Origin: Marispirochaeta sp. | GTDB taxonomy: Bacteria; Spirochaetota; Spirochaetia; JC444; Marispirochaetaceae | Assembly: GCA_963676835.2 (NCBI GenBank) | Contig: CAXXFF010000003.1 | Span: 352,001 to 416,000, forward strand | Direction of reading: 5' to 3' | DNA: 64,000 nucleotides | Shown: piece after piece, positions 1 to 64,000 of the stretch | How the letters are laid out: each line of letters starts with the position of its first letter | Numbering within the stretch: the stretch's first letter is position 1 | Notes under the pieces: model-generated | What the model saw: only the letters and a program-made list of their open reading frames with translations | Told to the model about the DNA's origin: nothing | The model's database searches: none | Program-made: the position numbers and the translations under genes

Positions 1-1
1 A

Positions 2-193
2 GACACTGCGGTAGAAACGGAAGATGCGGCAGCCCAGGAGATTACCGAAGAGCCGGAAGAATCAGTTAAGTTGGAAGAGTCTGCTTCCAATGAATCAGAG
101 CTGGAAGAGACTGAGCATGAGGATCCTGCCGTAAATGAACTCATGGAAGAAGAACAGCCTGAAGACAACGGCGCTGAACTGGATATTTTTTAA
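2..193 (+). CDS. 3' end of an acidic protein, probably spirochaete ZapB-like cell division protein (partial)
   Basis: Open frame DTAVETEDAAAQEITEEPEES...ELDIF, stop TAA at 191-193; lies directly upstream of zapA. Confidence 0.5.
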   Translation, partial: DTAVETEDAAAQEITEEPEESVKLEESASNESELEETEHEDPAVNELMEEEQPEDNGAELDIF

Positions 194-201
194 ATCGATA
201 A

Positions 202-495
202 ATGAGAAAGGAACCGATCAGCATAGATCTACTCGGGACAACACTCAGGGTTAACACCGATGAGGATCCCGGGTACCTTTCTCAATTGATCGAATACCTG
301 CAACAGAAAACCATTGATGTAAAAAACAACTCCCGACTGGACGATCCGCTCAAGATTTCTATCCTTACATCCCTTTTTCTTATCGATGAACTGTTTAAAG
401 AAAGAATATCTCCGGAAAGCCGGGATAATGCAGAAGACCTTGAGGTGATTGCCACCAGCATGCTCCGTAAACTTGAATCAACACTGGAAAAGTAA
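202..495 (+). CDS. zapA: Cell division protein ZapA
   Basis: ISIDLLGTTLRVNTDEDPGYL...KISILTSLFLIDELF fits the ZapA pattern; 97 aa. Confidence 0.75.
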   Translation: MRKEPISIDLLGTTLRVNTDEDPGYLSQLIEYLQQKTIDVKNNSRLDDPLKISILTSLFLIDELFKERISPESRDNAEDLEVIATSMLRKLESTLEK

Positions 496-510
496 TCTTT
501 CTAATTTTCA

Positions 511-539
511 TTGACACACCCCTTAGGGCTAGTTACTAT
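511..539 (+). promoter_or_regulatory. Sigma70-type promoter of the PilZ gene
   Basis: TTGACA(511-516)-17 nt-TACTAT(534-539); ATG at 550 with no SD. Confidence 0.6.
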
Positions 540-549
540 CATTTACTAT

Positions 550-1368
550 ATGGCCCTGATAACAAGTCAGCAATTGACTGAATACTATAACAACTTCAAG
601 AGTACCAACCTTACTTTTACAAAAGATGTCATCAGGGCCACAGCCCTGCTGTCAAAGTTTACCCAGCTAAAATGCCTCGGGGATCACTGGCCTTGCGTTC
701 TTTATTCATGCAGCATGGAACAGGCACGTATAATTGCAAGCCTGACAAAAGGTTTTCACGAAAAACTTCGCTCCGCCAATAATATGGTTTCTCTGCATCT
801 CTCTTTCAGCCAGGAAGACAAGAGCAGTCCTTTAAGTTTCTTTATAAACAGTAAAATTATCGGCTTTACCCCGTACGATAAAAATAAACCGGAACTCAAT
901 TTTCTCAGCCTGGAATTTACCCAGCATCCACCAGATGATCTTATCAGTATTATTGGCTCTATTCTGCATGCAAATGAAAACTCTGCAAAACGGAAAGAAG
1001 ACAGAATAGAAATAACCGCAGATAACCTGAGAAACCTCCCCTTCTCCGCCAAAACAACCCTGATCTACATTGACGGCATCCCCCGAAAATGTATCCTTCG
1101 GGATGTTTCCTATGGTGGCTCAAAACTTATTCTGCCAGGTATCGGCAAATTTCTTATGAACAAAGAAGCCATTCTCAGAATTGAATATGGCGAATCCAAC
1201 AAAAAAGTTCTTATCCCCGGAAAAATTATCCGCACAGAGGGTGTAGCCGGAAGGAAAGATCTAACCACTGCCGCATTGGCATTCTTTGAAGAGAAAGTCC
1301 CCTATGATTATAAACTTCTTCTTACAGAGTTCTTCAATGCTAACCGAATAAAGGGTAAAAAACGCTGA
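550..1368 (+). CDS. PilZ-domain c-di-GMP receptor (spirochaete PlzA-like)
   Basis: RKEDR (RxxxR) and DVSYGG (DxSxxG) motifs; start moved to ATG 550 because the TTG at 511 is the -35 box. Confidence 0.8.
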   Translation: MALITSQQLTEYYNNFKSTNLTFTKDVIRATALLSKFTQLKCLGDHWPCVLYSCSMEQARIIASLTKGFHEKLRSANNMVSLHLSFSQEDKSSPLSFFINSKIIGFTPYDKNKPELNFLSLEFTQHPPDDLISIIGSILHANENSAKRKEDRIEITADNLRNLPFSAKTTLIYIDGIPRKCILRDVSYGGSKLILPGIGKFLMNKEAILRIEYGESNKKVLIPGKIIRTEGVAGRKDLTTAALAFFEEKVPYDYKLLLTEFFNANRIKGKKR

Positions 1369-1369
1369 T

Positions 1370-2461
1370 ATGCCGGTAAATCCTCTTAATTCCGTTTTTT
1401 TTATTTCAGTGCCCGAGGGGCTTGAGCATTCAATCGATAACTTTACAATAGATTCTTCAATTCTGCTTCCTGTTGAGCTGAAGCCGGGAGAAACCGAACT
1501 CGACTTAGGCTCGATCACCTGGGAAATGATTATATCCGGTATGCTGAGGGTCCTTACATGGGACAGTGAAAACGAGCATCTTGATTACTACAGGAAATTT
1601 GTTCTTCAGGTAAAACCCAATATTGAATCCGACCTGGTAACCGCAGGAATAGAAAAGGCAAAACAGGGTGAATACGAACTGGCGGAGGAACTGTTCACCA
1701 CCGCCCTTGCAGCTGTACCAGGATCAACCGCCAGCCTGTATAACCTGGCACAAATTTATGAAACCCGGGCGAGAGCCTATAGGGAACTTGGAGAAAAAGA
1801 TCTTGAGCAGGAGTATCTTCAGAAAACCCTGAGGGCATACCATAAGGTTTGTGCAGGAGCTCCGGAACAGGCTCAGATACTTAAGTCTGCAGCAGAGTTT
1901 TATCTGAGAATCGGCGACAATGAAAACGCTCTGAACAGCTTTAAAGCCCTTTCCGATCTCGAAGACTCCAGGGAAATACGTGAGGCCATCAGCGAACTGA
2001 ATATGCGCAAAGAACTGGACGAAAGCTTCAAAGCTGCCTACGATGCCATACTTCAGGGCAAAGAGGATCAGGCAGTCAAACTTATTGATGATTTTCTCAA
2101 AGTGAACGACCAAACCTGGACAGCATGGTTTCTGAGGGGATGGGCGTTGCGTCGTTTGGGCCATTTTGAAGAAGCCATTGATAATTTCCAACAGGCCCTT
2201 GGACTATCCGGCCCTCAGACTGATTTATATAACGAGCTTTCAATATGCACCATGGAAACAGGCCTTCTCAATGAAAGTAGACATTATCTTGAGAAAGCCC
2301 TGGAAATAGAGCCGGATAACGTGAAAATCATATCGAATCTCGGCATTGTATCCCTTAAAGAGGGAAATAAAAAAGCCGCTGCGAGGTTCTTTTCAAAAGT
2401 GCTTGAACTAGACCCCAATGATACAATAGCAGGAGAATACCTGGCTTACCTCCAGGAATAA
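1370..2461 (+). CDS. Tetratricopeptide repeat protein
   Basis: Repeated TPR motifs (AWFLRGWALRRLGHFEEAIDNFQQAL; IISNLGIVSLKEGNKKAAARFFSKVLELDP). Confidence 0.8.
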   Translation: MPVNPLNSVFFISVPEGLEHSIDNFTIDSSILLPVELKPGETELDLGSITWEMIISGMLRVLTWDSENEHLDYYRKFVLQVKPNIESDLVTAGIEKAKQGEYELAEELFTTALAAVPGSTASLYNLAQIYETRARAYRELGEKDLEQEYLQKTLRAYHKVCAGAPEQAQILKSAAEFYLRIGDNENALNSFKALSDLEDSREIREAISELNMRKELDESFKAAYDAILQGKEDQAVKLIDDFLKVNDQTWTAWFLRGWALRRLGHFEEAIDNFQQALGLSGPQTDLYNELSICTMETGLLNESRHYLEKALEIEPDNVKIISNLGIVSLKEGNKKAAARFFSKVLELDPNDTIAGEYLAYLQE

Positions 2462-2788
2462 GCTCAGCACTTTCATCTTCGTTTCAACTCACGTTACCCT
2501 CTCACCATCCCCACTATCTACTGTTACCCATACAGTCTCCCCCATTTGGGCGAAAATGCCATGAAAGGTTTTTTGCATACAGGCAGCATGGTGCTTTCGG
2601 CTAAAACAGTTTTCCCATTAGTTTTTTTTCATTTTTTTTCTTATTTTCCTCAAGTTTTAAAGGGGGGGCATCCGAACTTTTGAATAGGGAATAGCAGAAT
2701 TCCGCTCCCCTGGCCAGGGCATTCTGCTTCCTTATTCTGTTTATCGGAATCTTAAATCGAGGGTTTAGCGGAAACTTTCGAAAAATTG

Positions 2789-2815
2789 TTAAAAAAGGCA
2801 AGGATGCCTTTTTAA
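2789..2815 (+). promoter_or_regulatory. CsrA-binding hairpin in flaB1 leader
   Basis: AAAAAGGCA-AGGA-TGCCTTTTT stem with GGA in the loop; a second ATGGAGG overlaps the SD. Confidence 0.65.
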
Positions 2816-2842
2816 GATACCTATCTTTTCATGGAGGAAGAG

Positions 2843-3703
2843 ATGATCATTAACCACAATATGAGTGCGATCTTTGCAAACAATCGCCTCGCAACCACCA
2901 ACAAGACTGTCCAGAAAGACATGGAAAAACTTTCATCTGGTATGCGGATCAACCGTGCCGGTGATGACGCATCGGGACTCGCTGTATCTGAGAAAATGCG
3001 TTCCCAGATCAGAGGTCTGAAACAGGCTTCTGCCAATGCTGAAAACGGCATCTCCTTTATCCAGACTACCGAAGGTTACATGCAGGAATCTCAGGATATT
3101 CTGCACCGTATGCGTGAACTGGCTGTACAGTCCGCCAACGGAATCTACTCCGACGAAGACAGGATGCAGATCCAGGTTGAAATTTCCCAGCTTGTTGATG
3201 AAATCGACCGCATTGCCAGTCATGCCCAGTTCAACGGAATGAACATGCTTACCGGCCGGTTTGCTGTTGATATGGGTGAAAACACCGTTACCGCTTCCAT
3301 GTGGTTCCACATTGGTGCAAACATGGACCAGAGAGAACGTGTTTACATCGGTACCATGACTTCACAGGCACTTGGTGTTCGTGACATCGGTTCAAGCGAA
3401 ATCCTGAGCATGTCCTCCCCCGACAGCGCCAACCGTGCTATCGGAACTCTGGACAGCGCCCTCAAGAAGGTTAACAAGCAGCGTGCCGACCTCGGTGCCT
3501 ACCAGAACCGTCTTGAGCATGCCGTTGTAGGTATTACTGTTGGTGCAGAAAACCTCCAGGCAGCTGAATCACGGATCCGTGACGTAGACATGGCTTCTCA
3601 GATGGTGGATTACTCCAAAAACCAGATTCTTGTACAGTCCGGAACTGCAATGCTGGCCCAGGCCAACATGAAAACACAGACTGTGTTGCAACTTCTGGGT
3701 TAG
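2843..3703 (+). CDS. flaB: Flagellar filament core protein FlaB (flagellin), copy 1
   Basis: MIINHNMSA...[32 protein letters not shown]...QNRLE...[18 protein letters not shown] before ATG 2843. Confidence 0.95.
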
Positions 3704-3897
3704 AGGGTTATATTTAAAGGTAAGACCGTCAGTTCTTTGAAATAGACCCTCTAATGAGAATGTCCGGTATTGGGAGTTCTTCCGCTATCACACACGGCGG
3801 AAGGCCTCCCTGTTACCGTTACATGGCAAGAACGGATCGGAAGATGCGCGGTGAAAACCAGCTTCCGGCTGTGTAACAGTGACATTCTCAAGCGTTC

Positions 3898-3916
3898 AGA
3901 AGCAAAGGATGCTTCT
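3898..3916 (+). promoter_or_regulatory. CsrA-binding hairpin in flaB2 leader
   Basis: AGAAGCA-AAGGA-TGCTTCT stem-loop; CAGGAGG at the SD. Confidence 0.65.
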
Positions 3917-3940
3917 ATTTAACGTTTCCAGGAGGGTTTT

Positions 3941-4786
3941 ATGATAATTAATCACAACTTGTCAGCCATGTACGCTAACCGGAATCTTGCCGTAAAAGGT
4001 AAAGATGTCAATTCCAACATTGAGAAGCTCAGTTCCGGTATGCGTATCAACAAGGCCGGCGACGATGCTTCGGGGCTTGCAGTATCTGAAAAGCTGCGGA
4101 GTCAGATTCGTGGACTTAACCAGGCTGAACGCAACATCGAAAATGGAGTAACTTTCATTCAGACGACTGAAGGATACCTCCAGGAGACACAGGATATTCT
4201 CCACAGATTACGCGAACTGTCTGTACAATCTGCCAACGGTATCTACTCTGATGAGGACCGTATGCAGATCCAGGTTGAAGTCTCTCAGCTGGTTGATGAA
4301 ATCAACCGAATTGCAAGTCACGCGCAGTTCAACGGCATGAACATGCTTACCGGCGCTTTTGCAAACGGTGCAGACCGGGTCATGCAGTTCCAGGTAGGAG
4401 CTAACATGGACCAGAGCGAGCGTGTGTACATTGGTACCATGACCGCCCAGGCACTCGGTCTCCAGGGAGCACAGGGTTCTACCGAGATGATCTCCATCTC
4501 TACCCCTGAGTCGGCAAACATGGCTATCGGAATGGTTGATAGCGCACTGAGAACAGTATCAAAACAACGTGCTGACCTTGGTGCATATCAGAACAGGTTT
4601 GATGAAGCCTCTAAAGGCGTCGCAATCGCTGCTGAGAACCTTCAGGCTGCAGAGTCACGAATCCGTGACGTAGACATGGCCCAGGAGATGGTAGAATATG
4701 CAAAAAACCAGATCCTTACCCAGTCTGGCTCAGCTATGCTGGCTCAGGCCAACATGAAGACTCAGTCCGTTCTTCAGCTGATGTAA
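3941..4786 (+). CDS. flaB: Flagellar filament core protein FlaB (flagellin), copy 2
   Basis: Flagellin N- and C-terminal motifs; close paralogue of 2843-3703. Confidence 0.95.
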
Positions 4787-4845
4787 ATTCATATTCCGTT
4801 CATTACAAGGTACAAAGAGATATCTGGACGTCATCTCTGGGTACC

Positions 4846-4890
4846 GGGGATCGGGAAGGACCGCGCACCTTCCCTGCTCCTTTATTTCAT
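4846..4890 (+). terminator. Probable intrinsic terminator after flaB2
   Basis: GGGGATCGGGAAGG...CCTTCCCTGCTCC stem followed by TTTATTT. Confidence 0.5.
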
Positions 4891-4951
4891 ATTTGCACCA
4901 TCGCCTTACAGCGAACTGACCGTTAACCGGGGACTCAGTATTTCTGTTCCC

Positions 4952-5329
4952 ATGGAGAAAACGATGGACCTAGATATCAATGCCATCGGTCTTGGCGCAA
5001 CAGTTAATGACCCGAGAAGGGATGCAGCGGCACGGAAGCCAGAGCGTCCGGCTCAGGTAAAGACCGAAACTAAAAAATCTCAGTTACCTCTCGAACGATC
5101 ACTATCACCGGATGAAGTGCAGAGAATGTTAAGAGAAATAGTAAATTTCTCTGATGCCTTTAATCGCAAACTTCAATTTTCAGTAAATAACGACCTTAAT
5201 CAGGTGGTAGTAAAGGTGATTGACCGGGACACCGATAAAGTAATAAAGGAAATCCCCCATGAAGGGCTGCAGCGACTGCACATGCGGCTCAAGGAGGCCG
5301 TCGGGCTGCTCTTCGATGAGGAGATTTAA
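4952..5329 (+). CDS. flaG: Flagellar protein FlaG
   Basis: KLQFSVNNDLNQVVVKVIDRDTDKVIKEIP motif; lies between flagellin and fliD (true start may be ATG 4964). Confidence 0.85.
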   Translation: MEKTMDLDINAIGLGATVNDPRRDAAARKPERPAQVKTETKKSQLPLERSLSPDEVQRMLREIVNFSDAFNRKLQFSVNNDLNQVVVKVIDRDTDKVIKEIPHEGLQRLHMRLKEAVGLLFDEEI

Positions 5330-5359
5330 CGCCAGTCATATAAAGGACTTAAGCGGCCA

Positions 5360-7357
5360 ATGTCCGATTTCTCTATACCGGGTGTTTCCAGTAAATACAA
5401 TACAGATAAACTCATAGAAGATCTCATGAAGCTTGAACGCGTTCCTCTTGAGCGGGCAGAGGAACGTATCGATAAATTTGAGCTTCAGAAAACCAACTGG
5501 CAGGAGATGAACCGGGACCTGGCCAGGGTTGATGAGAATGCCAAGAAGTTATACGGATTCCAGAACCCTTTTATGGACCGTATTGCCGATTCCGATAACG
5601 AGCGGGTTCTTACTGCAACGGCAACCCGGGAAGCGGTAGAAGAAACCCGTTCTATACGGGTAATACAGACAGCCAAAGCAGACCGTTTTCTCAGTGACAA
5701 TCTGGACACCGACTTCCATGTTGAAAGCGGAGAGTATACCCTTTCCGTAGGAGACCAGAGCTTCAGCTTCAACTATTCCGGAGGAACCCTGCGGGACTTT
5801 GCCTCTATTGTTCAGCGCAGAAGCAATGGACTGATTCGAACTTCAGTTGTAAAGAATACACCAGATACGCAGGTGCTGCTTATTGAGGGTACCAAGACCG
5901 GATCGAGCAACCGTCTCGAGTTTAAGGATGAGGCAAAAACTTTTGCCTTAAGCACCGGGCTCCTTCAGGAACATGTAGCCAACAGTAGAAACATTCAGCC
6001 CTCAGAAACAAACGTTAAGCCCCTCGAGGGGTCGGCAAATCTTATAGAGGAAGGCTTAAGCGTTGATCCCCAAAGCAGCCGTGAAATACTCTTCACACCT
6101 GCGGTGAACCCTGGCGAGGATGATATTGTCGAGTTTACCGTAACTGTTGAAAAACTCGAGGAGACTCCCTACGTGGTGCCGGATCCACCACCCGGCCCAA
6201 CCGCCCCAGGCCCAGGGACGGTAAGTCTGGAAGGTATAAGCATTAGTAATCTGGCATCCAGTCCGGATTTACCTGCATGGGCTGCCCCTCCCCCTCCGGA
6301 AAAAGTGTTAGACATGAATGTTCTTACATTCACCGGCAGCTCAAAAGTACCGGTTAATATCAGCGATATTGAAACACCTCAGAAAATAAGCCTTAAAGCC
6401 TCAGATCTTCCATCGACACTGAATTCTCTGATAATAGACAACCAAAATACCCATAGGCGCATAACAGTTTCGCAAATAAATATCTACAATCCCAATGCCA
6501 GGGGAGACGCTGAACCGAAAAATCCGGTAGATACCGCAAACAATGCAATTATTGAAGTTGACGGAATTGAAGTTATCCGGGAATCAAATGAGATAGACGA
6601 TATAATCCAGGGGGTCACCCTCAACCTGAAACACGCAGACCCCGACCCGGTGGAGATCAATGTTACACCCGACAGGGAAACAGTAAAAGACAGTATCATT
6701 GAGTTCATCGGATACTATAATCAGTTGATCAGTCAGATAAATATCTATACCAGCCGTGACGATGCTGTCATCAACGAGCTGGACTATCTTGATGACGATG
6801 AACGCGAAAAAGCCCAGGAACAGCTCGGACTGTTTCAGGGCGAAAGCAGCCTGACTCAGATGAAAACCCGTCTGCAGACGATAATGATGAACCCCTACAC
6901 TACCCGCGAAGGCAGCGAAATGTCTCTGCTTGCCCAGATGGGGATTTCTACCAACTCATCCACCGGCGGCGAATTAAGAACTTCAAGGCTTCGGGGATAT
7001 CTGGAAATCGATGAAAATGCCCTCGACAAGGCCCTTGAAACGCGTCTCGATGCAGTAAAAGATCTATTCGGCTATGATTCAGACGGAGATCTCATTGTGG
7101 ACCAGGGAGTAGGCTTTTCGGTAGATGCTTATATAAAGCCTTACATACAGACAGGCGGCATAATCGCCTATAAAACCTCAGCCATAGACGGGCAGATTGA
7201 CCGTACAAACAGAGAAATTGACAGTCTCGAACGCAGTCTGGAGAGGAAGGAACAGCAGCTTCGCAGAGAGTATGGTATGATGGAAGGAGCACTGCAGCAA
7301 ATGCAGGAGAACTCCAAAGCTCTGGATAATTTCAGCAGCAACGGAAACGGCAACTGA
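5360..7357 (+). CDS. fliD: Flagellar filament capping protein FliD
   Basis: IPGVSSKYNTDKLIEDLM N-terminus, SNEIDDIIQGVTLNL, C-terminal coiled coil. Confidence 0.92.
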   Translation: MSDFSIPGVSSKYNTDKLIEDLMKLERVPLERAEERIDKFELQKTNWQEMNRDLARVDENAKKLYGFQNPFMDRIADSDNERVLTATATREAVEETRSIRVIQTAKADRFLSDNLDTDFHVESGEYTLSVGDQSFSFNYSGGTLRDFASIVQRRSNGLIRTSVVKNTPDTQVLLIEGTKTGSSNRLEFKDEAKTFALSTGLLQEHVANSRNIQPSETNVKPLEGSANLIEEGLSVDPQSSREILFTPAVNPGEDDIVEFTVTVEKLEETPYVVPDPPPGPTAPGPGTVSLEGISISNLASSPDLPAWAAPPPPEKVLDMNVLTFTGSSKVPVNISDIETPQKISLKASDLPSTLNSLIIDNQNTHRRITVSQINIYNPNARGDAEPKNPVDTANNAIIEVDGIEVIRESNEIDDIIQGVTLNLKHADPDPVEINVTPDRETVKDSIIEFIGYYNQLISQINIYTSRDDAVINELDYLDDDEREKAQEQLGLFQGESSLTQMKTRLQTIMMNPYTTREGSEMSLLAQMGISTNSSTGGELRTSRLRGYLEIDENALDKALETRLDAVKDLFGYDSDGDLIVDQGVGFSVDAYIKPYIQTGGIIAYKTSAIDGQIDRTNREIDSLERSLERKEQQLRREYGMMEGALQQMQENSKALDNFSSNGNGN

Positions 7358-7373
7358 CAGGTAAAAGGATAGT

Positions 7374-8288
7374 ATGGAAGTACGAGTTAATGATAACCCT
7401 ATTGATGTTCGCCTTGAAAATGAAACCAATGCCAGAGAAGTGCTCCAGCAGCTGGACAGCTGGCTTTTAGGAGAAGGATTTTTCATATCCAGCGTCCTTG
7501 TTAACGAAACAGCAACTACACCTTCAGACACCGTTTTTCTCGAAGCATGCAAGGTGGACGAAATCCATCAGATCAATATAGTTGCGCTGCCCCTGGATGA
7601 AATGGCCTATGAACGCTTTTCTACGCTGCTGAACTTTTTCAGTTATTTTCTTCATGGAGTAAACAGCGGCGAGCATAAGCTGATTTCAGACCTCCACAAG
7701 GAACTCCCTCATATCCTGGACAGTATTGATTATATTCTTGGCCTCAGAGTGGGCAGTAAACCTGTTTCAGAGGCGCTGAAAAACCTTTTTGAAGAGTTTA
7801 CCCTTACAGAGAATGACTATTTCTGTCCCGAAAACCTGAAGGCTTTTCTCGCAAATCTCTGTTTTTATATTGAAAGCAGGATTAGAGAAATAGCCAATCC
7901 GCTCCTGGAGCTTAAATCCGGAATATCCCTCATAGAAACACAGATACCGATACTTGAAGAGATTCCTCTCCTTCTTCAGACAGGGAAAGAACGGGAAGCA
8001 ATGGAAAAGGTCATTGCTTTTTCTGAAATCCATGAAAAACTTACCCGGATTTTCTCGCTCCTGAGAGACGAAAACCGTGAAGAAATCTTCGGGCTGAGCA
8101 TTGATGGTTCCTCGTTTATGGAGTTTTTTAAAAACCTCAACCTACATTTTCAGGAACTTACAGAAGCCATGGAATCGGAAGATACGATCCTTATCGGCGA
8201 TCTTCTTGAATATGAGATTGCACCTAAAATTGAGATGCTCACCACTGTACTCAATACTTTACCCTCCCTCGCAGGAAGCAGCTCATGA
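7374..8288 (+). CDS. Conserved hypothetical protein of flagellar region
   Basis: 304-aa ORF with SD; C-terminal DTILIGDLLEYEIAP motif; no function recognised. Confidence 0.7.
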   Translation: MEVRVNDNPIDVRLENETNAREVLQQLDSWLLGEGFFISSVLVNETATTPSDTVFLEACKVDEIHQINIVALPLDEMAYERFSTLLNFFSYFLHGVNSGEHKLISDLHKELPHILDSIDYILGLRVGSKPVSEALKNLFEEFTLTENDYFCPENLKAFLANLCFYIESRIREIANPLLELKSGISLIETQIPILEEIPLLLQTGKEREAMEKVIAFSEIHEKLTRIFSLLRDENREEIFGLSIDGSSFMEFFKNLNLHFQELTEAMESEDTILIGDLLEYEIAPKIEMLTTVLNTLPSLAGSSS

Positions 8289-9376
8289 TGTTTTTACTGC
8301 AGACAAATTTTCAATGGAAGGAAACTGACCCTATTTCAGGTATTATTGCGGCTGTAATTTTTGGAGCTTTTATCCTTTTTCTGGTAATAGCCAATAATGC
8401 TTCAGGGGCCGGTAAAAGCGGCGGTGGAGGAAGCGGCGGTAAAGGTTCAAAAAGGTCCTTCAGGCTCAATGCGCGTAAAATCGGGTTGAGCCGGCCTCAA
8501 CTCAGAACCCTTGAAAATCTCGGCAAGCGATATAATGTAGGAAATTTAAATTCACTTCTATCGAGCTCAGCACAACTTGACAACCTGCTGAAAAAGGCTA
8601 TCCAGAGCATAAACGGACAGAGTGCTTCTGAAGCCGAGAAAGAGACACAGAAGCTGCAGCTCTATCGCATAAAACAGCTGATCGAACGAAATGCAACCCG
8701 CAAAAAGGTATTCACCGGCACCAAGCAGCTTATTGCAGGGACCCGCCTGGTGCTTACCCCTGAAGGCGGTGGTCGTTATCAAAGCAAGATACTTACCAAC
8801 CTTAAGGGAGTACTTGCAGTAAGCGTTCCGGCGGACAGTGCAGGAAGTCAGCTTAGATGGAAACGCTGGTCCAAAGTAAATGCTTTTTTCTGGAAATCAA
8901 ATGGACAGGGCTTCTCATTTTCCACAAAGGTAAACGGCTACGGTAAAGTACGCACCTTTGATGCTCTTTTGCTTAATCACAGTAATCATATTGTGCAGGC
9001 TCAACAGCGCAGGTTCCGCAGAAGAAGCATAGAACGCCCCACCTACTTTTACCCGGTAAAAATACTCAGCGACGGCATTGGAAAGAATGCAAAAAAGCGG
9101 GCAATTGTTGAGAACCGCCGCGGAACACTTGCTACAATGCTGGATATTTCCGCCGGCGGATGCAGCATCCGCTCTATTCACCCCCTTACTGCGGGAGAGT
9201 TGATCAAAGTGGATTTTGAGACTGAAATGAACAGTTCTGTCTCCTTCTACGGCAAGGTTATCAACACCCGAAAAGCACATCCCCATGGGGGCATAATGCA
9301 TATCCGGTTTACCCGTATAAGCAAACAGAATTTAAACAGCATTAATGCATATGTTTATAATTACCAGGACGAATAG
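8285..9376 (+). CDS. Membrane-anchored PilZ-domain (flagellar brake-like) protein
   Basis: N-terminal TM helix; QQRRFRR (RxxxR) and DISAGG motifs. Confidence 0.8.
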   Translation: MMFLLQTNFQWKETDPISGIIAAVIFGAFILFLVIANNASGAGKSGGGGSGGKGSKRSFRLNARKIGLSRPQLRTLENLGKRYNVGNLNSLLSSSAQLDNLLKKAIQSINGQSASEAEKETQKLQLYRIKQLIERNATRKKVFTGTKQLIAGTRLVLTPEGGGRYQSKILTNLKGVLAVSVPADSAGSQLRWKRWSKVNAFFWKSNGQGFSFSTKVNGYGKVRTFDALLLNHSNHIVQAQQRRFRRRSIERPTYFYPVKILSDGIGKNAKKRAIVENRRGTLATMLDISAGGCSIRSIHPLTAGELIKVDFETEMNSSVSFYGKVINTRKAHPHGGIMHIRFTRISKQNLNSINAYVYNYQDE

Positions 9377-9433
9377 TATTTTCCCAGATACAAATTATTG
9401 ACCCGCGTATTCATTTCGCCTACAGTTACTGTT

Positions 9434-9694
9434 ATGAAAATCCTTGAGATTCGGAATCTTGCCAAGAAAGAAACACACCTGCACTATCGGAATGAATATT
9501 CCGGATCTTTGATCTATTCCTTCAGCGGAGGAGAAGAAGAAGCGGATCTTACGTTCAGTCTTGAACGCACCGCTACCGGGCAGAAACATATCAGCATCAA
9601 TTTTCCTTCATCAATCCATTACCCCCTTATCCCGGCAATCCGTAAGGTTAAGGAGTATGTCATCGAGCTCGAAAACCGCGGAGCTCTTGTTTGA
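9434..9694 (+). CDS. Small conserved hypothetical protein
   Basis: ORF coupled to tsaE; start 9434 follows TTGACC-17-TACAGT. Confidence 0.65.
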   Translation: MKILEIRNLAKKETHLHYRNEYSGSLIYSFSGGEEEADLTFSLERTATGQKHISINFPSSIHYPLIPAIRKVKEYVIELENRGALV

Positions 9695-10131
9695 ACAGTT
9701 ATCTCTGTAAATCAGCTGAAGAAACAATCGATCTTGGCAAAAAGCTTGCAGGATCTTTTGAAAAAGGTACAATAATAAGCCTTGAAGGGGGGCTGGGAGC
9801 AGGAAAGACAACTCTGGCAAAGGGCATTATTACAGGCCTTGGTGTTACTGAAACCATAACAAGCCCCACCTACACTATTATCTCCGAATATATGGGAAAA
9901 TTTCCTGTATATCATATGGATCTTTACCGGGTAGAAGAGGAAGAAGAGCTGTATAACCTCGGCCTGGATGACTATTTTTACGGAGGCGGGATTTCTCTGG
10001 TTGAATGGATGGAACGTCTTCCTGAGCTTCCAGATCAATTTACGCGAATAGTTATAGAAGTGACGGAAGATCACAGCTCCCGCAAAATCAGCCTTGAAAA
10101 GGTTGATCAGAAAGCGAAGAGCACCAACTGA
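9691..10131 (+). CDS. tsaE: tRNA threonylcarbamoyladenosine biosynthesis ATPase TsaE
   Basis: GGLGAGKTT, SPTYTII, HMDLYR, VEW motifs. Confidence 0.95.
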   Translation: MNSYLCKSAEETIDLGKKLAGSFEKGTIISLEGGLGAGKTTLAKGIITGLGVTETITSPTYTIISEYMGKFPVYHMDLYRVEEEEELYNLGLDDYFYGGGISLVEWMERLPELPDQFTRIVIEVTEDHSSRKISLEKVDQKAKSTN

Positions 10132-10808
10132 TGAATATCCTTGCCTTCGATACATCAACAGCAGTCCTTTCGGTTGCAGCACAAACCAGCAATGGAGATC
10201 GTTCATCCTCGATTGTCGACATGGGTCTTCGTCATGGTGAGCTGCTTGCTCCCGAAATTAACCGCATACTTGAAACTCTATCAATCAAAATTGCCGATCT
10301 TGATCTGATTATTTGTACCAGAGGACCGGGGTCATTTACCGGATTGCGTATAGGCATGGCAACTGCAAAGGGAATCTCCTCTGGTGCCGGAATTCCAATG
10401 ATATCAGTTAATCTGCCTGATGTTCTCTTTCAACCCTACAGCTTCTATGACGGCCCGGTAATACCTGTAATTGATGCGAAAAAGAACCGCTTTTATGGTG
10501 GCACCTTTATTAACGGAGCCTTATCTGGCGAATACTTTGATCTTGATGCAGAGACTGTCATCACAAATTTTGTAAAGGATAAACCCGCCCTCATTACCGG
10601 CCCTGATGCGGACCTTTTCAAATCCCGACTCCCCAACCCGGGGGCTAATTATTTCGCAGCATCCCCGCCGGTTTTGATATATAACCTTATTGCCATTGGA
10701 ATAAAAAAGTTTAACACCCGGGGAGCCGATGCTCCCGGGCAGGGCCCTCTGTATATTCGTAAAAGTGATGCAGAATTATCACTGGAGAGCCGCCATGGAA
10801 CTGGATAA
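10131..10808 (+). CDS. tsaB: tRNA threonylcarbamoyladenosine biosynthesis protein TsaB
   Basis: ILAFDTST, GPGSFTGLRIG, IDAKK motifs. Confidence 0.93.
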   Translation: MNILAFDTSTAVLSVAAQTSNGDRSSSIVDMGLRHGELLAPEINRILETLSIKIADLDLIICTRGPGSFTGLRIGMATAKGISSGAGIPMISVNLPDVLFQPYSFYDGPVIPVIDAKKNRFYGGTFINGALSGEYFDLDAETVITNFVKDKPALITGPDADLFKSRLPNPGANYFAASPPVLIYNLIAIGIKKFNTRGADAPGQGPLYIRKSDAELSLESRHGTG

Positions 10809-11817
10809 ACATCTAATTTCACGATACAAAAAAAAATATTTCGGCAAAAACCTTATTCCACAATGTATCCTTGATAAAGAACTTAGAATAACCTGGTACA
10901 ATCAATCATTCCTGCAACTTTTTCATAAAAACAAAGATCTTAAAGGTGTCCATATCGCCTCATTTATACAAATTACCGGTAGTGATGACACCTCACTGTT
11001 CCACCAGCTTTCCGATGCTTCCCGTGGATACGCCTTCTGCGGCAGGGGTGAATCAAGATTTAAACATCATGCGGCCCTTTTTACCAATATACATATTCTT
11101 CCCATTGTCAACTATGAGAACAAATCCAGAGAAGTTATTGGATATGAAGCAAGTTTTTATAATGTAACAGAACAGAACAAACAGAATACCCGTGCAATTT
11201 TTTCAAGTCTCCTGCAGGCATCATTGATGAAAGACAATGATACAGGAAAGCATATTGAACGGGTCAACCGCTTTTCCGAACTCATAGCCCGACATTTATA
11301 TGAAACCTCTTCGTACGACCAGGTGAACCTTGATTTTGTTGAAAACATATCATTTCTTGCAGCCATGCACGATGTGGGAAAAATAGGTATCCCTGATGAC
11401 ATCCTGAATAAAACAGGTCCTCTTGACGGGTGGGAATGGGAGGTTATGAAAACCCATACACTGAATGGTGCCTACATCCTCGGCTCATACCCGGACCCCA
11501 TGGCGGTGGAGATAGCCCGCAGTCATCATGAACGCTGGGATGGATCCGGGTACCCCTACGGTTTGATGGAAAACATGATCCCCTTAAGTGCCCGTATAGT
11601 GAGTATTGCGGATGTCTACGATGCCCTCAGGGTAAAACGGTCATATAAAGAGCCTATGACCCACGAAAAAGCTTCTGAAATTATTCTATTGGGGAAGGGA
11701 ACCCAGTTTGATCCAGCCATGGTCAGTGTTTTCGAAAATCTGGCCGGGGAATTTGAAAATATTTTCAGTCAGATGGAAGATCCGGATCCGGTTCGTCCTT
11801 CCGGCCGGGAACATTAA
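10795..11817 (+). CDS. HD-GYP c-di-GMP phosphodiesterase with N-terminal PAS-like region
   Basis: HDVGKIGIPDDILNK, HHERWDGSGYP, ADVYDAL; SD GGAGAG before ATG 10795. Confidence 0.88.
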   Translation: MELDKHLISRYKKKYFGKNLIPQCILDKELRITWYNQSFLQLFHKNKDLKGVHIASFIQITGSDDTSLFHQLSDASRGYAFCGRGESRFKHHAALFTNIHILPIVNYENKSREVIGYEASFYNVTEQNKQNTRAIFSSLLQASLMKDNDTGKHIERVNRFSELIARHLYETSSYDQVNLDFVENISFLAAMHDVGKIGIPDDILNKTGPLDGWEWEVMKTHTLNGAYILGSYPDPMAVEIARSHHERWDGSGYPYGLMENMIPLSARIVSIADVYDALRVKRSYKEPMTHEKASEIILLGKGTQFDPAMVSVFENLAGEFENIFSQMEDPDPVRPSGREH

Positions 11818-12031
11818 GCAGTCCTGCCAGTCCGCCTAAACTTGCGGGGGCTTTTGCGGCAGCCTGGTTTTCGTTCTGAATAGCCTGATATACTTCGTAG
11901 CGGTAGACTTTAACGCTCTGGGGTGCCATTATTCCAAGCTTTACATGTTCACCCTTCATTTCCAGAACGGAAATTTCAATGTCGTCACCAATAATTATCT
12001 TCTCGTTTAGTTTTCGACTGAGAATCAGCAT
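11765..12031 (-). CDS. csrA: Carbon storage regulator CsrA
   Basis: MLILSRKLNEKIIIGDDIEISVL...VKLGIMAP...VYRYEVY; follows fliW. Confidence 0.93.
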   Translation of the reverse strand: MLILSRKLNEKIIIGDDIEISVLEMKGEHVKLGIMAPQSVKVYRYEVYQAIQNENQAAAKAPASLGGLAGLLNVPGRKDEPDPDLPSD

Positions 12032-12486
12032 GCGGTATCACCTACCTGCTTCATCTCGTCAATTATCAGATGGCGGACGTGCCAGCGTTCATCATTTGAA
12101 ATTACCTGACGCCCTTCCCTTTTTTTGCGGTTTATTACCACAGGCCCCTGGAGGTTTGCTGTCATTCGTGACTGTTCTTCGGGAATAGTAACAATAACAA
12201 ATACCAGAAGATCCTCATCCTTGTCGGATTCCACTGCAAGAGCTTCAAGGTCTGAAGATGCGATACCAGGATTATAATCCGGCCTGAAAACATAGGGGCT
12301 TACAAGCACAAAGGCGATTTCACTGTCATCAAGAGACTGAAACCAATAGAAAGGAGGCTGTTCAGAATCAAGCAGTGCAAATCTGCTGTACCCGTCAAAC
12401 CCAAACAGACCTTTCTGCAGTGTTACAATCTGCCGTTCGCTTATCTCCATACTGCCGTATGCTTTTGTTTCAATCTGCATTGTCAC
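12025..12486 (-). CDS. fliW: Flagellar assembly factor FliW
   Basis: GLFGF, PFYWFQSLDD, MTANLQGPVVIN motifs. Confidence 0.92.
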   Translation of the reverse strand: MTMQIETKAYGSMEISERQIVTLQKGLFGFDGYSRFALLDSEQPPFYWFQSLDDSEIAFVLVSPYVFRPDYNPGIASSDLEALAVESDKDEDLLVFVIVTIPEEQSRMTANLQGPVVINRKKREGRQVISNDERWHVRHLIIDEMKQVGDTAC

Positions 12487-12513
12487 CTTTCTCCAACCGA
12501 AATTTTTCCTTAA

Positions 12514-13758
12514 TCAACGGAGAAAATCCATTAATGTAGGCTGCAGTATCCTGCCGGCAGTCTGCAGCGCTGCTTTGTGGGTATATTCAAGCATCTTCAG
12601 TTCCATGATTGCTTCAGCCATATCTATATCCGCAGCCAGAGACTGCTGTTCCTGGGTCTGGGGAATTTCACGGTTCAGGCGGTTCCAGACCACTTCCATA
12701 CGTTCATCAATTGATCCCAGCTTGGCGATTTCTTCAGTAAGATTGTTCTGAGCCAGTGTGATACCTTTAATCCCACGTCCGCTTATATCCAGGGTATCCC
12801 CTTTGTACAGACTGTCCCTCAGGGATATAACCATATCAAATACTGAACCTCCCGCCTGTCTGGCATCTTTATCGATATTAAACGGCGGTCTTCCATCACC
12901 GGAAACAATACCCAGGCTCTGCAGGACATTACCGCCCTGCTCATCTTCCAGTAGAATCTGATGAGGAACGGTACTGCGAATGTTGAGAGAGTTGGTAACC
13001 GGGTCAAGGTAGGCGTCTACCGCCGCATCCGAATCCATTATTTTTGCAATGACCCCGTGGATATTATCTCCCGCAGAGAGAGGTACCCGTATCCCGTCGA
13101 TAAGCAGTGCTGTATCCTCCGGAACGGTATATCCTGTACTGTCAACGGATGAAAAAATCTGATGCTGCTCTGCCCAGAAAAGTTTATTGCCGGTAAATCC
13201 GGTGGGAAGCATATTATCTTCAGATATTTCCACCAGGTTTTCTCTGTTTCCGCCGACATATTCCACCGAAGAGATCACCCTGCCGTTGATATCCGGTACC
13301 CGGCCTTCCAGAACCCGGAAAGGCTCTGTAAGGTTACGGTCTCCGCCGAAAATCCGGGTACCATCGGCACCGCTTGAGTTAGCCACAACCACCAGCTCTT
13401 TTAGAAGCTCATTGACCTCCTGGCCCATAAGCTTTTTGTCTTCTTTGGTGAATGTTCCGGTTGCTCCCTGAACAGCCAGTTCCCGCACCCGGTGGAGTAT
13501 CTGGTTGGCCTCGGTCATATATCCCTCGGCCACCCTCCGGGAGCTCTGCACATTCTCCACATTATCCTGAAAGCGGTTCAGCCTGGTAATACGGGACATA
13601 TAGCGGCTGGAATGAGCAGCGGCTACAGGATCGTCTCTCAGATTACCAATCCTGGTCTGTTCTGCCATATTATTCTGCAGCTCATTCATCATCTGCTGAC
13701 GTCGATAGGTATGATAAATCATGTCATTATTTGACTGATTGGTACTGACTCTATTCAT
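12514..13758 (-). CDS. flgL: Flagellar hook-associated protein FlgL
   Basis: Flagellin-like N-terminus (RDDPVAA), C-terminal PTLMDFLR; follows flgK. Confidence 0.92.
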   Translation of the reverse strand: MNRVSTNQSNNDMIYHTYRRQQMMNELQNNMAEQTRIGNLRDDPVAAAHSSRYMSRITRLNRFQDNVENVQSSRRVAEGYMTEANQILHRVRELAVQGATGTFTKEDKKLMGQEVNELLKELVVVANSSGADGTRIFGGDRNLTEPFRVLEGRVPDINGRVISSVEYVGGNRENLVEISEDNMLPTGFTGNKLFWAEQHQIFSSVDSTGYTVPEDTALLIDGIRVPLSAGDNIHGVIAKIMDSDAAVDAYLDPVTNSLNIRSTVPHQILLEDEQGGNVLQSLGIVSGDGRPPFNIDKDARQAGGSVFDMVISLRDSLYKGDTLDISGRGIKGITLAQNNLTEEIAKLGSIDERMEVVWNRLNREIPQTQEQQSLAADIDMAEAIMELKMLEYTHKAALQTAGRILQPTLMDFLR

Positions 13759-13791
13759 TAATCAAGTCTCCTTTTTTAGCCATGTCACGCA

Positions 13792-15669
13792 CTAGACGCC
13801 AAGCCGGTTTATTATGGTATCCAGCATTGAGTTGAAGGTGCTGACAAACCGTGCCGCCGCGTTATATCCATGCTGAAACTTTATAAGCTGGGAGAACTCT
13901 TCATCTATATTTACTCCGGAAATAGCCTCTTTCATTCCTTCAAGTTCCTTCATTACCAGATTTTCTGTTTCAGCGGTCCGTTCCGCCTGCTCTCCCCTCA
14001 AACCGACATCGGCAATAGTTTCTGCAAAGAAATCATCGAAACTCATAAGATTTCCCAGCAGTACAGGCTTCGTCCTCAGCTGTGCTACAGAGAGGGCGGC
14101 ACTTCCGTCACCGGGATTGGCCGGTCTTCCATTTTCGCCAAACCCTGCGGCCAGACGGTTAACATCATTTTTAATGGCTGAATTGATCTCTATCCACCCC
14201 GAGGGATGAGCAACAGGCGCTACTGAATATGAATCACCGCCGCCGCGGAAAGCGCTTACTGCGTCTGCCTGTTCCCAGTCGTATGCACCATCTGCTCCGG
14301 CCTGCTGCAGGATGCCTGAGTATCCTGCAAGAAACTGTCCCGAATCTTCCACATGTCTCATAACAAAATCCGGATTGTTACGGTCCGAGGCAGGCAGAGC
14401 CTTGAGTGTCATATGCCCGTCCCTATTCAGTCGGGCAACAATTTCGGATCCGGAGCGGTTGATACGGTTAATCACATCCCCGACTGTGTCTGTGGGGTTA
14501 TAGTTTATCTCACGATTCCCATCAGGTCCTGACAGTGTAATAGTCCCGGCAAGTCCGATATGATCCTGAAGGTCGAGCTGGGTATTGCCGGTTACCCGGA
14601 AGATATATGAAGAATCGAATTCTCCATCTCCGTTTCTGTCATAGTTTCCGGCAACATCGGTAACAAAGGGCACTTCTTCAAAGAAGTTTTCTCCTTTTTC
14701 ACCGTTAAGGCCGTAAGCGGAAGTGTGAATCTCATTGACCAGGTCTATGTAGTTCATTGCGAGGACATCGAGTTTCTGGATTTCACCACGTATATCGCCA
14801 TCCCGCAGGTCGAGCAGGGATTTCAGTTTCCCCCCGGTAAAATGTGTCTCTTCTCCGTTATCTGCCCATACAACCGCAGAGTAGCCTTCATTCTGTGGAT
14901 CCGGTTCTATTCTCAAAGGATGAATTACCCGGCCCTGCATCAGATGCAGTCCCTGGGTGTGCACGGAAAATTCATCGGGATCACGGTTGTCCACGGTGAT
15001 ATTCATAATGCCGGAAAGCTCTTTTATAAGCAGATCCCGCCTGTCGAGGAGGTCGTTGGGGTTATCTCCAAGGGCTTCCACTTTTACAATTTCCTCATTG
15101 AGAGAACGCACGTCGTTGAGTATACCGTTAACCCTGCCGACGGTTACCTGGACATCATCGTCCACCATGGTGCGGAGCTCTTTCATACGGCTGTACTGCC
15201 GGTTTATACCGTTCATGAGGGTTTCCCCCCTCTGAACAACAGCTTGTCTTGCCGCGGCTTCCTGTGGGTGAATACTGAGCTCCTGCCATCCATCCCAGAA
15301 CTGATCCATAAGGGTTCGAACAGAAGATTCAGTAGGTTCGTTATAAATCTGCTCGAGCTGAAGCATGTAGTTGTCACGGGTATCCCAGTATCCACGTCCA
15401 TTAGCCCTGGCCACGATCTTACCTTCAAGCAGTTCGTCGTGCACCCGCTCAATTCTGGCTATATCAACACCCTGTCCGATTTGTCCCGGGGTATTTTCAC
15501 GGTTCAACTGGGGCATATAGAGAGGATCTGTGGGCTTAAAATGGACCCGCTGCCGTGAATACCCCTCAACAGAGGCGTTACTCAGGTTATGTCCTACAGT
15601 GGTCATTCCCTGGGTATTGGCAATGAGACTTCGTTTACCTATTTCTATTCCGGAAAATGTTGACTGCAT
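13792..15669 (-). CDS. flgK: Flagellar hook-associated protein FlgK
   Basis: GHNLSNASVEGYSRQRV; SGVNIDEE...QHGYNAAAR. Confidence 0.95.
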   Translation of the reverse strand: MQSTFSGIEIGKRSLIANTQGMTTVGHNLSNASVEGYSRQRVHFKPTDPLYMPQLNRENTPGQIGQGVDIARIERVHDELLEGKIVARANGRGYWDTRDNYMLQLEQIYNEPTESSVRTLMDQFWDGWQELSIHPQEAAARQAVVQRGETLMNGINRQYSRMKELRTMVDDDVQVTVGRVNGILNDVRSLNEEIVKVEALGDNPNDLLDRRDLLIKELSGIMNITVDNRDPDEFSVHTQGLHLMQGRVIHPLRIEPDPQNEGYSAVVWADNGEETHFTGGKLKSLLDLRDGDIRGEIQKLDVLAMNYIDLVNEIHTSAYGLNGEKGENFFEEVPFVTDVAGNYDRNGDGEFDSSYIFRVTGNTQLDLQDHIGLAGTITLSGPDGNREINYNPTDTVGDVINRINRSGSEIVARLNRDGHMTLKALPASDRNNPDFVMRHVEDSGQFLAGYSGILQQAGADGAYDWEQADAVSAFRGGGDSYSVAPVAHPSGWIEINSAIKNDVNRLAAGFGENGRPANPGDGSAALSVAQLRTKPVLLGNLMSFDDFFAETIADVGLRGEQAERTAETENLVMKELEGMKEAISGVNIDEEFSQLIKFQHGYNAAARFVSTFNSMLDTIINRLGV

Positions 15670-15681
15670 TATGCAGGCTCC

Positions 15682-16188
15682 TTACAGGTGCTGATTAACA
15701 ACCAGCGGTTCGGTATCGGCGGTTTTTTCAGTCCCCCGCCTTGAATAGAGTTTACCTTTACGATAGGGAAACAGTTCGTTCAGTACAGCCTGCATCGTTT
15801 CGCTGACGCTCCTGATATGGGAATCGAGGCTCCAGGTGAGGCCGCGTATTTTAACAGTAGCGAACTTCAGACTGCGGTAAAGCTCAGCGCATTCGGAGCG
15901 GAGATCTTCTTCCAGGCTTGATATGGCCTGATAAAAGGGAATTTCTTCCCCGGTGGAATTCCTTCCACAGAAAACCGCGTATAAGTCATTACGTTTCTTT
16001 TCAGTAGAATCTATCCAGTCTGCCAGGCGGTTCATCTCTTCTATGAGCTCGGAGAGATTCTCCCAGTTGCTGGTTTTCAGAGTTTCCTGCAGGATTTCCT
16101 CTTTTGCCCGAAACTCTTCAAGCAGGGTTATCTCCTGCTTCATTATTTCCATCAGGCTGTGGACTGTTCCGGTACTCTTCGGTGCCAT
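15682..16188 (-). CDS. flgN: Flagellar export chaperone FlgN-like protein
   Basis: Helical 168-aa protein first in the flgK-flgL operon; ends VVNQHL. Confidence 0.65.
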   Translation of the reverse strand: MAPKSTGTVHSLMEIMKQEITLLEEFRAKEEILQETLKTSNWENLSELIEEMNRLADWIDSTEKKRNDLYAVFCGRNSTGEEIPFYQAISSLEEDLRSECAELYRSLKFATVKIRGLTWSLDSHIRSVSETMQAVLNELFPYRKGKLYSRRGTEKTADTEPLVVNQHL

Positions 16189-16207
16189 AGATACTCCTCT
16201 ATCTCTA

Positions 16208-16235
16208 TAATCGGCCTGTTTTGAAGGTCAATTAA
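16208..16235 (-). promoter_or_regulatory. Sigma28 (FliA) promoter of the flgN-flgK-flgL-fliW-csrA operon
   Basis: Minus strand TTAA-16 nt-GCCGATTA, ending about 20 nt upstream of the flgN start. Confidence 0.75.
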
Positions 16236-16264
16236 CAGAAAAAGAAGAAGCAGAAGGGGAGAAA

Positions 16265-17677
16265 TTACTGTTTACGGATAATTTTAAGATCGTTTGTAAG
16301 CAGGCTGTTTCCGGGGATTTCTTCCAGAATATGGAGAATAAGCTGCTCTGCTTCAGCCTTCCGTCCCGCTTGATAGAGTTCTACAAAGCGGTTGTGAGCA
16401 GATGCCGCTGCATTATAGGTAAAGACTTCCAGAGCCCGTTTAAAGCGGGGATCACGGCTGTCTGCAGCATCACTGCCGCGAAGGTACTTCAGAGCCTGAA
16501 GATCACCCTCTTCCTGCTCCACTGTCTGGGCCTGACGTATATGCAGGATCACCCTGTACTGTTCAAGAACATCGTCTGCAATCATGCTGCGGGAATAAAG
16601 TTCTTCAAGTTTTTCCAGTGCCGTGAGGGGCAGCTCTTTTTCACTGATTTCATATATGAGACGTTCACCGACTATCTGGCGGTAGGAAGCAGCCCTCAGA
16701 GGTTCAAGATCGCCGTTCTGTTCCCTCTTACCTATCTCTTCAAGGATGGCCTGACTTCCAGCCTGACCCTTGAGACTGACTGCGGCATTATAGACCAGGG
16801 TATCGATTATGGCTTTATAATCAGCATGGGTACCCCAGCGGCTGCGGACAAGATCAAGAAACTCAAGGGCTTCCAGGTAGCGCCCCCTGCCGTTCATTAC
16901 CGAAGCGTAATTGATAAATTCCTTGCGCATCTCCATTGCCGAACGCTCTGTGCCGGCAAGAGCATGCCTGTCCACAGCCAGGGGTACCGTAAGATCTATC
17001 CGGTTTTCTTTCTGCAGCACAGATATGCGGTTCTGAAGTATCAGCCCGATAAGTTCCAGGCTATCGATGCTTGTCCTCAAACGATAGTTACCCGGAGGGA
17101 CATAGGTAAAACCGGTCTGGCCGAAGGCATTACTGAACTCCCGTTTCTGACCGGGGTTGTATCCATGGGGATTTGTAGTTTCCACATCAATCCCCTGATC
17201 AACAAAGGGGAGATGACAAAAAGCATGGTCCTGAGTTACCACCCCTTCAACCTGGAGACCCTGTGCAGAGGAGGCTATGAGATAGATTACCGCACTGGAA
17301 ACACAGTTATAGCGGCCGGTATCAATAAGAACATCTATTCTGGTCTGCGGTTCCAGATAGGCCTGAAAGAGGTTTTCATGGAGAAACAGCAGAACCCCTT
17401 CGCCTTTCGGTATATCCGCCGGCAAATCTTCCAGATACGCCGGCAGCGGCTTTAGAGAGTTTTCAATTTTCTGCAGGTATGCCCCTACAGCCCGTTCCGG
17501 AACCCCCGATGCGAATAAGGAAAGTTCTATGAGCTTATCAGTAGAAATGGAACCTGCCCGGGGGATCTCACTGGTCCATCGTGATGGTTCAATACCCGGG
17601 TAATCAGCAAACAAAGCAGCTGAGACCAGGAGAACATACAGCAGAACATATATAGCTTTTTCGACGAGCCTTCCCAT
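16265..17677 (-). CDS. Exported protein with transglutaminase-like (Cys-His-acid) domain and helical C-terminus
   Basis: Signal peptide after M at 17677; YNCVSS, DHAFC, DVETT motifs. Confidence 0.6.
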   Translation of the reverse strand: MGRLVEKAIYVLLYVLLVSAALFADYPGIEPSRWTSEIPRAGSISTDKLIELSLFASGVPERAVGAYLQKIENSLKPLPAYLEDLPADIPKGEGVLLFLHENLFQAYLEPQTRIDVLIDTGRYNCVSSAVIYLIASSAQGLQVEGVVTQDHAFCHLPFVDQGIDVETTNPHGYNPGQKREFSNAFGQTGFTYVPPGNYRLRTSIDSLELIGLILQNRISVLQKENRIDLTVPLAVDRHALAGTERSAMEMRKEFINYASVMNGRGRYLEALEFLDLVRSRWGTHADYKAIIDTLVYNAAVSLKGQAGSQAILEEIGKREQNGDLEPLRAASYRQIVGERLIYEISEKELPLTALEKLEELYSRSMIADDVLEQYRVILHIRQAQTVEQEEGDLQALKYLRGSDAADSRDPRFKRALEVFTYNAAASAHNRFVELYQAGRKAEAEQLILHILEEIPGNSLLTNDLKIIRKQ

Positions 17678-17748
17678 AGGGGAAATATTACGAGTATAAT
17701 TGCAGCTGTTCAAGCCGTTCGTCAGGCCTGATAACAAGGAGTAGTAAG

Positions 17749-18678
17749 ATGCAGCAGCGTGACCTGGTAATTATAGGAGCAGGAACAGCCGGTTTGAGTG
17801 CAGCCCAGCACGCCAGGGAAGCAGGGCTTGATACTCTGGTTATTGAGGAAATGGCCCCCGGGGGTCAGGCACTGACCATCAATGAGCTGCAGAATTTCCC
17901 GGGCTGCGGAGAAGGAACAACAGGAATTGAGTTTGCCATGGGCCTCGAAAAACAGACCAGAAGCTTCGGGGTAGAGTTTCTTAATTCCCCGGCGCTGTCC
18001 ATTGAAAAGCGGGGAGACAGATTTTTTATAAAGTCTCCCAAGGATGATATCGAAGCAGGTGCAGTTATTCTTGCAACCGGCTCAGCAAAGAACAAAGCAG
18101 AAATCCCCGGCGAAGCCGACCTGTCGGGTAAAGGCGTCTCCTACTGTGCAACCTGTGACGGCCCTTTTTTCAAGAATAAACGTATTCTCGTAATCGGTGG
18201 TGGAGACTCCGCCTGTGATGAAGCCATGTATTTGTCAAAACTGTCAAACAGGGTAAGCCTGGTTCACCGCGGGACAAAGCTGAGTGCCAGGGCAGCCCTT
18301 GCAGAGAAAGTTCTGAATAATCCCAATATAACAGTCAGGCTTGAAACAAGAGTGACAGCCATCCGGGGTGACAAAAAGGTTGACTCGGTGCTCCTGGACA
18401 ACAGCGACGGAGGGGAGACCCTTTCCGTTGACGGCGTGTTTATTTTCACCGGGAGTTCTCCCCGGAGTGAACTTGCTCCGGCAGAAGTCAGCAAAGACCA
18501 TAACGGAAGAGTTATTACCGATGAGATGATGCATTCAAGTCTTCCCGGTTTTTTTGCCGCAGGCGAAGTCCGCAATACGCCTTTCCGACAGCTGGTAGTC
18601 GCGGCGGGAGAGGGTGCTGTTGCCGCCCTGGGAGCTGCCAGATATCTCGCCGGGGTCAATGGAGATAACCAAGATTAA
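17749..18678 (+). CDS. trxB: Thioredoxin-disulfide reductase
   Basis: IIGAGTAG, GVSYCATCDG, VIGGGDSA. Confidence 0.88.
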   Translation: MQQRDLVIIGAGTAGLSAAQHAREAGLDTLVIEEMAPGGQALTINELQNFPGCGEGTTGIEFAMGLEKQTRSFGVEFLNSPALSIEKRGDRFFIKSPKDDIEAGAVILATGSAKNKAEIPGEADLSGKGVSYCATCDGPFFKNKRILVIGGGDSACDEAMYLSKLSNRVSLVHRGTKLSARAALAEKVLNNPNITVRLETRVTAIRGDKKVDSVLLDNSDGGETLSVDGVFIFTGSSPRSELAPAEVSKDHNGRVITDEMMHSSLPGFFAAGEVRNTPFRQLVVAAGEGAVAALGAARYLAGVNGDNQD

Positions 18679-20356
18679 CCGCCGGATCACTCTTTCCCTG
18701 CTATTCTTTCTTTTTGTCCCTGGCACGACACTTCTCCGCGCTGACAACCCGATATGGGATATTGATATCCGCGGGGGGTCTCAGGCATCTGCAATAGTTG
18801 ATTCCATGTCCGATGAAGAACTTCTTGGTCAGGTTTTTATGATAGGCTTCACCGGCCCAGGTGCCGACCCTGTTATTCTTCGCTGGATACGGGAAAAACA
18901 TATCGGCGGGGTGAAAATTTTCGGCTGGAACGGCGACAACCTTCCTCTCTTAACAGAAGCCTCAGGCGTAATGCAGGAAACGGCCCTTTCCGCTTCAACG
19001 GGGATTCCCCTGTTCATTGCCACCGATCAGGAAGGGGGCTGGGTCCGTCATGTAAAAGGGTCAACCTCCACCACCCCGGGAAATATGAGTATAGGCGCTA
19101 CGGGCCTCCCCTTCGATGCCTACAGAACCGGTAAACTTATTGGTTCTGAACTGAGGGCAATGGGAATCAACATGAACTTTGCCCCCGACGTAGATGTTTA
19201 TGTAAATCCGGAAGCCCATGTTATCGGACCCCGGGCTTTTTCTTCAGATCCCATGGAAACAGCGGTTTTGAGTCAGGCATATTTTCACGGTATGCGTTCT
19301 CAGGGGATTGTCTGCACTGCCAAACATTTTCCGGGCCACGGCAATGCCGATAAAGATTCCCATGGGAGCCTGCCCATTATTAACGATACCCTTGATACCG
19401 CAATGGAGAGAGATCTGATTCCCTACCGCATGCTGATTCCCGAGGGACTCCCGGCAATTATGACAGGGCATCTGGCATTTCCCCGTATAACCGGCGATAA
19501 CACCCCGGCCTCGCTTTCTCCAGCACTGGTCAATGGAGTACTCCGGGAAAAGCTCGGCTTTGAAGGGCTGATTATTACCGATGATCTGCGGATGAACGGT
19601 GCCCAGTACAACGGTGAAGGGATACCCCAGGCAGCCGAAGACGCTCTGCGGGCAGGAAATGATATGATTTTAATCTCCCAGGACCGTTGGCTTCACCAGC
19701 GGGTATGGGATCACCTCTATGCACTTCTGCAAAGGGATTCCTCATTCCGGGTACGCCTTGAAGAGGCGGTAAAGCATGTTCTTCAGGTAAAGGAAGAGTA
19801 CCTGATTCCCGACTGGAGAGTACCCTTTAAACCTGATCCTGCCCAACTTGCCAATGCCATCCCGGCGGATGAAGAGTTTCTGCGTCAGCAGGCAGCAAGG
19901 GCTGTTACCACGGTATCCGACAAAAGCCTGCCGGTTAAAAATGATGAACGAATTCTTCTAACCGGTCAGCTCGGCGGCTTTTTCAAGGCGGGGAGAATCA
20001 AATATCCCGGGGCTTCAGTATTTGAATTCAGTTATAATCCGTTCTACAGTGCCCCTTCAGGTGCAGCCGCAGGAATTCTTGCCCGCTCAGGCAGGTATGA
20101 CAGAATAATTTTCTGCCTTGCTACGCCCGGCAGCTTTGAAGTGCTGAAACAGCTTGTAAAAGAAGATCCCGGTATTACAAAGAAGATTGCAGTTATCTCC
20201 GTTCTGACTCCGGTCTATCTGCGGGAAATGCCGGATCTGCCTGCGGCCCTTGCAGCCTACGGGATGGGGGATGAATCATTTGAAGCTGCTTTTTCTGCTC
20301 TTGCGGGAGAGTTTATTCCCCGGGGAAAAATCCCCCTGTATCAGCAGATGCAGTAA
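18659..20356 (+). CDS. GH3 beta-N-acetylhexosaminidase (NagZ-like), exported
   Basis: ATDQEGG, NFAPDVD, KHFPGHGNADKDSH, IITDDLRM; signal peptide. Confidence 0.88.
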   Translation: MEITKINRRITLSLLFFLFVPGTTLLRADNPIWDIDIRGGSQASAIVDSMSDEELLGQVFMIGFTGPGADPVILRWIREKHIGGVKIFGWNGDNLPLLTEASGVMQETALSASTGIPLFIATDQEGGWVRHVKGSTSTTPGNMSIGATGLPFDAYRTGKLIGSELRAMGINMNFAPDVDVYVNPEAHVIGPRAFSSDPMETAVLSQAYFHGMRSQGIVCTAKHFPGHGNADKDSHGSLPIINDTLDTAMERDLIPYRMLIPEGLPAIMTGHLAFPRITGDNTPASLSPALVNGVLREKLGFEGLIITDDLRMNGAQYNGEGIPQAAEDALRAGNDMILISQDRWLHQRVWDHLYALLQRDSSFRVRLEEAVKHVLQVKEEYLIPDWRVPFKPDPAQLANAIPADEEFLRQQAARAVTTVSDKSLPVKNDERILLTGQLGGFFKAGRIKYPGASVFEFSYNPFYSAPSGAAAGILARSGRYDRIIFCLATPGSFEVLKQLVKEDPGITKKIAVISVLTPVYLREMPDLPAALAAYGMGDESFEAAFSALAGEFIPRGKIPLYQQMQ

Positions 20357-21226
20357 ATGAACGGCAAGCTTATGAAACAGGAAATAGTACCCTACCACCC
20401 TGCCATCTCTACCGGTATTGCAGGATACCTCAGAGAGAGTGAAGAGTACTGGACCGGACTGACGAGCAGGCTTTTTCGTAAAGGAAAACTGCTTGCACCT
20501 GCAAGAAAAAGCGATATTCTCACACTTATTGAAAACAGCGCCATCCGCGGAGTTGTATACAACACTTCCGAAGGCTATACCTTTCCTGCTGTGCATTGGC
20601 CCTGGACAACAGAAACAGAAGATTCATTGCAAAATGTTTTCTCCTCTCTGAAAAATATCAGTACTCTCATGGGTGACAGTCATACCGTTGATCTGGCAAT
20701 ATCCAGCCGCAATAAACAACCTGCCTACCGGATTGATTATCTGCTCATGGCACGGCCTGCTTCGTATTCTATACCAGGCGAAGCCCTTCCCGGGGGGGAG
20801 GAAATTTTTCCTGCCGACAGAGCTATGGCAAGAGCCCTCTATCCCCTGCAGAAAGATTATGAGATAGAGGAAGTTTTGCTGCAGCCGGACAAATTCAACT
20901 CACTTATCTGTATGACCCATTTAAAAGAGACTCTGAACAATCAGATTGTATTCGCTGCCCGAAGAAACCGCCGCTTTGTAGCGAAAGCAGGAACCAATGC
21001 ACAGGGGCTAAACTGGGCTCAGATCGGAGGCGTATATACCGCGCCGGAGTTCCGCGGTCAGGGTATTTCCCGGAGATTGATGCAGAGAGTGCTTCAAAAA
21101 CTTGCAGAGACTCAGCAGGGAGCGACTCTTTTTGTCAAGAAAACCAATGGACCGGCTATTCATCTGTACCGGAAAATCGGCTTTTATGAACTTGCCCCCT
21201 TCAGCATTGCCTATTTTCGCAGATAG
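20357..21226 (+). CDS. GNAT family N-acetyltransferase
   Basis: IGGVYTAPEFRGQG...NGPAIHLYRKIGF. Confidence 0.85.
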   Translation: MNGKLMKQEIVPYHPAISTGIAGYLRESEEYWTGLTSRLFRKGKLLAPARKSDILTLIENSAIRGVVYNTSEGYTFPAVHWPWTTETEDSLQNVFSSLKNISTLMGDSHTVDLAISSRNKQPAYRIDYLLMARPASYSIPGEALPGGEEIFPADRAMARALYPLQKDYEIEEVLLQPDKFNSLICMTHLKETLNNQIVFAARRNRRFVAKAGTNAQGLNWAQIGGVYTAPEFRGQGISRRLMQRVLQKLAETQQGATLFVKKTNGPAIHLYRKIGFYELAPFSIAYFRR

Positions 21227-21268
21227 TCATCTCGCATAAAAAAGCACTTCCCGCTATACTGACTCCTC

Positions 21269-22750
21269 ATGAGCAGAGACCTACCCGTTAAGATCCTCAT
21301 GATCGCAAGTGAAGCGGTCCCGTACGCAAAATCAGGCGGCCTGGCAGATATGACCGGATCCCTTACCCGTCACCTGTCGCTCCTTGGTCACGATGTCCGC
21401 CTGCTGCTGCCCGCATACGGACAAAAGGAACTTGAAGGTGAATACCTGGAGTTTCCGGTAAAGGTCGGTTTTAAAGATGAGCCTGTTCGCTGTTACCCAA
21501 GAACATTGCCGGATTGCACCGCCCGGGTCTACCTTCTTTCCCACGAGCTGTTTTTCAGAGAGGGAATCTACGGCAACAGCGACCAGGAGTTTTTTCCGGA
21601 TAACGGTAAGCGGTTTGCTCTTCTATCCCGGGCAGCCTTCAGCCTTATGGAAGAGATCGACTGGAACGCTGATATTCTCCACTCACACGACTGGCCTACC
21701 GCACTGGTGCCTGCCTATCTCGCCTCACTTGAATCGAAATTCAGAAAGCAGGGCACCGTTTCGATCTTTACAATTCATAATATAGGATATCAGGGACTAT
21801 TCTCCCTGCATGACCTGCATTACACCCGGCTGATGCTGAAAGATTTCGGCTATTCATCGGAAGATACCCCGGACCAGCTCAACTACCTGAGAACAGGAAT
21901 TATCAGTGCTGACTGCGTAAGCACAGTCTCCACCAGATATGCAGATGAAATTCAGACCCCCGAGTATGCACATGGGCTTGAACAGGAACTGCAGAACCGC
22001 AGAGAAGACCTTTTCGGAATTATTAACGGCATAGATACTGACATATGGAATCCGGAAAGCGATACGCTTCTGCAGTCACATTACAGCATCAGCGATATGC
22101 GGGGCAAAGCCTTATTAAAACATGAACTGCAGAAACGTGCAGGACTTCCAGAGGACCCGCAGATTCCCCTTATAGGAATTGTCTCCAGGCTGGTAGAGCA
22201 GAAAGGTATGAGGGAACTCTGCGGTCCCGGAGAAGAGAGCCTTGAACGTATACTGCGGGAGCTGGGCTGCCAGATGGTTATCCTCGGTACCGGTGAGACA
22301 TGGTGCGAAGAGGCGCTGGAAGTGCTTGACCGCCGTTTTCCCAACCTGTCTGTACAGATAGGCTTTTCCGAGAAATATGCCCATCTGATTGAAGCAGGGG
22401 CGGATTTCTTTCTTATGCCCTCACGATACGAGCCCTGCGGGCTTAATCAGATGTACTCCCTGCGTTACGGAACAATTCCGGTGGTGAGAAAAACCGGCGG
22501 ACTGGCGGATACAGTAATAGACCTGGACGAGAAGGGACAAAAACCAAACGGTTTTGTTTTTGAAGAAATTCGGGGAGAAGCGATTTATCAGGCTGTTTCC
22601 CGGGCGGTACATACATTCAGGACCGACGGAGAGACAATACATCAGCTTCAGAAAAACGGTATGGAAGCAGACTTTTCCTGGAACCTGTCGGCAGAGCGAT
22701 ATATTCAGCTGTACCGTTATGCCATGAGCCTTGCGGACGCTGATAAATAA
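21269..22750 (+). CDS. glgA: Glycogen synthase
   Basis: KSGGLAD, HSHDW, TIHNIGYQG, MPSRYEPCGLNQMY. Confidence 0.95.
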   Translation: MSRDLPVKILMIASEAVPYAKSGGLADMTGSLTRHLSLLGHDVRLLLPAYGQKELEGEYLEFPVKVGFKDEPVRCYPRTLPDCTARVYLLSHELFFREGIYGNSDQEFFPDNGKRFALLSRAAFSLMEEIDWNADILHSHDWPTALVPAYLASLESKFRKQGTVSIFTIHNIGYQGLFSLHDLHYTRLMLKDFGYSSEDTPDQLNYLRTGIISADCVSTVSTRYADEIQTPEYAHGLEQELQNRREDLFGIINGIDTDIWNPESDTLLQSHYSISDMRGKALLKHELQKRAGLPEDPQIPLIGIVSRLVEQKGMRELCGPGEESLERILRELGCQMVILGTGETWCEEALEVLDRRFPNLSVQIGFSEKYAHLIEAGADFFLMPSRYEPCGLNQMYSLRYGTIPVVRKTGGLADTVIDLDEKGQKPNGFVFEEIRGEAIYQAVSRAVHTFRTDGETIHQLQKNGMEADFSWNLSAERYIQLYRYAMSLADADK

Positions 22751-22763
22751 TTTCAGGGCAGCT

Positions 22764-23888
22764 TTAGATATTCCGCTTTTCAAGCCGGCGTATGCGGTGC
22801 AGGAACTCAGGCTCCTTCTTTACAGCTTGTTCCCCTGTAAGCGAAGCAAGCCCTTTCTTTGCCCATTCCAGAGCCGGTTCCATCTGTCTGCAATGGTGTT
22901 CATAGTATTTTGAAAGCTCTTCGCAAACAACCGGAGACAGCTGTTTCTCTGACAGGCGTTGCCATATAACAGCCGCAGCCTGCATATCACCTCTCCGTTT
23001 TGCCGCAAAGGCCAGCAATACGCCGGCGGTATAATCGCCCTCATCTTCAGCAGTCGCCAGGAGTTCTTCTCCCCGTCGGTCATTACGGCTCAGAAGCCAT
23101 ACACCCAGAGAACGTTTATCAATGCCCTCCGCGGCCAGAGGTTCAGCAAGAATTTTTTCCATATACGCAAGAAGAACAGCCAGACTAAGAATATCCTGCC
23201 GGTGATGGCTGAAGACCTCTTCAAGTGGTTGGGGATTCCCACTTTTCAAAAAATGAAACCATCTGTCCGGGACCTCAGCGCTGGGAAGATCAAGACTTCG
23301 GTGTATCTGCAGAATTTTATCTTCAATATTGCCGAGTCTGCAGGAACCTATTTTTGATTTCCATAATCTTCGGGAGGCATAAAGCAGGTCCGAATGGCCT
23401 GAAAACCGGAAGTGCATTCCATGCATTAATCCCCGGCTAAAAAGAAGCTTCTCATCAAAAGCCCTGCCGTTGTAACTTACCAGACGTGAATCCTCAGGCA
23501 GATTGTTCTTAAGGATATCCAGGAACTCCCCTTCTCCAGGAAAATCACTGAGAAAAAACTGATCTATAACCAGCCTATCCCCGGAATGTCTGCCGAACCC
23601 GGCAAGAAAGGCAATGGTTCCCGCACCGGAGGAGAGCCCCGTTGTTTCAAGATCAAAATAGACCAGATTTTTAGAATCCGTATTCAAGGGGAGGAACAAA
23701 CCGCTTAATGGTTGATTAAAAAATGTAACAGGAAATATGGATGTGCGTTGATACACAAAATCTGAAACCCGGTGGAACCCGGGAATATCCATTTCCGGAA
23801 TATCCCGCTTTGCAGAAGCCTGTTCAAGTGGAGCTTCCCTGGAAAGTCTCAAATGTTTCAGCCGGGAAGAGAGTCCGGGCCTAGGCAT
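22764..23888 (-). CDS. YprB/MrfB-like RNase H-fold exonuclease with TPR-like C-terminus
   Basis: FDLETTGL, SYNGRAFD, DLLYASRRLW; coupled to the YprA-like helicase. Confidence 0.8.
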   Translation of the reverse strand: MPRPGLSSRLKHLRLSREAPLEQASAKRDIPEMDIPGFHRVSDFVYQRTSIFPVTFFNQPLSGLFLPLNTDSKNLVYFDLETTGLSSGAGTIAFLAGFGRHSGDRLVIDQFFLSDFPGEGEFLDILKNNLPEDSRLVSYNGRAFDEKLLFSRGLMHGMHFRFSGHSDLLYASRRLWKSKIGSCRLGNIEDKILQIHRSLDLPSAEVPDRWFHFLKSGNPQPLEEVFSHHRQDILSLAVLLAYMEKILAEPLAAEGIDKRSLGVWLLSRNDRRGEELLATAEDEGDYTAGVLLAFAAKRRGDMQAAAVIWQRLSEKQLSPVVCEELSKYYEHHCRQMEPALEWAKKGLASLTGEQAVKKEPEFLHRIRRLEKRNI

Positions 23889-26178
23889 TTCCCTGCCACC
23901 GGTTGAAAAATTCTCGGATTATCTCCTTACGGTTAAAATCCCCCTCATCGGCTTCGCTGATGTCTGCGGCACCTATACATGAAGGGCAGCCTTCAGAGCA
24001 TCCGCATAGGTCAACAACTTCTGCCGCTGCGGCAATAATGGCGGGCAGTTCATGTCCGACCGCCTCGGCAAGGCCGGTTCCTCCGGGATAACGGTCATAG
24101 AGGTACAATGCAGGTGAGCCGAAATGGGGATCCCGTAGCCGTTCTGCGACACCCAGGTCATTACGGTCACACAAAAGAAACACCGGGGCCACATTCTTTA
24201 TAAGAGTGCCGATCCTGGCAATAACCTGTTCCTGAACTTCCCTGGGCACATCATTAAAACCGTCCCCGGCGGAGGTTCCACCCTGAAAAACCATAACCGC
24301 CCCCCGGGTATGCATCTGTTCTTCCGGAAGATGAATCTCTCCATAGCCTATATTCTCATGAGAATGGAAGCGGAGCTTCTTGAACTTTGCCACCTGGCTG
24401 CGGACAAGGAGATCCCCGACGATGCAGAGTGTACCGGCGGTTGATTCCCTCGAATCTTCGGTGAGAACCTTTATATCGCTTTTAACCACTGCATCGGTGT
24501 AATAATTGACATTACTGCTTTCAACCTCACAGCGGCGATTTTCTATATCCAGTTTTTTAACAACAAACTGGCTGCCCCGGTGGATATAAATTGCATTATC
24601 AAATATAAGCTCTTTTGCGGAAGGACGGTCCATTTCGCCGATTACCCTGTTTCCACCGCCGGTGGTATCCACGATAACCACATTATCCGCCGTAGCGGAT
24701 CTCAGGGAAATCTCTTCCGAAGGATATGAGCGGTCCGCCCAGTACCATTTTCCTCCGGTATGCCGTACAACCCCTTCCGCCTGAAGCTCCTGCAGCAGTT
24801 CATCAATTGCTCCGCCGAACTCATCGCCGTCGGAAAAAGGCAGCTCGAATACCGCGCATTTGAGATGATCCATAAGAATAAAGAGGTTATCGGGATCAAT
24901 ATGGGCAGATTCCGGCGGCCTTTTAAGAAAGTATTCGGGATGCTGCATTATATACTGATCAACCGGCCCGGATGTGGCAATCATTACTGCCATAGAAAGC
25001 TCACTGCTCCTTCCGGCCCGCCCTGCCTGCTGCCAGGAGGAGGCAATGGATCCCGGAAAACCTGCCATTATAGCTGCATCCAGGCCCCCGATATCGATTC
25101 CCAGTTCGAGAGCATTGGTGGAGACCACCCCCATGATACTGCCGTCCCGAAGCCCCTTCTCTATAGCCCGTCTTTCATTGGGAAGATACCCGCCCCGGTA
25201 GGCTTCAACCTGGGGGATCTCTCCCTGGAGGTAATGATTTTTCAGGGATTGATTTATATAGCTTGCAATCAGCTCCACCCGCAGCCGGGAGCGGCTGAAA
25301 ACAATGGTTTTAACCCCCTTTCTTATCAGCTTCAAAGCCAGGCGCTGGGATTCATTTACCGTGCCACGACGAATTCCCTGAACCTTGTCTACATAAGCAG
25401 GATTATACAGAATCAGATGCTTTTCCCCGGCGGGTGCACCGTTTTCATCGATCAGGGCCACCGGTTCTTCTATAATTTTTTCTGCAAGCTCTGCAGGATT
25501 GCCGATAGTGGCACTGCAGCAGATAAAAACCGGATCCGAGCCGTAAAACCGGGCTATCCGTTTAAGCCTGCGCACCACATTGGTCATATGAGAACCGAAT
25601 ACTCCCCGATAGGTATGCACTTCATCGATAACCACATATTTAAGGGAGCTGAAAAAGCGGATCCATTTGGGATGGTTGGGCAGAACCCCGGAATGAAGCA
25701 TATCGGGATTGGAAATTATTATGCGCCCGGAATCCCTGGCGGAGACACGGACGGAATTCGGGGTATCCCCGTCGTAGGTTGCAATTTTAATACCGACTTC
25801 ACCGGCAAGGACAATCTCATTCAATGCTGACTGCTGATCCTGACTCAGGGCTTTGGTTGGGAAAAGATAGAGCCCCCTGGCTGAAGAATCTTCAAGAAGC
25901 CCCTGCAGTACCGGCAGATTATAGCTGAGGGTTTTACCGGATGCCGTAGGTGTAACCACTACAACATTCCTTCCTTTTCTTACTTCATTGAACGAACGGG
26001 CCTGATGAGTATACAGACGGTTAATACCATGGCTGGAAAGAACCTCTGTTAGACTGTGATGGAGGTCCTCGGGAAAGTCGGTATAATGCCCTTTTCTTGC
26101 GGGTATTTTTTCCCAATGCACAACCTGATCCATAAAATCCCGGTCACATTTCAAAGCATCAAGAATTGCGGTTTCCAT
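23881..26178 (-). CDS. YprA/MrfA (Hrq1-like) DEAD/DEAH helicase with DUF1998 Zn domain
   Basis: TPTASGKT, DEVH, TNALELGIDIG, QQAGRAGR, YDRYPGGTG, CGCSEGCPSC; start at 26178. Confidence 0.88.
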   Translation of the reverse strand: METAILDALKCDRDFMDQVVHWEKIPARKGHYTDFPEDLHHSLTEVLSSHGINRLYTHQARSFNEVRKGRNVVVVTPTASGKTLSYNLPVLQGLLEDSSARGLYLFPTKALSQDQQSALNEIVLAGEVGIKIATYDGDTPNSVRVSARDSGRIIISNPDMLHSGVLPNHPKWIRFFSSLKYVVIDEVHTYRGVFGSHMTNVVRRLKRIARFYGSDPVFICCSATIGNPAELAEKIIEEPVALIDENGAPAGEKHLILYNPAYVDKVQGIRRGTVNESQRLALKLIRKGVKTIVFSRSRLRVELIASYINQSLKNHYLQGEIPQVEAYRGGYLPNERRAIEKGLRDGSIMGVVSTNALELGIDIGGLDAAIMAGFPGSIASSWQQAGRAGRSSELSMAVMIATSGPVDQYIMQHPEYFLKRPPESAHIDPDNLFILMDHLKCAVFELPFSDGDEFGGAIDELLQELQAEGVVRHTGGKWYWADRSYPSEEISLRSATADNVVIVDTTGGGNRVIGEMDRPSAKELIFDNAIYIHRGSQFVVKKLDIENRRCEVESSNVNYYTDAVVKSDIKVLTEDSRESTAGTLCIVGDLLVRSQVAKFKKLRFHSHENIGYGEIHLPEEQMHTRGAVMVFQGGTSAGDGFNDVPREVQEQVIARIGTLIKNVAPVFLLCDRNDLGVAERLRDPHFGSPALYLYDRYPGGTGLAEAVGHELPAIIAAAAEVVDLCGCSEGCPSCIGAADISEADEGDFNRKEIIREFFNRWQGNA

Positions 26179-26275
26179 GGGGTGGATAGTAGCACAGATT
26201 TTCACTATTTTCATAGATCGCCTTGACCGGATAAGAATTGGTGAAATACTATAATTAAGACAGGAGGCCCCAGGA

Positions 26276-27556
26276 ATGCCCGAGATTCTGGCTATAGTTT
26301 TAGGCGGCGGAAAAGGAACACGACTGTACCCTCTCACCCAGCAGCGGGCAAAACCTGCAGTACCCTTCGGGGGAAAGTACAGACTGGTAGATATTCCCAT
26401 TTCCAACTGCATAAACTCCGATATGAAACAGATTTATATTCTCACCCAGTTCAACTCGGTATCTCTGCATAATCACCTGGCCAGTACCTATATCTTTGAT
26501 GTTTTCAGCCGGGGATTCGTGGAAATTCTGGCCGCCGAACAGACCTTTGAAAATACAAGCTGGTACGAAGGCACAGCAGATGCGGTCCGCAAAAACTTTC
26601 CCCATTTTAATGTTCAGAAACCTACACACTATATAATACTCTCCGGGGACCAGCTCTACCGCATGGACCTGCGCCAGATGTTTCAGAATCACCTTGATTC
26701 CGGAGCGGAAGTTACCCTTGCGGCAACACCGGTAGACCGTCTTGCTGCGACGGGACTCGGAATCCTCCAGACAGACAGCCGTGCACGGGTAACCAGTTTT
26801 CTGGAAAAACCTCCCATGGAAACGGACATTGAGAATCTGAAAATTCATGACAGTCTTCATCCCGATAAAGAGATGCAGGATCAGGGTAAAAACTATCTCG
26901 CCAGTATGGGTATGTACATCTTCAACGCCAAAGCCCTGGAAGAGATGCTGGATAACGATGAGACCGACTTTGGTAAAGAGATTATTCCCCGCGCAATTGC
27001 CAGCAAAGCCGTAAACGCCTATATCTTCACCGGTTTCTGGGAAGATATAGGAACCATACGGAGTTTCTATGATATCAATATCGATCTGGCCAGCCTGAAC
27101 CCAAAATTCAACTTTTATGATGAAAAAATGCCCATTTACACCAACCGCAGGTACCTTCCGGCGACAAAGATGAACTACTGCACCATAAGCCAGTCACTGG
27201 CTGCCGAAGGAAGTATCATTACCAATGCGTTTATATCAGAGTCGCTTATCGGCGTACGGACCATGATAGAACCGGGCTCCGATCTTCAGGGAGTAATAGC
27301 CATGGGCGCATCTGAATATGAAACCCCCGAAGAAAAAGCCCATAACCGGGAAATCGGGCAGCCGGATATCGGTATCGGCAGGGGAACTCATATACGCCGG
27401 GCGATAATAGATCAGAACTGCCGGATCGGCGATGACTGCAAAATCGGAATCGATGAAACAGAGAGAAAAGACGGCGACTTTGGAAATTATCATGTCAGAG
27501 ACGGCATAATCATAATACCCAAAAACACTATTATCCCCGCAGGAACTGTTATTTAG
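26276..27556 (+). CDS. glgC: Glucose-1-phosphate adenylyltransferase
   Basis: GGGKGTRLYPLT, RAKPAVPFGGKYRL, GTADAVR, WEDIGTI. Confidence 0.95.
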   Translation: MPEILAIVLGGGKGTRLYPLTQQRAKPAVPFGGKYRLVDIPISNCINSDMKQIYILTQFNSVSLHNHLASTYIFDVFSRGFVEILAAEQTFENTSWYEGTADAVRKNFPHFNVQKPTHYIILSGDQLYRMDLRQMFQNHLDSGAEVTLAATPVDRLAATGLGILQTDSRARVTSFLEKPPMETDIENLKIHDSLHPDKEMQDQGKNYLASMGMYIFNAKALEEMLDNDETDFGKEIIPRAIASKAVNAYIFTGFWEDIGTIRSFYDINIDLASLNPKFNFYDEKMPIYTNRRYLPATKMNYCTISQSLAAEGSIITNAFISESLIGVRTMIEPGSDLQGVIAMGASEYETPEEKAHNREIGQPDIGIGRGTHIRRAIIDQNCRIGDDCKIGIDETERKDGDFGNYHVRDGIIIIPKNTIIPAGTVI

Positions 27557-27564
27557 AGGGGCAA

Positions 27565-27945
27565 TCAGTTGTTGATAAGATAATTTACAATCTGACTGTC
27601 AGAAGCAGCCATGGGGTACTCTTTCAGGGACCCAATCTCCACCCAGTCTACCCTGCTGTGTTCCAGAAGGGTGAAATCCTCAGTCTCCAGAATGACATCG
27701 AAAGCAAGCAGGCGGTATTCCCTGTCACGGTTGGTGAAAAAGCCTTCAAAAAGCTGAGCCCCCACCTGAACGGCTACGCCAAGCTCTTCATGGAATTCCC
27801 GGGTCAGCGCCTCTTCCGGTGTTTCATAGTCCCGGGCTTTTCCACCGGGGAATTCCCAGCTTTCTCCAATACTTGTACCGGGCTTTCTCAGGGCAATCAA
27901 AACCCTGTTATCCCTGCGTATAATTCCAGCTGTAGATATTCGCAT
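27565..27945 (-). CDS. NUDIX hydrolase (MutT/NudG-like)
   Basis: WEFPGGK...ETPEEALTREFHEELG Nudix box. Confidence 0.88.
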   Translation of the reverse strand: MRISTAGIIRRDNRVLIALRKPGTSIGESWEFPGGKARDYETPEEALTREFHEELGVAVQVGAQLFEGFFTNRDREYRLLAFDVILETEDFTLLEHSRVDWVEIGSLKEYPMAASDSQIVNYLINN

Positions 27946-27948
27946 AGG

Positions 27949-28362
27949 CTATAAAAGTACAAAACGGGGAAGAATGTAATGGGCAATACCGGAAAGAACG
28001 GTAATAATTCCTATTACATCCCTGTAAGCATAGATATATTTATCCATAAAGGAAGTTGTATCGGAATCAACATCGGATACCTTTTTGTAATATCCGTAGA
28101 AAAGACAGATGCCCGTAATGATTGCAAGAAGAGCAGGGATAAGATCCTGAATAAAGGAACCGTTGATGGTAGACGGGAAAATCAACTTCAGAACACCGGT
28201 TACAACCATCCCGAGGGATATAATAGTGATATAAGCCTTGTTCTCAGCCATAAAGGCCTGAAGTTTTCCAACCGCCGGCAGCTTTTCCTTGAGAAAATCT
28301 GCAGCAAGCAATGCTCCACCAAAAATATTGAGAAGAACTGAAAGAAGAAAAATCTGGAACAT
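27949..28362 (-). CDS. Hypothetical membrane protein
   Basis: Four hydrophobic segments; SD AAGGGG. Confidence 0.65.
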   Translation of the reverse strand: MFQIFLLSVLLNIFGGALLAADFLKEKLPAVGKLQAFMAENKAYITIISLGMVVTGVLKLIFPSTINGSFIQDLIPALLAIITGICLFYGYYKKVSDVDSDTTSFMDKYIYAYRDVIGIITVLSGIAHYILPRFVLL

Positions 28363-28432
28363 TGTATCCCCCTTTTATATCTATAAGAATACAATATCCA
28401 AGGTGGAACTAAAAATCAATACAAAGATTCTA

Positions 28433-28738
28433 TTATGCCTCTTGCTTGTCACGATAGAGAGTAATCATTTGCTTAAAAGCTGAATTATCCTTTTTTAACT
28501 CGCGGCTTCCCCGGGTTATCTTGCATAGACTTAAGCCAAGCTCTTTAGCGATATTGCGCTGACTCATGCCATCATCAATCAGACGAACCAGTGCCCAGCG
28601 TTTTGTCACCTCATCGATCTCGTACTCTGTGAGCAGACTTCTCAGGAAATCTTCAATTAATAAACTGTTATCAGTTGCTGCCAGGGCAGAGCAAAGCTCC
28701 CTCAAGGCGGCTTCAGACTCAGAAATGTTCTTTTCCAT
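28433..28738 (-). CDS. TrpR/YerC-like transcriptional regulator
   Basis: LLTEYE...RW...SQRNIAKELGLSLCKITRGSRELK. Confidence 0.8.
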   Translation of the reverse strand: MEKNISESEAALRELCSALAATDNSLLIEDFLRSLLTEYEIDEVTKRWALVRLIDDGMSQRNIAKELGLSLCKITRGSRELKKDNSAFKQMITLYRDKQEA

Positions 28739-28858
28739 AGAATCAATATAGTAAAAATAGTCTCCCTTATGCAACAAGAAGATCAAAATCCTTGATTCGG
28801 CGGGAAAAAGCGTTTAAAATTTCAATTAAGGTTAAATTCAGGTAGACGAGGAACTTGC

Positions 28859-29134
28859 ATGGCATTAGATGATCTGTATGATTTTTCTCAGATCCGCAAT
28901 CAGGCGGAAAAAATTGTGATTGAAGAGATTGAGAAACAGCTTCCCGAAGAAATTCTTGAAAACAATGAAGAACTGATTCTCGACATAGCTACCTATGCGC
29001 TGAATCATATACGGCCGATCTACAGCTATACACTTCTGGGGAAACTCTATACGGATAATCTGGAAGACGACTACTATAAGGAAGTTAAAAATACTGTAGC
29101 CAAAGCCATTCTGAAGATCCGCAGCAATCCTTAA
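28859..29134 (+). CDS. ComFB-family (late competence development) protein
   Basis: N.AE..V...DIATYALNHIRPIY...NP pattern. Confidence 0.7.
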   Translation: MALDDLYDFSQIRNQAEKIVIEEIEKQLPEEILENNEELILDIATYALNHIRPIYSYTLLGKLYTDNLEDDYYKEVKNTVAKAILKIRSNP

Positions 29135-29544
29135 GAATCTGAACGGATATGCAGAAAGGTTAGAATCTTTCTTTCCATTGAAGCAAGCCCGTTTCTTCTT
29201 CCCGGAGTGAGGTGTTCCGCAAGCCCCATCTCCATGAAGATTTCTGAAGCTTCAGGGGGGAGCGGATCACCTGGCTTGAAGCCTTCATAAAGAGCAGCAA
29301 GCACTGCTGCCAGCCCTTTTACCAGTGCAGAATCACTGTCCACCAGAATCCTGAGAGAGGAGTCTCTGCCGGTCCAATCCGGAACCAGCCACACCTGGCT
29401 CATACATCCCTTTACCTTGTTACTGTCTATTCTCAATTCTTCAGGATAATCGGGCAGTTCCCGGCCGAGATCCATAATATATTCAAAACGATCTTCCCAG
29501 GCCTGAAGAAAGGCGAGATCATCTTTTATCTGCTGGATATTCAT
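29131..29544 (-). CDS. sufE: SufE family Fe-S assembly sulfur acceptor
   Basis: WEDRFEYIMDLG, KVKGCMSQVW, DSDSALVKG, LTPGRRNGL. Confidence 0.88.
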   Translation of the reverse strand: MNIQQIKDDLAFLQAWEDRFEYIMDLGRELPDYPEELRIDSNKVKGCMSQVWLVPDWTGRDSSLRILVDSDSALVKGLAAVLAALYEGFKPGDPLPPEASEIFMEMGLAEHLTPGRRNGLASMERKILTFLHIRSDS

Positions 29545-29550
29545 ATACTG

Positions 29551-29988
29551 CTATTTCCCGCAAGTAAGACTGTTCAGTCTTTCGTTCAGTTCCGGATTTT
29601 CTTTTTTCAGATCCATGATTTTTTCCGTTAAACATTCCAGTTTGACAGCAATTTCCAGGGGCATGGAATGTTCTATCTTACAGGCTATTTCCTCTGCTGT
29701 CTCTGAATCCACATCCAGCATGTTATGCAGAAAAGTATGAATTATACGGTGTTTATTATATACAGAGCTTGCAGCCTTCATGCCCGATGCAGTAAGGGTT
29801 ATAAATGAGTTTTTTTCGTAGTCCACCAGCCCTCTCTCCCGTAAATTCCTGACAGCACCGGTAACCGAGGGCATTTGTACATTCAAATGTTCAGCTATAT
29901 CCTTTACCCGGGCCACACGGTTTTTCCGTTCCAGATAGTAGATAGCCTCAAGATAGTCTTCCAGACTCTGACTCAGTTGATTTCCCAT
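29551..29988 (-). CDS. DtxR/MntR family metal-dependent repressor
   Basis: SLEDYLEAIY, VKDIAEHLNVQMPSVT, ACKIEH. Confidence 0.9.
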   Translation of the reverse strand: MGNQLSQSLEDYLEAIYYLERKNRVARVKDIAEHLNVQMPSVTGAVRNLRERGLVDYEKNSFITLTASGMKAASSVYNKHRIIHTFLHNMLDVDSETAEEIACKIEHSMPLEIAVKLECLTEKIMDLKKENPELNERLNSLTCGK

Positions 29989-30130
29989 TAAAGTTAGAAT
30001 ACCCTAATAAAGATAGGGAATCAAGATTAATATGAATGGCATTATTCTGTCAGCCGGCGGCCGATTGCTTGACCTGTCTTCCAAAACCACGTACTGTGAA
30101 GCATATCTGCAGTCGTTAACGGGATGAGGA

Positions 30131-30700
30131 ATGGCAGCACGGAGCAAGAATAAAGGAATTGATAACAGAGATAATATTCTGAAGAATGCCCGCCGGATTC
30201 TTCAGAAAAAAGGCGGTCAGAACACAAGCCTTGCTGACATAGCCAAAGCAGCCGGCATAAGCAAAGGTACCCTCTATTACTACTACTCCTCCAAAGCCGA
30301 TCTCATCTACGATATTACCCAGGAACACATGAAGTCCATAACTGGTATGCTGTTGAAAACAGTTGAAGATAAGGCAGACACCGGCGATGCCGCCGCCATT
30401 ATGACCATCGTATATGAAACTATCATCAAGGCGGAAGCACGAGGTCGCCTTCACCTCTACCTTTTACAGGAAGCAGTCCTTGGTAACGCTGAGCTTCAGA
30501 AAAAGTTTCAGGAAGCATACGGCGAATGGCTGGAGATGATAACCACAGGATTAAAAAAGGTGCTTAAAGAAAGAACCGATGTGGATATGCTGGCCCATGT
30601 CTTTCTTACCAGTCTCACCGGCGGGATAATACAGCAGCTTATCGGAAACAAAAATCTTCCCCTGCAAAACATGGCCCATTGGCTAACCCATAGAGAATAG
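30131..30700 (+). CDS. TetR/AcrR family regulator
   Basis: TSLADIAKAAGISKGTLYYYYSSKADL. Confidence 0.9.
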   Translation: MAARSKNKGIDNRDNILKNARRILQKKGGQNTSLADIAKAAGISKGTLYYYYSSKADLIYDITQEHMKSITGMLLKTVEDKADTGDAAAIMTIVYETIIKAEARGRLHLYLLQEAVLGNAELQKKFQEAYGEWLEMITTGLKKVLKERTDVDMLAHVFLTSLTGGIIQQLIGNKNLPLQNMAHWLTHRE

Positions 30701-30770
30701 ACCTTTTTTGTATTGGATATTGACTTTCGATGCACATCACTTTATAAATACTTAAGAGGCTTTAGTTATA

Positions 30771-31346
30771 ATGAATGACAACATACGCCATCGCTTTGGC
30801 GAAATCCTCAGAACTGTGCGCGAAAGACGGGGAATTACTCTAAAACAGGTTGCCGGAAAAATCGGCGTCAGTGAAAGCCTTATCTCCCAGATTGAACGCA
30901 ACAAGGTATCCCCTTCGGTGGATACCCTGATCAGCCTCGCGGATGTTCTGGAAATAGACCTTGAGTACCTTTTTAAAGACTACAAGCGCCGCAAAGGCGC
31001 CACAGTGGTAAAACCGGAAGATAGGATTACCAGGACATCCGGCGGAGTAAGCTATGAAAAGCTTACTATTATAGACGACCCCAGGGAGGAGTTTGCCGTT
31101 GAAGCCCTGATGCTCAGCCTTGATCCGGGATCTGAAAGGGGAGACAAGGAGTACGGCCACAGGGGAAAGGAACTTGGGGTGATTCTGGAAGGGGCAGGAC
31201 AGCTGGAGTACGGCGATAAGCAGTATGACCTCAGCCGGGGTGACTGTGTCTCTTTCGATTCGGACATTCCCCACACATTGAAAAACTGCGGCTCCGTTGC
31301 TATGAAAGCCGTATGGATTATAACACCACCAAAACATTCAGACTGA
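30771..31346 (+). CDS. XRE-family HTH regulator with cupin domain
   Basis: GVSESLISQIERNKVSPS; GDCVSFDSDIPH. Confidence 0.88.
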   Translation: MNDNIRHRFGEILRTVRERRGITLKQVAGKIGVSESLISQIERNKVSPSVDTLISLADVLEIDLEYLFKDYKRRKGATVVKPEDRITRTSGGVSYEKLTIIDDPREEFAVEALMLSLDPGSERGDKEYGHRGKELGVILEGAGQLEYGDKQYDLSRGDCVSFDSDIPHTLKNCGSVAMKAVWIITPPKHSD

Positions 31347-31372
31347 AATCTGAAATATTTCAAGGAGAAAAT

Positions 31373-32659
31373 ATGGGACAGACAACAGCACAGAAGATCT
31401 TTGCTTCTCACAAAGTTGACCAGCCGGAACCCGGCCGTTATGTTCTTAATCTCGACGCAGTATTCTGCCACGAGATAACCACCCCCGGCGCGATTCTGGA
31501 CCTGGAAAACAGGAAAAAAGACCGGGTATTCGACACCAGCAAGATCAAAGCAGTTATTGACCACGTTACCCCTGCAAAGGATTCAAAAACTGCATTGCAG
31601 GGAAAGATCCTGCGGGAATGGGCACGCCGGCATGATATCAAGGACTTTTTTGATATCGGTAAAAACGGTGTCTGCCACGCAATTTTCCCCGAACAGGGAT
31701 TTGTACGTCCAGGCTATACCATTATCATGGGTGATTCCCATACCTGTACCCACGGGGCTTTCGGTGCCTTTGCTGCCGGGGTTGGAACTACCGACCTGGA
31801 AGTTGGCATTCTCAAGGGAGTCTGTGTCTTTCGTGAACCGGAAACATTGAAGATTGAAGTAAAGGGAAGTCTTCAACCTGGTGTATATGCCAAGGATCTG
31901 ATCCTCAAGATAATCGGAACCATCGGCGTAAACGGCGCAACCGACAAGGTTATAGAATTCCACGGGGATGCCATAACCAGGATGAGCATGGAAAGCCGGA
32001 TGACCCTAAGCAATATGGCCGTTGAGGCTGGAGCAACCTCCGGAATCTGCATGCCCGACCAGACCACGGTAGATTTTCTCTGGCCCTTCATAAAGGATGA
32101 ATTTTCTTCCAAAGAAGCCGCACTTGAGAAATACGGTGAGTTTATCGCCGACGCCGACGCAGACTATGCAGAAACAGTAAGCATAGACGCTGCGGCTATT
32201 GTACCTTTGAGCACCTTCGGATACAAACCCGACCAGGTTAAAGCGGTCGCCGAGTTTGATAATGTGCCTGTGGATCAGGTATATATCGGCTCCTGCACCA
32301 ATGGCCGGCTTGAAGACCTCCGGGAGGCTGCAGCCGTATTAAAGGGCAAAACAGTTCATCCCGATGTTCGGGGAATACTCTCCCCTGCAACACCGACCAT
32401 TTACAAAGATGCCCTGAAAGAAGGTTTGATTGATATTTTCATGGAAGCAGGTTTTTGCGTTACCAACCCCACATGCGGGGCATGTCTCGGCATGAGTAAC
32501 GGAGTTCTGGCAGAAGGCGAATCCTGTGCTTCTACCACAAACAGAAACTTTAACGGACGAATGGGTAAAGGCGGAATGGTGCATCTTATGAGCCCTGCCA
32601 GTGCTGCTGCTACGGCCATTGCCGGAACAATCAGCAACTCACCTTTTTTCAAGGCCTAG
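31373..32659 (+). CDS. leuC: 3-isopropylmalate dehydratase large subunit (short, type-2 aconitase family)
   Basis: GDSHTCTHGAFG, IGSCTNGR, CGACLG, STTNRNFNGRMG; start MGQTTAQK after SD. Confidence 0.88.
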   Translation: MGQTTAQKIFASHKVDQPEPGRYVLNLDAVFCHEITTPGAILDLENRKKDRVFDTSKIKAVIDHVTPAKDSKTALQGKILREWARRHDIKDFFDIGKNGVCHAIFPEQGFVRPGYTIIMGDSHTCTHGAFGAFAAGVGTTDLEVGILKGVCVFREPETLKIEVKGSLQPGVYAKDLILKIIGTIGVNGATDKVIEFHGDAITRMSMESRMTLSNMAVEAGATSGICMPDQTTVDFLWPFIKDEFSSKEAALEKYGEFIADADADYAETVSIDAAAIVPLSTFGYKPDQVKAVAEFDNVPVDQVYIGSCTNGRLEDLREAAAVLKGKTVHPDVRGILSPATPTIYKDALKEGLIDIFMEAGFCVTNPTCGACLGMSNGVLAEGESCASTTNRNFNGRMGKGGMVHLMSPASAAATAIAGTISNSPFFKA

Positions 32660-32696
32660 GCGTCAAAGCTTGAGTCTGCAAGATTTAGGAGTAAAC

Positions 32697-33221
32697 ATGA
32701 AGAATTTTTCAGGTCAGATTCTGTTTCTCGACAGAAGCGATATTAATACAGACGAAATTATCCCCGCAAAATACCTTACAGAAATTACCCGGGAAGCATT
32801 AGGGCCCCATCTGCTGGAAGACCTTATACTCGAAGGATTCGATCCCGCAAATGACATCGACGGTAAAACTGTTGTAGTAACCAGGGACAACTTCGGCTGC
32901 GGTTCATCCAGAGAGCATGCACCATGGGCTCTTGAGGCACGGGATTTCAACATTGTAATTGCAACCGGGTTTGCCCGGATTTTCCGACAGAATATGTACA
33001 ACTGCGGCATGCTCGCGGTGGAAATTTCCAAAGAGAATATGGATGCCGTTTTTAACACCTTTTCCGGAAAAACCGCCAGTGTGGTCACCGATATTGAGAA
33101 GAAAACATTTACCTTTTCCGCAGGTTCGGAGACTATGGAAATATCCTTTGCTCTGAGCGGTTTTGAAGCAGATCTTATCAACGCCGGCGGATGGGTTGAA
33201 TACGCCGACGCCAAGTACTGA
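32697..33221 (+). CDS. leuD: 3-isopropylmalate dehydratase small subunit
   Basis: DINTDEIIP, NFGCGSSREHA, FARIFRQN; SD AGGAG before ATG 32697. Confidence 0.88.
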   Translation: MKNFSGQILFLDRSDINTDEIIPAKYLTEITREALGPHLLEDLILEGFDPANDIDGKTVVVTRDNFGCGSSREHAPWALEARDFNIVIATGFARIFRQNMYNCGMLAVEISKENMDAVFNTFSGKTASVVTDIEKKTFTFSAGSETMEISFALSGFEADLINAGGWVEYADAKY

Positions 33222-33255
33222 GTTTGATATTAGAGCTGCCCTTTTCTTTGATCCG

Positions 33256-33287
33256 GAGACTCTCATTTTGAGAGTCTCTTTTTTTTT
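33256..33287 (+). terminator. Intrinsic terminator of leuCD
   Basis: GAGACTCTCA-TTT-TGAGAGTCTC followed by T9. Confidence 0.75.
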
Positions 33288-33414
33288 ATTTGAAAAACTC
33301 TCTCATTATCTCATATTCTTTGGGCTGGCCGATTATAAACCATTGGCACATCTATCATTGTAAATCATTACATTATAATGTTTTATAAATATTATAACCC
33401 CCATCTCTGAATTC

Positions 33415-33430
33415 TGGCATGCTCTTTGCA
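33415..33430 (+). promoter_or_regulatory. Sigma54 (-24/-12) promoter, lipoprotein operon 1
   Basis: TGGCATGCTCTTTGCA (GG-N10-GC). Confidence 0.75.
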
Positions 33431-33486
33431 CTATATCTGTATAAATCACGAAGCTTCCATAGATACGGAAGCAGGGAGAGAACACC

Positions 33487-34488
33487 ATGACCAGAATAAC
33501 AAACAGGTTTCTACCCGTCATTATTTCCGCAATCGTAATAACACTTCTGTTTTCAGCCTGTGATCAGGCTGGCAGTTCTTCATCGGCAGGAGCAAGTGCG
33601 GACATTGGCGATGTCTCAATCTCACCGGCGGGAGAGTCGGTTCTCATAGCTTGGGAGACAATTTACCCGGAACTCCTCGGTGATGTGGAGATTGTTTATA
33701 CACCCGAGGGCGGATCATCAACCACTGTAACGGTAGATCCTTCAGATGAAGGCATTACTATTTCCGGGTTGACTTCAGATACAAGATACACCATGGAAAT
33801 CCGGGTATTCAGTTCAGACGGCTCACTCATTACCACGGTATACAAAGAGTTTACCCCCGCCTCTTCCGTTACTGTGGCTGATGCAGACGGAAATCCTGTT
33901 TCGCTTAATTTTGTCGATGCCGACGGCGACGGAACCTATGACAATCTCGGCGGAGTTTTCTGGTTCGCTTACGGCCAGGAAATCCCCGATGCAGACAATG
34001 TCTATGAAATCGATATAGACGGTGACGGCGTGACCGATGCCTACCTGATTGTTCAGGAAGATGGTACCTCCAGTATCTCCAGTACAGAAGACGGCACCGG
34101 CAGCGATATTTCGGTTACACAGGATGAATCAGGCAATATTACATCAGTTAATTCGGGTGATACCACATATACGGATTTCGAACGAGGCTCAGTTGGTGTA
34201 ACCATAATTGATCCGCAACTGCCCGAGGTCAGCATCAATGCAGATGCCGGCACCACAACCATTTCCTCCGGTCTTTCAGCAGTATTTACCGCATCTCTTA
34301 ACGGATCATTCGTAATCGAAAGCTGCAGCTGGTACCTGGACGGTGAAATCGTTTCCGGTGAAACCTCAGCAAGCATCTCAATTGACACAAACGGTTTAGA
34401 CAGCGGAATCCACAGCTTATCGGTTATTGCAAGTGTTCAGAGTGAGCACAGCGTATCCGACACCCTGGCATTTACTGTCCAGGATTGA
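33487..34488 (+). CDS. Lipoprotein A1: FN3-like domain, DxDxDG Ca-binding loops, C-terminal Ig-like domain
   Basis: Lipobox LLFSA-C; DADGDGTYD, DIDGDGVTD; paralogue of 37984-39045. Confidence 0.75.
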   Translation: MTRITNRFLPVIISAIVITLLFSACDQAGSSSSAGASADIGDVSISPAGESVLIAWETIYPELLGDVEIVYTPEGGSSTTVTVDPSDEGITISGLTSDTRYTMEIRVFSSDGSLITTVYKEFTPASSVTVADADGNPVSLNFVDADGDGTYDNLGGVFWFAYGQEIPDADNVYEIDIDGDGVTDAYLIVQEDGTSSISSTEDGTGSDISVTQDESGNITSVNSGDTTYTDFERGSVGVTIIDPQLPEVSINADAGTTTISSGLSAVFTASLNGSFVIESCSWYLDGEIVSGETSASISIDTNGLDSGIHSLSVIASVQSEHSVSDTLAFTVQD

Positions 34489-34503
34489 TTGAAGGAGTAA
34501 TTC

Positions 34504-37104
34504 ATGAACTTTTCAACAAGAAAATCTTTGGGCACTTTAATAAAGACAACAGCCCTGTTACTGACTGCACTCTACCTTTTTTCTTCCTGTGCGGACCCCC
34601 TTTCAAGCTCAACCAGTAAATCCGCAGGGACATCTGCAACTACCGGATCTTTGATTATCCGCCTTACTGACGGAACGGATTCTGTGGCCAACACCATTTA
34701 TCCAGACCTGGACAACGCATCTGCGTCGATTGACTCCTACCTTATTACCCTGAGCAGGGAGGGATATAATGACATATCCAGCAGCACAGGAGGTTCCAGT
34801 GCCCTTATCGGTAACCTGGCACCGGGAACCTGGAATGTCGGAATCGATGCATTAAACGCGGAAGGCACAGTTATAGCCCGCGGAAGCGGTGATGCAAATG
34901 TTGTAGCCGGCGTTTCAGGTAATGTTTCCATTGAGCTTGCCTTTCTGGAAGGTGAAGGTTCCGGAACCATAACACTGACCCTTGCTTTTCCTGCAGGTTC
35001 CGTCGCCAGCGTTATCGGTACCCTTGATGGAGAACCCGTCACCTTTACCCTTACAGAAGGGGATGAAAACGGCATAGCCCATGCAACCCTCAATATAGAC
35101 AAGCCCGCAGGCGCATATTCCCTGGTGGCAAAACTTAAAGATTCAGCCAACAGGATCCTTACCACCCTGGTGGAGCAGGTGCATGTTTTCGGCAATATCA
35201 CCGTTGCGGATGAAATCTCCATCGACGCAGCTGAAATAAATGGTCCTCCCCTTGCCCCATCTGCTGTTACGGCTGCGCAAAACGGCATGAATGCAGAGAT
35301 CAGCTGGACCGATAACTCCAATGTGGAAACCTCTCTCGAAATTCAGAGATCCTCAGACTCCGGATCTACATGGTCTACTCTCTCTTCAAGTCTGAATGCA
35401 AATACTGTTTTCTATACCGATTCAGGGGTTGTTGAAAATTTTTCCTACCGCTATAGAGTTCGGGCAGCCAACAGTTTTGGTGCTTCCGACTGGGCTGAAA
35501 GTTCAGACCTGGACATAAGCAGTCTGATATCTCTCACCGATGACACCCTGAGTGCATCAGAGTGGAACTTCTATGAAGGGATTGCCACAACCATCCCTCT
35601 GGCCAATCTTACCAGCAATGACCTCAACAACCTGAACACCGACCCCATCGAAATAATTTCCGTGGACAATGCAGTTAACGGTTCTGTATCCCTTGGTGCG
35701 TCAAGTATAACCTTCACCGGAGCAACGGCCTCTCAGGCTGCAGGCTTTACTTACACCGCCCGTATCCAGGGAACCAGTTACGAAGCATCCGCAACAGTGA
35801 CCATAGAAACCGTAGAAGCAGCTCCCGGCATTATAGCCAACTCAGACGGCCCTTTTGATGTTCAGCAGGGTGGTGAAACCTATCTTACCTTTGCCCAGCT
35901 CCTTCTCAACGACTCTTCAGACAATGCTATCGGCGATAAATGGTTTGTTACCGGCAGCGCTGTCAACTGTTCCGTAGTTGTCAGCGGCACAACCCTTACT
36001 GTAACATCCACCGGTATTGCCTATGTCCCGGCACAATTCAAGTATGAAATTGAAGACAGCCTTGGTCAGACAGCGGAGGGCACAGTTTACCTCAACGTTA
36101 CACCCCTTGCACCTGTAGATGGCTATGTATTTGACGACAGCAGTGCCTTTAACACTTTCAAAGCAAACTACACCCCAATGAGCTTTGCCGACGTCTTTAA
36201 CAACTGGCCCCGCATAAGCGGCACATACTATGGAAGCTCCAGCTACTATGAGACACTGTCCGGTTATAGCGACAGTGCCCTGTCCTGGCAGTATCTGGAA
36301 ACCGATGCGGATGGTGACGGAGACCTTGACCCCAGAGTACTGCAGCCCGACAATGTTTCTCCTGCTGAAGGCTTTGTCTGCCCCGAAGAAAGTGCGCTGG
36401 AAAACTTTACCTTTGAAGCTACCCTTTTCTCCGATAACGCTGACAACGATTCAATCGGGCTTATCATGGCCTTTGAACGTGACGGATCTACCAACAAATA
36501 CCTTGTTGCCCACAGAACAACAAGCGGTAACAGTCCCACTACCGGTTGGGGTATCTCCTACTATGAAGGTTCCAGCTATACAGTCCTGGCCCAGAGTTCA
36601 ACAGACGAAACAGGAGCAGACTACGGATGGGAATCTAAAAAAACCCGGGTTAAGGTTCAGCGTATCGGCGATCTTATCAAAGCATGGATTACCGACTGGG
36701 ATCAGCTAGATACCTACATGCCGGATTCACTCATGGAAATTGACCTTTCAGCCAATACGGTTAATGGAGTATCCGTAGCCAAAGACCTGTCCGTGTTCCA
36801 GGGTGCACAGCAGTGGGGATACTATACCTACAGCCAGCCCTATTCGACCTACCTGGATATCGAAATGTCCGGAGGCTTGAGTGGCGATACCCTCTTCCTG
36901 CTTACCGGCAGTGCCGACACCGACGGCGACAGCATACTTGACCGCTGGACCGGAAGCGAAGTGTGGAAGTACGTCAGCGGCGCCTGGACTGCTCAGGGAT
37001 CACTTTCAATCCAGAGTGAGCTTGGGTATGTGCGGCAGGTGACCAATCCGGAAACAGCAAAAACCTATCTTATAAAAGCCAGCCAGACAGAACTGGTGGA
37101 ATAG
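34504..37104 (+). CDS. Lipoprotein B1: beta-sandwich, FN3 and cadherin-like repeats, C-terminal Ca-binding lectin-like domain
   Basis: Lipobox LFSS-C; FN3 SWTDNSNVE...YRYRVRAANSFG; LLLND repeats; DADGDGDLD; DNDSIGLIMAF; paralogue of 39059-41887. Confidence 0.75.
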   Translation: MNFSTRKSLGTLIKTTALLLTALYLFSSCADPLSSSTSKSAGTSATTGSLIIRLTDGTDSVANTIYPDLDNASASIDSYLITLSREGYNDISSSTGGSSALIGNLAPGTWNVGIDALNAEGTVIARGSGDANVVAGVSGNVSIELAFLEGEGSGTITLTLAFPAGSVASVIGTLDGEPVTFTLTEGDENGIAHATLNIDKPAGAYSLVAKLKDSANRILTTLVEQVHVFGNITVADEISIDAAEINGPPLAPSAVTAAQNGMNAEISWTDNSNVETSLEIQRSSDSGSTWSTLSSSLNANTVFYTDSGVVENFSYRYRVRAANSFGASDWAESSDLDISSLISLTDDTLSASEWNFYEGIATTIPLANLTSNDLNNLNTDPIEIISVDNAVNGSVSLGASSITFTGATASQAAGFTYTARIQGTSYEASATVTIETVEAAPGIIANSDGPFDVQQGGETYLTFAQLLLNDSSDNAIGDKWFVTGSAVNCSVVVSGTTLTVTSTGIAYVPAQFKYEIEDSLGQTAEGTVYLNVTPLAPVDGYVFDDSSAFNTFKANYTPMSFADVFNNWPRISGTYYGSSSYYETLSGYSDSALSWQYLETDADGDGDLDPRVLQPDNVSPAEGFVCPEESALENFTFEATLFSDNADNDSIGLIMAFERDGSTNKYLVAHRTTSGNSPTTGWGISYYEGSSYTVLAQSSTDETGADYGWESKKTRVKVQRIGDLIKAWITDWDQLDTYMPDSLMEIDLSANTVNGVSVAKDLSVFQGAQQWGYYTYSQPYSTYLDIEMSGGLSGDTLFLLTGSADTDGDSILDRWTGSEVWKYVSGAWTAQGSLSIQSELGYVRQVTNPETAKTYLIKASQTELVE

Positions 37105-37121
37105 ATATAACTCTCCCCCTT

Positions 37122-37153
37122 AGGGTGCCCGTCTACAGGGCACCCTTTTTTTT
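37122..37153 (+). terminator. Intrinsic terminator of lipoprotein operon 1
   Basis: AGGGTGCCC-7 nt-GGGCACCCT followed by a T-run. Confidence 0.8.
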
Positions 37154-37285
37154 ACCCCGTCTACCCTGCCAATCCTTCCTATCTTGTTTATAGTCGTGAT
37201 ACTTGTTTTACCTGCCTGCAACTTTTTTTTCTTTGTGTTGCATATCTCCCGCCAATAACCGTACAATCCATACAGGATTTATCGG

Positions 37286-37744
37286 ATGTACACAAAAGAA
37301 CCTGTGATAGAGATAATGACCCGCAATGGAAACGGATATTTTACCGTCAACTGGTCAAAGATACTGACCGGCGATAAATACAGTATTCAAACCGGCGTTC
37401 CATCCATGTCGGGAATTTATGAAATCTACTATAAGGATCATTACGGCAAGCTTGTACTTATGGAGATTAATTTCGCCTGGTACGGCGGAGTTCGGGCGGA
37501 ACTCAGACGTATTACCGATCCCACCCTGGAAGAGGATGCCTCACGGAGGGCTTTCCTTGAGGGAAAGAAACTCTTTTTCCGTTACAGTTTGAGCAGAAGT
37601 ATCAAGGACATGCAGGATACTGTTTTCTTCCTTGCCCAGTCGAATCCTCCGGTGCGGCAGCCGGAAGAGCCCCGGGAACACTCCGGACGCTTCAGGCGTA
37701 TTTACCTTAAAGAAACGTCACCGAACAAGATAACCACAATATAG
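37286..37744 (+). CDS. Hypothetical protein
   Basis: 152-aa ORF with own TTGCAT...TACAAT promoter-like sequence and AGGA; no confident family. Confidence 0.6.
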   Translation: MYTKEPVIEIMTRNGNGYFTVNWSKILTGDKYSIQTGVPSMSGIYEIYYKDHYGKLVLMEINFAWYGGVRAELRRITDPTLEEDASRRAFLEGKKLFFRYSLSRSIKDMQDTVFFLAQSNPPVRQPEEPREHSGRFRRIYLKETSPNKITTI

Positions 37745-37907
37745 GTACATACTACTCGCAAAATGAGAGTCTCTCATAATTTATTGAAAAAGACTCTCAT
37801 TCTATAACCCCACCTCAACATCTCTGCAGCTAACCTCCCCTGCCTTACTAAATATATTTTGTTACAATGTAATACTTTACTTACCCTTAGTTCTCAAATA
37901 TGTGTTT

Positions 37908-37923
37908 TGGCACGATTATTGCA
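37908..37923 (+). promoter_or_regulatory. Sigma54 (-24/-12) promoter, lipoprotein operon 2
   Basis: TGGCACGATTATTGCA, a perfect TGGCACG-N4-TTGCA consensus. Confidence 0.85.
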
Positions 37924-37983
37924 ATTGAATATATAGATTATCAATGAGCGGTCCGGGGGAAAACGACCGCAGGGAGTTATACT

Positions 37984-39045
37984 ATGAAGACAGCAGGGAA
38001 AAGAAAATTCCAGGCTTTGGCTGCAGCACTGGCATTGCTGATATTACTGTTCAGCTGCGATCAGGCAGGAGCCGGATCATCCGGCGGTAGCGGAACATCC
38101 GGTGATGAGGCAACATCTGGCGTGGCTCAGATTACCGACCTCACCATCTCACCACTGTATGATTCAGTACTCATCACCTGGATTTCAGAAAACACTGAAC
38201 TTCTGGGTGAAATGGAAATTACCTACTACACCGAAAATGGTCAGCAAATGACAAAGACCATACAGATTTCAAACGGGGAAGTGACCATTCCCAACCTTAC
38301 CCGCGGAGCTGAATATTCCATGGAAATACAGGTAAAAGATGCCGATGGTAATCTCCTTACCACTCTTTATCGTTCATTCTGCCCGAAGGATTCAATTGAT
38401 CTGACTGTTACAGATACAGCTACGGGTTCTGAAACCTCTATTTCCCTTGATTTTGAAGATCCCGATGATAACGGAACCATTGATAACATCGGTGGTGTTT
38501 TCTGGTTTACCGCAGGCCAGGAAGTTCCGGATCCGGACAATATTTACGATATCGACCTGGATGGTGACGGAGTAACCGATTGCTACCTTACTATTGCAGA
38601 AGATGGCACAATGTCTCTCTCCACCAACGAAGATGGAACCGGCGAAGAGATAATGGTTACTGTAGATGACGCTGCCGCGGATCCTGTCAGTATCTCCTCT
38701 GTAAGCATCGGAACAGATATATACACCGATTTTGACCGTGGGCATCTGGATGTAATCATAGTAGATCCCTCCTATCCGGAAGTGACAATTACCACTGAAT
38801 CCGGTCTCTATGTTTTCGAAGCAGGAGATCTCATTACCTTTAATGCTACAGCTAATGAAGGCTTTACCATTTCTGCATGCGAATGGATTCTCGATGGAGT
38901 AAGTGTAATCAGTAACACTACAGTTCCGCTTCAGGTGCAAACTACGGGCTTCACTCCGGGAAGTGTACACACAATGCATGTTTTCGCTGATATGACAAAC
39001 GGAGACTCTGTTTCCGATACCCTGTTTTTCTGGATCCAGGGTTAA
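37984..39045 (+). CDS. Lipoprotein A2 (paralogue of A1)
   Basis: Lipobox LLFS-C; shared DNIGGVFWF, DIDLDGDGVTD, YTDFDRG, SVSDTL motifs. Confidence 0.75.
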   Translation: MKTAGKRKFQALAAALALLILLFSCDQAGAGSSGGSGTSGDEATSGVAQITDLTISPLYDSVLITWISENTELLGEMEITYYTENGQQMTKTIQISNGEVTIPNLTRGAEYSMEIQVKDADGNLLTTLYRSFCPKDSIDLTVTDTATGSETSISLDFEDPDDNGTIDNIGGVFWFTAGQEVPDPDNIYDIDLDGDGVTDCYLTIAEDGTMSLSTNEDGTGEEIMVTVDDAAADPVSISSVSIGTDIYTDFDRGHLDVIIVDPSYPEVTITTESGLYVFEAGDLITFNATANEGFTISACEWILDGVSVISNTTVPLQVQTTGFTPGSVHTMHVFADMTNGDSVSDTLFFWIQG

Positions 39046-39058
39046 TAAGGAGATAGCA

Positions 39059-41887
39059 ATGAATAAATCATTCAATATTAACCAGAAGCAGTCAGTAATT
39101 TTTTCTGTACTGCTATTTTCGATTATCCTTTTTATCTCTGGATGCGCCGACCCGCTCTCAAGCAACATCGGCAGTGAGACCTATGTAAGTACTGCAAGCG
39201 AAGGCTCAGGTTCACTTATCATTCGTCTGTATGACAACACCTCTCTGGTTGCAAACACCATTAAACCTGAACTTGCCAATTCTGAAATTGAGTCCTACAT
39301 GGTAACACTTACCGGTTCTGATGGAACGGTAATCTCAGATGCCGTTACCAGCTCCAGTGCCATGTACAATCTCAACCCCGATACATACACTGTCAAAGTT
39401 GAAGCACTCGATGAGAACGGCACAGTTATAGCCGAAGGTGACACCAGTGTAACCATAGCCGACGGACAATCAGCGTCGGTTACTATAGAACTGGAATTCA
39501 TTGACGGTGAAGGCAACGGTACTATTACCCTATCATTCGCATTTCCCGCCGGCACTGTTGATTCAGTAACAGGAACCCTGGACGGAGAAGAGGTTGTATT
39601 TACCCTTTCCGAAGCAAACTCCGACGGACTTGTTCTGGCAACAGCTACAATAGACAAACCTTCCGGAACCTATACCCTCATTGCTATACTTAAAGATACC
39701 CAGGGAATGATTCTTTCCACCCTGGCTGAAAAAGTCAGAATTCTCGGAAATGTTGCGGTTGTGGAGACAATCACTATTGCCTCGGATGAACTGAATGGAG
39801 CCCCCCTTGCCCCTACTCCAATTTCAGCAAAGCAGGTGGACCTGGACGCGAAAATCTCATGGGTTGATATTTCCCATGTTGAGACTGGCTTCGCAATTGA
39901 GCGATCGGCAGATAACGGCTCAACCTGGACAATTCTTGATTCAGCACTTGCAGCCAATACTGTTTCGTACACCGATACCAGTGTGACCAAAGGCAGCTCA
40001 TACAAATACCGTGTTCGCGCAGTGAACAGCTTTGGGGAATCCGAATGGACAGTAAGTTCAAACCTTACCATTGTTGATCTCATTTCCGTGGCAGACGACG
40101 ATCTTACAACTGCAGACGGCAATTTTTATGAAGGCATTACGGAGCCTATCCTTATTTCAGACCTGACCGGCAATGATACCAACCATCTCAACACTGATCC
40201 CATCGAGATCACAGCTGTAACTGCTGTAAGCAACTGTACAGTGTCCCTCGGAACCAGCAGTATCAGCTTCACCGGTACCGCAGCAGGGTCTGCGGCAAGC
40301 TTTACCTATACCGCACGTGTTGAAGGTACCACCGACACGGCCACCGCTACGGTTACCATCGCCAATGTTCAGGATGCTCCTCCCCTTATCGCCAACACCG
40401 ACGGCCCCTATGATCTCGAGCAGGGTGAGACTGTTTCCCTTGTAATTGCTGACAAGCTTATCAGCAACGATGTACTCCCCACCGGCTCCACAGGTACCCT
40501 GACCTTCGACAGCATTGTCTCCGGTACCAGTGTAAACTGTTCAGCAGTGCTCAGCAGTGACGGGACAAAAGTACTGGTTACCTCCACCGGACTGGCCTAT
40601 GAATCTGCGTCCTTCCAGTACAACTTAACAGACGGTGCATCAGAAGCTGCAGTTGGTACGGTCAAGCTTAATGTAACTCCCCTTCCTGCAACACAGGGGT
40701 ACCTCTTCACTGCAACAGAGAAAGATACCTACGATCTTGACGGGGACAACAACAAGATAGAACTTGCATTCGACGCCATGAAGAACTACTATAAGCCCGC
40801 ATCCATGTCGGACATCGTCAACACCTGGGCACGTTTTCAGGACACATCCTACTATTGGGAGAGCCTCGACAGCATCGACAATACCAGCAGCACCGCCTAT
40901 ACCTGGACCCTTATAGCCGATGAAGACGGCGACGGGTATATTGATGGCGATACCGACGGTGATGGAACCGATGATAACAACACCTACTTCGATACAAGAA
41001 TGGGAAACAGCTCCAGTTACACCCGTATCTATGGTGACATCGACGGTGACGGATTCATAGATGAACGTTTTATGCAGACCCAGAATGGATCCAGAAACGG
41101 TTTTATAAGCCCCGACAAGTACGCAAACTACACCCATGAGGTGACCCTCTGGTCTGCAGACCCCAGTGATGACGATATGTTAGGCGTTGTGGTTGCGTTT
41201 GAGCGTACTTCTTCCAACACCAATAACGTACTCTGGGTTGGGCGGACTCGAGATGGTGTTTATCCCTACAATAACTGGGGATTATATTACAACACCACCC
41301 AAATTGCTGATTTCTCTGTCGGCTCTACCGGTGGGAACTGGGGTGGATCCGCCTCAGGGACACCCGATTCAGATAGTACTGACGACTACCTCAGCCGGGT
41401 CAAGATCGTCCGCGAAGGTGATACCATTACCGCAGTCTGTACCGACTGGATTACCGGTGTGGAAAACTACTCAGAACTCGGTGTTACCGGCGGCGATTAT
41501 GAGTACCTCGATGCGAGCCTTATCTCCATCGATCTGGTAAATAACCAGGCGACCTTCAACGGCTCCACCGTTTCAACCAGCGACCTGTCGGGCTTTGAAG
41601 GTGAAAGCGCCTACGGCTACACCAATTACAGCCAGGCAATGTCCACCTATCTGGATGTTAACTTCGACGGCGGTGCAAGTGCCGATACCATCATCAAGCT
41701 TACCGGCGGAGATGGCTCCAGCTACTGGGACAGCAGCGAAGTATGGAAATACCAGAACGGCAGCTGGGAAAAACAGACCGGTATAACAGCTCAGGATGAA
41801 CTGGGATATGTTCGGGAAGTTACCAATCCCCTGAATAACCTGACCTATCTGTTCAAACAAGACCAGATTGAACTGGTTCTGCCATAA
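39059..41887 (+). CDS. Lipoprotein B2 (paralogue of B1)
   Basis: Lipobox FISG-C then ADPLSS; FN3; expanded DxDGDG cluster; DDDMLGVVVAF; EVWKY...ELGYVREVTNP. Confidence 0.75.
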   Translation: MNKSFNINQKQSVIFSVLLFSIILFISGCADPLSSNIGSETYVSTASEGSGSLIIRLYDNTSLVANTIKPELANSEIESYMVTLTGSDGTVISDAVTSSSAMYNLNPDTYTVKVEALDENGTVIAEGDTSVTIADGQSASVTIELEFIDGEGNGTITLSFAFPAGTVDSVTGTLDGEEVVFTLSEANSDGLVLATATIDKPSGTYTLIAILKDTQGMILSTLAEKVRILGNVAVVETITIASDELNGAPLAPTPISAKQVDLDAKISWVDISHVETGFAIERSADNGSTWTILDSALAANTVSYTDTSVTKGSSYKYRVRAVNSFGESEWTVSSNLTIVDLISVADDDLTTADGNFYEGITEPILISDLTGNDTNHLNTDPIEITAVTAVSNCTVSLGTSSISFTGTAAGSAASFTYTARVEGTTDTATATVTIANVQDAPPLIANTDGPYDLEQGETVSLVIADKLISNDVLPTGSTGTLTFDSIVSGTSVNCSAVLSSDGTKVLVTSTGLAYESASFQYNLTDGASEAAVGTVKLNVTPLPATQGYLFTATEKDTYDLDGDNNKIELAFDAMKNYYKPASMSDIVNTWARFQDTSYYWESLDSIDNTSSTAYTWTLIADEDGDGYIDGDTDGDGTDDNNTYFDTRMGNSSSYTRIYGDIDGDGFIDERFMQTQNGSRNGFISPDKYANYTHEVTLWSADPSDDDMLGVVVAFERTSSNTNNVLWVGRTRDGVYPYNNWGLYYNTTQIADFSVGSTGGNWGGSASGTPDSDSTDDYLSRVKIVREGDTITAVCTDWITGVENYSELGVTGGDYEYLDASLISIDLVNNQATFNGSTVSTSDLSGFEGESAYGYTNYSQAMSTYLDVNFDGGASADTIIKLTGGDGSSYWDSSEVWKYQNGSWEKQTGITAQDELGYVREVTNPLNNLTYLFKQDQIELVLP

Positions 41888-41906
41888 GTAGGTCTTTCAA
41901 AAAGAT

Positions 41907-41945
41907 AAGGGCCATCCGGAATTTTCCGGATGGCCCTTTTTATTC
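41907..41945 (+). terminator. Intrinsic terminator of lipoprotein operon 2
   Basis: AAGGGCCATCCGGA-4 nt-TCCGGATGGCCCTT followed by Ts. Confidence 0.8.
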
Positions 41946-42015
41946 AAGCACACTGATAGTACCGTCTTATCTTCGTTCACGCTCATAATGAATCAAACTT
42001 AAATAGTTTTAATTT

Positions 42016-42044
42016 TTGACAACACACGTCGCGTGTGTTATTGT
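42016..42044 (+). promoter_or_regulatory. ccdAB promoter with operator palindrome
   Basis: TTGACA-17-TATTGT overlapping AACACACG-TCG-CGTGTGTT; ATG 6 nt after the -10 box. Confidence 0.7.
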
Positions 42045-42050
42045 ATACAC

Positions 42051-42269
42051 ATGAAAACGCGCATAAATGTCACTATAGACGATACAGTTCTTAAAGCGGC
42101 AAAACATCAGAATCTAATTCTCTCTAATATTCTGGAAACCGCTATCAGGCAGGAATTGTCCAGGATTGAAAAAAAATCATGGGAAGAGGAAAACCGGCAA
42201 TCCATTAATGCATATAATACTTACATCAGCAAAAAAGGTGTCTTCAGTGACAATATGAGAACCTTCTGA
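42051..42269 (+). CDS. ccdA: CcdA-family antitoxin
   Basis: KTRINVTID ribbon-helix-helix start; WEEENRQSINAYN...GVFSDNMRTF. Confidence 0.85.
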   Translation: MKTRINVTIDDTVLKAAKHQNLILSNILETAIRQELSRIEKKSWEEENRQSINAYNTYISKKGVFSDNMRTF

Positions 42270-42580
42270 TGCCTCAGTTTGATATTGTGGAAAATACAAG
42301 CAAATCTGCGGATGTAAAATACTTTTTAGTGCTGCAAGCAGATGCAATATCATTGCTGGATACCCGAATAGTAGCCCCGTTGAGACCGGCCGATTTGCAT
42401 CGGAAGAACCAGGTAGGAAAAATTCATATTTTAGTTGAAATAGATCAAACTGAGTTCATCATTTTTATTTCAGAAATGGCGGCTATTCCATCTGCTATTC
42501 TTGGTGAAATTGTGACCAATGTTTCATTTTTACGAACTGAAATTGTTTCTGCGATTGATCTTATTTTTACCGGGTTTTAA
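42269..42580 (+). CDS. ccdB: CcdB-family toxin
   Basis: MPQFDIVEN, LVLQAD, TRIVAPL, EIVSAIDLIFTGF; coupled to ccdA. Confidence 0.82.
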   Translation: MPQFDIVENTSKSADVKYFLVLQADAISLLDTRIVAPLRPADLHRKNQVGKIHILVEIDQTEFIIFISEMAAIPSAILGEIVTNVSFLRTEIVSAIDLIFTGF

Positions 42581-43134
42581 ATAGATAGCAAAATCTGCTG
42601 AATCATGGCCTGAAACATTTCATTATCAATTTCGTTTTTCAGATACTTGCGGATAGTCTTTCTGACAGGCTCAGGGAAACGGTTCCAGTAGATCTCTTCC
42701 CAGTCGCCGAACTCCTTCTCAAGAGCTGCCTTCTCCCCTGCATCAAGCTGCCCGGTTCCGGCGGCCACAAACTGCCGGATCATCTCCAGGAGAACTTCCC
42801 CGGGAACCCCTTTTTCCGTCATCGAACGGGTATCCGGGGTAGGAATCCAGGCGTTTATCAGTTGGTTCAGATGCTCTTCGGGAATATCCGGAGCCTCTTT
42901 TACAATCATTTCCACAGCGAAGTTACGGATCATATCCCGGATGGAATCGATGCTTCCGCCGATTTGCCCTTCTATATCCCGTGAGGTTTCCCGGGCAACA
43001 TTGCCTATATCAAGGCCTCCGTAACCCCGCTGCTTTTCCCGCCGGGCAAGGGCTGCCTTTACAGCAGCCAGTTCATCGGCGTCGGCATGGTTGAGTATAA
43101 AATCAAGAATAGGATAGATCCGGTTGGTATCCAT
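42577..43134 (-). CDS. Hypothetical protein
   Basis: 185-aa ORF translationally coupled to ychF. Confidence 0.65.
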   Translation of the reverse strand: MDTNRIYPILDFILNHADADELAAVKAALARREKQRGYGGLDIGNVARETSRDIEGQIGGSIDSIRDMIRNFAVEMIVKEAPDIPEEHLNQLINAWIPTPDTRSMTEKGVPGEVLLEMIRQFVAAGTGQLDAGEKAALEKEFGDWEEIYWNRFPEPVRKTIRKYLKNEIDNEMFQAMIQQILLSI

Positions 43135-44243
43135 TACACATTAAACTTAAAGAACATTACGTCCCCGTCTTTAACCAGGTACTCCTTACCTTCCATACGC
43201 AGTTTACCCGCTTCCTTAACTTTCTGCTCACTGCCGTACTGAAAAAGATCTTCACAGTGGTAAACATCGGCTTTAATAAAGCCCTTCTCAAAATCGGTAT
43301 GAATAACTCCGGCAGCCTGTGGAGCCTTGTCTCCCTCATGGAAAGTCCAGGCCCGCACCTCTTTTTCTCCGGCGGTAAAATAAGTCCGCAATCCGAGGGT
43401 GTCGTATGCCTTGCGGATAAGCTTTGAAAGCCCGGATTCCTCAAGGCCCGCATCCTGCAGAAACATCTCTTTTTCTTCCTCGGAATCGAGAGCCGCTATA
43501 TCCGCTTCAAGTTTACCGCTGATAATCACCATCTCGGCACCTTCCGATTCTGCAACTTTTTCAAGAGCCTTGGTGTAGTCATTACCGGATTCAATAGCAT
43601 CTTCACCGACGTTGGCTACATAGAGCTGTTTCTTCATTGTGATCAGCTGGAGCTCCTTAAGGACTTCAAGTTCATCTGTGGTATATTCCAGGCTGCGGGC
43701 AGCCTTTCCCTCACCAAGTACAGTCTGAAGCCGCTTTAAAACAGCATCTGCAGTTTCAGCCTTCTTTTTGATATCCTTATCCGGAGACCTCAGGCTTTTA
43801 CTGTTCTTCTCAAGCCTTTTATCCACTGTCTCAAGATCCGCCAGGGCAAGCTCAATATTGATAGTCTCCACATCGGAAACCGGATCAACCTTGTTTTCCA
43901 CGTGAGTTACATCGGGATCATCAAAACAGCGTACAACATGGGCAATAATACCCACTTCCCGTATATTGGCAAGAAACTTATTGCCCAGCCCTTCACCCTT
44001 GGAGGCGCCCTTAACCAGTCCTGCTATATCGACAAACTCAACCGCCGCAGGAATTATTTTCTGAGGCGGTATCAGTTCAACAATTTTATCCAGCCGTGCA
44101 TCGGGCACAGTGACCATACCGATATTAGGATCGATAGTACAAAAGGGGTAATTCGCAGCTTCCGCCGGAGCAGAAGTAAGTGCTGAAAACAGAGTCGATT
44201 TACCGACATTGGGCAGGCCGACTATGCCGCAGTTAAGTGCCAT
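43134..44243 (-). CDS. ychF: Redox-regulated ATPase YchF
   Basis: [46 protein letters not shown]-terminus. Confidence 0.96.
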
Positions 44244-44312
44244 ATAGTATATTCTCTCTTAATTTGAAGTATTTGCAGTAGAAAAACAGTATACGCTTAT
44301 CCACCGAACTTT

Positions 44313-45515
44313 TCAATCCGGGGCCTGAGTACGCTTTTCCGGAATCATAAAAATGAGCGGGAGAACCCCCAGAGACCAGACAACTACATAAAAATAGATA
44401 GTGCTGTAGCCAAAACGCTCTACAAGAACCCCTACAACAAACACTACCAGCGCCCGAACACTGAAATTGATAGTCATATACAGTCCGTTAGCCAGGGCGG
44501 GAGAGCGGGCTCCGGCATCCTGAACCAGAGCAAGCAGCACCGGCCCGGATGCAAACAGAAAGAAACCCAGGGTAGCGAGAATGGGAATATAAAACTGTTC
44601 AGGGGCCTTGAGGAATGCCCACATTAATCCAGGGCAGATCATCCCGGAGATATAAAGGGTATTCTTCCGACCGATTTTATCGGAGATCGACCCGGCGGAA
44701 AAAGTTCCCGCAGCCCCTGCAAACTGCAGTACGGAAAGCATAAAACTGGCTTCCACAAGAGACTTACCCTGATGCAGCAGATATGCCGGCAGATACAGGG
44801 TTACTGCAATTTTCAAGGCCATCATAAACGATGTATATCCGGTAATCGATCCGAACAGGGGAAGCATCTCTCTTATACCAGTGCCTGCGCCGGAATCATC
44901 TTTATGACGGGATGAATAAAGCTCCACATTCTTCAGCTTCAGGTACAGCAGAAAAGAGGCAATAAAACTGAAGGGAATAAGCTTCCAGGTACCCTCAAGT
45001 CCCCAGACAGTTATGGCGCCGGTAATAATAAGGGGCCCCAGAGTCCGTGAAGACTCCCCTGCCAGCATATACCAGCTCATTCCTCTACCAGTCTGTGTCC
45101 CTGCAAAGCGCTTTATCATCACCGGGGCCGGCACATGGAAAAATGAGGCACTTATACCCATAACCAGCAGCAGAATACAGGCAACTGCATAGCTGGGAGC
45201 AAGACCCAGAAGGCTCATGGTTATTGCCGTAACCACCGGAGTCAGAATAATAAAATAGCGGGTACGCAGCTTATCGACTATATAACCGAAAAGCGGATTT
45301 AAAAGGGAGGGAATATTGCGGATGGAATCCAGCATCCCCCCGAGGGCGAGGGAAATACCCAGTTTAGCCACCAGCAGCGGAACCAGGGGAGCAAGAAAGG
45401 CGGAATAGATATCGTGAAGCATGTGACCGAAGGAGACGGCTAGGACTTTATCGCCCTGATAGCCTGGGTCAGTATTTACATCTGCCGAGGCAGAGGAATT
45501 AGATTTGTCTGTCAT
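44313..45515 (-). CDS. MFS transporter (Fsr-like)
   Basis: About 12 TM helices; GHMLHDIY, SFFHVPA, SDKIGRK. Confidence 0.82.
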   Translation of the reverse strand: MTDKSNSSASADVNTDPGYQGDKVLAVSFGHMLHDIYSAFLAPLVPLLVAKLGISLALGGMLDSIRNIPSLLNPLFGYIVDKLRTRYFIILTPVVTAITMSLLGLAPSYAVACILLLVMGISASFFHVPAPVMIKRFAGTQTGRGMSWYMLAGESSRTLGPLIITGAITVWGLEGTWKLIPFSFIASFLLYLKLKNVELYSSRHKDDSGAGTGIREMLPLFGSITGYTSFMMALKIAVTLYLPAYLLHQGKSLVEASFMLSVLQFAGAAGTFSAGSISDKIGRKNTLYISGMICPGLMWAFLKAPEQFYIPILATLGFFLFASGPVLLALVQDAGARSPALANGLYMTINFSVRALVVFVVGVLVERFGYSTIYFYVVVWSLGVLPLIFMIPEKRTQAPD

Positions 45516-45614
45516 CTTTTACCCGGATTTTTTTGAGAACCTGTCTCAAGATAGATACCATTATATAGAAAGAGAAATAAAGCTGTAAGCAGTTATTGGG
45601 ATATACTGATCTTT

Positions 45615-46823
45615 TTATTTCAGAGGGTGCCGGTAAAACCGTGCCAGCCCGCCCAGGGCGGTCTCCCGGTAATCCCGGGTAAGGTCCTTCCCCGTGCGGT
45701 ACATGGTCTCCACAACCTGGTCAAAACTGACCGCATGTCTGCCGTCTGAAAGCAGCGAATACACGGCAATCTCAACCGCCCTGGCTGCTGCCATGGCATT
45801 ACGCTCTATACAGGGAATCTGCACCAGCCCCATTACCGGATCACAGGTCAGCCCCAGATGATGCTCAAGCCCCATCTCCGCAGCGTACTCTACCTGAAAG
45901 GGTGATCCCCCTAAAAGATGAGCAGCCGCCGCTGCAGCCATGGCGCATGCGGTCCCTACCTCCCCCTGACAGCCCACCTCGGCACCGGAAATAGATGCAT
46001 TATGCCGAACCAGAATACCTATCAACCCGGCAGTAGCCAGAGCCCGGTATATACGCTGCTCCTTTACATCATGCAGATCCCGGAACCATGTAAGCACCGC
46101 AGGCAGCACCCCGGAACCGCCACAGGTAGGAGCGGTAACAACTACTCCACCGGCAGCATTTTCTTCAGACACTGCCAGGGCTGATGCAAAAAGATAACCG
46201 TAATCGTGGGTTACACCCGAGGAATGCCGCAGTTTTGCCTCATAGGTCGAAGCCTTGCGTCCAAGCTTCAAACCGCCGGGAAGGACTCCTTCCGCTGCCA
46301 GACCTCGTTTGACCGCAGCGCTCATGGCCTCCCATACATCTGCAAGATGAGCTTCCAGCCCGGGTTCTGTTGCGTAGGCATATTCCCATAATGGAATACC
46401 TTCATTTTTACAGTGATCAAGGATATCTTGAAGACTGGTAAGGGAATAAGTGGAGACCACTTCATTGAAGCCCGGATAAACGATTCGTCCTCCGCCGGTA
46501 CTGTATACCTCCCGGGACAGCATTATTTCATCCTTTGTGTTCCAGGCCGAAAAAACCATTCCGTTGGGATGTTGCTCCAGTTCTTTTTCCTTATACCAGT
46601 TAACTTCCTTAAGCCTGGACCCGAACATCTTTTCCAATACCCGGTCCGTACCGTGTCCCTTACCGGTAAGAGCGAGGCTGCCGTACAAATCCACAGTGTA
46701 ATATTCAGCACCGTCAGTTTCACCAAGAAAAAGCTCAGCCCCCCGTGCCGGCCCAAGGGTATGACTGGATGAAGGACCATTCCCGATACGATATAAAGAT
46801 TTTATACCTTCCATTTCTGCCAT
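45615..46823 (-). CDS. sdaA: L-serine ammonia-lyase, Fe-S dependent, single chain
   Basis: IGNGPSSSHT, TGKGHGTD, SISGAEVGCQGE, LGLTCDPV, PCIERN; SD GGAGG before 46823. Confidence 0.9.
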   Translation of the reverse strand: MAEMEGIKSLYRIGNGPSSSHTLGPARGAELFLGETDGAEYYTVDLYGSLALTGKGHGTDRVLEKMFGSRLKEVNWYKEKELEQHPNGMVFSAWNTKDEIMLSREVYSTGGGRIVYPGFNEVVSTYSLTSLQDILDHCKNEGIPLWEYAYATEPGLEAHLADVWEAMSAAVKRGLAAEGVLPGGLKLGRKASTYEAKLRHSSGVTHDYGYLFASALAVSEENAAGGVVVTAPTCGGSGVLPAVLTWFRDLHDVKEQRIYRALATAGLIGILVRHNASISGAEVGCQGEVGTACAMAAAAAAHLLGGSPFQVEYAAEMGLEHHLGLTCDPVMGLVQIPCIERNAMAAARAVEIAVYSLLSDGRHAVSFDQVVETMYRTGKDLTRDYRETALGGLARFYRHPLK

Positions 46824-46946
46824 GCCCAGACCTCCGGAAAACGGTAAGCTCAATACTATTATAAGGCTCAAAAGAAGTATTACACAATTCCAGAAAAATC
46901 ATTACAGCGAAGAGCTGCAGAAAGATGAAATAACATTTTTTAATAT

Positions 46947-47112
46947 CCCGGGCGTCACCCGGCCACATGCTCACGCATGCGGCCGGGTCGGGCCTTGCGG
47001 GGCTCCGGCCCCTGCACCTAAATCCTATATCAGCTATTTTTATATACGAGGGCTCTACAGTAAGGATTTAGGTGCAGGGTCTGCCTCCGGCACCCCTCCA
47101 GTCCCTGACGCG
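46947..47112 (+). repeat. REP-like GC-rich palindromic element containing a 70-bp IR-bounded insert (47010-47079)
   Basis: CCCGGCC...GGCCGGG stem, GGGG/CCCC stem, GGGCGTCA...TGACGC ends; inner 17-bp perfect IR CCCTGCACCTAAATCCT/AGGATTTAGGTGCAGGG. Confidence 0.6.
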
Positions 47113-47246
47113 AAGGCAAGTGTAGAGCTTCTTACATGCGATTTCCCCTGTACAGCCTTCACTCACCTGCATTGCAGTTATTTTACCGGTGCACCGGACT
47201 TTACGAGAACCTCAGCAGTTCCCATCGGCTCCCGCAGGATTACCGC

Positions 47247-50200
47247 TTATCGGGCTTTAATCCCCAGGGGAAAATCATTCCCGAACATAAAAGTTGTTGG
47301 AAATTGAATACTGCTTTTATACCGTTCAGAAAGATTCGGGACCGCCTCGTCTATGTACAAACGCAGACTGGAAGCGGTTATCCTCCCGTCCCGGGTGGCA
47401 GCCTCTCCGCTGATTCCCTGAATAAGCGCATAGGTAAAAACCCCGTGCCCGAGCTGTGCAACCTCAGAGGCAAACTGTTCGTCATTGGTGGCTGTTAAAA
47501 TCACCGAACCGCTGGCCCGGGCAAGCTGCTTCAGGGCGATCTCTTCAGCCGCGCCGCGTACAGCAAAACCTTCCGCAAAAGCGCCGGAATTGCAGGCATC
47601 CACCAGAATCATTTGCTTGGTTGCAGGAATAGCTGAAAGCCGTTCCCGGAATTCGGCAGAGGACAAGCCGTGGGAGAGAATATTGTCGGTCCGGGTCATC
47701 TGGGTAACCTCGGGCAACACAAAATAGAAGCTGTTTTTCCCCTCATCCTCCATGGCTATCCCGTGACCAGCATAATAGAGAACAAACACATCATCCGGCT
47801 TCGAAGATGAAGTTACCTGATCAAGCATGCGTATAACATTTTCCCGGGTCAGGTTTTGTTCATACAGACTGGTTATCCTCACATTCCCGAAAAGTGTGGA
47901 TGAAGCCTGTCTAATAGAGGTCTCAAATGCCTTCGCATCAGCCAGTGCATAATTCAAATTGTATCTTGGATTTTTGTAGGAGTTAGCGCCAAGAATTACT
48001 GCATACAAATCCGGTTTTCCAGAGGAAGAAGACTGGTAACGGGCGGTAAAAGCTGCGGGAATACTCTGGGTTCGTTCACTGCTGAAGGCAACTGCAGAAA
48101 CCGTATTGTCGCCATTTGCAAGGGATATGGTAAAATACTCAACCACAGAGCCGGATGCTGCTGACCGCTGCAAACCTCTTACATTCCTTTCCAGAGCCTT
48201 GTTGTTGAGGTACAGCAGCATATTATCTATCCCCCCTCCCTGATCAACCGCTGTTACCTTTAACTCCAGCTGACCTTTAAATGATCCCGGAACAGAAAAG
48301 AGATTACCCGGAGTTATATATGCACCGTTTTCATTCTTCACTTCAACAGTAACCCTGGGCGGCAGGGAAATCCCGTCCTGTATCGATGCGTTCTGGTACT
48401 GCTGATACTCTTTCCCCTGAATAATAGCCGCCACAATATCAGGGCGGTTATACTTTTCAAAAAACGAGTCTATAGGATAGCAGTTCACACCCTCAACTAC
48501 GTAAATATCATTTCTGGCAATAGAATCGGAGCCTTGAAAATAACCTTCCGGAGTCCAGGTAAGCCAGTCGCCGGATTGCTGGGTAAAAGTGTATGAGAGA
48601 TCTTCCCCTGTCTGAATATTCATTAATTCAACCAGTCCGGAACTATGCGTTCTAAAAACAAGCTTGCTGCCGTCAGGGCTGAGCTCTCCGTAGGAGATCC
48701 AGTGGTACCTTTCAAATTCCCGCTTAATCCTTCCAGTTGCAGTTTCAAGGACGGTAAAGCCTATATCCCGGACAAACAGCACCATTTCACCTGTTCTTTC
48801 GGAAAAGGCTGTCCCATCAATGGTTTGAAATTGAGAAGAAAACTGACTTTTTGAAAAGGAATACCTCCAAATGAGATCTCCGGTCAAAAAGTCGTTGCAA
48901 TATAAAGAATGGTCCGAGGCATTACTATCGCTGCCCCAGAAAAGATATTTCCCATCAGAAGACATACTGAAAATGGCATCGTTACCCGGCGTATTCAGGG
49001 AGTAAGGTAGGGAATTACCCGTAGCGACATCAATCATTCGGTATTTGTTAATGTGCTGACCACTCTGATATTCCTTATAAACCAACCGATTAATTTCCGG
49101 ATGTACAAAAATCCGTCCTTTAATATTTTCTTTTTTCCACAGAAGTCTTCCGGTTGCAGTATCCAGTACTTCTATTGTATCGTTACTGAAGGATTTAAAA
49201 ACTTCATAGCGGCCGTCACCGGTAATGGCTGAGTAATCATTTATTCCAGGCTTTCTATGGGTCTGTACCTGAGCATCCGCATTCCTGCTGATAAGCTGCA
49301 TGCTGTCTGCACTAAATTCCCATTCAACATCCCGTTGCCCAATAAGAATAGATTTTCCATCATCACTGAAGTTGACGTCATAGATATTCTGCATGGTTAT
49401 ACCACCGAGGGATCCTTCCTGATGGCCATTGCTTCTATTCCAGAATTTTATTTCGTTTGTTCTGCTTTTAGTAATCAGATAATTCTGATATTTATCATAA
49501 CAACGAAAATAAATGTTGCTGTCATAAGTATTTGAATGAGGATCATCTGTTTTTACTCTGTAGAGTTTATTTGTTGTAAGGTTGTATCTTTTTAAACCAG
49601 GTAGACGTAAAGTTGATCCTTCATAGAATACATAATCCCCATCTTGGGAATGGATAATTTCACTGATGCTGAGAGCACCAGCGCCACCAATATCTTCCAA
49701 TCGGGTCCAGGTGTTCGTATTCAGGTCCCAAACACCTACATAATGTGTATACGGATTTTCCTGCCTTTCTGTTCCAATAATCTTTGAGAAATTACCAACT
49801 TTTGGATAAATCTCGATACCATCAATCGTTTTATATTCATTTGCCGTAAAAGTGTCTTTGCTCCATCGTTCCAAATAAGTGTTTCCATGTAAGTGGTATG
49901 CCAAAAGAAAATTACCATCATGGTCGCAATCAATAACCTCATGGGTATTCCAGAAATTAAAATCCTTAATCATTTGGCCAGTCGCCGTACTATAAATTCT
50001 TACCCAACTCTGCTTCTGTCCTTTGAAAATGACACCGGTAACAATAAGATATCTGTTGTCATATGAAAACTTAGCCGAAAATGTCCTGTCCATGGGCCCT
50101 TCAAGCTTGACTTCATTTCCTGTTTGAAGGTTTATCAGTGACGATATTTTCCCCCCGCCAAGATAATACATACTGCTGTCAGGGGAAAATTCAATAATAA

Positions 50201-50459
50201 CACTCCCCCCTCCGCTGTCATGTACATGTTCCCGAATACTGGCCCCGGTATTCCTGTAATCCCATAAAATAGATTTATCCCCTCCCCAGGACATCAGATA
50301 TTTACCATCCGGGCTTATCTTAACCAGGTTCGGGGAGCTTGAATGGCCAAGGTTAACCCTTACTTCAGCAGGCGAATTGTTTATGTTCTGTGAATATACA
50401 TTGATTAAAATGCTTATGGAGAAAAAGAGAAAAAACCCCAGTTTTTTATAGTTTTTCAT
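47247..50459 (-). CDS. Secreted WD40/beta-propeller protein with C-terminal caspase-like (peptidase C14) domain
   Basis: Signal peptide; SPDGKY repeats; WLTWTPEGYF; LNYALADA; YAGHG and DACNSG catalytic dyad; GHGVFTYAL. Confidence 0.88.
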   Translation of the reverse strand: MKNYKKLGFFLFFSISILINVYSQNINNSPAEVRVNLGHSSSPNLVKISPDGKYLMSWGGDKSILWDYRNTGASIREHVHDSGGGSVIIEFSPDSSMYYLGGGKISSLINLQTGNEVKLEGPMDRTFSAKFSYDNRYLIVTGVIFKGQKQSWVRIYSTATGQMIKDFNFWNTHEVIDCDHDGNFLLAYHLHGNTYLERWSKDTFTANEYKTIDGIEIYPKVGNFSKIIGTERQENPYTHYVGVWDLNTNTWTRLEDIGGAGALSISEIIHSQDGDYVFYEGSTLRLPGLKRYNLTTNKLYRVKTDDPHSNTYDSNIYFRCYDKYQNYLITKSRTNEIKFWNRSNGHQEGSLGGITMQNIYDVNFSDDGKSILIGQRDVEWEFSADSMQLISRNADAQVQTHRKPGINDYSAITGDGRYEVFKSFSNDTIEVLDTATGRLLWKKENIKGRIFVHPEINRLVYKEYQSGQHINKYRMIDVATGNSLPYSLNTPGNDAIFSMSSDGKYLFWGSDSNASDHSLYCNDFLTGDLIWRYSFSKSQFSSQFQTIDGTAFSERTGEMVLFVRDIGFTVLETATGRIKREFERYHWISYGELSPDGSKLVFRTHSSGLVELMNIQTGEDLSYTFTQQSGDWLTWTPEGYFQGSDSIARNDIYVVEGVNCYPIDSFFEKYNRPDIVAAIIQGKEYQQYQNASIQDGISLPPRVTVEVKNENGAYITPGNLFSVPGSFKGQLELKVTAVDQGGGIDNMLLYLNNKALERNVRGLQRSAASGSVVEYFTISLANGDNTVSAVAFSSERTQSIPAAFTARYQSSSSGKPDLYAVILGANSYKNPRYNLNYALADAKAFETSIRQASSTLFGNVRITSLYEQNLTRENVIRMLDQVTSSSKPDDVFVLYYAGHGIAMEDEGKNSFYFVLPEVTQMTRTDNILSHGLSSAEFRERLSAIPATKQMILVDACNSGAFAEGFAVRGAAEEIALKQLARASGSVILTATNDEQFASEVAQLGHGVFTYALIQGISGEAATRDGRITASSLRLYIDEAVPNLSERYKSSIQFPTTFMFGNDFPLGIKAR

Positions 50460-50863
50460 GGAATAAGGCTCCTGTTGATCATTGCAATAAGATAAAACCG
50501 CAGGACAGCTTCAGTATTCTGATAACTGTAACGAGTAGCATAATTAAATTCAATATGTGCAAAAATGTAACTGATTGATCTCTAATATTATTTATAAATG
50601 TTTAATTTTTTGTGATTTTTGTTATTTGCGTGAGCATCAGATAAGGAAGCAGAGAGTCGGAATAAATAACGGGAATTGCCTGACAATTATATGGCATTAT
50701 ATTTTAGGATTGACTTGAAGAATGGTTTAATCTACGCAGGCTCCGCTAGGCCGTAATCTTCGATTACCTTGTGTTCGCGCATTTGACCTTGCATAGTCGC
50801 GCTGATCTCAAAAATCGGCGGGCTTTTTGTAACCGTCAATTAAACCTCACCCAGAGAAAAAAA

Positions 50864-52384
50864 TCAGAGGGAAATATTCCATGGCAGCAATTTTTCCCAG
50901 TTATCAGATTCATTCATGAGTGGAGCTTCCTCAAAAACGCGTCTCAGGTAGTCGTTCGGGTTCACATTATTTTGTTTGGCTGTCTCAATCAGTGAATACA
51001 TGGCACAGGAACTTTCAGCCCCCTTTGGACTACCGGAAAATAACCAGTTCTTTCGGCCCAGAACAAACGGCCGAATAGCCTGTTCCGCGCTATTGTTGTC
51101 AGGTGTCAGATAGGGAGAATCGAGGTAGTGTACCAGTTTCTCCCATTCGTTCAAGGTGTACTGAATTGCTTTCCCAAGCAATAACGAAGGAGGAACCTGC
51201 TGACTGCGTTTTTCAAGCCAGGTTCTAAACTTCTGCAAAACCGGTTCCGCCTGAGATTTGCGCTGGTCAACAAACTGGTCTTCGGGCAATTCCATACTGC
51301 GAAGACGCTCTTCAATTCCATACAGTTTCCTGATGGCATTCAATGCTTCCTGTGCACTTGCTGCTTTCTTCGAGGCCTTTGCAGCTTCATGAAACTTTCG
51401 CCGAACATGGGCCATGCAGCCGACATGGACTATCTGTTCATTCCCCGCCAGGGCTGTACGATACGCATCATAGCCGTCGGTCTGTAAAAAGCCGCTGAAT
51501 CCATCGAGAAGTTCTTTAATATGCCGGGACCCGCGGGTTTCCCGGTATGAGTAAAGCAATCCCGGGTTTTCCGGAGGGCCGCCGCGGGCAAGCCACATAT
51601 AGGATTTCGCCGTGTCAGGGCGTTCCGGTTCTCCGTGTACCTGGACCGGGGTTTCATCCATGTTGATGACCGGCCCTGACCGGATATGCGTTTTCAGTGT
51701 TTCTATTAACGGTTCAATTTTATCAAACGCCGCCTGCTGCCAGTTGCTCATGTTCTGACGGCTTATGTGGATGCCGATTCTTTCAAACCGTTTCTCCTGC
51801 CGGTAATAGGGCAGATGATCGACAAACTTGTTCACTATGATGAAGGAGATCAATCCTGGCGTTACAATGCTTTTAGGGATAATACTTGCAGGGGGATCAG
51901 CAACCCTTACTGCCGGCTTCTCTTCATCCCCGGAGCCTTCACAGTTTTTACAGGCATACTTGGGGCGGATAATCCGTTCCACCCACATCTTCGGGGGGAT
52001 TACCTGTAAGCGCTCGCTGGTCTCTTCGCCGATACGAACCAGCGCATGGCCGCAGGCACACTGTTTTTCTTCTTCGGGAATATCAATGATGATCTCATCC
52101 CGGGGAAGGCTTTCATCAATTGGTTTTCTGCCGTATTTCCTGCGGGGATGGGACTGAACTGGTACGGAAGTCTCTGATGCATCGTTCTCCGAAGTACCAT
52201 TCTCTTCAAGTCCGAACAACAGCGGTTGATACTCATCCAGTTGTTCTTTTTCACTTTTACGGCCAAATTTCTGAAGAAGAAGCAATTTGTACTGCTCTTC
52301 CAAGGCACCATAACGCTGCTCCCAGGAAGTATTAAGTTCGTGGATATAGTCCTGTACTTCCCTGGGAAGTTCTGTAACATCCAT
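50864..52384 (-). CDS. tnpC: IS66 transposase TnpC
   Basis: FGRKSEK, C-x-C...C-x2-C, DHLPYYRQ, MDETP, CMAHVRRKF, DNNSAEQAIRP, GRKNWLF. Confidence 0.95.
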   Translation of the reverse strand: MDVTELPREVQDYIHELNTSWEQRYGALEEQYKLLLLQKFGRKSEKEQLDEYQPLLFGLEENGTSENDASETSVPVQSHPRRKYGRKPIDESLPRDEIIIDIPEEEKQCACGHALVRIGEETSERLQVIPPKMWVERIIRPKYACKNCEGSGDEEKPAVRVADPPASIIPKSIVTPGLISFIIVNKFVDHLPYYRQEKRFERIGIHISRQNMSNWQQAAFDKIEPLIETLKTHIRSGPVINMDETPVQVHGEPERPDTAKSYMWLARGGPPENPGLLYSYRETRGSRHIKELLDGFSGFLQTDGYDAYRTALAGNEQIVHVGCMAHVRRKFHEAAKASKKAASAQEALNAIRKLYGIEERLRSMELPEDQFVDQRKSQAEPVLQKFRTWLEKRSQQVPPSLLLGKAIQYTLNEWEKLVHYLDSPYLTPDNNSAEQAIRPFVLGRKNWLFSGSPKGAESSCAMYSLIETAKQNNVNPNDYLRRVFEEAPLMNESDNWEKLLPWNISL

Positions 52385-52445
52385 GCTAATAAGAATTCTA
52401 GCATGCCGTACATTCTATGTAAATTCCTTTACACCAATAAAATGC

Positions 52446-52793
52446 TTAAGAAACCCGCGAATATTCCAAACTAGTATGTTCATTCCAAAAATCGATGCCT
52501 TTCAACAGCATCGATAGCTGTTCCGGGGTAATCATACGTGCAGTTTCTTCGGTTACGGGCCAGGGAAACTTATGCTTTTCCAGTTTCTTCTGCCAGAGAC
52601 AGAATCCGTTCTTGTCCCAGTAGAGGGCTTTCATAATTCGTCGTTCGCGGTTGCAGAACAGAAACAGATTGCCGCTTAACGGATTTTCATTCATATAGTC
52701 CTGCACCATGACAACTAAGCCGTTGATTGCTTTACGCATATCAGTGATGCCTGGCCGGATAAATATCTGTACCGCTGATAATTCTGGGGTCAT
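52446..52793 (-). CDS. tnpB: IS66 accessory protein TnpB
   Basis: TDMRKAINGL, LFLFCNRER, LYWDKNGFCLWQKKLE. Confidence 0.93.
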   Translation of the reverse strand: MTPELSAVQIFIRPGITDMRKAINGLVVMVQDYMNENPLSGNLFLFCNRERRIMKALYWDKNGFCLWQKKLEKHKFPWPVTEETARMITPEQLSMLLKGIDFWNEHTSLEYSRVS

Positions 52794-53119
52794 TCATAAA
52801 CCCTCAAGGCTGTTAATACTGCTTTAAGCTGGTCATGGTTTGCTGTTACCGGCAGAGTAATAACAATATCGTGCAACTTTATGGTAATGGTTTCTTTTTT
52901 GGATAAATGATGAAAAGAGCTTTTTACTGGTATGAACCGGGCTGCTGCTGTTTCAGAGCCTATTCCGGTTTGTACGGCACGTTTCCTTTCGGCTTTTTTC
53001 CAGCTGTAAAATGTTGTGGGTGGTATTTCGTGCTGCCGGCAATACACCTGCCCGCTTAACCCACTTTTTTCCCAATTTCTGAGATGTTCACTCTGCTGTT
53101 CCCGGTTATATTTGACCAT
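52790..53119 (-). CDS. tnpA: IS66 accessory protein TnpA
   Basis: WEKSGLSGQVYCRQHEI...TFYSWKK HTH; FIPV. Confidence 0.88.
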   Translation of the reverse strand: MVKYNREQQSEHLRNWEKSGLSGQVYCRQHEIPPTTFYSWKKAERKRAVQTGIGSETAAARFIPVKSSFHHLSKKETITIKLHDIVITLPVTANHDQLKAVLTALRVYE

Positions 53120-53297
53120 GCGATTCCTCCATTAAGGGAGGATTGTAGGGCATTCATTGATGTCGGCATAAGGTGGGGTTTAATTGACGGTTACGTTTAA
53201 TTGACGGTTACGTTACTTTGGCTGCGCCAAGCCGCGCTGATCTGCGACGTCGCCTGGCTTTTTTTTGTCCAACGGTAAAACCGTTTGGACAAAAAAA

Positions 53298-53409
53298 AGC
53301 CAGGCGACGTCCTACTCTCCCGCTTTCGCAGTACCATCGGCGCTGAAGGGCTTAACTTCCGTGTTCGACATGGGAACGGGTGGATCCCCTTCGCTAAGGT
53401 CACCTGGCA
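53298..53409 (-). rRNA. rrf: 5S rRNA
   Basis: Reverse complement GCCAGGTGACC...CCCATGTCGAACACGGAAGTTAAG...GCCGATGGTACTG...GGGAGAGTAGGACGTCGCCTGGC; ends approximate. Confidence 0.93.
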
Positions 53410-54011
53410 ATAATTACCATTTTACGGTCACCATCGGGGTGTACCCCTCCGGCTTCCTTTGTTCAAGCTACTCACAGGTCAGCAAAGCCGCCTGTTCGTA
53501 TTGAACGTTTAGTGCGTCTATCCTAAAAGGATAAACTATTTTGTTTTTGTCTTTCGACTATAGAGCACATACTCAGTAACTGTTTAATCAGCTCTGAAAA
53601 ACGGTCGGGTCCCCCGACCGGCTTTTCATTCGTCGGGCAGAGGGTAGTCGATGGAGTACTCTCCAGCGACGACCGTAAAAGGAGAAGAAGCACACAATAA
53701 TATGGTCAAGCCTCACGACTAATTAGTACTGGTCAGCTGAACATGTTACCATGCTTAGACCGCCAGCCTATCAACCAGATCTTCTCTCTGGTGTCTTCAG
53801 GGACCTTAAAGGCCCTGGGATGTCTCATCTCGAGGGGGGCTTCCCACTTAGATGCCTTCAGCGGTTATCCCGACCGAACTTGGCTACCCAGCACTTACCC
53901 TTGGCAGGATAACTGGTACACCAGAGGTTCGTCCATTCCGGTCCTCTCGTACTAAGAACAGATCCTCTCAAACATCCAACGCCTGTGGCAGATAGGGACC
54001 GAACTGTCTCG

Positions 54012-54076
<65 letters not shown>

Positions 54077-54077
54077 C

Positions 54078-54117
<40 letters not shown>

Positions 54118-54323
54118 TTTGCCGTCGATATGAACTCTTGGGCAAAATCAGCCTGTTATCCCCGGAGTACCTTTTGTCCGTTAAGTGACGGCCCTTCCAC
54201 TCAGAACCGCCAGATCACTAAGACCTACTTTCGTACCTGCTCGACATGTACGTCTCGCAGTCAAGCAACCTTGTGCCTTTGCACTCGTACATTGATTTCC
54301 AACCAATGCGAGGTTACCTTCGC

Positions 54324-54365
<42 letters not shown>

Positions 54366-54636
54366 CGCCCACCTGACATTGTCCACGTACCCGCTTCAGG
54401 GCACCCGTTAGAAATATAACTTGCAAAGGGAGGTATTTCACCAACGACTCTGCGCAACCTAGCGACCACGCTTCTTAGTCTCCCTCCTATCCTACACATT
54501 ACAAGCCACATTTCAATGCCAAGCTACAGTAAAGGTTCACGGGGTCTTTCCGTCTAACCACAGGTAATCGGCATCTTCACCGATACTTCAATTTCACCGG
54601 GTTTCACGTTGAGACAGCGTTCAAGTCGTTACACCA

Positions 54637-54710
<74 letters not shown>

Positions 54711-55406
54711 TGGGGCTTCAATTCGACGCTCTCACATCTCCTCTTAACCTTCCAGCACCGGGCAGGTGTCAGTCCCTATACTTCATCTTGCGATTTAGCA
54801 GAGACCTGTGTTTTTGGTAAACAGTCGCTTGAACCTTTTCTCTGCAACCCCTAACAAACTTTAACATCCATCGGGGGCCACACTTCTCCCTAAGTTACGT
54901 GTGTATTTTGCCGAGTTCCTTAACGTGAATTCTCCCGAGCGCCTTAGAATACTCATCCCGCCTACCTGTGTCGGTTTGCGGTACGGTCCCTTACAGCATA
55001 TCTTTAGAAGCTATTTCTCGGCACCTTGATCCCACCAGCTTCGCTCGTCCGTAGACTCACTCGTCTTAACACCTCGTCTCAAACTGCGGATTTACCTGCA
55101 GCTCTCAACAACTAAGTGCTTAAACCGGGACAACCATCGCCCGGCCTGGCTTCGCCTAATGCGTCGCTCCATCAGTCCTGTAAGAGGTACGGGAATATTA
55201 ACCCGTTTCCCATCGACTACGCCTTTCGGCCTCGCCTTAGGGGCCGACTAACCCTTGGGCAGATTACCTTAACCCTGGAATCCTTAGGCTTTCGGCGGAC
55301 AGGGATCTCACCTGTCTTTTCGTTACTCATGCCTGCATTCTCTCTTCCATCCCCTCCAGCATCCCTTTCAGGACACCTTCAACAGTACATGGAATGCTCC
55401 TCTACC

Positions 55407-55708
55407 CCCTGCACCTATTTAAAATCACCAGTTATTAGACTATTCGATATTCGTTCGAGCATTTGACGTCTTGCTCGTCCGTCTTTTAATCGCTTTTCAC
55501 GTTTTTGCGCATCAGATTTGCTTAAGTATGCTTCATAATACACTAAATGCCATTCGTCATTTTTTGTGTACGGGCTTAGTTTCCCTTCATGCTCACTCAT
55601 TCGTCTTTTAAGATCACTTGTATAACCAATATACACATGCTCTTTTTGACTCTTCAGCACATAAACGTAATACATAATCTAACCTCGTAATTTTAAATAG
55701 GTGCAGGG
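55407..55708 (-). other. 23S rRNA intervening sequence (helix 45 position) bounded by a 19-bp perfect inverted repeat
   Basis: Lies between CGAAGCTACGG and GGTAGAGGAGC on the rRNA strand; CCCTGCACCTATTTAAAAT/ATTTTAAATAGGTGCAGGG. Confidence 0.88.
55415..55675 (-). CDS. Single-domain GIY-YIG nuclease encoded within the 23S IVS
   Basis: YYVYVL...VYIGYTSDLKRR..EH...YTK...LVYYE...DAQKRE; SD GAGG; same sense as the rRNA; stop TAG lies inside the IR. Confidence 0.85.
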   Translation of the reverse strand: MYYVYVLKSQKEHVYIGYTSDLKRRMSEHEGKLSPYTKNDEWHLVYYEAYLSKSDAQKREKRLKDGRARRQMLERISNSLITGDFK

Positions 55709-55758
55709 CCGTAGCTTCGGTACTATGCTTAGCCCCGTTACATTGTCGGCGCACAACG

Positions 55759-55793
<35 letters not shown>

Positions 55794-55794
55794 T

Positions 55795-55827
<33 letters not shown>

Positions 55828-56323
55828 TCGCCGTTGCACTTCCTTTTCCACTCGAGCATAGTTCTGAGACCTTAGCTGACGGTCTGGGCTGTTTCCCTCT
55901 TGACCACGAATCTTGTCACCCGTAGTCTGACTCCCGCGCATCATTTAACCGGCATTCGGAGTTTGACTGAGTTTGGTACCCGGTGAAGGGCCCTAGCCCA
56001 ATCAGTGCTCTACCTCCGGCAAACTAACGCGAGGCTAGCCCTAAAGCTATTTCGAGGAGTGCCAGCTATCTCCGAGTTTGATTAGCCTTTCACTCCTATC
56101 CACACCTCATCCCTGCCTTTTTCAACAGACTAGGGTTCGGTCCTCCACTTTGTGTTACCAAAGCTTCAACCTGGACATGGATAGATCACTCGGCTTCGGG
56201 TCTACCGCATGCTACTAAATCGCCCTATTCAGACTCGGTTTCCCTTCGGCTTCGGTACTTCTATACCTTAACCTCGCAACATACGGTAACTCGCAGGCTC
56301 ATTCTACAAAAGGCACGCCATCA

Positions 56324-56424
56324 CCCGGCACCTAAATCCCCCAAATAAGCTCTTCGTTTTCGCCTACTTGGCTTGTTTAGCTCTCTAAACACCAAGATTC
56401 TCATCTCAGGATTTAGGTGCCGGG
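56324..56424 (-). other. Second 23S insert/IVS (helix 25 position) bounded by a 16-bp perfect inverted repeat
   Basis: Lies between TACAAGCGGTCAAAG and TGATGGCGTGCC on the rRNA strand; CCCGGCACCTAAATCC/GGATTTAGGTGCCGGG. Confidence 0.78.
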
Positions 56425-57036
56425 CTTTGACCGCTTGTAGGTCCACGGTTTCAGGTTCTATTTCACTCCCCTCCCGGGGTGCTTTTCACCGTTCCCTCAC
56501 GGTACTATTCGCTATCGGTAGCTGTCTCGTATTTAGCCTTGGAAGGTGGTCCTCCCGGATTCAAACAGGATTTCTCGTGTCCCGTCCTACTCAGGTACGC
56601 GCTCAGCGCTCACTCATGTTTCGACTACGGGGCTTTCACCCTCTTTGACCGGCTTTTCCAATACCGTTCGTCTACACTTATAAGTCACCTTTATGCACGC
56701 CCTACAACCCCAGTGCGCATGCGTACTGGTTTGGGCTATATCCCGTTCGCTCGCCGCTACTCAGGATATCTCTTTTGATTTCTTTTCCTCTGGGTACTTA
56801 GATGGTTCAGTTCCCCAGGTATTGCTCATATATGCTATTTTATTCACATATATGTGACAGAGAGTCTACTCTGCCGGGTTACCCCATTCGGTGATCCAGG
56901 GTTCAATAGATGTTTGCTCCTACCCCTGGCTTTTCGCAGCTTACCACGACCTTCTTCGCCGGACAGCTCCAAGGCATCCTCCGTGGACCCTTATTCGCTT
57001 GACCATATTAGTTTGTGCTCCTTCTTTGGCGGTTGC

Positions 57037-57066
57037 CCCTGCACTAAATTATTATTTAGTGCAGGG
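57037..57066. repeat. Minimal hairpin copy of the same IR family in the rRNA spacer
   Basis: CCCTGCACTAAAT-TATT-ATTTAGTGCAGGG. Confidence 0.7.
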
Positions 57067-57294
57067 TCTCCCTTGGTGCTGTTGCGCAGTCTCAGAGTCG
57101 GCAAAGCCGCTCTTCGCTGCACGAAAGTCATCAAGAGTGTAGTCGCAGTTGCCCGCTAAACTACATTCGCAACCATCCCGAAACTCCCCTTTATGATGCA
57201 ACTACTTCCCATTTCGTTACACCGGTATGTTCCGGTTCTCTATGTCAAAAGATCGAAAAAAAATAACCTAAGTTTAAAACTTTGGTTATTGTTA

Positions 57295-57368
<74 letters not shown>

Positions 57369-57546
57369 GGATATATAAAGATAAGGGCGAAGATTTCCGC
57401 TTATTAAAAAGCAAGTTTACCTTGTATGTTTCATACTTATCCCGTCTGTATCCCATTTACAAAAGCTTTGTCAGACTTGCGTCTTAAAAAGCATCCGCTC
57501 AGCTTTAATGCTGATTGAGAACTATTCGTTCCAGTTCCCTTCTCGT

Positions 57547-59073
<1,527 letters not shown>

Positions 59074-59377
59074 ATAATAAGTCTCATACAAGATGAGACT
59101 CTTTAATTCACATAATAAAAGTTTGAATACTCAATTTCAGAATAAGCTGACTTATATCCGTCATTATTGAAATCAACAAAGGTTCCCGCTTTTTATTTCT
59201 CAAATCATTTACCTGCAATTACTTACAAGCAAACAACCCGATCACGGTTATCTTCGCCCCTTCTCATATTCCAGTTAATTCCAATACCCTTTATTTACAA
59301 TCCCAAGGTCATTCACTCTCTCAATTTCAGTGAACCGTCCCTCTTAACCTGGACTAAACAAGGCCGTATCGGCTGTC

Positions 59378-59389
59378 TTTTAAAGATCA
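59378..59389 (-). promoter_or_regulatory. rRNA leader boxA-like antiterminator
   Basis: TGATCTTTAAAA on the minus strand. Confidence 0.5.
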
Positions 59390-59442
59390 TTCTCTCCGCT
59401 GCTCAACCGGGTGACTCACCCCGTCGCTTCAGCGTGATCGCA

Positions 59443-59692
59443 GTTATATCATTCGGCGCTACTCAGTGTCAACCCGCTGCCGCAGGTTTTTTTACTCACT
59501 TTTTCGTATTGAATCAGCAAGCCGGAGTAGCATAAAGCACGTTGAATACGTGATTCCGCCGAAAGACAGCAGAACCATAAACAAGCAGAAAGAAGAACGT
59601 TGATGATCTAATCACTGTTGATTGGTTCTAAAAGGCGTCCCTCTCACTTGAGGAACGCTGCTAAATATATTGAATCCCGCGGCTCTTGTCAA
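59443..59692 (-). promoter_or_regulatory. Tandem rRNA promoters P1/P2
   Basis: TTGACA-17-TATATT (59692-59664) and TTGACA-18-TATAAC (59472-59443). Confidence 0.65.
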
Positions 59693-60495
59693 CCGTCACA
59701 GCAGTTCTTTTTGACTGATTCAAGGATAATTTCCGCAACTTCTGAAAAACCTGCCCCATAGGGGTTTTCGGTAATGTATCCCGGTTTATGCTCAATAAGA
59801 TTGAGAAAAGACCGGATATTCGCCATCCCGCAGGAAAGTGGAAAAAAACTGAACATGGGCTCGTCATTAGGAGAATCTCCGCAGAATAAAACCGAGTCTT
59901 TGAGCATTTCGGATTTTACATCGAAGTTTTCCGTCAGGATCATGAGCGCAGTATCAAGCTTACTGTATTCACCAAACCAGGTATTCACATGGATGGAGCT
60001 GATTTTTGCAACCGCTCCCTTCTCTTCACAAAGCTTTTTTATCGTCACCGCTGTATCATAGTCAAAACGCGGCGGGTCCTCTGCAAAATCGAGGGCAAGA
60101 TCATACCAGCGGAAATCCTGATCTCGGGAGGTTTTCATTCCGGGGATTTTACCGCACACATATTTTTCAATTTCCCGAAGGCGTTCCTGTATATTTCCTC
60201 CGGCTACATCCGGATGCAGCTTCAAGTCATACCCGCTCTCATTGCGGATCATACAGAATGCTCCATTTTCCCCGATCACAGCCTCCACAGGCCACTGGCG
60301 TATTATCATATCGCACCAGCCGGCAGGTCTGCCCGTTACAGGGATAATGATGAACCCTGCGCTTTTCAGCTTCCATAATGCAGTGTATGCTTCCGGGAGC
60401 AGATATCCGTCCCGGGTCAGAGTGTCATCAATATCACAAAGAATAAATTTGAGACTGCCCAGGTCCGCAGCCTTGAGTGCATCCGTCGGGAGCAT
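59689..60495 (-). CDS. HAD-IIB family hydrolase
   Basis: CDIDDTLT, VTGRPAGW, GENG, CGDSPND. Confidence 0.88.
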   Translation of the reverse strand: MLPTDALKAADLGSLKFILCDIDDTLTRDGYLLPEAYTALWKLKSAGFIIIPVTGRPAGWCDMIIRQWPVEAVIGENGAFCMIRNESGYDLKLHPDVAGGNIQERLREIEKYVCGKIPGMKTSRDQDFRWYDLALDFAEDPPRFDYDTAVTIKKLCEEKGAVAKISSIHVNTWFGEYSKLDTALMILTENFDVKSEMLKDSVLFCGDSPNDEPMFSFFPLSCGMANIRSFLNLIEHKPGYITENPYGAGFSEVAEIILESVKKNCCDG

Positions 60496-60496
60496 G

Positions 60497-61087
60497 TTAA
60501 TCTCCGAAGGATTCCTTAAGCACCGGCCAGGCTCCTTTAAGATAGGTCATAAAGGATGCAACCGAGGCTACAGCTGCCAGAATAAAGACTGCGAGAGTAC
60601 TGATTTTTACGATATTAAAAGAATCTGAAACAAACCCCAGCCGATCCAGGGATACCGTAAGAAAGCCCAGTATACCTGCAATTGCATAGGTGACCGCTTT
60701 CAGCTTGCCCCAGATACTGGCTGCCATTGCTTTGCCTTTTCGAATGAGCACCATCCTGAGAAAGGTAATAGAGAATTCCCGGTACAGCAGAATTGCCAGG
60801 ATTATAACCGGCATAAGGCCCACAGCAGTAAAACAGATAAAATAGGTGATCCGGCTTAAAACGTCCGCAAAAGGATCCAGCACCTTTCCAAGATCAGTGA
60901 CCAGATTATATTTCCGGGCAATATACCCATCCATTACATCTGAAACTTCAATGAGCACATAAAGAACCCAGAGCACAACCATGGAAGGAAGAATAAAATC
61001 TCCGGTCCATTGGGGGACCATGAAGACGAGAAGAAGAATTGGAGTAATTATTATACGGAAAACAGTCAGTTTGTTCGGCAAGTTCAT
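60497..61087 (-). CDS. pgsA: CDP-diacylglycerol--glycerol-3-phosphate 3-phosphatidyltransferase
   Basis: MNLPNKLTVFR; DVMDGYIARKYNLVTDLGKVLDPFAD. Confidence 0.9.
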   Translation of the reverse strand: MNLPNKLTVFRIIITPILLLVFMVPQWTGDFILPSMVVLWVLYVLIEVSDVMDGYIARKYNLVTDLGKVLDPFADVLSRITYFICFTAVGLMPVIILAILLYREFSITFLRMVLIRKGKAMAASIWGKLKAVTYAIAGILGFLTVSLDRLGFVSDSFNIVKISTLAVFILAAVASVASFMTYLKGAWPVLKESFGD

Positions 61088-61159
61088 AAAACAAACCTAT
61101 AGTGGAGCAGAATACTTGTCAATAATGATTTACATTGCATACAGAAGTTTAACAGAAGC

Positions 61160-61450
61160 TTATACGGCGTTGCTGTCCAATTCTTTAAGGATCTCCACAA
61201 AATGGTCCTTTCTGGCAAAACGATAGAGAACCCGGTAGCCCTGTCGGCTCTTTGTTTTGATTATGCTCCGGAGAGCTCTTTCCATCTCTTTACGGCTTTC
61301 ATACAGCTTTACCTTTTCACGCCCCGCATTTGGCTCACGGCCCCAGGTAATGGTAAAAGCGTAGTCTGCAAAAAGGTTTCCCTGCCTGTCGTGTACCGAG
61401 TAATACCAGAAGTGTCCTTTGGTATCCTCTTTAAAAAAGGTAATAATCAT
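61160..61450 (-). CDS. WGR-domain protein
   Basis: YYSVHDRQGNLF...ITWGR...KSRQGY. Confidence 0.7.
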   Translation of the reverse strand: MIITFFKEDTKGHFWYYSVHDRQGNLFADYAFTITWGREPNAGREKVKLYESRKEMERALRSIIKTKSRQGYRVLYRFARKDHFVEILKELDSNAV

Positions 61451-61470
61451 CCATCCCCAGTATCGGCTGA

Positions 61471-62259
61471 TTATCCGGAAAAAGATAGTGGCGAAATTTC
61501 TAATTTTCCTTTTCGATATTCAACCTTATAGCTTTTTAACAGATGCAGCTTACGGAAAGCCGGCTCAGTTTTAACAACTGTTATAATCCGTATTTTTTTA
61601 AGCAATTTTGTTACATACGGCAGAATGGTTTCGTTCCCCTCTTTTGTCCTGACAGCACGGACACTCTGGAGATCATCAGACTCACTGCTTCCGACGCTTT
61701 TGATAAATACAGCCTCTTTACTGGTTGATATAAAGGAAAATGGCACAAACTCACTGACAGTAATCATCTCCCCTTCAAGATATATGCCGTCCCCCTCAAG
61801 CCTGTAGACCGCCGAATAGTCCTGCTGCTTAATTTCTACCGATAGATCAGTCTCATCCAAACGCAGAACAAACAGGCTTGTACTGTTTTCATCAATCCTT
61901 AAAGCCGGGTAGGAAACAAGAAAAGAGTAAAGTCCGGCATAAAGGAGTGCAATGACGATTACGAGAATCGATAGAGATGTTTTGGGAAAAAAAGAAAACA
62001 GCCCCCCGAAGACCGCTGATCCAGCCAGGGCTAAAAGCCAGCCCGGATTACCTGATATTACAGGGAGATCGGGCGAGAAGAGTATTCCCAGAGCAATTGA
62101 AAGAAAACCACAGGAGAGAAATACAATTGAAGGTATTCCGGGTTTCTTTTTTTTTATTCCCCGTCGGAGAGTATTTATCAGAAAAAGAGCGAAGAAAATT
62201 CCTGTTAAGTAGATCCAGAGAAAGGGATTTTCCAGAATGCTCGACCAGAGTAGCTTCAT
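61471..62259 (-). CDS. Hypothetical membrane protein
   Basis: Four N-terminal TM segments plus a soluble C-terminus. Confidence 0.65.
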   Translation of the reverse strand: MKLLWSSILENPFLWIYLTGIFFALFLINTLRRGIKKKKPGIPSIVFLSCGFLSIALGILFSPDLPVISGNPGWLLALAGSAVFGGLFSFFPKTSLSILVIVIALLYAGLYSFLVSYPALRIDENSTSLFVLRLDETDLSVEIKQQDYSAVYRLEGDGIYLEGEMITVSEFVPFSFISTSKEAVFIKSVGSSESDDLQSVRAVRTKEGNETILPYVTKLLKKIRIITVVKTEPAFRKLHLLKSYKVEYRKGKLEISPLSFSG

Positions 62260-63774
62260 CTATAGATTATATATTTCGCTGTACTTGTTTTTCAGGTACT
62301 CAAGAAAATAACCCGCTTTCAGGGGTTCCCCGGTAGCAGCCATACATATTTCTTCAGCTGTTCTGGATGCCCCGAAGGCATGAATATTGCTTCTCAACCA
62401 GTTGGTGAGAATAGAGAAATTACCCCTGGCAATCTCCTCTGCAAGACCGGGAATAGCCTTCTCGGCGGCCCGCTGAAACTGAGCTCCGTACAGGTTTCCC
62501 AGTGCATAGGTTGGAAAATAGCCGAGGGCCCCCATGGACCAGTGGATATCCTGAAGTTCCGCATCGGAGCTCTTATCCGGTGTAATGCCTAAAAGTCTGC
62601 CCGAAAGCTCCCGCCATGCACCAGGCAAATCAGCAACAGCAAGATCACCGGTAAGCATGGCAAGTTCCAGACGGAACCGCAGAATTATATGCAGGCCGTA
62701 GGTGACTTCATCGGCGTCTATACGGATAAAGGTTGGAGCCACACGGTTCACTCCCCGGTAGAAACTTTCTAGTTCAATTCCATTCAGGGCAGAAGGAAAG
62801 AGTTTTTTCAGGTCCGGAAGATAGCGCTGCCAGAAACCCCTGCTCCGTGCTACAGCATTTTCCCAGGTTCTGGACTGGCTTTCATGAATTCCCAGGGAAG
62901 TTCCTGTGGCCAGGATATTTCCCTGAACAGCTGGATCAAAGCCCAATTCGTACAGGGCATGACCGCATTCATGTACAAGCCCGAAGAATCCTGTGCCGAA
63001 AAAATCTTCCCGGAACCGTCCGGTTATGCGGACATCGCTGCCCCCAAGGGTTGTGGTAAAAGGATGCGCTGTTTCATCAATTCTACCCCGGGAGAAATCG
63101 TAGCCCAGGTCTTCCACCACCTTGCGGGAAAAATCACGCTGTTTGTCTATGCCATACGTTCTATGCAGAAAGGAATCATCAACCTGGGGCTTACTGCTTA
63201 TTGCTGCCGCCAGAGCTGAAAGGTCTTTCTCAAGGTCAGTGAACAGTGCATCAACCCTGGCAGTTGTCATCCAGGGTTCAAACTCATCGAGAAGTGCGTC
63301 GTAGGGGTGTTCTGTATAACCGACTGCTTCCGCTTTTTCCCGGTTAAGCCTGACAATCTCTTCCAGGTGGGGCTGGAAGAGAGAAAAATCATCCTTGCTC
63401 CGGGCTTCCACCCAGGCGGCCTGCCCGGCACTGGCTGCCTTTGCAAAGGCCCCTACCAGCGACGAGGGGATACGGATATCCCTGGTATAACGGCGATAAA
63501 GCTCCCGAAGAAAGGGGCCGTCGCCTTCCAGTTGTTCTCCGTTTCCCCAGGGGCGGTCATCGGTGCAGCCGCATTGATCAAGAAGTTCTCCCACTTCCGG
63601 GGAAGTTATTTTTTCATGTGCAAGAGACTGCAGCAGTGCCAGCTGCTCTCCCCTTTCGGGGATTGCCTGACGGGGAATATAGGTTTCCTGATCCCAGCCG
63701 AGAATTGCAGCGGCTTCCGCAAGAAGCTGATACTCCCGGCTTATTTTTTTCAAGTTTTCTACCGTCTCTGACAT
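62260..63774 (-). CDS. Carboxypeptidase Taq family (peptidase M32)
   Basis: HPF, DVRIT, HECGHALYE, HESQS, IRIDADE, QDIHW, GYFPTY. Confidence 0.93.
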   Translation of the reverse strand: MSETVENLKKISREYQLLAEAAAILGWDQETYIPRQAIPERGEQLALLQSLAHEKITSPEVGELLDQCGCTDDRPWGNGEQLEGDGPFLRELYRRYTRDIRIPSSLVGAFAKAASAGQAAWVEARSKDDFSLFQPHLEEIVRLNREKAEAVGYTEHPYDALLDEFEPWMTTARVDALFTDLEKDLSALAAAISSKPQVDDSFLHRTYGIDKQRDFSRKVVEDLGYDFSRGRIDETAHPFTTTLGGSDVRITGRFREDFFGTGFFGLVHECGHALYELGFDPAVQGNILATGTSLGIHESQSRTWENAVARSRGFWQRYLPDLKKLFPSALNGIELESFYRGVNRVAPTFIRIDADEVTYGLHIILRFRLELAMLTGDLAVADLPGAWRELSGRLLGITPDKSSDAELQDIHWSMGALGYFPTYALGNLYGAQFQRAAEKAIPGLAEEIARGNFSILTNWLRSNIHAFGASRTAEEICMAATGEPLKAGYFLEYLKNKYSEIYNL

Positions 63775-63807
63775 GTCTTCTCCTTAAAGCCTTGTGAGAG
63801 TACAGGT

Positions 63808-64000
63808 TTAAAGCTCTGCTTTCTCCTGAACAGCCTTTTCTACACGGGTAACGAACTCTTCCAGGGGAATACCGTTTTCCTGTTTTCCGTTTCTCAAACG
63901 CAGAGAAACTGCTTCCGCCTCTGCCTCTTTTTCACCGAGAATCAGCATATAGGGAATCTTCTGCGCCTGTGCATTGCGGATCTTTGCATTCATACGGTCA
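63808..64000 (-). CDS. thrS: Threonine--tRNA ligase, C-terminal anticodon-binding end (partial)
   Basis: MNAKIRNAQAQKIPYMLILGEKE...VSLRLRNG. Confidence 0.8.
   Translation of the reverse strand, partial: DRMNAKIRNAQAQKIPYMLILGEKEAEAEAVSLRLRNGKQENGIPLEEFVTRVEKAVQEKAEL

Follow-up and report, generated by a model that had tools for sequence, protein, structure and literature searches.

Features of the locus

The window, i.e. the whole 64,000-nucleotide stretch of DNA analysed here, contains a 23S rRNA gene in which one hairpin is occupied by a unit that is closed by an inverted repeat (IR) and encodes a small GIY-YIG protein. Three gene-less hairpins with similar ends are found in the same rRNA gene, in the adjoining spacer and at 47 kb (Table 1). 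All four units had been picked out in a first-pass annotation made from the letters alone, and we found them where it had placed them, with perfect IRs of 17, 19, 16 and 13 bp in order of position. The terminal motif by which it had grouped them, the sequence GCACCTAAATCC common to the 47 kb and helix-25 copies, and the outer GC...TCT flanks of the 47 kb and spacer copies are likewise present; the flank match concerns two sites only. The outermost base pair is the closing pair of the host in each unit, and because this includes the C-G pair at helix 45, the element proper there spans 55408-55707.

Table 1. Positions of the IR-bounded units and associated features in the window. Helices 45 and 25 are named by what we take to be the standard 23S helix numbering.
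Feature	Position	Strand	Remarks
Full element in 23S rRNA	55407..55708	-	19-bp perfect IR; E. coli 1164-1185 (helix 45)
Single-domain GIY-YIG ORF, 86 aa	55415..55675	-	rRNA sense strand
Shine-Dalgarno-like GAGG	55683..55686	-	7 nt ahead of ATG; motif seen in sequence, function putative
Proximal IR arm of full element	55690..55708	-	
Distal IR arm of full element	55407..55425	-	
Host 23S rRNA gene	53702..57004	-	Rfam RF02541
ORF-less insert in 23S, 101 bp	56324..56424	-	E. coli 540-553 (helix 25); 16-bp stem, three inner hairpins
Motif hairpin, 30 bp	57037..57066	-	13-bp IR; spacer directly upstream of 23S
ORF-less motif hairpin, 70 bp	47010..47079	.	17-bp IR; one of 4 similar genome copies
CGTC-tagged host repeat around 70-bp unit	46985..47112	-	flanked by serine dehydratase and beta-propeller/caspase-domain genes

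The full element in helix 45

The element is present in one of the four rRNA operons; the other three have an 18-nt hairpin interior instead, with flanks nearly identical to those of the insert. At the filled site this native interior has been lost, the host closing pair is retained and no native tip is kept, so that of the two routes the first-pass annotation had named, insertion into hairpin tips and replacement of them, replacement is the one that fits. The GC content of the element is 37%, versus 47-49% for the contigs. An assembly artefact appears unlikely, as one contig from run X2 reads straight through the insert and shows 0 differences (runs X1 and X2 belong to one study, may stem from the source sample and are thus not independent); the skipped, insert-free form was present in all four sequencing runs. 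Arrival on a foreign rRNA tract was also rejected, since outside the insert the 23S gene differs from that of the C1 operon at nine positions, two of them within 400 bp; the BLAST identity of only 95% in the 5' part is due to the spacer, not to 23S. The depth over the insert was zero in one RNA run, which contains other organisms. A gene for RNase III and two reverse transcriptase genes were found in the genome.

The ORF, which runs into the distal IR arm with its final codons and its stop, fills 261 of the 302 bp, and this, together with the lack of any Rfam intron match in the window, led us to reject a group I or II intron. A GIY-YIG homing endonuclease of the I-TevI type was rejected as well, given a length of only 86 aa, a TIGR01453 score of 15 bits against a cut-off of 56, and the many unrelated sites occupied. 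The sole Pfam match above cut-off was GIY-YIG (E 1.2e-14), in agreement with the earlier description of a bare catalytic domain. Among 60 homologues Y5, G17 and E60 are invariant, and Y15, R25 and H29 are at least 90% conserved. The description as YhbQ/SLX1-like holds for the predicted structure (pLDDT 91), whose best fold matches are UPF0213 (YhbQ), Slx1 and HIGLE; GIY-YIG nucleases of the same three groups also gave the best sequence matches in PDB. The members of these groups act in cellular repair or have no assigned role and are not known to be bounded by IRs, and Slx1 carries extra domains where the window protein has a single one.

The gene is a single copy in the genome, which implies that there has been no transposition burst and counts against a mobile-element reading. 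Nor did the interior of the element match anything else in the genome at E<1e-10, and the proposal that the ORF-less units derive from this ORF was thereby not borne out.

Gene-less motif hairpins in the genome

Across the whole genome, CC.GCAC is the commonest arm-end pattern, found in 19 of 398 perfect IRs of at least 12 bp, against 0 of 267 in a Markov-3 control genome, on which basis chance hairpins were rejected. The 19 reduce to nine distinct contexts, because four of them are copies carried by the rRNA operons, seven belong to a single repeat and the 47 kb type occurs more than once; the motif thus extends well beyond the four sites first noticed. Short motif hairpins occupy variable stems of RNase P RNA, of an FMN riboswitch, of the rplK leader and of a repeat of ~190 bp, and orthologous sites hold other hairpins.

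The 101-bp insert in helix 25 is found in all four operons. The 70-bp unit is nested, in four copies, in a host repeat to which the CGTC tag belongs, and no empty copy of this repeat was found. Flavo-1 did not match at this repeat, a similar repeat in the congener G003 matched it at 42.4 bits (cut-off 42), and a search of five congeners for the exact 47 kb pattern gave no match. Of the four units, the 30-bp spacer hairpin is the least convincing when taken alone. The short copies could be scars, or could be carried along by other repeats, instead of being independently mobile MITEs.

Filled and empty alleles among congeners

The first-pass annotation had tied the idea of mobility to filled and empty alleles, and such polymorphism exists not only at helix 45 but also at helix 25, which is empty in G002 and G004, filled with a GIY-YIG gene in G001, and polymorphic within G003, where one of four operons holds a homologue of the ORF-less 101-bp insert. 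The same helix is gene-filled in G509, in a Dojkabacteria contig and in three metagenome contigs. At the spacer site of the 30-bp hairpin, G002 and G003 have other hairpins. A further locus in G002 (L185) was set aside as chance, lying within coding sequence. By protein and profile searches, the GIY-YIG gene occurs in only one of the five congeners. Copy number did not follow the gene: G003 has at least ten short motif copies, and neither protein nor profile search found the gene there, which counts against a mobile-element reading.

Homologous IR-bounded genes across bacteria

The suggestion that homologous genes are flanked in the same way was corroborated, as an IR of at least 11 bp encloses 35 of the 80 homologue loci in GTDB, compared with 6 of 1150 random intervals. 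The enclosed homologues are located within rRNA and RNase P genes and at the starts of genes. Metagenome loci gave 44 enclosed out of 74 scored, versus 2 of 490 controls, with six of 80 loci dropped at contig edges and some rows repeating GTDB loci. Related loci make such counts non-independent. The 52 IR-bounded elements are 260-414 bp long, and 24 of them have CC.[GC]CAC ends. The absence of the strict motif from the other 28 counts against a mobile element, as does the lack of an enclosing IR of at least 10 bp around 39 of the 91 clade homologues, many of which adjoin tRNA genes.

Near-identical ORFs were found in unrelated surroundings: those of L016, L031 and L035 have 79-91% DNA identity and those of L032, L036, L038, L039 and L041 84-94%, with flanks mostly 46-57% alike in both groups. 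Duplications of at least 5 nt flank 1 of 22 elements inside rRNA or RNase P genes (null 31 of 462) and 16 of 30 elsewhere, often at 5-12 nt (null 52 of 870). The ORF is on the rRNA strand in all 18 loci with flanks mapping to E. coli rRNA, and at least nine different rRNA positions are used by GIY-YIG inserts. At least two copies are antisense to an RNA gene, namely L059 (tRNA-His) and, judged by eye, L006 (RNase P). Rfam, run on 20 non-rRNA loci, returned only three distant tRNAs; it was also applied to eight further loci. Viral contigs gave one weak partial match. The tree of 115 rows is a quick tree only.

Interpretation and comparison with known systems

At helix 45, filled and empty alleles exist side by side and the native interior is lost with the closing pair kept; the same design recurs across many phyla, at loci unrelated to one another, and duplications of 5-12 nt accompany it outside RNA genes. 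The explanation we prefer, with a probability of roughly 0.6, is that a 300-bp IR-closed GIY-YIG unit replaced the native 23S hairpin as a likely selfish element, its nuclease nicking the DNA at the base of folded hairpins and host repair copying the element in. The CCNGCAC-like ends would be the recognition site of the nuclease, by analogy with the NTS hairpin of its relative SsnA. In a hairpin target both arms would be exchanged, giving a swap with no duplication, and in an unstructured target staggered nicks and fill-in would leave a duplication of variable length. The IR would rebuild the RNA helix, making the insert tolerable, and RNase III would likely remove it from pre-23S RNA as an intervening sequence (IVS). 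Lying on the rRNA strand with a putative ribosome-binding site of its own, the ORF would depend on host transcription for its expression. The motif hairpins of 27-101 bp might arise when the interior is lost or exchanged, some of which may then have spread passively within rRNA operons and other repeats. To our knowledge the hydrolytic GIY-YIG domain has no joining activity, and integration must therefore be borrowed from the host, a point that counts against the mobile-element reading.

The inserts resemble 23S IVSs in occupying a dispensable helix (25 or 45), in being closed by a terminal stem, and in their sporadic occurrence with filled and empty alleles. A third mark of that class is excision by RNase III with the rRNA pieces left unjoined. 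With the IVSs of Coxiella, Leptospira, Salmonella and Campylobacter they share the same two helices, the terminal IR stem, a small ORF, low GC and patchiness. For the Coxiella IVS, passages of PMC4990558 report demonstrated excision by RNase III, an ORF encoding the S23 four-helix-bundle protein, and, as of 2016, an unclear origin and function. The present elements differ from it by a conserved nuclease ORF in place of S23 and by ends that recur outside rRNA. Tsurumaki et al. 2024 (PMC11270868), in the passages used here, describe GIY-YIG ORFs in rRNA inserts of CPR bacteria that are unlike group I/II introns and scattered over poorly conserved sites. These are probably the same elements, although the passages mention neither an end motif nor a mechanism, nor copies outside rRNA or relatives lacking an ORF, and 'inverted repeat' occurs 0 times in the main text.

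A classical IVS with passive cargo, spread by homologous recombination or gene conversion, the nuclease gene riding along or coding for a homing enzyme bound to its site and the other motif hairpins being host-favoured stems, would agree with the use of helices 25 and 45, the classical IVS sites, with the horizontal transfer reported for IVSs (PMC2801512, PMC4990558), with the helix-25 insert in four of four operons, as expected from gene conversion, and with the copy number that does not track the gene. We consider it unlikely, in view of the near-identical ORFs with duplications at unrelated non-rRNA loci, the number of rRNA positions occupied, the lack of a long foreign tract beside the helix-45 insert, and the scattered inserts, outside homing, that PMC11270868 too finds.

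The nuclease could instead nick long host hairpins and repair rewrite their basal arms to the motif, the short copies then being overwritten host hairpins. This accords with the RNase P alleles of G000, G003 and G005, which have a common tip, AAATC...GATTT, under differing stem bases, with the parallel case of the rplK leader, and with the GCTA-type motif variant common to the G001 full element, RNase P, the rplK leader and the ~190-bp repeat. Simple insertion followed by collapse does not explain the common RNase P tip, which is counted against the mobile-element reading. Such arm conversion is nevertheless quite unlikely, since full elements retain no native tip and their movement would be left unexplained; the motif types, moreover, differ by about one indel and a few changes, a difference that a single old scar could also have acquired by compensatory drift.

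According to passages of Chenal et al. 2025 (PMC11893778), Ssn couples a bare GIY-YIG domain with a palindromic motif, its member SsnA is a single-domain enzyme whose cut falls next to the hairpin it binds, and NTS-ssnA-NTS may be a past mobile element; 'rRNA' occurs 0 times in the main text. The window protein is likewise a single-domain GIY-YIG protein of ~90 aa with intact Tyr, Tyr and Glu, and is 36% identical to an SRM-flanked homologue. A domesticated site-specific ssDNA nuclease of this kind, restricting incoming DNA at motif hairpins and only incidentally placed in a repeat, is very unlikely, however. Ssn (cd10448) is a different clade with a different motif, and here a single IR surrounds the gene and takes the place of host hairpins, in contrast to separate flanking hairpins. 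A 45-row tree separates the window protein (support 99/94 versus 99/98) from 15 NTS/SRM-associated proteins, whose cd10448 identity was deduced from their flanks. The published SRM pattern had 0 matches within 500 bp on either side of the window gene and was found near 0 of 91 genes of its clade versus 4 of 15 in the Ssn-like clade, and membership in Ssn was rejected on these two results. There are, furthermore, only ~20 motif copies per genome, and the gene is patchy.

Reverse transcription of excised IVS RNA at the nuclease nick by a borrowed enzyme, as in Penelope-like elements, would suit the sense-strand bias in RNA genes, the variable duplications and the two reverse transcriptase genes, but is highly improbable, as the element encodes no such enzyme, both ends are precise with no truncation among IR-bounded copies, the antisense copies run against it, and the need for expression also accounts for the bias.

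REP/RAYT and IS200/IS605 elements use HUH-tyrosine transposases, and DDE insertion sequences use DDE transposases. Hairpin ends, one small enzyme and gene-less derivatives are common to these, to DDE MITEs and to the present elements, which also have terminal inverted repeats common to coding and non-coding copies, as in DDE insertion sequences and their MITEs. They differ in having GIY-YIG only and duplications of none to 12 nt. REP/RAYT and IS200/IS605, whose palindromes bear a GTAG or CGTC tag, were rejected for the lack of HUH-Y1 and because the CGTC tag here belongs to the host repeat and not to the insert, a DDE insertion sequence for the lack of a transposase domain and of a fixed duplication length. 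'GIY' and 'GCAC' occur 0 times in PMC3733652.

Novelty and significance

We know of no prokaryotic transposon family that uses a lone GIY-YIG nuclease. A literature search, covering main texts and few subscription papers, found no description of this IR-bounded family. The selfish element that we favor probably represents a type of jumping element not described before, and the same design is likely a source of rRNA intervening sequences. At even odds we place the wider proposal of a new class of prokaryotic transposable elements of ~260-320 bp, in which a GIY-YIG nuclease, bare and Slx1-like, would exchange hairpin tips for the element, and which would supply rRNA intervening sequences generally, along with the hypervariable stems seen in RNase P RNA, riboswitches and leader RNAs. 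Such a class would be among the smallest conceivable autonomous transposable elements. Like Ssn, a nuclease of 86 residues that is directed to hairpins and comes with many natural variants of the ends would make a compact tool, and in this genome natural donor sequences are found next to natural targets. If hairpin exchange is true, it would give a testable answer to where rRNA intervening sequences originate and how they reach new helices, and it would explain the block-wise change of 'variable' stems in structured RNAs.

The four units and their setting

The four palindrome-bounded units described in the first-pass annotation were all confirmed, with perfect inverted repeats (IRs) as listed in the table. 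The 86-aa ORF of the helix-45 element is a lone GIY-YIG domain and the sole short gene of that kind in the 4.43-Mb genome (4 contigs, four rRNA operons). By position, the helix-45 and helix-25 inserts are intervening sequences (IVSs). Judging by anticodons read from the sequence, the spacers of the other three operons (contigs C1, C3 and C4) hold tRNA-Ala, its 3' part duplicated and broken by a GC-rich repeat of about 130 bp.

Features of the window
Feature	Position	Strand	Remarks
16S rRNA	57549-59073	minus	rRNA operon of the window
tRNA gene	57295-57368	minus	rRNA operon of the window
23S rRNA	53702-57004	minus	rRNA operon of the window
5S rRNA	53299-53407	minus	rRNA operon of the window
Helix-45 element	55407-55708		IR 19 bp; GIY-YIG ORF
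Helix-25 unit	56324-56424		IR 16 bp; ORF-less
47 kb unit	47010-47079		IR 17 bp
Spacer unit	57037-57066		IR 13 bp
Operon spacer	57010-57400		tRNA-Ile (anticodon from sequence)
Inverted repeat	53247-53312		copies 5S 3' end around a U-rich hairpin
IS66-family element	50864-53119		complete; three ORFs; directly downstream of 5S
IS66 end sequence	near 53151-53197		recurs at some ten sites across the genome
Tandem duplication	53181-53218		19-nt unit beside IS66 end; spacer hairpins of the C1, C3 and C4 operons also carry its GACGGTTAC core
Protein gene	47247-50459		1070 aa; beta-propeller repeats and caspase (Peptidase_C14) domain

Among perfect IRs (12 bp or longer, within 700 bp; 398 in this genome and 267 in a Markov-3 control genome), CC.GCAC was the most frequent start pattern, with 19 occurrences and none in the control. 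The 19 reduce to nine contexts: helix 45, helix 25 (four operons) and the spacer in the rRNA operons, and elsewhere the 47 kb type, a dispersed repeat of about 190 bp (7 of the 19), the leader of rplK and three more sites between genes. A tandem pair of motif hairpins lies upstream of a gene at C4:490904-491011.

Filled and empty alleles

The filled/empty polymorphism looked for after the first reading is present within the genome itself, as the helix-45 insert occupies one of the four operons and a 20-bp hairpin the other three. At the junction the outer C-G pair is retained and 18 nt inside it are lost, with no duplication, and the same joint is present in contigs of public runs. Outside the insert, the 23S gene differs from that of the C1 operon at 9 positions, so either no long foreign tract brought the insert in, or such a tract was homogenised afterwards. 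In each of the 12 other genomes with a readable helix 45 (15 had a 23S match), that helix is a short hairpin.

Helix 25 is an allelic series from empty to gene-filled within one genus. It is a short hairpin in the congeners G002 and G004, in 10 class-level genomes and in three of the four operons of the congener G003; an ORF-less insert of 101/102 bp occupies the fourth and all four operons of the window's genome; and in the congener G001 the helix holds an element of 305 bp, bounded by a 22-bp IR and bearing a GIY-YIG gene (51% identical). Gene-bearing inserts at this helix also occur in a further genome (G509), one Dojkabacteria contig and three metagenome contigs. At the spacer site, G002 and G003 have different hairpins between shared flanks. 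All four copies of the 47 kb type in the window's genome are filled, and a search for an empty host copy found none.

The protein and its relatives

Y5, G17, E48, E60 and K64 do not vary among 60 of the homologues, and Y15, R25 and H29 hardly do. The Tyr, Tyr and Glu that never change in Ssn-like proteins fall opposite Y5, Y15 and E60 in an alignment, and we take the latter to be counterparts of SsnA Y6, Y17 and E64, mutation of which abolishes cutting (PMC11893778). The structure model (pLDDT 91) matched UPF0213 best, then Slx1 and HIGLE (E 0.01-0.04), with I-TevI and UvrC ranking well below. In a 45-row tree the protein's group (25 rows, 99/94) is separate from 15 proteins (99/98) whose flanks resemble NTS/SRM, the hairpin repeats of Ssn nucleases; the published SRM pattern was near none of 91 genes of its clade versus 4 of 15 in the other. 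Ssn-like genes with such hairpins are present in the phylum of the window's genome (loci L129, L132-L134, L136, L137, L140, L141, L143-L147, L149 and L154).

Enclosure of homologous genes by an IR, expected from the first reading, was borne out. Among the best 80 of 256 GTDB relatives (42-58% identity; hosts in Patescibacteria, Omnitrophota, Planctomycetota, Desulfobacteraceae and others), a perfect IR of at least 11 bp surrounds 35 loci, versus 6 of 1150 random equal-length intervals. Metagenome loci repeated this (44 of 74 scored versus 2 of 490, 6 loci at contig edges having been dropped and several rows being GTDB duplicates). A slightly wider search found an IR of at least 10 bp, arms 260-414 bp apart, in 52 of 91 clade members, 24 of these 52 with CC.[GC]CAC, and none in 39. 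Many IR-less members adjoin tRNA genes, and at some of them tRNA ends are duplicated. Direct repeats of 22-57 nt, several matching tRNA ends, flank the gene in nine IR-less homologues (L013, L021, L045, L057, L065, L072, L078, L131 and L135).

Target sites

In E. coli numbering, the targets include 539-554, 1163-1186, 1706-1752, 1866-1875, 2127-2170 and 2790 of 23S and 68-101, 160-208, 451 and 1436-1465 of 16S rRNA; others are RNase P RNA, tRNA ends and start codons (the last read by eye). Five closely related elements (L032, L036, L038, L041 and L044) lie at TGTGGATAA / TTATCCACA in unrelated flanks, a target read by eye that we take to be DnaA-box-like. One element (L075:2900-3330) appears by eye to lie in a T-box leader, with no Rfam match. 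The ORF is on the rRNA strand in all 18 loci with rRNA-matching flanks. ORFs 79-91% identical were found within unrelated flanks, which homing to one site cannot produce. Of the 22 inserts within rRNA or RNase P, 1 has a junction duplication of 5 nt or longer, versus 16 of the 30 others (swapped-flank nulls 31/462 and 52/870), related loci not being independent and two of the others (L006, L075) also lying in RNA elements by eye.

Short motif hairpins in congeners

The first reading also asked whether copy number tracks the gene. Today it does not, since short hairpins with the motif number at least 10 in G003, where protein and profile searches found no GIY-YIG gene. These hairpins lie in RNase P RNA, an FMN riboswitch, the rplK leader and repeats of the Flavo-1, CGTC-tagged and ~190-bp types (five copies of the last). 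Of these, the window's genome shares the hairpin in the rplK leader, and it has other hairpins in RNase P, in the FMN riboswitch and at two of the repeats. The ~190-bp repeat (C1:401340-401515 and 16 other places, also present in G003) is closed by a terminal IR of its own (GGCACCTCTAAAAAC-like), and its centre holds one of three hairpins, the motif type in 8 copies and the others in 6 and 3.

In one RNase P stem (C1 near 59500; L181, L270-L272) the tip is constant between congeners while the entire base has changed, and the motif has a recurrent GCTA variant, whose RNase P form matches one of the hairpin types in the ~190-bp repeat. Simple insertion and collapse of elements cannot fully account for the shared tips and the recurrent variant, for which reason we propose as a less likely alternative that the nuclease nicks host hairpins and repair rewrites only their basal arms to the element's motif.

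Proposed mechanism and novelty

The compact IR-bounded unit was shown to occupy non-homologous sites, replace the interiors of RNA-gene hairpins and duplicate short targets elsewhere, and we put the probability that it is mobile at roughly 85-90%. The whole account, with the GIY-YIG nuclease as putative driver, we favour by a modest measure. The nuclease would recognise the folded ends and nick at stem bases, and host repair would join the element in. In the RNA the IR would rebuild the helix (predicted stems), and RNase III, whose gene is present, would likely remove the insert, as it does the Coxiella IVS (PMC4990558). The gene may be read from host transcription via its own GAGG site.

Tested against Ssn, REP/RAYT, DDE elements, introns and homing enzymes of the I-TevI type, the family fitted none. 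PMC11270868 records inserts in CPR rRNA with GIY-YIG ORFs that are not introns and lie outside homing, but its main text does not mention inverted repeats. The literature searched held no description of an IR-bounded GIY-YIG family, though subscription papers or supplements could hold one. We consider the family categorically new with moderate confidence, and only moderate because the nuclease is a presumed driver. New from the window are empty alleles in the same genome, exact replacement junctions, a set of alleles at one helix that runs, inside one genus, from an empty to a gene-bearing form, and the occurrence of the spreading end motif in stems of RNase P, riboswitch and leader RNAs.

Follow-up and report, generated by a model that had tools for sequence, protein, structure and literature searches.

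One of the four 23S rRNA genes in this Marispirochaeta genome carries, at helix 45, a 302-bp insert in which 22-nt arms enclose a ribosome-binding site and one ORF. The insert stands in place of a host hairpin without target duplication, its ends recur at gene-less hairpins elsewhere in the genome and the genus, and the ORFs of its family are under purifying selection. We consider it probable that the insert is a gene-carrying member of a group of tiny mobile cassettes that replace hairpins, and that its nuclease, by analogy with Ssn, would cut hairpin or single-stranded DNA. An earlier, sequence-only reading had described the insert as an intervening sequence (IVS) with a nuclease gene that might spread by homing; it missed that the insert belongs to a shared-end family with gene-less copies in the same operon, at helix 25 and in the spacer. 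Positions below refer to the window, the whole stretch of 64,000 nucleotides that was analysed.

Anatomy and assembly support of the helix 45 insert

Rfam matches place an rRNA operon in the window, with 16S, tRNA-Ile, 23S and 5S genes all on the minus strand (Table 1). About 1.2 kb into its 23S gene lies the insert, at a position which we take to be helix 45 from this distance and from flanking landmarks. The insert site is a plain hairpin in the other three 23S genes, and comparison with these empty copies defines the boundaries: 299 bases stand for 17 host bases at the tip of the helix, there is no target duplication, and the bases shared at the junctions number one on the left and three on the right. 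The AT-rich character and extent proposed earlier are borne out, with a GC content of 37% in the insert and about 50–55% in the flanking rRNA.

Table 1. Coordinates in the window of the host gene, the helix 45 cassette and its parts, and gene-less hairpins with the same ends
Feature	Position	Length	Strand	Basis or remark
Host 23S rRNA gene	53702..57004		(-)	Rfam RF02541; one of four genome copies
Hairpin cassette at helix 45	55407..55708	302 bp	(-)	Comparison with three empty copies
Left arm, opening with the family end motif CCCTGCACC	55687..55708	22 nt	(-)	Fold; motif statistics
GAGG ribosome-binding site, 7 nt before ATG	55683..55686		(-)	Sequence; 16S tail; pairing probabilities
Single-domain GIY-YIG ORF, Slx1/UPF0213 type, rRNA sense	55415..55675	86 aa	(-)	
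Right arm, containing the last codons and the TAG stop	55407..55428	22 nt	(-)	
Gene-less insert with the same ends, 23S helix 25	56324..56424	101 bp	(-)	All four operons; z -9.0
Gene-less hairpin with the same ends, spacer just before 23S	57037..57066	30 bp	(.)	This operon only
Gene-less hairpin with the same ends, in a four-copy intergenic repeat	47010..47079	70 bp	(.)	

The ORF takes up 261 of the 302 bases and leaves 41 non-coding; its orientation in rRNA sense, its GAGG, which is able to pair with the host 16S tail, and its TAG stop within the inverted repeat are as first described. When the insert is folded as RNA, a 22-pair terminal stem closes it (z -9.5), and none of 100 shuffles was as stable. 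We found no promoter or terminator belonging to the cassette between 55300 and 55900, and no intron family reached the Rfam cut-off in the window, on which ground a group I or group II intron was rejected. The insert has two features that define an IVS: it is an extra stem-loop, here at helix 45, that is absent from other copies and relatives, and it is not a self-splicing intron, given the absence of an Rfam intron match and the share of its length that is coding.

Several features could point to an assembly artefact or a chimera with foreign DNA: the insert is present in a single copy, its closest relatives lie mostly in CPR genomes, and one of two public runs from the same study contains the empty helix 45 allele only. 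We regard such an origin as very improbable. In the other run, a 359-bp contig shows 0 differences from the insert and its two junctions at a depth of 4.9, about that of a single copy, where the empty allele has a depth of 19.4 and the insert operon's own spacer 6.8. The support that this contig lends is modest, because it extends 28–29 bases past each junction, below the 31-base bar for a bridge, and because the run may be the source sample. The run with only the empty allele does not contain this operon's spacer either, and its blank on the insert is therefore uninformative. Of 24 public runs listed in a search, a single one contained at least half of the sequence words, and two RNA runs (X4, X5) leave the insert uncovered and seem to come from other organisms. 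In addition, the ends of the insert match those of 17 other hairpins in the genome, and a congener has an equivalent cassette.

The spacer of the operon is of the tRNA-Ile type, and the other three operons share a different one, judged by its letters to be of the tRNA-Ala type. The operon is also set apart from the other three by substitutions of its own: the first 605 bases of 23S contain seven, of which four recur in the congener G004. Its differing tracts span 57010–57440 and 56400–56676. The substitutions that recur in G004 show exchange between copies or lineages. Over the 690 bases before the insert, the gene is identical to the empty copies, from which it follows that no foreign rRNA tract accompanied the insert. 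A complete-looking IS66 with three ORFs (50864–53119, minus strand) begins some 180 bases beyond the 5S gene of the operon, and a 1070-aa WD40/beta-propeller protein with a C-terminal caspase domain is encoded at 47247–50459 (minus strand).

The encoded protein is a single GIY-YIG domain

The 86-aa product matches PF01541 with 54.8 bits against a cut-off of 22.6 (E 1.2e-14), which upholds the GIY-YIG assignment made from the letters. No IVP family is among its four Pfam matches; a four-helix-bundle or S23p ORF was rejected on this basis, in agreement with the earlier view that a nuclease-family gene takes the place of the usual one. The protein has the two Tyr motifs, central Arg, His, C-terminal Glu and three-strand fold of the superfamily. 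The Tyr, Arg, His and Glu residues that had been called intact are invariant in an alignment of 65 relatives, picked from those with strong arms, in which Y5, Y15, G17, R25, H29, Y46, R59, E60 and K64 do not vary. These conserved residues predict that the protein is an active nuclease.

By sequence, the closest solved relatives are the UPF0213 proteins 1zg2 and 1ywl, which a phylogenomic study (PMC1564403) places in the Slx1 lineage, apart from the homing endonucleases. The structure model consists of one domain with a mixed alpha/beta fold (pLDDT 88); its best structural matches are 1zg2, HIGLE and Slx1, with I-TevI (E 0.8) and UvrC ranking lower. TIGR01453, a model of intron endonucleases, scores 15.2 bits against its cut-off of 56.05, and the DNA-binding extension is absent. 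Neither tblastn nor a profile search found a second gene of this GIY-YIG family in the genome.

Both the ribosome site and the AUG are predicted to be paired in the stem of the insert, all but one position with a probability above 0.8. Across the family, the mean pairing is 0.71 in the start region and 0.56 inside the ORF. Predicted pairing of this kind argues against strong expression. A gene for RNase III is present in the genome, and the long stem of the insert is a plausible substrate for it.

Gene-less hairpins share the ends of the cassette

Three 7-mers that fit the end motif of the cassette are the most frequent ones at the ends of the 682 perfect inverted repeats in the genome. When the genome was scanned for hairpins with cassette ends, 18 were found, compared with 0–1 for each of 30 permuted motifs; the test pattern was slightly broader than the control patterns. 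Because MITE and rRNA copies multiply one event, these 18 reduce to about eight independent contexts. One of the hairpins in the window belongs to an intergenic repeat that is found at about 46940–47115 and in three more genome copies, with a hairpin of 69–70 bp; two copies were scanned and neither has an Rfam match. No public-run contig covers the helix 25 insert, and such holes prove nothing.

Helix 25 shows empty, filled and reduced states among the congeners. It is empty in G003, in all three copies of G004 and in three of the four copies of G005, and the gene-less form occupies one of four copies in G005 and all four in the present genome. G002 has a full 305-bp cassette there, with a GIY-YIG ORF 51% identical to that of the window and ends of a second type. 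The genus thus displays every stage at one helix, from the empty site through the full cassette with its nuclease gene to the gene-less remnant. Elsewhere, genome G155 has a cassette in both 23S copies found. In genome G390, one 23S copy contains the complete cassette and the other a form shortened by deletion that keeps the same ends. The second G155 copy of the cassette (L209) differs by several small indels that extend into the flanking rRNA and reflect either decay or sequencing error.

Replacement is also seen at sites outside rRNA. A MITE-like repeat of 165 bp, with terminal inverted repeats of its own and an exchangeable central hairpin, occurs in 27 regions of the genome (e.g. C1:401338–401540). 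At one and the same spot, its centre is native in eight regions, has the first cassette end type in eight and the second in three; two regions are centre-deleted and the remaining six are partial. The ancestral form of the centre was assigned by parsimony. The second end type is that of the full GIY-YIG cassette in helix 25 of G002. Hairpins with cassette end types also stand in place of host hairpins in the spacer before 23S and, in congeners, in RNase P RNA, in an FMN riboswitch (G005) and in a ribosomal-protein leader, which we take to be that of L11 from the start of the downstream ORF. No target duplication was seen at the replaced hairpins, and inspection by eye revealed no shared target sequence around them. 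Also in G005, a Flavo-1 RNA match runs into the end of a gene-less hairpin (L221:1535–1604).

In rRNA, the bias toward helix tips may result from selection instead of targeting. Two separate replacements at one MITE hairpin, where there is no rRNA fold to save, suggest that DNA hairpins are targeted as such, beyond the effect of selection alone.

Sites, ends and selection in the wider family

The family set consists of the best 80 of 256 relatives from genomes together with the best 80 of 309 from metagenomes. These 160 loci encode 143 distinct proteins, which are 42–58% identical to the window protein and come mostly from CPR bacteria where the source is named. Within this fetched set, 27 of the 143 lie in rRNA (at nine helices), nine in RNase P RNA, seven at DnaA-box-like motifs and 31 beside tRNAs, with 40 elsewhere with arms and 29 elsewhere without. 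Helix names here are presumptive, assigned by position in the usual numbering. More than a third of the 143 are without strong arms, including 25 of those beside tRNAs and the 29 that have neither arms nor an RNA-gene neighbour. The RNase P location was confirmed by Rfam for six of the seven candidates tested; the gathering threshold missed interrupted RNase P genes (20 loci), and the E-value mode detected six.

Where arms are present, they define a compact unit. Strong inverted arms lie tight around the ORF in 37 of the best 80 of 256 relatives and in none of 300 swapped-flank controls. The 86 strong-arm cassettes of the fetched set have a median length of 303 bp, and in 79 of them the right arm is at or next to the stop codon. 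At the outer end of the left arm, CCN(1-2)CAC occurs in 49 of the 86 (shuffle mean 7.1, maximum 16, in 1000 shuffles) and in reverse reading in only one; the motif is absent from 37. All 30 cassettes in rRNA are read in rRNA sense.

Among 400 other genomes of the host phylum, 17 have a match at E 1e-8 or better, and two contain cassettes in 23S, at other helices (L108, L109). None of the 143 distinct fetched relatives is located at helix 45, and neither the 160 collection loci nor 21 other phylum loci yielded a further helix 45 cassette. Among seven genomes of the order and 401 of the phylum, the helix-45-plus-end pattern, searched with zero mismatches in genomes many of which may be without assembled rRNA, was found only here.

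Individual relatives occupy a wide range of settings. Seven cassettes (L031, L035, L037, L038, L040, L043, L204) lie beside or between motifs that resemble DnaA boxes, and these neighbourhoods are possibly CPR replication origins. Three others (L015, L017, L034) are flanked by ATG on both sides and look like insertions into a start codon, with a possible 3-bp duplication. Armless relatives (L004, L020, L044, L053, L054, L056, L064, L072, L078, L080 and others) end a few bases from the 5′ ends of tRNAs of many kinds, and one relative (L057) lies about 70 bases before a tmRNA. An RNase P RNA gene that carries its cassette antisense (L005:333–902) has a further long extra segment, and four cassettes (L016, L029, L041, L151; Omnitrophota, Planctomycetales and a metagenome contig) lie within arrays of a short, repeated motif.

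ORF decay in relatives, which the earlier reading listed together with a lack of translation as a refuting outcome, is not what the family shows; its ORFs are under purifying selection. In all 31 pairs of family ORFs that were compared, pN is lower than pS, and dN/dS is 0.04–0.31 in the 18 pairs that are unsaturated and hence computable, including 0.06–0.31 in five same-site rRNA pairs. The family proteins are thus probably made and matter, inside rRNA too. It follows that translation from host transcripts is likely, so that this part of the earlier proposal, that the nuclease is read from rRNA transcripts, gains ground, while the predicted pairing of the start speaks against strong expression.

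A tree of 161 rows and 87 columns, built by a quick method and weak (22 of 158 branches starred), requires 65 site changes, where the minimum is 16 and the mean for shuffled labels is 100. The count speaks for many moves; site labels are also more clustered than by chance, which fits long residence better than frequent jumping. The quick tree cannot place the window protein (group support 80), and for this reason we name no donor. Among the fetched relatives, no near-identical cassette was found at two different sites, the closest protein being 58–61% identical.

Homing, host function and RNA-level action

The sequence-only reading had suggested a homing-like spread. In site-specific homing, the nuclease would recognize and cut empty helix 45 duplex DNA, and gene conversion would copy the insert into other operons. 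Some of the data have the form that homing would give. Same-site rRNA pairs keep the low dN/dS that repeated homing cycles predict, site labels cluster on the tree, and occupied sites can be shared by operons of a genome, as with the gene-less helix 25 insert, present in all four operons here and one of four in G005, and the G155 cassette in both copies found. For helix 45 itself, the proposal is not supported. Three alleles in this very genome are empty, as are nine of nine assembled helix 45 copies in four congeners, and the helix-45-plus-end pattern is unique to this genome in the order and phylum sets, whose genomes may not all have an assembled, matching 23S. The protein is a lone domain that lacks an extension for recognizing a long target, falls far below the TIGR01453 cut-off (15 against 56) and resembles Slx1 and UPF0213 more than I-TevI. 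Homing would also leave the same ends at unrelated hairpins unexplained. We judge homing at helix 45 to be unlikely. Any cutting at helix 45 would concern one of four operons only; the helix 25 insert is in all four.

Purifying selection fits a benefit to the host equally well. The gene could encode a small repair or recombination nuclease, with the hairpins as its binding sites or by-products, and could have arrived at helix 45 through some rare accident together with horizontal exchange of rRNA. SsnA has a host role of this sort, modulating transformation in Neisseria (PMC11893778), and the seven differences in the first 605 bases of the 23S gene, four of them common to G004, do record exchange. 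Against this, the family gene was not found in three of the four congeners searched, and the family occupies dozens of unrelated sites and leaves deletion footprints; the identity of the 690 bases before the insert to the empty copies also speaks against its arrival with foreign rRNA. A host-serving or passive gene thus seems an unlikely account.

An action on RNA is less likely again. On this account a maturase-like protein would bind or cut the RNA stem of its own insert and aid its removal, the DNA moving by other means, and the concentration of cassettes in stable-RNA genes, with rRNA sense in 30 of 30, is what it would predict. RNase III is present, however, and according to PMC4990558 it suffices for the helix 45 insert of Coxiella; SsnA is described in PMC11893778 as inactive on RNA. 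The cassette of L005 runs antisense to the RNase P RNA gene that it occupies, and there are also cassettes at DnaA-box-like motifs and in the MITE. We therefore hold RNA-level function to be improbable.

A model for hairpin replacement

In the model that we prefer, the cassette replaces hairpins in DNA and is tolerated in RNA. Its ORF would be read from host transcripts, since no promoter-like site was found, and only weakly, since the start is predicted to be paired in the stem. In RNA, the arms would rebuild the host helix and RNase III would probably excise the insert without ligation, and by these two effects the ribosome could tolerate it. In DNA, the arms would pair only in single strands or cruciforms, and there the nuclease may nick the cassette stem and host hairpins. 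Host repair, using a few bases of microhomology, would then copy the cassette in place of a host hairpin. Later internal deletion could leave gene-less footprints resembling classical short IVSs, and recombination between operons and strains may spread the occupied site, which would be the homing-like part of the process; homing-like maintenance is consistent with the selection seen at fixed sites and with the clustering on the tree. Nicking and copying-in by repair are the weakest steps of the model. The action on hairpin or single-stranded DNA is proposed from the likeness to SsnA, and a nuclease with no joining activity is an unproven mobiliser.

A broader proposal can be put forward tentatively, and we give it somewhat less than even weight. 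The cassettes may represent a new minimal class of mobile DNA, in which a lone GIY-YIG protein of ~85 residues would mobilise a 300-bp cassette by recognizing hairpins by structure and replacing them with its own stem. Such elements could colonise helices of rRNA, RNase P RNA, riboswitches and leaders without breaking the fold, each end type would have its own nuclease, and their footprints might be the origin of many classical helix 25 and helix 45 IVSs.

How IVSs enter and spread among bacterial rRNA genes has long been open because most of them carry no gene or one for a protein of unknown function. From the present genome come one candidate enzyme, its probable recognition ends, and several pairs of filled and empty targets. 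If the model is true, it describes a route of mobility by exchange of hairpins and not by insertion at a sequence, places another family of very small nucleases with hairpin specificity alongside Ssn, with possible use as tools, and explains the origin of some long-puzzling rRNA intervening sequences.

Comparison with known systems

With the classical 23S IVSs of Coxiella and Leptospira, which lie at helix 25 or 45 and may or may not contain an ORF for the four-helix-bundle protein S23p, the insert shares the helix 45 position, a long closing stem, an ORF in rRNA sense, patchy spread and, probably, RNase III excision without ligation. It differs in that its ORF encodes a nuclease domain and not S23p, and in that its ends are those of a family whose members reach far beyond 23S. 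In the account of PMC4990558, the Coxiella helix 45 insert is excised by RNase III and its S23p is not made in vivo and is decaying, whereas the family ORFs described here are conserved.

For CPR bacteria, the literature already contains GIY-YIG ORFs within rRNA inserts that are not introns. The text of PMC11270868 reports 30 of them (15 in 16S and 15 in 23S). The inserts do not resemble group I or II introns, and the ORFs are thinly scattered across several sites and placed outside homing. Since the closest relatives of the window protein are largely such CPR cases, these inserts are probably the same family, and a helix 45 case may be among the 15 ORFs in 23S. The present host is not a CPR bacterium, and as far as the text of that report goes, it does not treat arms, end motif, replacement anatomy, gene-less footprints, non-rRNA sites or tests of the GIY-YIG proteins. 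A literature search, outside of which lay subscription journals, bioRxiv supplements and the per-site tables and figures of the CPR report, turned up the CPR and Ssn reports but no description of GIY-YIG cassettes that replace hairpins, of their arms and end motif, or of the footprints.

Among GIY-YIG proteins, the best sequence and fold matches are the minimal stand-alone domains of Slx1, HIGLE and UPF0213 (PDB 1zg2, 1ywl, 7wme, 6seh). These are not described as cargo of hairpin cassettes, and the activity of the present protein is predicted. Homing endonucleases of the I-TevI type have the same catalytic fold and a location inside a host gene in common with it; here, by contrast, there is no intron, the non-coding part amounts to 41 bases, a DNA-binding domain is missing, and the family occupies many unrelated sites. 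Membership in that type was rejected on the single 86-aa domain, the TIGR01453 score (15.2 against 56.05 bits) and the distribution of relatives over nine rRNA helices and other loci.

In IS200/IS605, REP/RAYT and IS/MITE pairs, a gene-carrying copy is accompanied by gene-less hairpin copies. The cassettes resemble these systems in that terminal inverted repeats are common to gene-carrying and gene-less copies, and in their likely action on single-stranded hairpins. They differ in the lack of an HUH or DDE enzyme, in replacing the hairpin instead of interrupting it, and in the absence of target duplication. A classical IS was rejected: GIY-YIG is the only ORF, and no DDE, HUH, serine or tyrosine transposase is encoded. 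Nor is there the target duplication or clean insertion that marks an IS, the hairpin being replaced at helix 45, at helix 25 and in the MITE centre, with the possible ATG duplication in three distant relatives as an exception.

A further parallel is to Ssn (cd10448), likewise a single-domain GIY-YIG protein of about 90 aa, flanked by hairpin-forming repeats (NTS/SRM) that also stand alone in the genome. According to PMC11893778, SsnA acts on single-stranded DNA, which it binds and cleaves at its own hairpin repeat, and does not act on duplex DNA or RNA, and the authors propose that the Ssn/repeat system resembles a mobile element. The window protein is 43% identical over 69 aa to an SRM-flanked protein. 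A loosened SRM pattern was found in four of the 11 rows of a separate starred clade and in none of the 154 other rows, nor in the window. We rejected membership in Ssn by repeat and by clade, there being no SRM near the ORF and the SRM-flanked proteins forming their own starred clade. The architecture also differs, in that each SRM is a hairpin by itself and the two arms described here pair with each other around the gene; rRNA and tRNA go unmentioned in the main text of PMC11893778. At the RNA level, the cassette would behave like an IVS, and at the DNA level it probably works like a system of the Ssn/REP type.
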